Virus record (IMG/VR): IMGVR_UViG_3300037189_006336
Location: 53,101 to 73,100 of that record
Source of the DNA: an uncultured virus (IMG/VR IMGVR_UViG_3300037189_006336)
Lineage: Duplodnaviria > Heunggongvirae > Uroviricota > Caudoviricetes
Reading direction: 5' to 3' (one strand)
Length of the DNA: 20,000 nt
In this document: in pieces, positions 1 through 20,000 of the stretch
How positions within the stretch are numbered: the stretch's first letter is position 1
Layout of the letters: every line of letters starts with the position of its first letter
The notes under the pieces: generated by a model
Database searches by the model: none
Told to the model about the DNA's origin: nothing
What the model saw: only the letters and a program-made list of their open reading frames with translations
Program-made: the position numbers and the translations under genes

Positions 1-1685
1 TTTTTAAGCTTTGTTACTTGTTGTTGATTATTAACAAAGTCTCTACCTTCATAATGCCATCCAGATTTAGCTTTTACACCTCCACAATAATCAAAAATGT
101 TAGTGTTAGTTGCTAAGAAGTCTTCAGGTTTTACACCATTAACAAAATACGCGTGGATAGCTTTAGGAATAATCAAGAAAGATTTATTCTTGTGTAACGT
201 AGCTGTTTTCTTTTTATCAAGATCTTCCCACTCAAATCTACCTTTACATTTTACTTTACCTTTCTTATTTACCGCGATATAATTATTTACATCACCGATA
301 ACCATTTTGGTATATTCATCATGTTCAAGTTGAAGTTTAGTAAGTAGTTCCCATTGATGACATACTGACATATAAGTAGAAACCGCTGTAACAGGAATCA
401 TCATCTCTAAACCATCTGTATTCTGCATAAGAGGTGCAGCATCAGGTATAGCTTCACACAACATCTCGTACAACATACTTAACAGTAGTTGTCCATTAAT
501 AGTGATTTGCATGGTCATCTTAGGATCATAAAGAAAACTATTTTCATCACCAGATAAACCATATGTACTATTAAGAATAATCTTATATACATAGTTTCTA
601 GGATCTGTTTTAGGAATCTTCACTCTCTCATTAAAAAACCACTCATACTGTTCACAGAATTCTTTTTGAGGAAGATGTCCCGGATGAAAACCGTTACGAA
701 TAGCTAGATTTGGATAATAGCTCACAACATCTGAAGAAATAATTACATAACCGGGTTTAGCTTCATACACACCCATATCTGCAGCTCCATGGATACCACC
801 AAGTCCATAATCAGTTTTAACTCCTCTATTTATAAGAGAATACTTAAATCCATCTTTTGTAGATGTAATAACTGTTTTTTTAAAAAAGTCGTGTAGCTTT
901 TGAAACTCTGGAGTTTTAAACTTAACATAAGGAAGAATACAATCAGCTAACACTATATAACTACGTGGAGTACGCATGTCTTTTATAACACTTTTATCAA
1001 GTCCTGTCTTTTTAGAAAGAAAGAACATAAATAACTCTTTAGATATACGAGGTTCAGAAGCTGAATATAGATCTACACCGTATTCTGTAGTAAGAAGTGT
1101 TCTTAAACTTAGTTGTTCTTTTGATAAGTGTAAAATTTGTTTAGTACTCTTTACATCATTGACACAATAATCAACAATCATATCTAGAGTCTTTTGATCG
1201 GGTACCGGTTCATAATGCGGATGAGGCATCTCTTCTACATTATACCAGTCCATAGAATACTGTATCCATTTAAGACTAGACATCTTGGCTTTATTATCCC
1301 AATGGTTCATCTTAAAAAGATCAATACACTTAATCTTAAATTGTCTAGGAGTAAACTCAGCAAATTCAGATCTGTTTTTACGATCTATAACATCTTGAGC
1401 GTATTTATATATCCAGGAAGCAAGATCTTTTCCTGACATATGTATGAGTTTGTGTTTCTCTCTTAACAGTTTTTCAGTAATCTGAGCGTCAAAAGCTATA
1501 CCGTTGAAACTTATATGCCACTCGTTTTTAGTTATATTATTTTCTAAAAAAGATATTAAGTCTTTGAAATCATTCTGGTGTTCCCAGATAATAAACTTCT
1601 TTGTTTTATCCTCTTTGTAGTGTGTAAACACGGCTGTGAAAAGATTTATAATCGTTTCATAGTCCATTACGTAATGATCTGCCAT
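1..1685 (-). CDS. polB: Family B DNA polymerase with 3'-5' exonuclease domain (3' end runs off the window)
   Basis: Manual translation from ATG at 1685 (MADHYVMDYETIINLF...). ExoI DYET, ExoII FNGIAFD, ExoIII YCVNDV, motif A SDVVSYYPN, motif B YKIILNSTYG, motif C QNTDG. Not in the ORF track, presumably because no stop falls within the window. Confidence 0.95.
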   Translation of the reverse strand, partial: MADHYVMDYETIINLFTAVFTHYKEDKTKKFIIWEHQNDFKDLISFLENNITKNEWHISFNGIAFDAQITEKLLREKHKLIHMSGKDLASWIYKYAQDVIDRKNRSEFAEFTPRQFKIKCIDLFKMNHWDNKAKMSSLKWIQYSMDWYNVEEMPHPHYEPVPDQKTLDMIVDYCVNDVKSTKQILHLSKEQLSLRTLLTTEYGVDLYSASEPRISKELFMFFLSKKTGLDKSVIKDMRTPRSYIVLADCILPYVKFKTPEFQKLHDFFKKTVITSTKDGFKYSLINRGVKTDYGLGGIHGAADMGVYEAKPGYVIISSDVVSYYPNLAIRNGFHPGHLPQKEFCEQYEWFFNERVKIPKTDPRNYVYKIILNSTYGLSGDENSFLYDPKMTMQITINGQLLLSMLYEMLCEAIPDAAPLMQNTDGLEMMIPVTAVSTYMSVCHQWELLTKLQLEHDEYTKMVIGDVNNYIAVNKKGKVKCKGRFEWEDLDKKKTATLHKNKSFLIIPKAIHAYFVNGVKPEDFLATNTNIFDYCGGVKAKSGWHYEGRDFVNNQQQVTKLK

Positions 1686-1723
1686 ATATATAATATTCAG
1701 TTAAGCTGTTTCCCCTTCTTAAG

Positions 1724-1753
1724 AAAAAAAAGGAGATCTAATTGATCTCCTTT
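1724..1753 (-). terminator. Intrinsic terminator upstream of polB
   Basis: AAAGGAGATC-AATTA-GATCTCCTTT perfect 10-bp stem followed by a T-run on the minus strand, just after the stop at 1765. Confidence 0.85.
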
Positions 1754-1764
1754 GTTGGTTTATT

Positions 1765-2166
1765 TTAAACAGTGACAATAGACTTTTTGACCGCGGTAGG
1801 ATTGAAAGCTTCATCTAAAATACTAAGATCAAATGTATCAGTGTTTGTTGCAAACATTTGAACAAACTGTTTAATTTCATCTTCGTTACTTATAAAGTAT
1901 TCATAGAAAGTTTCTAACGCTTTTCTTTCTTCAGCATAGTCTTTTCCATTAGCTCTCTTACCTATTTTCATAGCTGTAGGATCTCCCCATTCATTAAGTT
2001 TAGCCATCATATGAAAAGTTTCTTTCTTTTCTTTTCCAATAACAACTAACACTTTATCTTCTGGATCAAATATTACCTCGTTGTACGGACAAATTGGTGA
2101 CACTGGAATCATCTTGAAAGTCTTTCTAACTCCCCAAGATGATGTAATCAAAATCATTGACTTCAT
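1765..2166 (-). CDS. Hypothetical phage protein
   Basis: ORF with likely ATG at 2166 (MKSMILITSSWG...), just downstream of the promoter at 2188-2218. Confidence 0.8.
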   Translation of the reverse strand: MKSMILITSSWGVRKTFKMIPVSPICPYNEVIFDPEDKVLVVIGKEKKETFHMMAKLNEWGDPTAMKIGKRANGKDYAEERKALETFYEYFISNEDEIKQFVQMFATNTDTFDLSILDEAFNPTAVKKSIVTV

Positions 2167-2187
2167 AAATCTAAACTTTATTTTTTG

Positions 2188-2218
2188 CAAAGCTACTTAT
2201 TTTACATCAATACTCAAA
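2188..2218 (-). promoter_or_regulatory. Bacteroidota primary-sigma promoter (-33/-7)
   Basis: Minus strand TTTG (2218-2215), 19-nt spacer, TAGCTTTG (2195-2188). Exact match to the TTTG-N19-21-TAnnTTTG consensus. Confidence 0.8.
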
Positions 2219-2730
2219 GTTTCTTTTTCGATATCGTATTTATCACACAATTCTCCAACTTCTTTAAGTACACTCAATTTTACATTCAGAAGTTTAGCAT
2301 ACACATCCATGTATTTTTCTGGATACAGATAAGTTTTCATATAGAGGTACTCTGATGATAGAGGACCAAAATAATCTTTAATGTGTGATTTCATATCTTT
2401 AGATAATTTAGAATACTTTCCTTCTAGAAAATACTTCCAATCTTCTTTATACTCTGTAAATTTAAACATGTATAGTTTAAACCCATCAGCTTCAATCACA
2501 TATTCAAACAACTTATTGGATTGTAATACGTTCTTTTCAAATGTTTTAAAGACACTAGTGTCTTCAGCTTTATACGCACATACTAATATCATATCCTCCA
2601 CTCCTATTTTATCTTTAATAGACAAGTATACACCAGCCGGTGTAAAAGGATTTTTCTTATTTATACCAAGTGCGGGAAATAAAAAAGATCTAGATTTTTG
2701 AAAATATTTATCGTATAAGCTACTAATCAT
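2197..2730 (-). CDS. Hypothetical phage protein
   Basis: 177-aa ORF tightly packed in the replication operon; no motif recognised. Confidence 0.8.
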   Translation of the reverse strand: MISSLYDKYFQKSRSFLFPALGINKKNPFTPAGVYLSIKDKIGVEDMILVCAYKAEDTSVFKTFEKNVLQSNKLFEYVIEADGFKLYMFKFTEYKEDWKYFLEGKYSKLSKDMKSHIKDYFGPLSSEYLYMKTYLYPEKYMDVYAKLLNVKLSVLKEVGELCDKYDIEKETLSIDVK

Positions 2731-2740
2731 AATTTGTTAT

Positions 2741-3760
2741 TTATAAAACTACGTTTCCTACAGCAAAGTCGTATGGAAGACTATAGTCTTTATTTATATA
2801 ATGCCACTCAGCTTTGTTTAAGACCTCTTTCATTCTTTCTAACCAGCTGTTCATTGTTAAATCACTCACTTTAAAAGGATATACTAAAAATGATTTATCT
2901 ATTACAATAAAACGAAACTCCACTTTATAACCAGCATCTATAAGACGCGCGTAATTAACGTGAACTAATGACATATATACAACAGCTTGTAACCAATAAG
3001 AATAAAACTCTACAGTTTCTGAAAAATCTTTTAGTTCTTTACTTGTTGTTTTAATATCATTAATACGTATTACTTTTTTATCATTATCAATTACAAGATT
3101 ATCCAATATACCTTTAATTCCAAAAGGTTTACCGGCAACATTCATTGAGAGTTCTATTTCACTATATACTTCAACATCATCAAAATCAGTAGCGCTACAT
3201 CCTATAAGATTACATATCAAACTGTCTTGCTTTATCAAATCAACAGCTTCTTTACAGTAGTTGTAATCCTCTACAGATATTAGAGATTTTCCTTTCTTTT
3301 GTTTTAAAAAACTCCAGTATGATTTTGTTTCAGAAGTGATTATTTTATCAAATCTTTGATCATCTGTTTTTAAACTTTGATGTAGATTCATATCTGTCAA
3401 TACATCAAGGATCGCGTTTTTAAATTCATCTAAGTTTTCTCTTCCATCATCAGACAACTCTGAGTAATGTTTAAAAACTCTATCCACTACAGCTTTTGTA
3501 TTACCTGTAGGAAGAGTATCGGGAGAAACAACAAACAATTTTTCAAAGTTATGTTCTTCTAATAACAAACAATGTACAAGTTTACCTTGTACTAAATGGT
3601 TATCCAACTTTTCTTCTTTGTTTCCTAATATATAAGATTGATAGAAAAACGCGGGATTCCACATCAGTTGTTTTAAAGAACTATAACTAAACATCATTTG
3701 TTTACTATAGAACTCATTTTGTAAATGTTCCATAGTTTCTCTTAATAAATCCTCAAGCAT
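2741..3760 (-). CDS. PD-(D/E)XK exonuclease (RecE/DUF3799-like)
   Basis: N-terminal SYSSLK, GKLVHCLLLE, KGILDNL...INDIKTT catalytic motif and YWLQAVVY. Confidence 0.8.
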   Translation of the reverse strand: MLEDLLRETMEHLQNEFYSKQMMFSYSSLKQLMWNPAFFYQSYILGNKEEKLDNHLVQGKLVHCLLLEEHNFEKLFVVSPDTLPTGNTKAVVDRVFKHYSELSDDGRENLDEFKNAILDVLTDMNLHQSLKTDDQRFDKIITSETKSYWSFLKQKKGKSLISVEDYNYCKEAVDLIKQDSLICNLIGCSATDFDDVEVYSEIELSMNVAGKPFGIKGILDNLVIDNDKKVIRINDIKTTSKELKDFSETVEFYSYWLQAVVYMSLVHVNYARLIDAGYKVEFRFIVIDKSFLVYPFKVSDLTMNSWLERMKEVLNKAEWHYINKDYSLPYDFAVGNVVL

Positions 3761-3772
3761 ATATTTTATTTT

Positions 3773-3961
3773 TTATAATTTGTTAGATTCAGCTTTTTTC
3801 CATAAGCCTTTTTCTTCTAGAAAAATACGAATTCTATTTCCTGTTCTAAAATCTGTAGTAAAAGCTTCTGTAAGTTCTAGAAATCTATACACCTCGCAGA
3901 GTTCTTCTTTCACTTTACCTATATCATCTTCTGATAACATACCATCTAAGAATTCACTCAT
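3773..3961 (-). CDS. Small hypothetical protein
   Basis: 62-aa ORF coupled to the upstream HNH gene by an ATGA overlap. Confidence 0.7.
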   Translation of the reverse strand: MSEFLDGMLSEDDIGKVKEELCEVYRFLELTEAFTTDFRTGNRIRIFLEEKGLWKKAESNKL

Positions 3962-4344
3962 TTCTTTCTATCTTTTTGTGTTTTTTTGTCATGACAATTT
4001 ATACATAGTACCTGTAGCCCTTCAACCTCTACAAATAATCTTCCTACAAACCCTTCTAGATCAGCACCACAGTTAAGAGCTCCGGCTGGTATAATGTGAT
4101 CAATATTAATATCTTTCTCCATAAACCACTCTTTACAAATGTTACATTGGTATTCATACTTTTGTCTTTTGTTAACTCCTTTATAAATACGTCTTGCTTC
4201 TAGTTTAACCTGTGTTACAGGTGGCCACCATCTACTTTTTTGTCTAAGAGCGCTTCTGATGAAAGTCCAGTACACAGCTTCACTCATTGTACCACCAGCT
4301 CTTGTTTTAGCAACTCTAGATTTCACTACTTTCTTTGCTTTCAT
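3958..4344 (-). CDS. HNH (His-Me finger) endonuclease with zinc-binding cysteines
   Basis: CNIC...IDHIIP...LQVLCINCHDKKT. Confidence 0.85.
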   Translation of the reverse strand: MKAKKVVKSRVAKTRAGGTMSEAVYWTFIRSALRQKSRWWPPVTQVKLEARRIYKGVNKRQKYEYQCNICKEWFMEKDINIDHIIPAGALNCGADLEGFVGRLFVEVEGLQVLCINCHDKKTQKDRKK

Positions 4345-5326
4345 CCGGCAAAGATATAAGTTTATCTATTATTGGAACAAGTCTATTTCTAACTTGTAAA
4401 GGTCCATGATCACGAATACTATCTGAAGGATCTTTACTCATTGGTAGATAACATACATGAATATAAGGATATGTTTCTTTATACTTTACCATAGCCGCTT
4501 TACCTGGTTCATCATTATCAAACATTACAAGAATCTTCTTATAGTTTAAACGATAGATTTCCATATCAGCTGCTTTAATCAAAGTGTTTTCAGAATCAGG
4601 AGCTATTATATCTATATTCTTAAGCTTCAGACTTTTAATAGCCATTATATCTTTAAGACTAGATGTTATTAACAAAAACTGATTTAAATTAATTTGATCA
4701 AATCCTTGAATATAATCTTTAACTTTAATAAATTTTTTATCCAAAGTTTTGGGTTGGTAAATTTTATACAAACTCCCATCTTTTCTAAAATATCCATATA
4801 AATAACTACCTCTGATAGTTAGTGTAATAGGACCAGCGTCTGTAGTTTTTTCCATAAGATAACTTTCAAGCGGTCTTACATTATGTTCTGTAAGAAGCTT
4901 TGATCCTATGTTAAACTGAGTCCAGAAATATTGATCTTTAGATGTCCAGGATCTAAACACTACAGATGTCACCTTATATCTTGATGACACTTTAAACTTT
5001 GACATATTATATCCTCCATTATTATGAAGAACAAAGTCATTGTAATTTTCTATAATGATTTCAGATGCTTTATGAAAAGGAACGTTATATAGTTCTTTTA
5101 CAAGATCTACAGCGGATCCTCCTTTACCTGTAGAGAAATCCTTAAATCTATATTGACCACTTGTACAGTAAATAGAAAAACTAGGTGTTCTTTCTTCAGG
5201 ATTAAATATACTTTTAATCTTTACTTCAGAACCATCTAATTTATGTTTCAGTTTACAAAAGTGTTCAAATATCCAAGGAATAGGTATCTGCTTTACATCA
5301 TTTACAAGATTCTTAGTGTTAAACAT
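4316..5326 (-). CDS. DnaG-type phage DNA primase (TOPRIM), divergent
   Basis: ERTPSF...FKDFSTGKGG resembles a cysteine-free zinc-binding domain; FDNDEPG is the TOPRIM DxD motif; KDPSD is the C-terminal motif. Confidence 0.85.
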   Translation of the reverse strand: MFNTKNLVNDVKQIPIPWIFEHFCKLKHKLDGSEVKIKSIFNPEERTPSFSIYCTSGQYRFKDFSTGKGGSAVDLVKELYNVPFHKASEIIIENYNDFVLHNNGGYNMSKFKVSSRYKVTSVVFRSWTSKDQYFWTQFNIGSKLLTEHNVRPLESYLMEKTTDAGPITLTIRGSYLYGYFRKDGSLYKIYQPKTLDKKFIKVKDYIQGFDQINLNQFLLITSSLKDIMAIKSLKLKNIDIIAPDSENTLIKAADMEIYRLNYKKILVMFDNDEPGKAAMVKYKETYPYIHVCYLPMSKDPSDSIRDHGPLQVRNRLVPIIDKLISLPDESKESSEI

Positions 5327-5340
5327 AAAAACAGTTTAAA

Positions 5341-5377
5341 AAAATAGGGGATCCCTATTAAAGAATCCCCCTTTTTT
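5341..5377 (-). terminator. Intrinsic terminator between the SSB-like gene and primase
   Basis: Minus strand GGGGATTCTT-TAAT-AGGGATCCCC (with G-U pairs) followed by TATTTTTT. Confidence 0.7.
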
Positions 5378-5395
5378 AATCAATAGCAACAATGA

Positions 5396-6016
5396 TTACA
5401 TATCAAAATCAGAACCAGCGTCAAAACTTGCTACAGGTATAGATGGAGCTAAAGCTTTGTAATGATATATGTTAGTTTTATCAAATACATCAAGCTTACT
5501 TATGTCTTTAGCTACATATTTATACTTAGGAAGAGAAAGTTTAACGATGGTTTTACCATTATATTCTTCTTCTGTTCCTTTTAAAAACCAATTAAGATCA
5601 TGTCCTTTTAATACATCAATAGCTTTGTCAACCCAAGTTTCAATATTTGTAATATTATGCTTTTGACCAATCTCATCAATTTCTTTTCTCAAACCTAGTT
5701 GATCAGAAATAAATACAAGCTTACTTAAGATTTCGTTTTTAGCAAGTTCTTGACTATTATACTCAGCTGTATAAACAGTAGCTACTACTTTACCAGTAGG
5801 ACCAGCATACTTAGGACCAGTTGGGTTATCTTTATCAATTGGCCATCCTTCGAAGTCAGGAACTATTTCCCCTTCTAATAAAAGATCCAACACTTTCTTA
5901 TCACCTTTTGATGATGTTCTTACTAAGCCACTTAAAATATGGGCTTTTACTACTCCTGGTGTTAGACTCTTTGATCCACCACCACTTTTTACTTCTTGTC
6001 CTTGTGTACTAAACAT
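5396..6016 (-). CDS. Putative single-stranded DNA-binding protein
   Basis: Directly downstream of the Sak4-like ATPase, the usual SSB position. Beta-rich N-terminus and acidic/aromatic tail (SFDAGSDFDM). Confidence 0.55.
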   Translation of the reverse strand: MFSTQGQEVKSGGGSKSLTPGVVKAHILSGLVRTSSKGDKKVLDLLLEGEIVPDFEGWPIDKDNPTGPKYAGPTGKVVATVYTAEYNSQELAKNEILSKLVFISDQLGLRKEIDEIGQKHNITNIETWVDKAIDVLKGHDLNWFLKGTEEEYNGKTIVKLSLPKYKYVAKDISKLDVFDKTNIYHYKALAPSIPVASFDAGSDFDM

Positions 6017-6027
6017 GTGTGTTTTTT

Positions 6028-6711
6028 TTAATTTTCGTAATCAATAATTCCTTTTCTAACCAGTTCTAAATCATTAGGTATTTCTAATGTTAGAAACATT
6101 CCTCTCGGAGATTTACATGTGTTATCTCCTATTGTTTGAGTTTCAAATACATAACGAATTGTTCCATCTTTATCTTTTTTAACTTTACCAAACAACACTA
6201 TAGAAAATAAACCTTCGAGTGTTAGTTTCTCATCAATAAGTTTTCCTATTGTTTTAGCTTTCACCTTACGTTTACCTTCTATATCTACGCTTTCTTCAGC
6301 GTGTGTTAAATAAAAAACAGTTAGGTCTTCTCTCAAATTCTGAGGAAGTCTGGATAATTTAGATAATTTACTACCAATTTGAGTAAATTTTTCATACCCT
6401 TTTTCATTTATCTTATCAAAAAACTCAAATGAACTTACATACTGAAAATCATCTATAACAATAGTGGTGATTTCAGGACGCTTTTCATTTACATACTTGA
6501 TACAAGCCTCAATACTTTCAGCATCATGTCTACTGATAATATTACCTTTAGGACTATCTTTACTCCAAGCTACATATTTAGACTTCCATCCTTTAAATGG
6601 AAGTGGTTTATTAGCTACATTGATTATAAAAGTCTCAGAAGGATTTAGACTTTCAATACTTGTACTTTTTCCGGAACCTGATTCCGCAATAATTAAAACA
6701 CCTCTTCCCAT
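6028..6711 (-). CDS. Sak4-like (AAA_24) ssDNA-annealing ATPase
   Basis: Walker A AESGSGKST, NVANKPLPF, Walker B IVIDD, KTIGKLIDEK and C-terminal KSPRGMF. Likely ATG at 6711. Confidence 0.8.
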   Translation of the reverse strand: MGRGVLIIAESGSGKSTSIESLNPSETFIINVANKPLPFKGWKSKYVAWSKDSPKGNIISRHDAESIEACIKYVNEKRPEITTIVIDDFQYVSSFEFFDKINEKGYEKFTQIGSKLSKLSRLPQNLREDLTVFYLTHAEESVDIEGKRKVKAKTIGKLIDEKLTLEGLFSIVLFGKVKKDKDGTIRYVFETQTIGDNTCKSPRGMFLTLEIPNDLELVRKGIIDYEN

Positions 6712-6716
6712 AATTT

Positions 6717-7328
6717 TTACTTCTGATTTTTGATTAAATCGTTTAACCAATGTTTGTTTGATACTGGATTACCCGTGTGTATCGCATAATAATCTCTTAT
6801 TGTCATATCTGAATAAGGAGCATCATCTACAGATGTAGAAGATATAGATATAGGAGCTTTGAAGAAAGTAACCGCGGGATTTTTAGTTTCTTGTTTACTG
6901 TTTTTCAAAACACTATCACTACTTATCGCTGCAGACGATTTAGATATAGCAACTGATGTTGGGTTAACAATTCTTAATTCTTCTAATGGAACATAATACG
7001 AACCTCTTTCATTAAGTTCATACTCATCTTCAAAATGTGGATTATAAGGAACTCTATATACAGTTCTTTCGTTTGTAATAGGTTTATAATCTCTACCAAT
7101 TACTTCAATATACAATCCTGATGGTCTTCTAAACTCACTTGGGAAGATTCCCACTACTGTTTTGTTTAGATATTTACCAGTGCTTGAATAAAAAGCCATC
7201 TTCATCTGAAAATCACCTGGAGTGATACCAAGATCTTTAATAAGATCGGCATGATACTCTCTAATAGTTTTTAACTGATGAACTTTGTAATCCGCCTCTG
7301 TAGCGAAACCTTCAAAAATACTTGACAT
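6717..7328 (-). CDS. Hypothetical phage protein
   Basis: 203-aa ORF with a Ser-rich linker and a C-terminal MTIRDYYAI module. Confidence 0.8.
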   Translation of the reverse strand: MSSIFEGFATEADYKVHQLKTIREYHADLIKDLGITPGDFQMKMAFYSSTGKYLNKTVVGIFPSEFRRPSGLYIEVIGRDYKPITNERTVYRVPYNPHFEDEYELNERGSYYVPLEELRIVNPTSVAISKSSAAISSDSVLKNSKQETKNPAVTFFKAPISISSTSVDDAPYSDMTIRDYYAIHTGNPVSNKHWLNDLIKNQK

Positions 7329-7353
7329 GTGTAATGTGTTAATGTGAAAAATG

Positions 7354-8367
7354 TTAAGTGGTGCGCCATTTTACAGCTTTAGCTCCTCCATTATTAGGAG
7401 CTGAGCTTACTACTGGAGGAGCGACTTCTATCATTCTACCACGATTGAACTCTGCTTTCATAAAAACAAGATTACTGTTGTTAGGACTGTTTCTTGATTT
7501 AATAATATGCATTGCGATATCATCACTTGTCATAATATAACCATTAGGACCATACACTGGTACATCAGCTATAAAAGGACGGTTCATAACACTCACCATA
7601 TCTGAACATTGCATAAGAGCGTCACCACCAAATATATCAGAACTAGTTGGATAATTAGCTATGTTACCTGGTAATTTTCTTACCGCATCATCAATACCTC
7701 TGTTAAGTTGACTTAACATGATAATAATAACTGGTAAATCTCTTTTAACATTCATCAAAGTTTCAGCCGTGTTGTAAAGAGTAGAAATCTTCTCCTTTTC
7801 TGTTATGGACTGTTTAATTAACCAACTATGATCTATAGTGACAATAAGAGGTTTACCACCCATCAGATTATAATAATGATGGATAGCCTTCTCAATATCC
7901 TTATGACCCATTGATTGACTAATTAAATAACGCATAATACCTAGCTTTTCTAAAGCTATAGTATCATGTAAATGTTGGATCATTTGTTTATGAGCAAAGT
8001 CTTCTAGTTCTCTATACGCACTAAGAACAGTGTTGTAATCTAGAGCTGTCTCTGCAGCGAAAGCTCTTGAAGCATACTGTTTAGTACCCATTTCAAACTG
8101 AAACTCTAAAATACTAAAATCCATTTTAGGATTTAACATTCTAGACTCTCTTAGAATTTGACTTACAATCATAGTTTTACCAGATCCGGGTCTAGCACCT
8201 ATAGTCCATAGGGAGCCCCACTCTAAACCATTTACTCCGGAACTATTAATTCCGTTCCATGGTGTCAAAAAAGAAACGTTTTTACCTTTCTTTCTATCTT
8301 CTACATAAATCAGACCTTCCCTAAGAATTTCCGAATACCTTTTTCCGCCAAATATTTCATTATCCAT
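7354..8367 (-). CDS. dnaB: DnaB-like (SF4) replicative helicase, motor domain only
   Basis: GARPGSGKT (H1), FQFEM (H1a), TIDH (H2), LSQLNR (H3), SDIFGGDALMQCSD (H4), KSRN arginine finger. Confidence 0.9.
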   Translation of the reverse strand: MDNEIFGGKRYSEILREGLIYVEDRKKGKNVSFLTPWNGINSSGVNGLEWGSLWTIGARPGSGKTMIVSQILRESRMLNPKMDFSILEFQFEMGTKQYASRAFAAETALDYNTVLSAYRELEDFAHKQMIQHLHDTIALEKLGIMRYLISQSMGHKDIEKAIHHYYNLMGGKPLIVTIDHSWLIKQSITEKEKISTLYNTAETLMNVKRDLPVIIIMLSQLNRGIDDAVRKLPGNIANYPTSSDIFGGDALMQCSDMVSVMNRPFIADVPVYGPNGYIMTSDDIAMHIIKSRNSPNNSNLVFMKAEFNRGRMIEVAPPVVSSAPNNGGAKAVKWRTT

Positions 8368-8387
8368 ACACGGTATTAGGGGGTTTG

Positions 8388-8418
8388 CAAATATAAACTA
8401 TTCATTTTAACCAACAAA
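8388..8418 (-). promoter_or_regulatory. Bacteroidota primary-sigma promoter upstream of dnaB
   Basis: Minus strand TTTG (8418-8415), 19-nt spacer, TATATTTG (8395-8388), 20 nt before the dnaB ATG. Confidence 0.8.
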
Positions 8419-8421
8419 TAA

Positions 8422-9000
8422 TTATATAGCTCTTGTTAAAATAGATGGATCATCTTTAATCATTTGACAATAATCAGCCAACTTAGATGACACTGTTTTA
8501 TGAATATCCATTTTTTTTATAAAATAGCTACTACTCATTGTAAATTGAAAGTTTACAAGTCTTTTTTGTATAATATAATATTGTGTTGCATCTAAAACAA
8601 GATCCCAATTGAACTCTTGATACGTTTTAAAAAACCATATAAATTTATCTTTAAGTTCTTGAGTATTTTGTCTAGCTAACTCTCCAGAAGGAAATTTTCC
8701 ATCTGGAAAGATCTCTCTATATTCATTTATTTTAGTAATAAAATCTTCTCCAAGTACAGATGTTGTAACAACTTTTTTAGTTTTAACTAAATAAGTTTCA
8801 AACTCATCTAACATAGTCATAGCTGTATGACTTAATACACCACTTTCATCTATATAACCTTTACTTTTTGCTATTTTGTATTCTTCGGTTACGTCTATTA
8901 TTTGCGAAGGTTTTATCTTGTATCTGCAACAATCTAAGAAGTACAGTTGGTTCGGGCTCAACTGATATCTGATCAAACTTGTCCATATCTGATGACTCAT
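8422..9000 (-). CDS. Hypothetical protein, possible replication initiator or helicase loader
   Basis: 192-aa ORF between the DnaA-C gene and dnaB. The function is inferred only from gene position. Confidence 0.7.
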   Translation of the reverse strand: MSHQIWTSLIRYQLSPNQLYFLDCCRYKIKPSQIIDVTEEYKIAKSKGYIDESGVLSHTAMTMLDEFETYLVKTKKVVTTSVLGEDFITKINEYREIFPDGKFPSGELARQNTQELKDKFIWFFKTYQEFNWDLVLDATQYYIIQKRLVNFQFTMSSSYFIKKMDIHKTVSSKLADYCQMIKDDPSILTRAI

Positions 9001-9439
9001 ATTTTTTTAATTTTAATCTATATATAGTGTTTATTTTATCAAATAAAAGTTTAAAATCTGGATCGGTTTCTATAAAATCATTAAAGCTTTGTAAAGCGTG
9101 TACTACAGATGTATGATCTCTATTTAAAAATACAGCTATCTCTTTAAGAGTATATTTCATAGTTCTAGCTAAGAAACAAAAAATAACTCGTAACTCTACT
9201 AGTTTTCTTATTTTAGATTTATTACTTAAAGTAACTTTTACTCGAGGAATTTTAGGAAGAAAATCTTTAAATATATCACTTAATTCTTCTAAAGATATAA
9301 CTATATTTTTATGATATACATCTAAAGTATATTTACTAAATATAACGGGATAATATCCCATTTTTTCATAAAAATCATCTTTAAATTTTTCTATAAGTTT
9401 TGTCTCAAGTTTACATTCATAATCATCTATAACGTGCAT
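8861..9439 (-). CDS. DnaA C-terminal (domain IV) DNA-binding domain protein
   Basis: RVIFCFLAR...YTLKEIAVFLNRDHTSVVHAL matches the DnaA domain IV signature (SLxEIGxxFxRDHTTVxHA). No AAA+ domain. Confidence 0.8.
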   Translation of the reverse strand: MHVIDDYECKLETKLIEKFKDDFYEKMGYYPVIFSKYTLDVYHKNIVISLEELSDIFKDFLPKIPRVKVTLSNKSKIRKLVELRVIFCFLARTMKYTLKEIAVFLNRDHTSVVHALQSFNDFIETDPDFKLLFDKINTIYRLKLKKYESSDMDKFDQISVEPEPTVLLRLLQIQDKTFANNRRNRRIQNSKK

Positions 9440-9522
9440 AGGCTAAATATTTATTTTTTTAAATGTTTTTAACAAAAAAGATGTATATTATATTGTACAT
9501 TAAATACAAAACTTTATATACT

Positions 9523-10110
9523 ATGAGTCAATTATTCTATGCCCAAAAAGATAATCTTGGTTTTCCTATTCCAGGTACCATGATGTCAACTTCTTTAGCA
9601 TCTATTCCTAAGAATACATATGCTATAACTACTTCACCAGCTATATATCAAAGAGAATTAATTCACGAAGGTGGATTAAGATATTTTGTTCGTAAAAAAA
9701 CTAATGGTAATATTATAGCAAACAGTTTGTTTATTAATACAAAACAACCATCGGGTTTTGTTTATGAACTAAAAACTTTTAAAAATATACCTACTACTAT
9801 ACAAGGGTTTAACTATGTTGTTGGTAGCGGTCCTAGTGTTGTTGTTACACAACCTATTGCATTATATAATATAGTTTCAGGTCAAACTGTTACAATATCA
9901 CATTCTTCAACTAATTTTCAGATATCTTTAGATGGTAGTACATATACAACATCTAGTGTAACAGCTACAACAGATGGATCTAATCCTTACAATATCACTT
10001 TGTATATTAGGCTTAAGTCTGGTTTATCTGCAGCTACTTATACAGAAACTGTTACAATTAGTGTATCAGGTGTTTCAACTACATTTACAGTGAGTGGTAT
10101 AGTTTCTTAA
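9523..10110 (+). CDS. Putative virion-associated protein with C-terminal Ig-like domain
   Basis: Likely ATG at 9523. Internal repeat in the N-terminal half; Thr/Ser/Val-rich beta-sandwich-like C-terminal half. Confidence 0.65.
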   Translation: MSQLFYAQKDNLGFPIPGTMMSTSLASIPKNTYAITTSPAIYQRELIHEGGLRYFVRKKTNGNIIANSLFINTKQPSGFVYELKTFKNIPTTIQGFNYVVGSGPSVVVTQPIALYNIVSGQTVTISHSSTNFQISLDGSTYTTSSVTATTDGSNPYNITLYIRLKSGLSAATYTETVTISVSGVSTTFTVSGIVS

Positions 10111-10128
10111 CTTTTAATATATTCTACG

Positions 10129-10491
10129 ATGCCCGCATCAACACATTTAGCTGATAAAGTAAAAATATGGCTTTTCCCATCTCTAATGGGAATACTTGGT
10201 ATGTTAATTTGGAATGATCTCCAAACAATTAAGACAAATCTAGCTAATGCATTGATACAAACAACTACGGATAAAGCAAATATAGAGAATCTTAATAATC
10301 GAGTAAACAGATTGGAAAATTTTGTTTATAAAACATCACCTGTTCAAGATATTATTAGTGATTCTAATAAACAAAAACAAACCTCCGTACCAACATCTAA
10401 TGATACACTACCTACTTTTCAAAAAATAGTAGCTATAAAACCCGATGAAAGGGACATAATAGCTAAAATAATTCCTAAAAAAACTTTATAA
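10129..10491 (+). CDS. Single-TM membrane protein with coiled coil (holin/antiholin candidate)
   Basis: IWLFPSLMGILGMLIW hydrophobic segment followed by heptad-like LQTIKTNL...LNNRVNRLE. Confidence 0.6.
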   Translation: MPASTHLADKVKIWLFPSLMGILGMLIWNDLQTIKTNLANALIQTTTDKANIENLNNRVNRLENFVYKTSPVQDIISDSNKQKQTSVPTSNDTLPTFQKIVAIKPDERDIIAKIIPKKTL

Positions 10492-10493
10492 CT

Positions 10494-11027
10494 ATGACCA
10501 GAGGATTATTTGAGTCAATTGATTGGCTTACAAAAAAAGTTAATATTTTTTTAGCATTAGTTCCATTTCCATCTTTCGGATCTTTTGAAGATTCTACTAC
10601 ACAATCAAATGCTGGTGTTACTTCTGTAAATATAGTTACATTTAGTAGTACATCACAATCTAATGGTGTATCTATTGTATCAAGTTCAAAAATAACTTAC
10701 GCTAATTCTGGAAACTATCTTATTAATTTTCTTGGACAGTTTTTCTTTAGCGGTGGTGCATCAAACTATAACATTACTGTTTGGTTAAGAAAAAATGGAG
10801 TAGATTTATTAGACTCTTCTTATACATTTACTACTACAAGTGCTCAAGGTGCTCAAACATTAGCTAATTTAGAAGATATTATTACAGTAAAAGCTGGTGA
10901 TTATATCGAAGTGTGTTGGTGGGCCGGTGCTTCAGGTATAACACTTAGTCCAACTACTGTTGCATCAAATCCAACAAGACCAGCGTCACCAAGTGCTAAT
11001 ATAAATACTTGGAAATTAGGAAACTAA
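10494..11027 (+). CDS. C1q/TNF-like jelly-roll domain protein (fibre or decoration type)
   Basis: ITYANSGNYLINFLGQ, VWLRKNG and VKAGDYIEVCW resemble C1q/BclA-C-like beta-sandwich motifs. Confidence 0.6.
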   Translation: MTRGLFESIDWLTKKVNIFLALVPFPSFGSFEDSTTQSNAGVTSVNIVTFSSTSQSNGVSIVSSSKITYANSGNYLINFLGQFFFSGGASNYNITVWLRKNGVDLLDSSYTFTTTSAQGAQTLANLEDIITVKAGDYIEVCWWAGASGITLSPTTVASNPTRPASPSANINTWKLGN

Positions 11028-11043
11028 CTAAAAACTTTATAAT

Positions 11044-11250
11044 ATGAAATTCGGAATAGAACAGTACAATAATCCCACTCCAAAAAAAATAGTTAAACTA
11101 GCTAATTCTATTATTACAGCTTGTACTTTTGCTGGAGCATCTGCTTCATTAAACAATCAACCAGTTATAGGAACAGTGATATTTGTCGTAGGTTATTTAG
11201 CTAAAATTGTTTCTGAATATTTTGGTGAAGAAATCTCTATACAACAATAA
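11044..11250 (+). CDS. Putative two-TM holin
   Basis: 68 aa, N-terminal PTPK motif and two hydrophobic segments, inside the lysis island. Confidence 0.6.
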   Translation: MKFGIEQYNNPTPKKIVKLANSIITACTFAGASASLNNQPVIGTVIFVVGYLAKIVSEYFGEEISIQQ

Positions 11251-11252
11251 GT

Positions 11253-11873
11253 ATGAATAAGTTACCTTACATTGTTATAATTATATTATTAGTTGTTATA
11301 TTTTTACAAAGAACTGGTTGTAAAAACTCAAATCCTTGTACTATAGACACAATGCTAGTAAAACATGATACAACATATATATCTATTCATGATACTGTCA
11401 AAGGTGCATCTATATTTATTTCAGGTAAAGTAGATACATTATGGAAACATGATTCATTTTATGAACCAAGTAATAACTACGATACTCTATTAAAACAATA
11501 TGATGATTTAGTAAACAAATACTTTACAACTAAATTATACAAAACTAGATTTCCAATAAAAAACTATGGATATGTAGATGTATATGATAGTGTATTATGT
11601 AACTCTTTAAAATCATCTAAACTTATAAATAACTTATTGATTCCTGAAACTCATGATACTGTTAGATTGATTCATATTCAACATGATGAACCTAAACGAC
11701 AGTTATACATTGGCGGTAGTGTATTCTTTCAAAATGATATAGATCCACTTACAGGAATACAAATAGGTTTACTTTATAAAGATAAAAAAGATAGAATATT
11801 TACTATTAGTACTATATATGATGGTGGATTCTCTTACGGAGCCGGTTGTTACTGGAAAATAAAACTAAAATAA
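11253..11873 (+). CDS. Spanin-like envelope protein
   Basis: N-terminal hydrophobic segment followed by RTGC, repeated HDT motifs, and C-terminal amphipathic beta-strands ending YWKIKLK. Upstream of the endolysin. Confidence 0.55.
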   Translation: MNKLPYIVIIILLVVIFLQRTGCKNSNPCTIDTMLVKHDTTYISIHDTVKGASIFISGKVDTLWKHDSFYEPSNNYDTLLKQYDDLVNKYFTTKLYKTRFPIKNYGYVDVYDSVLCNSLKSSKLINNLLIPETHDTVRLIHIQHDEPKRQLYIGGSVFFQNDIDPLTGIQIGLLYKDKKDRIFTISTIYDGGFSYGAGCYWKIKLK

Positions 11874-12289
11874 TGAACTGGAAAAACTTTGGAATAACAT
11901 TAGCTGATAATGTAGCTTCTTTTGTAGGAAGCTGGAAGTTTATCATTTGGCAAACAATCATCCTAGTTATATGGGGTACAGTAAATGTTGTTCACTTTAC
12001 AAACTTTGATCCTTATCCTTTCATATTAATGAATCTTCTTCTTTCTTCTCAAGCTGCTTACGCTACACCTATGATTCTTATGTCTTCTAATAGACAAGCT
12101 ATTAAAGATCGAGAGGAACTTCTTAAAGATCTAAAAGTAGATCAAGAATCTAATGAGATGTTAAAGAGTATATTCACACTACTTAAGAAAGTAGAAGAGG
12201 ATATCGCTTTAGATAAACAATCTATAAAAGAACACGCTGAAATATTATCAGAGATTAAGAAAATTAAAAAAACTAAAAACAATGGCTAA
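11873..12289 (+). CDS. DUF1003 family membrane protein
   Basis: LADNVASFVGSWKFI...FDPYPFILMNLLLSSQAAYATPMILMSSNRQ is the DUF1003 signature. ATG overlaps the upstream stop (TAATG). Confidence 0.9.
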   Translation: MNWKNFGITLADNVASFVGSWKFIIWQTIILVIWGTVNVVHFTNFDPYPFILMNLLLSSQAAYATPMILMSSNRQAIKDREELLKDLKVDQESNEMLKSIFTLLKKVEEDIALDKQSIKEHAEILSEIKKIKKTKNNG

Positions 12290-12818
12290 GTTTGATCTTT
12301 ACTTCCCTAAAGAAGTAGCTTTTGAAGGTGATAAATATGAGAATGTTTTAAATGACAACGGTGGTTGTACTCGTTGGGGTCTAACGCTCGATGATCTAAA
12401 AGAATACAAACTAGACACTGATCACAATGGAATATTCGATTGTAATGATGTAAAAAATCTTTCAAGAGAGCAAGCTTACAAAGTACTTAAAAAACTATAT
12501 TGGGATTATTTTAAAGCTGATGATATTCCTCATCAAGCTTTAGCTGAGTTTATTGTAGACGCAGGATTAAATCAAGGACGTGTTCTTATAGTTAAGTACT
12601 TACAAAATTTATTAGGTGTAACAGTAGATGGACATTTTGGTCCTATATCATTTAAAATTCTATTAGATAGGATTAAGATTGATAGTGGTAAAGGATTGTT
12701 TAATGAACTATATCAAAAAAGATTTGATAGATATAAAGCTATTGTAGTTAATAATCCATCACAGAACAAATTTTTCAAGGGCTGGATAAATAGATTAAAT
12801 GGAATTAAATACTCTTAA
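12282..12818 (+). CDS. Endolysin, glycoside hydrolase family 108 with C-terminal PG_binding_3 domain
   Basis: FEG...DNGGCTRWGLT, YWD, DAGLNQG, LQNLLGVTVDGHFGP and NPSQNKFFKGWINR. Confidence 0.9.
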   Translation: MAKFDLYFPKEVAFEGDKYENVLNDNGGCTRWGLTLDDLKEYKLDTDHNGIFDCNDVKNLSREQAYKVLKKLYWDYFKADDIPHQALAEFIVDAGLNQGRVLIVKYLQNLLGVTVDGHFGPISFKILLDRIKIDSGKGLFNELYQKRFDRYKAIVVNNPSQNKFFKGWINRLNGIKYS

Positions 12819-12820
12819 AT

Positions 12821-12940
12821 ATGGCTAAAACAACAACTGGTGCTAATAAGATTACTTTTGGAGCGCGTAAAGGTGGTAAATCCAAAAAGTCTTCAGGACC
12901 AAAAGACAAAAAAGTGTCTAAATATGTAGGACAAGGATAA
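12821..12940 (+). CDS. 39-aa lysine/glycine-rich basic peptide
   Basis: Manual translation MAKTTTGANKITFGARKGGKSKKSSGPKDKKVSKYVGQG*. Fills the gap between the endolysin stop and the terminator; below the ORF-track cutoff. Confidence 0.75.
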   Translation: MAKTTTGANKITFGARKGGKSKKSSGPKDKKVSKYVGQG

Positions 12941-12944
12941 TAAG

Positions 12945-12974
12945 AAAAGGAGCTAAGTTAATAGCTCCTTTTTT
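12945..12974. terminator. Bidirectional intrinsic terminator between convergent operons
   Basis: AAAAGGAGCTA-AGTTAA-TAGCTCCTTTT with A- and T-runs on either side. Confidence 0.9.
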
Positions 12975-12975
12975 G

Positions 12976-14517
12976 TTATCTTATAACTCCACCTTTACTA
13001 TTAATATTATAAATCTTTTTACCATCAAACATAACAGCTTGATTTTTTTGTACATATTTTTCTATAATATCACTCCTAAAGTGATTAAATCTACAACCTT
13101 CAACACCTACAAAGAAAGCTTTTTCTGAATAATAATTACAATTATCTTCAGCATCTGTTATGATGATAGCATTATCATCATTAGACATAATGTGATCTAA
13201 CACTTTGTTAATATTTGTACCACCATGTAGTCCTATAGACGCAATACTAAAAACATTTGGATTTATTTTTTTTACACTGTCATTAAAAACATATATATCT
13301 TTTAATAAATCCATTTGTTGTAATTTGAAAGCAAAAGCTTTACAAAAATCCAACTTGTCAATATTATTACCATTGACATCAGTAACACCACAAGTACCAG
13401 ACATAGATCCAGAAATATCAATATAAATACTAATTTTCCCTATTTTGTTAACCTCTTTGATCTGAACATCTTCGATCATAAACTTTCTTAACATAGGATG
13501 TAAAAGCATATAATCTTCTATACCAGCTACATTATCAGTGTTAAATATATCTTCATACTTAACTTCATCTCTAGATGAAAAATAATTTTTAGATCTATCC
13601 ATGAGTTTTTTAATAGCTTCTTTAAGACTACCCATAGAAAGTCCTATTTTAGCTAAATGTTCTCCTACTTTTTTTAATTCTCCTAGATCAAGTTTTGCGG
13701 CTCCTGATGCTTTGTCAGAATTATTATATAAATCTTCTTGAGTTGGTTCATCCATGATTTCATCTAAAGACTTACAAAGATTTTGAGCGTCTTGTATAGT
13801 TTTATCCATCTGGTCTTTAGATTGTTTATCATCAAACATTTTTTTCATCAGATTTTCCATACCGTCATTATCTCCACTTCCTTTAAGTGAATCCATCATT
13901 TTATCATGTTCATTTGGATCAGTATATTCTAATAAAGTCATTCTAGATATAAAATATTGTAAAACATTTCTTGTGAAAATAGAACTTTTCAGATTACTTG
14001 TTTCAGACATGATTTTACCAACTGGATTATTGGCTTTTTCTATAAATTTATACTGACTATAATTCTTATCAGTACGTTCTTCAAAATTTATACTACTTAT
14101 TTTGTGGTAATACATTTTAAAGATGTCGTTTTTAAGATGTTTCGGAAACTTTCTATAGTTTTCTTTCATCTTTTTACTAAATGCGTCAAAGTCAGGTTTA
14201 GAATCATTACCTGATAAAGCTTTGTAAGACGATGATTTTTGTATACTTTCAAACACGTCTTTCATACTTTTTGGATCATCTAAAAATTTAGAACAGATAT
14301 TATCTAATCTGTCTTCATCTATATAATGCATATATGGTTTAATAAGATCGTTCTTTTTATAAAAACTTACTTTATCAAATAAACCACCTCCAGTCTTGTA
14401 GTGAGAAGTTATCTCACCTTTCTTTACTTTTTCTAAAATTGTATAAGGGTTTTTTAAATCCTTTACATTATTAGTTGTTATTCTTTCTCCTGTTGAGAGA
14501 CTTCTTAAATTAGCCAT
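12976..14517 (-). CDS. VWA-domain protein (ViaA-like partner of MoxR ATPase)
   Basis: C-terminal MIDAS elements YIDISGSM, GGTNI and ITDAED; long helical N-terminal region; adjacent to the MoxR ATPase. Confidence 0.85.
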   Translation of the reverse strand: MANLRSLSTGERITTNNVKDLKNPYTILEKVKKGEITSHYKTGGGLFDKVSFYKKNDLIKPYMHYIDEDRLDNICSKFLDDPKSMKDVFESIQKSSSYKALSGNDSKPDFDAFSKKMKENYRKFPKHLKNDIFKMYYHKISSINFEERTDKNYSQYKFIEKANNPVGKIMSETSNLKSSIFTRNVLQYFISRMTLLEYTDPNEHDKMMDSLKGSGDNDGMENLMKKMFDDKQSKDQMDKTIQDAQNLCKSLDEIMDEPTQEDLYNNSDKASGAAKLDLGELKKVGEHLAKIGLSMGSLKEAIKKLMDRSKNYFSSRDEVKYEDIFNTDNVAGIEDYMLLHPMLRKFMIEDVQIKEVNKIGKISIYIDISGSMSGTCGVTDVNGNNIDKLDFCKAFAFKLQQMDLLKDIYVFNDSVKKINPNVFSIASIGLHGGTNINKVLDHIMSNDDNAIIITDAEDNCNYYSEKAFFVGVEGCRFNHFRSDIIEKYVQKNQAVMFDGKKIYNINSKGGVIR

Positions 14518-14532
14518 ATGTAAATTTGAAAT

Positions 14533-14564
14533 AAAATAAAAAGAGAGGGAAAAATCCCTCTCTT
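14533..14564 (-). terminator. Hairpin/terminator between the AAA+ and VWA genes
   Basis: Perfect 10-bp stem AAGAGAGGGA-N4-TCCCTCTCTT (14541-14564) followed on the minus strand by TTTATTTT. Confidence 0.8.
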
Positions 14565-14577
14565 AATTATCGTTATG

Positions 14578-16017
14578 TTAGAATGGGTATTCTACTTCAG
14601 CTACCTTTATAGCTTCTCCATTAGACATATCACTAGCTAATTCACCCATCATTTCGTCAAAAGATTCTGTAGAATCTTTACGAGCTGGGTGAGAAGATAA
14701 GATAAAATCAATAGCTGTTTCTATCTCGTTTACTTGTATTTCATCCATTATACCACGAGTAGTATATGCATTAATACCAGCTTCTATCTCAGCGATAGCC
14801 AACTCAAGTTGTTCTGTTGTAGTATAAGATGCTAACATTTCTACTTTGCTCATAATAGCTTTTACTTCAGGAGACATCAATTTATTTTGAAGTTCTGAAC
14901 CAGCTGATTGAGAAATCATAATTTGAGCTGTCTTTACAAGAGCTTTATCTACACTGATATTCCAAATAAAAGATATAGCTTTAGCTAATCCAGGAACAAA
15001 AGTTAAAGTTCTATCAGAACTGTGTTGATAACCAACTTCTAAATACTTTTCAAGTTTTTTAGTTGGTACATCTACTGTTGATATTTCTGTTTTATCAGGA
15101 ACAGAAATCTTTATTTTCTCACGGTAGTTACGCGCACCCTTATCAAAATATTTAACTAATTCACCAGCAGATACACGGTTTACTGTCATTTTTAACATAA
15201 ACCTATCCCAAAAAGGACTACCTACTTCTTCTTTTGGTATTTCATTACAAGTAGCTACAAATAGTTTCCATTTACAAGGAATCTTGTGTTTACCGTTAAA
15301 TAAAAACTTCTCGTTCATTACACCCAACATTGCGTTACGGATAGCTGAAGAAGCTTTATCCACCTCATTAATCACTACTATTTCCGCGTCAGCAATAGGA
15401 GTGTTTAAGGTATACTGATTAGAAGTAAATAATTTACCTAAATCAGGTATTCCTTTAATTTCTGATGACTTAGTCCCTTCGTCAGTTTCTAAGATATAAA
15501 TCTTGTTCGCAAAGTCTTCAGCGGTCATATTACCGTCTTTATTTAACCAAGCTTTCGCATATTCTATTATTGTTTTTGTTTTAGCAGTTCCAGGTGCACC
15601 CACTAATAATAATGGCATTCCAGTAGATTCAGCTAAAGCTAACATCTTAAATACTTCTTCTTTATTAATCAAAGAACTGTCAATAACTCTTACTTCTTTT
15701 GCTGTTACTTTACTGGTTGATTTACCTTTTCCTAAGCTTGTAGCCATTTTTCTTAAATTTTTTTGTTTAATAATTTTTTCAACATTGAGATTTCTCCCCA
15801 CTAATTTGAATGATTCTTCTCTAATTACACCACTTGTAGCTCTAGTAGTTTTTTCTATATCTACGTATAATTTGTCTTGATCTACTAAAGTGTAATTATA
15901 TATTGGGTGGACTTGAAATACATCTTTAATAACAAAAAACTTTCCAACTAAACAAGGATTACACCCCCACCCAGCTTCTACAACTTCTACTAAATCACCT
16001 GGTTTAAACTTATTCAT
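14578..16017 (-). CDS. MoxR/RavA-like AAA+ ATPase with N-terminal extension (alternative start at 15747)
   Basis: Walker A GAPGTAKT, Walker B variant VVINEVDKA, RNAMLGVMNE, sensor I ATCNE and FWDRF arginine finger. Confidence 0.85.
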   Translation of the reverse strand: MNKFKPGDLVEVVEAGWGCNPCLVGKFFVIKDVFQVHPIYNYTLVDQDKLYVDIEKTTRATSGVIREESFKLVGRNLNVEKIIKQKNLRKMATSLGKGKSTSKVTAKEVRVIDSSLINKEEVFKMLALAESTGMPLLLVGAPGTAKTKTIIEYAKAWLNKDGNMTAEDFANKIYILETDEGTKSSEIKGIPDLGKLFTSNQYTLNTPIADAEIVVINEVDKASSAIRNAMLGVMNEKFLFNGKHKIPCKWKLFVATCNEIPKEEVGSPFWDRFMLKMTVNRVSAGELVKYFDKGARNYREKIKISVPDKTEISTVDVPTKKLEKYLEVGYQHSSDRTLTFVPGLAKAISFIWNISVDKALVKTAQIMISQSAGSELQNKLMSPEVKAIMSKVEMLASYTTTEQLELAIAEIEAGINAYTTRGIMDEIQVNEIETAIDFILSSHPARKDSTESFDEMMGELASDMSNGEAIKVAEVEYPF

Positions 16018-16018
16018 A

Positions 16019-16408
16019 TTATAAGTTAGCAAACGCATCAGCTCCAGATTTCTCTTCTTCTGATACAGAAACAACTAGTTCAGGAACCGTTATTCTATCT
16101 ATTCCACTAAAATCTATTCCACTAAAACCTGTAAGAGCAGCCATTATTGGTTTTGTTTCTTTTTCTTGTACAGGAACTGGTTCTACTACTTTAGTGTCAT
16201 CCACTATTACAAAAATCTTATTAATTGTTTGAAGATTTACTAAGGCTGGATGTTTTTTGATTGTCATAATTTGACTATCCAAGGCTTCATACTTTTCTTG
16301 AATTGAGCCATAACCCATGTCATCTCTCTTTAACCAAGTTAAACCACTACCAAGATCTGCTTGGATACTACTTACTGTTAACTGTACTTTCGGCAACTGT
16401 TTGTTCAT
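16019..16408 (-). CDS. Hypothetical phage protein
   Basis: 129-aa ORF with low-complexity C-terminus ending ADAFANL. Confidence 0.8.
   Translation of the reverse strand: MNKQLPKVQLTVSSIQADLGSGLTWLKRDDMGYGSIQEKYEALDSQIMTIKKHPALVNLQTINKIFVIVDDTKVVEPVPVQEKETKPIMAALTGFSGIDFSGIDRITVPELVVSVSEEEKSGADAFANL
16098..16127. repeat. 15-bp perfect tandem duplication inside a CDS
   Basis: TCTATTCCACTAAAA twice, encoding FSGID-FSGID. Confidence 0.9.
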
Positions 16409-16427
16409 ATTTGCTTATTTTAAATGT

Positions 16428-17138
16428 TTAATACCAATTAATTTGAAACTCTGAACCATTCATGTTTTTAATAAGTCTATTGGTTTCGTTAAATATATTA
16501 TTACAATCCCAATCTTTACCAGTGTATCCAGCTGATGCAGGATGATTAGCTTTAAGAACATGATGTTGAGGTCCTATTATTTGCTCAAGTTCTTGAGCTT
16601 TTTTACCTAACAAAATAAAAATTAAACCCGCGTTAGTAAGATTTAACATATCTATAGTGTACATTACAAAATCATTCCATATTCCGTAATGTGTTCCTGG
16701 TTTATCTATCTGACAAGTAAGTGCGCTATTTAATAATAACACACCTTGATTAGCCCAACGCTTTAAATCAGGATCTTGATAAACAGGAAAACCTTGAGCC
16801 ACTGTCCTTTCGATTTCTTTAAAGATTTCTTTAAGACTCGGTTGTGGTTTCATAGATATACCACAAGAGAATCCTATACCATCAGCCACTTCAATTTGAA
16901 AATATGGATCTTGCCCAATGATTACAACTTTTAGATTATCTAATGGACATTCTTCAAACGCTCTAAATACACGTTTGAGAGGAGGTGTAAATCTTTTCCC
17001 TTCTTCTCTGAGATCATAAAGTTGTTTAATAATACTATCAAACTCACTACTTTGAATAAATCCTTTTAGTTTAATAGCCCAACCTGTAGGTTTAAGCTTT
17101 TCTATAAGTTTTTCTTTTATTTCATCGAGATCTATCAT
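16428..17138 (-). CDS. ung: Uracil-DNA glycosylase, family 1
   Basis: KVVIIGQDPY, ADGIGFS, PSL, WANQGVLLLN and HPAS. Confidence 0.95.
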   Translation of the reverse strand: MIDLDEIKEKLIEKLKPTGWAIKLKGFIQSSEFDSIIKQLYDLREEGKRFTPPLKRVFRAFEECPLDNLKVVIIGQDPYFQIEVADGIGFSCGISMKPQPSLKEIFKEIERTVAQGFPVYQDPDLKRWANQGVLLLNSALTCQIDKPGTHYGIWNDFVMYTIDMLNLTNAGLIFILLGKKAQELEQIIGPQHHVLKANHPASAGYTGKDWDCNNIFNETNRLIKNMNGSEFQINWY

Positions 17139-17145
17139 ATATTTG
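17138..17145 (+). promoter_or_regulatory. Bacteroidota -7 promoter element for the lone plus-strand gene
   Basis: TATATTTG 14 nt before the ATG at 17160; no clear -33 TTTG. Confidence 0.55.
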
Positions 17146-17159
17146 TAAAAATTATTTAT

Positions 17160-17465
17160 ATGTCAAATGTAACAATGATTAAAAAAGACGCTAAGGTTAC
17201 TATTACTATTGGCGCTGGATTTATAGGTGAATTACAAAAACTTTTAATAAGTTTTTCTGCTGATAAATCAACAGAAGAAATAGAAGAGTTTAAAAAACTA
17301 GCTGAATCTGGAAAAACACCTACAAAACCTTGGATGAATAATGTTATTGTAATAGCAGCTCTTTTAAAAGAGATTGAAATAGAAGCTATGAAACAAAATC
17401 AGACGTTTAAAGAAGATGATTCTGTTATCCAAGAGGACAATTTATCTCAGTTCCTAAATTTATAA
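17160..17465 (+). CDS. Hypothetical protein, isolated on the opposite strand
   Basis: 101-aa ORF filling the gap between ung and the NinB-like gene, with its own promoter element. Confidence 0.75.
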   Translation: MSNVTMIKKDAKVTITIGAGFIGELQKLLISFSADKSTEEIEEFKKLAESGKTPTKPWMNNVIVIAALLKEIEIEAMKQNQTFKEDDSVIQEDNLSQFLNL

Positions 17466-17820
17466 TAGCTTGTATAGCTAGAGCTAGTTCTTCTTTAGAA
17501 CACTCACCAAAGCTCTTTACGAGGAAGTATTCTTTACCGGATACTTCCCGCGCTATACAAAGTCCCGCTTTATCTTTAACCATCACCTTTAAATCTTCTA
17601 CAAGAATACCGGTGTGTAAAGACAACGTTTTTAACATAGCGTGTATCTTAGCTAACTGAGGAAGTGTACCATCATCATGTGTAGCTTCAAAAAAAAACTC
17701 AATAATCTGACCCTCTTCTACTTTAGATAAGAATAATTCAAATTGTTTAGAAAGAGCTAAAGTAGAATACTTTAGCTTTCCTTCTTTCTTTATCATTTTT
17801 CCATTAAAATGTCCTGTCAT
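17425..17820 (-). CDS. NinB/Orf-like recombination accessory protein (tentative)
   Basis: Pattern TLPQLAKIHAML...TG...EDLKVMVK...KSFGECSKEELALAIQAI resembles the NinB/DUF1367 architecture. Confidence 0.5.
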   Translation of the reverse strand: MTGHFNGKMIKKEGKLKYSTLALSKQFELFLSKVEEGQIIEFFFEATHDDGTLPQLAKIHAMLKTLSLHTGILVEDLKVMVKDKAGLCIAREVSGKEYFLVKSFGECSKEELALAIQAIINLGTEINCPLG

Positions 17821-18920
17821 AGATTAAAATACTTTATTTTACTTTGATCAAAGTCTTTCAGCGCTTCTTTTACCCATATCTCATCTACAGTATTTTTATA
17901 ACATAATATGTGTATAATAGCTGTTTCTTTTGGATTAAGTCTGAGGGCGCGCCCCAGTCGTTGTGAAACTTTACGTTCATTACCATAAGCGTGTAATATA
18001 ATACATACACTAAGATTAGGAATATTAACACCTTCGCTTATTTGTAACACACAAGAAGCTTGTTGTATATCTCCTCTTTTAAACTTATCTAGATTATCTT
18101 GACTATCTGGATTATTAGAATGAATAGAGTGAGAACACATCTCATCAGCTTGTTCTTGTGTATTACAGAATATAAGACACTTTTCATCTATATGAAGAGC
18201 TAACTTTTTAGCGTATCTTGCTTTAGACGGCATATTCATCAGACTCTTCATACGCATCACTGACGCTATCTGTTTGTCTTTTTTACCTACAGCTTCATCA
18301 ACTCGATTTGTCCAGTAGTTGTAGTCATCTATTTCAGATTTATAAAAGCTTCCACCATTTTTAGTATTCACTTTTATTGTTTTATCAAAAGACAATGATA
18401 GATTGTGTACTATGATTCTATAATCATTAAGTATTTCATCTTCTACAGCGTTATCTGTTATATAAATAAACTTTACTGGACATACACTAGTAATCATCTT
18501 ACTCTTTTCACTGTTAGGATATCTTGGCGGAGTACCTGTTAATCCTAATGTTCTTCCTGTATAGAAGCTAAGAAATCCTAAATGTGAATATAACAAGTTA
18601 TGTACTTCATCAAAGATTACAATACTGTAATCATTAGGATTCTTTTTATTAAGAGATATATAAGTGACATACTCTACAAGATCCATTACAGGTTTGTGTA
18701 TATTATGCTTTATAGCTTCATCTTTCCAAGTAGTAAATATAGACTTCTTAGGGCCTACTATTAACACTTTCTTTTTAATTTTTCCTTCAAGATAAAACTT
18801 TTGTAAATAACGTAATCCTATAAGTGTCTTACCAACCCCCATTGATACAGCCAATGTTACACGAGGATTATTTATCGCTATCTGTAAAGCGTCATCTTGG
18901 ATTTGTTGTCGTTTATCCAT
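17817..18920 (-). CDS. Superfamily 2 DExH helicase (ResIII/UvsW-like)
   Basis: Q motif RQQIQ, SMGVGKT, DEVH, LTGT, EGVNIP and QRLGRALR. Confidence 0.92.
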   Translation of the reverse strand: MDKRQQIQDDALQIAINNPRVTLAVSMGVGKTLIGLRYLQKFYLEGKIKKKVLIVGPKKSIFTTWKDEAIKHNIHKPVMDLVEYVTYISLNKKNPNDYSIVIFDEVHNLLYSHLGFLSFYTGRTLGLTGTPPRYPNSEKSKMITSVCPVKFIYITDNAVEDEILNDYRIIVHNLSLSFDKTIKVNTKNGGSFYKSEIDDYNYWTNRVDEAVGKKDKQIASVMRMKSLMNMPSKARYAKKLALHIDEKCLIFCNTQEQADEMCSHSIHSNNPDSQDNLDKFKRGDIQQASCVLQISEGVNIPNLSVCIILHAYGNERKVSQRLGRALRLNPKETAIIHILCYKNTVDEIWVKEALKDFDQSKIKYFNL

Positions 18921-18923
18921 ATT

Positions 18924-18951
18924 AAAAAAATTAGCTGTTCTGGTACAGCTA
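18924..18951 (-). terminator. Terminator-like hairpin immediately before the helicase start
   Basis: Minus strand TAGCTGT-ACCAGA-ACAGCTA-A-TTTTTTT, then AAT-ATG. Confidence 0.6.
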
Positions 18952-19099
18952 GACCCCCCTGATCATCTTATTACTGAGACTAGTCAAAACAACTCAGTTA
19001 TGTTGCAAGTAAATATCAGATGAACTATGTCTAAACCAACCACGAGGCCATGGTACAAGGTAAAATGCTGCAAACTTCTGAGCGTGGCTAATATGTTTA
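18924..19099 (-). ncRNA. Candidate structured non-coding RNA or leader element
   Basis: About 42% GC over 18931-19090 by hand count, no credible ORF, several nested stems and a terminal hairpin followed by T7. Confidence 0.5.
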
Positions 19100-19324
19100 T
19101 TAATCTTCAGGTATTTTACTTTGTATAATAATAGATATAAAAAATAACATTATTAAACTCAATAATACCCATAAAAAAATAATTTTTATACTACTGATTA
19201 TATAAAATAATTGAATCAATAGTTTGTAAGATATGTAAATTAGTAGTAAAATTGATATTAGACAAAAAAACAGAAAAGAAAATGTCATTATAACATTACA
19301 TATTAGATTTAGAATCTTTTTCAT
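19100..19324 (-). CDS. Small two-TM membrane protein
   Basis: Likely ATG at 19324 (MKKILNLICNV...); almost entirely hydrophobic. Confidence 0.6.
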   Translation of the reverse strand: MKKILNLICNVIMTFSFLFFCLISILLLIYISYKLLIQLFYIISSIKIIFLWVLLSLIMLFFISIIIQSKIPED

Positions 19325-19334
19325 AATTAATAGT

Positions 19335-19469
19335 TTAGTTAAACCATTTTTGTGTGTATTTACCACAAAGACAAACCCAACCATCAGTTGTAGCTGTAAG
19401 TATACCTTCGTTTTTGTTAGTGTATTCTACAGTTTCTCCTTCACTACGTTTTAACGTGGCCGCGTTTCG
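19335..19469 (-). pseudogene. Start-less gene remnant with a WVCxCG motif
   Basis: Open frame RNAATLKRSEGETVEYTNKNEGILTATTDGWVCLCGKYTQKWFN* preceded by in-frame TAG AGA TAT TGA TAG, with no ATG. Confidence 0.45.
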
Positions 19470-19512
19470 CTATCAATATCTCTACCAAATAACCAACGCT
19501 CTAGGAGTGATT

Positions 19513-19728
19513 CTATTTGTGATAGTGTTTCTTGTTGTCCCATAATTTCCATCTATTTTTAATTGACTGCCTTTGTTTTCTGTTAAGATGAATTTGTTTT
19601 AAATCTGTACGGTAAAGTCTAGTGTGTACGTCATAATACCATATTTGACCATTTATCACTAGTTTGAGCCGTTGTATAAGAAAAAAACATTTTACATCAC
19701 TATAACTCCACGTTCTTATTTTTCCCAT
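19513..19728 (-). CDS. Small basic hypothetical protein
   Basis: 71-aa ORF overlapping the upstream gene's stop. Confidence 0.55.
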   Translation of the reverse strand: MGKIRTWSYSDVKCFFLIQRLKLVINGQIWYYDVHTRLYRTDLKQIHLNRKQRQSIKNRWKLWDNKKHYHK

Positions 19729-20000
19729 TTTACTTCAATTTCTTTGTTACAAAATAGTCTGATTAATTGCTGTAGTTGGTGAAGGTATTTAATAGTACAA
19801 CGTTCATCATAATAAAATCCATTATCTCTCTCCCACAAAACTATATCATCAGTAATATAATAGCCACCAGTACCGACTTTTACTACTCCCTCTATCCTAT
19901 CCATTATTTCAGTAGTTAGTTTGATGTGTTTAATATTAGCAAATGCAGGATTAACATCTAAGGTAAGTAGTGTAATTGGACTAACTTTAAATTCAACATC
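19716..20000 (-). CDS. Hypothetical Bacteroidota-phage protein (5' end outside the window)
   Basis: The frame of ORF 19716..19904 stays open to position 20000 (DVEFKVSP...IKLTTEIMDRIEG). C-terminal YLHQLQQLIRLFCNKEI resembles a common small-protein motif of Bacteroidota phages (from memory). Confidence 0.75.
   Translation of the reverse strand, partial: DVEFKVSPITLLTLDVNPAFANIKHIKLTTEIMDRIEGVVKVGTGGYYITDDIVLWERDNGFYYDERCTIKYLHQLQQLIRLFCNKEIEVKWEK

Follow-up and report, generated by a model that had tools for sequence, protein, structure and literature searches.

The 179-nt gap that lies in front of an SF2 helicase gene in this DNA almost certainly encodes a member of a real family of structured RNAs, judging from a comparison of 45 related sequences. 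The RNA family is new; the kind of object, an orphan structured phage RNA, is already known. An initial annotation, made on the window (the whole stretch of 20,000 nucleotides analysed here, the terminal part of a 73.1-kb viral record), had proposed a novel structured RNA ending in a terminator, and this proposal holds: the comparison gives a conserved family, with covariation and pseudoknots, outside Rfam 15. At the level of sequence comparison the object is real and beyond chance, and the proof is covariation; most of the structure originally drawn is wrong.

The gap occupies window positions 18921-19099 on the minus strand, between the stop codon of ORF 19100-19384(-) and the ATG of the helicase at 18920. 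No other gap between listed ORFs is as long, as had been noted; the GC content of this one, put at about 42%, measures 38%. The helicase gene (17817-18920, minus strand; Pfam domains Helicase_C and ResIII) starts with the AUG at 18918-18920, which the three nucleotides AAU separate from a run of seven U, and which has no Shine-Dalgarno sequence ahead of it. Relatives of this helicase number in the thousands in a protein search, and the cultured phages nearest by helicase, with an identity of at most 30%, infect Flavobacterium, Bacteroides and Cellulophaga. Together, these helicase relatives and the missing Shine-Dalgarno sequence suggest that the hosts of the phages that carry the RNA are Bacteroidota. 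Only stop-to-stop frames of at most 51 amino acids lie inside or across the gap, none of them conserved as a frame, and the alignments of its homologues contain insertions and deletions that are not multiples of three.

Some features of the surroundings deserve mention in their own right. ORF 19100-19384(-), of 94 codons, is very hydrophobic and sits in DNA of 17-22% GC upstream of the RNA; it has no Pfam match and no blastp match in eight other phage genomes, and might be not a gene but AT-rich non-coding DNA or a promoter region. Nearby, at 19128 and 19113, lie the ends of two weak sigma-70-like matches. On the other side, a MoxR-type AAA ATPase (bpMoxR, E 3e-25) and, after it, a protein of 513 aa for which Pfam has no match occupy window positions 12976-16074(-), in one operon with the helicase and a homologue of uracil-DNA glycosylase (16428-17138).

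Homologues were collected from several sources. Eighty loci were fetched around relatives of the helicase; against these, blastn aligns the gap with 72-86% identity over 136-148 nt, at loci where the helicase proteins themselves are only 57-61% identical. Scans with a core pattern returned 22 and 24 viral contigs and 29 metagenome contigs, and a relaxed core pattern returned 37 viral contigs, which include 14 new variants. The final set contains 45 distinct sequences, drawn from contigs of uncultured phages and freshwater metagenomes and aligned with covariance model R1 (alignment A5); the shortened copies L063/L088, L146, L148 and L150 and identical duplicates were excluded from the alignments. 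Two properties of this set must be kept in mind: the search patterns fixed 20-22 core positions, so that the invariance of the core is partly there by construction, and the 45 sequences are kin, so that counts of alignment cells overstate the number of independent events. Model R1 matches the window at 18920-19096(-) with 139 bits (E 3e-35). It finds no match in the cultured Flavobacterium phage FpV21, and a blastn comparison of 1.8 kb with 50,697 phage records gave none either. A scan for the exact core across 185,579 bacterial and archaeal species, each represented by one genome, gave a single match, in a Vicinamibacteria MAG, which was rejected: the rest of the motif is missing there, and such a frequency is about that estimated for chance.

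The fold rests on four helices, P1', P2, P3 and P5, and on a first knot. Taken jointly over the 45 sequences, these have 92.8% of their cells paired, against 73.4% in shuffled alignments, and their covariation score is 0.513 against 0.148, a value reached by none of 500 shuffles: the covariation among homologues that the initial annotation had asked for is strong. As a control of register, partners slid by 1-3 columns pair in 34-53%. P2, a 5-bp hairpin, is 99.6% paired, with both-side changes in three of its five pairs; P3, a long-range stem of 8 bp, is 97.8% paired, with both-side changes in seven of eight. P1' is a weaker helix of 3 bp that closes the P2 domain, and its outer pair is AU in 17 copies, GU in 8, CG in 7, GC in 2-3, and unpaired in 10 of the 45. 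According to a script search, the loop motif C-[C/G]-[A/U]-G-A is enclosed by a P5 hairpin in all 45 copies, with at least five pairs in 41 and with stem sequences that vary. All six P5 pairs have both-side changes; the pairing count gives this helix only 75%, since one class is shifted by a column in the model alignment. Finally, the first knot contains U.G pairs in 37 of the 45 sequences and P2 in 17, pairs that would read A.C on the opposite strand; this assigns the fold to the strand on which the flanking genes lie.

Table 1. Elements of the RNA in the window, listed from the 5' end of the module, with the evidence for each.
Element	Window positions	Strand	Evidence or remark
Whole RNA module, H1 5' strand through U-run, about 160 nt	18924..19083	-	Limits set by conserved helices and, in L113, by flanking tRNAs that leave 150 nt
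H1a 5' strand CUCAG, partner CUGAG at 18993-18997	19078..19082	-	Compensatory changes; duplex test
H1b 5' strand UUGCAG, partner CUUGCAA at 19003-19009	19068..19073	-	Duplex prediction joins both segments; relatives by eye
5' hairpin domain: P1' (ACC/GGU), internal loop UUGU, P2 (ACCAU/GUGGU), loop GGCCUC	19035..19061	-	Covariation
Single-stranded joiner UUAGACAUA	19026..19034	-	Near-invariant; conservation partly imposed by the relaxed search pattern
P3 5' strand GUUCAUCU (the UCAUCU/AGAUGA stem)	19018..19025	-	Covariation
3' strands of H1b and H1a with AUAA bulge, inside P3	18993..19009	-	Covariation; duplex test
Variable segment between H1 and P3, holding CUCAGU	18969..18992	-	Length and sequence vary; local stem not conserved
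P3 3' strand AGAUGAUC	18961..18968	-	Covariation
G-run GGGGGG: G1-G4 with P2-loop CCUC (19044-19047), G5-G6 with P5-loop CC (18942-18943)	18954..18959	-	Pairable in 45/45
P5 hairpin UAGCUGU-ACCAGA-ACAGCUA	18932..18951	-	Terminator-like call; loop motif in 45/45
U7 run	18924..18930	-	Followed by AAU and the helicase AUG

Among the stems originally drawn, UCAUCU/AGAUGA, here P3, and the terminal hairpin, here P5, are supported. Three others are not, even though every motif quoted is present at the place given for it: the stem UAGCCACG/CGUGGUUG that was to close a first domain, UAGAC/GUCUA and ACUGAG/CUCAGU find no comparative support on the 45 homologues. These three are 51.4% paired in both the real and the shuffled alignments, with a covariation score of 0.115 against 0.121, and the columns of ACUGAG/CUCAGU pair in 43%. 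A closing stem ACCUU/GGGGU proposed by RNAalifold was also rejected: it is broken by the G-run variants GGGGCG and GGUGGG, both of which are explained by the loop pairings described below.

The energy of the single sequence tells another story. Folded alone, the gap reaches a minimum free energy of -33.9 kcal/mol, whereas 200 shuffles average -37.6 (z +0.96); in 168 of them the fold is as stable as the native one or more so, and the centroid structure of the gap keeps only the terminal hairpin. The initial annotation had named folding no better than shuffled controls as a ground for giving up the idea, and by that measure the idea would fail. We set this thermodynamic measure aside, since the fold that the comparison supports is AU-rich and contains pseudoknots.

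Two kinds of crossing interaction complete the fold. The first is a clamp, H1, in which the 5' leader pairs with a segment enclosed by P3; H1 and P3 cross, and form a pseudoknot. The two parts that make up H1 in the window, H1a and H1b, are given in Table 1. Most relatives have CCCAG/CUGGG and AUGCU/AGCAU instead, and L114 has UCCAG/CUGGA. By eye, other lineages have unrelated helices in the same place, for instance CAUGGCUA/UAGCCAUG, GCAAAGCG/CGCUUUGC or ACCAAG/CUUGGU, and the counterparts of H1b in relatives are AUGCU/AGCAU or GUGUUU/AAACAU. On alignment A4, which was not tuned for H1, both-side changes occur in all six pairs of H1a and 80.5% of its cells are paired. The duplex energy between leader and centre, compared to 300 shuffled leaders, has a mean z of -2.29, with p<=0.05 in 24 of 35 cases. 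In one copy, L160, H1 and the whole centre are missing and P3 is closed by a loop of 5 nt, which leaves a minimal core; the minimal form of the RNA is about 100 nt long.

The second kind of crossing involves the G-run that follows P3. In the first knot, four bases of the P2 loop pair with G1-G4 of the run: the pairing is possible in 45 of 45 sequences, reaches 100% in the pairing count, and takes the states CCUC/GGGG (36 copies), CACC/GGUG (6), CCUC/GAGG (2) and CAUC/GGUG (1). In the second knot, again possible in 45 of 45, the partners of G5-G6 are the two bases that open the P5 loop motif, the pairing being GG/CC in 32 copies and CG/CG in 13. The CG state of the second knot accompanies three different first-knot states and is thus not restricted to one lineage.

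P5 has a double part to play, as it belongs to the core and also looks like the end of a transcript. An intrinsic terminator is predicted from the sequence at 18951-18932(-), with seven pairs followed by AUUUUUUU; this is the UAGCUGU/ACAGCUA hairpin with its U7 that had been identified at the outset, and it does end 3 nt before the AUG. Terminator-like sites number two in the 900 nt scanned, against 0.3 expected. Within the family, at least five U are found among the 10 nt after P5 in 32 of the 36 copies that have no tRNA-type sequence after them, against none of the nine that do (1-2 U). By eye, two of the four remaining U-poor copies have a separate strong hairpin with a U-run. RNase P is known to cut at the 5' end of tRNAs. 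Our inference is that the family would always have a route to a 3' end just past P5, either a terminator or the cutting of the next tRNA by RNase P. The 5' end is a different matter: in most copies H1 starts 5-15 nt past an upstream stop codon, which leaves no room for a promoter, so that processing, or a promoter inside the upstream ORF, would be needed. In three copies a TATAAAT-like box was seen, by eye, just 5' of H1.

The genomic positions of the RNA are varied. In a group of phages of about 125 kb, the usual layout is a small ORF ending in ...NPFDNTVQRVFD that abuts the ATG of the helicase, and the RNA is inserted exactly between these two genes in a subset of the group. Model R1 finds it at 8 of 79 related helicase loci and in none of five complete relatives; in relatives that have no RNA module, a plain hairpin does the job at the boundary. 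Elsewhere, five class-2 loci have the RNA after an ORF that ends in ...DNYFI(N/D)EILD. At L113, L130, L135, L141 and L149, ARAGORN predicts tRNA genes next to the RNA; in L113 both Rfam and ARAGORN place tRNAs on its two sides. The window copy lies outside any tRNA cluster. In nine of nine carrier records tested the RNA is single-copy. It lies on the strand of its neighbours.

The carriers themselves have little in common. A phage of 124.6 kb shares 1-3 ORFs with four carriers of 48-62 kb and 12 with a carrier of 100.7 kb, against 71-130 with relatives that have no RNA. Comparison of six carrier and three non-carrier genomes gave no co-occurring phage protein and no ORF common to all carriers, and the only ORFs restricted to carriers are large ones of no known type, in the four records of 48-62 kb. 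Even between related phages the position shifts: the copies G007:C1:55887-56053 and G013:C1:13999-14155 lie on opposite sides of the same three-gene block, with flanking proteins 39-81% identical, and 39-64% identical across the block. To judge from these arrangements, the RNA is a movable module that passes between genomic sites and unrelated phages.

No RNA class covered by Rfam 15 or ARAGORN accounts for it, in agreement with the initial annotation, which recognised no tRNA, ribozyme or riboswitch. In the whole window, Rfam 15 at gathering thresholds gives no match and ARAGORN calls no tRNA or tmRNA. At E<=10, positions 18800-19250 match three microRNA models only, with 15-17 bits for thresholds of 58-90. 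Rfam applied to five diverse members returns only flanking tRNAs and one chance match of 19 bits, and in the 15 kb around two other copies it gives no match; where tRNAs are called, they flank the RNA and never overlap its core.

Three groups of phage RNAs nevertheless invite comparison. RNAC and RNAD of phage T4 (species 1 and 2) are described, in the portions of PMC3014915 and PMC9697503 that deal with them, as small RNAs of the T4 tRNA region, transcribed with tRNA genes or beside them, whose biological role is unknown. The present RNA is likewise small, and several of its copies lie flush against tRNAs; unlike them, in a comparison by published description only, it is often found outside tRNA arrays, with its own predicted terminator there, and its covariation-supported double-knot fold is a further difference. 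GOLLD and ROOL appear in sections of bioRxiv 10.1101/2024.12.08.627333 as orphan, elaborately pseudoknotted RNAs of phages and prophages, often near tRNA islands and of unknown function, and many GOLLD members exceed 800 nt. Orphan and pseudoknotted near tRNA genes like these two, the present RNA is far smaller than either, at 130-180 nt, and has no Rfam match. The likeness is one of niche: there is no evidence of homology to T4 RNAC/RNAD, GOLLD or ROOL. Lastly, Fremin, Bhatt and Kyrpides (2023) report, in PMC10690425, 10,006 candidate structured RNAs from public viral sequence collections, and the present family may be among them; in the part of the PMC10690425 supplements that was searched, the core strings of the family are absent, as are six carrier sample numbers from file 4. 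Full-text literature searches found no description of the motif.

What could such a module do? We lean, tentatively and at just short of an even chance, towards a self-contained gene for a stable RNA, one whose knotted core would act on a host factor or a small molecule. The grounds for this reading are that the unit moves as a whole, has its own signal for a 3' end, tolerates any neighbours, tRNAs included, and has no phage-encoded partner. The window module is one member of an uncatalogued family of pseudoknotted RNAs of about 130-180 nt, carried by uncultured freshwater phages with probably Bacteroidota hosts. On this reading its 5' end would come from a nearby promoter or from processing, and its 3' end from P5 and the U-run acting as an intrinsic terminator or, in tRNA arrays, from RNase P cutting of the next tRNA. 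The released RNA would act in trans, its invariant knotted core contacting the host factor or small molecule, and the helicase of the window would be expressed by read-through of the weak terminator and have the A/U-rich tail for a leader. As carriers share almost no proteins, a host target or an autonomous activity is indicated rather than a phage-encoded partner. The suggestion of a phage small RNA, made at the outset beside that of an attenuator, suits these data better; its further part, a decoy or anti-defence role, is conjecture. We regard as improbable, for instance, a free and abundant aptamer, deprived of any switch and swapped among unrelated phages, that would soak up a host small molecule or protein as an anti-defence sponge. 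Such an aptamer might be expressed from terminator-ended units or from tRNA arrays, with an immune signalling nucleotide as an example of ligand, details that we hold to be just as doubtful.

The RNA could instead act in cis, as a leader: either a riboswitch-like aptamer or attenuator whose P5 and U-run gate the downstream gene, or an RNA that modifies the polymerase, as the put RNA of phage HK022 modifies the polymerase that transcribes it. We think this unlikely, though it has real attractions. An invariant knotted core followed by a hairpin and a U-run just before a gene is reminiscent of a riboswitch with an intrinsic-terminator platform, the core resembling an aptamer and P5 being both core and terminator-like. 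The next gene is about 0-16 nt away in most non-tRNA copies, the end of the model lies at most 1 nt from the next start in 13 of 33 contexts, and in most window-type copies the U-tail meets the ATG directly, an arrangement that would equally suit a cis-acting leader. At several class-2 loci, moreover, the RNA comes directly after an ORF and ahead of the tRNA genes.

However, the consistent function of downstream genes expected of a riboswitch or an attenuator was not found: the helicase, ORFs with signal peptides, other small ORFs or tRNAs follow the RNA, and these share no function. Unlike in riboswitches, the hairpin belongs to the conserved core, and inspection of the alignments by eye revealed no conserved antiterminator that competes with P5, the alternative stems that had been proposed failing as well. 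The sequences UGUACCA, CUCAG and UUGCA do each occur twice in the gap, as had been observed, but conservation is lacking for the alternative pairings that these repeats were thought to allow: P5 has another sequence in all 13 copies of the GGGGCG/CGAGA type, and the duplicated UGUACCA is absent wherever P5 differs. The nine copies in a tRNA context have no U-run, and most relatives with the same operon dispense with the module, whose position shifts between related phages. An attenuator controlling the helicase operon, as first suggested, therefore fits poorly, with unrelated genes downstream, tRNA-flanked copies that have no U-run, and 71 of 79 helicase loci without the RNA.

Another unlikely but respectable contender is that the fold only defines or protects the ends of transcripts, by keeping exonucleases out and by insulating cistrons or tRNA precursors, with no role in trans. 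The module does sit always at gene boundaries, often right after a stop codon or against a tRNA, and is then followed by a U-run or a tRNA; its leader clamp and its ring-like knot topology would be compatible with resistance to nucleases. Yet about 45 invariant or near-invariant positions that are unpaired or tertiary, a figure inflated by the search patterns, exceed what stability by itself should require, and the plain hairpin of RNA-less relatives suffices at the same boundary.

The double-pseudoknot core with its invariant unpaired nucleotides, its presence in tRNA arrays and its mobility also bring to mind a ribozyme, self-cleaving or other, that would process polycistronic or tRNA-array transcripts. 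This has a low probability: neither the window nor the five diverse members match an Rfam 15 ribozyme (hammerhead, twister, HDV-like, pistol, hatchet and glmS among the self-cleaving ones, pseudoknotted ribozymes being able to escape such models), no conserved candidate cleavage site was recognised, and RNase P and terminators already account for the 3' ends. It is most improbable that there is no functional RNA at all and that the element is a DNA-level site, such as an origin or a protein-binding site, or a neutral mobile remnant: it does adjoin replication genes in the window phage and is sporadically distributed, but compensatory changes preserve Watson-Crick and G.U pairing for a single strand, in long-range and loop pairings too, and copies occur inside tRNA arrays.

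Orphan structured phage RNAs such as T4 RNAC/RNAD, GOLLD and ROOL are a long-standing puzzle, and the stable RNA that we propose would offer a testable object for the role of small folded phage RNAs at gene boundaries and in tRNA arrays. Its fold is well constrained, with one G-rich strand that knots two hairpin loops together, and its minimal form is small enough for probing, crystallography and cryo-EM. For annotation, the lesson is that an apparent terminator in front of a helicase is a piece of a larger RNA gene.

A few observations concern the neighbourhoods of other copies. Beside class-2 copies there are odd tRNAs (L113 265-377 and 528-624; L149 523-613): ARAGORN labels them 'tRNA-???', with four-base anticodons, and Rfam gives a tRNA match of 113 nt beside a class-2 copy. 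In G007 (L196, G007:C1:51000-59000, at about 4626-4886), neither ARAGORN nor Rfam calls a tRNA in the surrounding 8 kb; by eye, a tRNA-Leu-like 5' part is seemingly split there by an insert of about 75 nt that carries a T-arm-like stretch of its own.

The junction between the ...NPFDNTVQRVFD ORF and the helicase (loci L005-L083) is a hot spot for insertions. In many loci nothing separates the two genes; other inserts found at this place reach about 790 nt free of any 60-codon ORF (L024, L066, L041). The three copies with the TATAAAT-like box are L169, L174 and L188, and between their U-run and the next ATG they contain, again by eye, two, one and three tandem units of 19 nt (UUGUUCUAAAAUCAAACAA-like), respectively.
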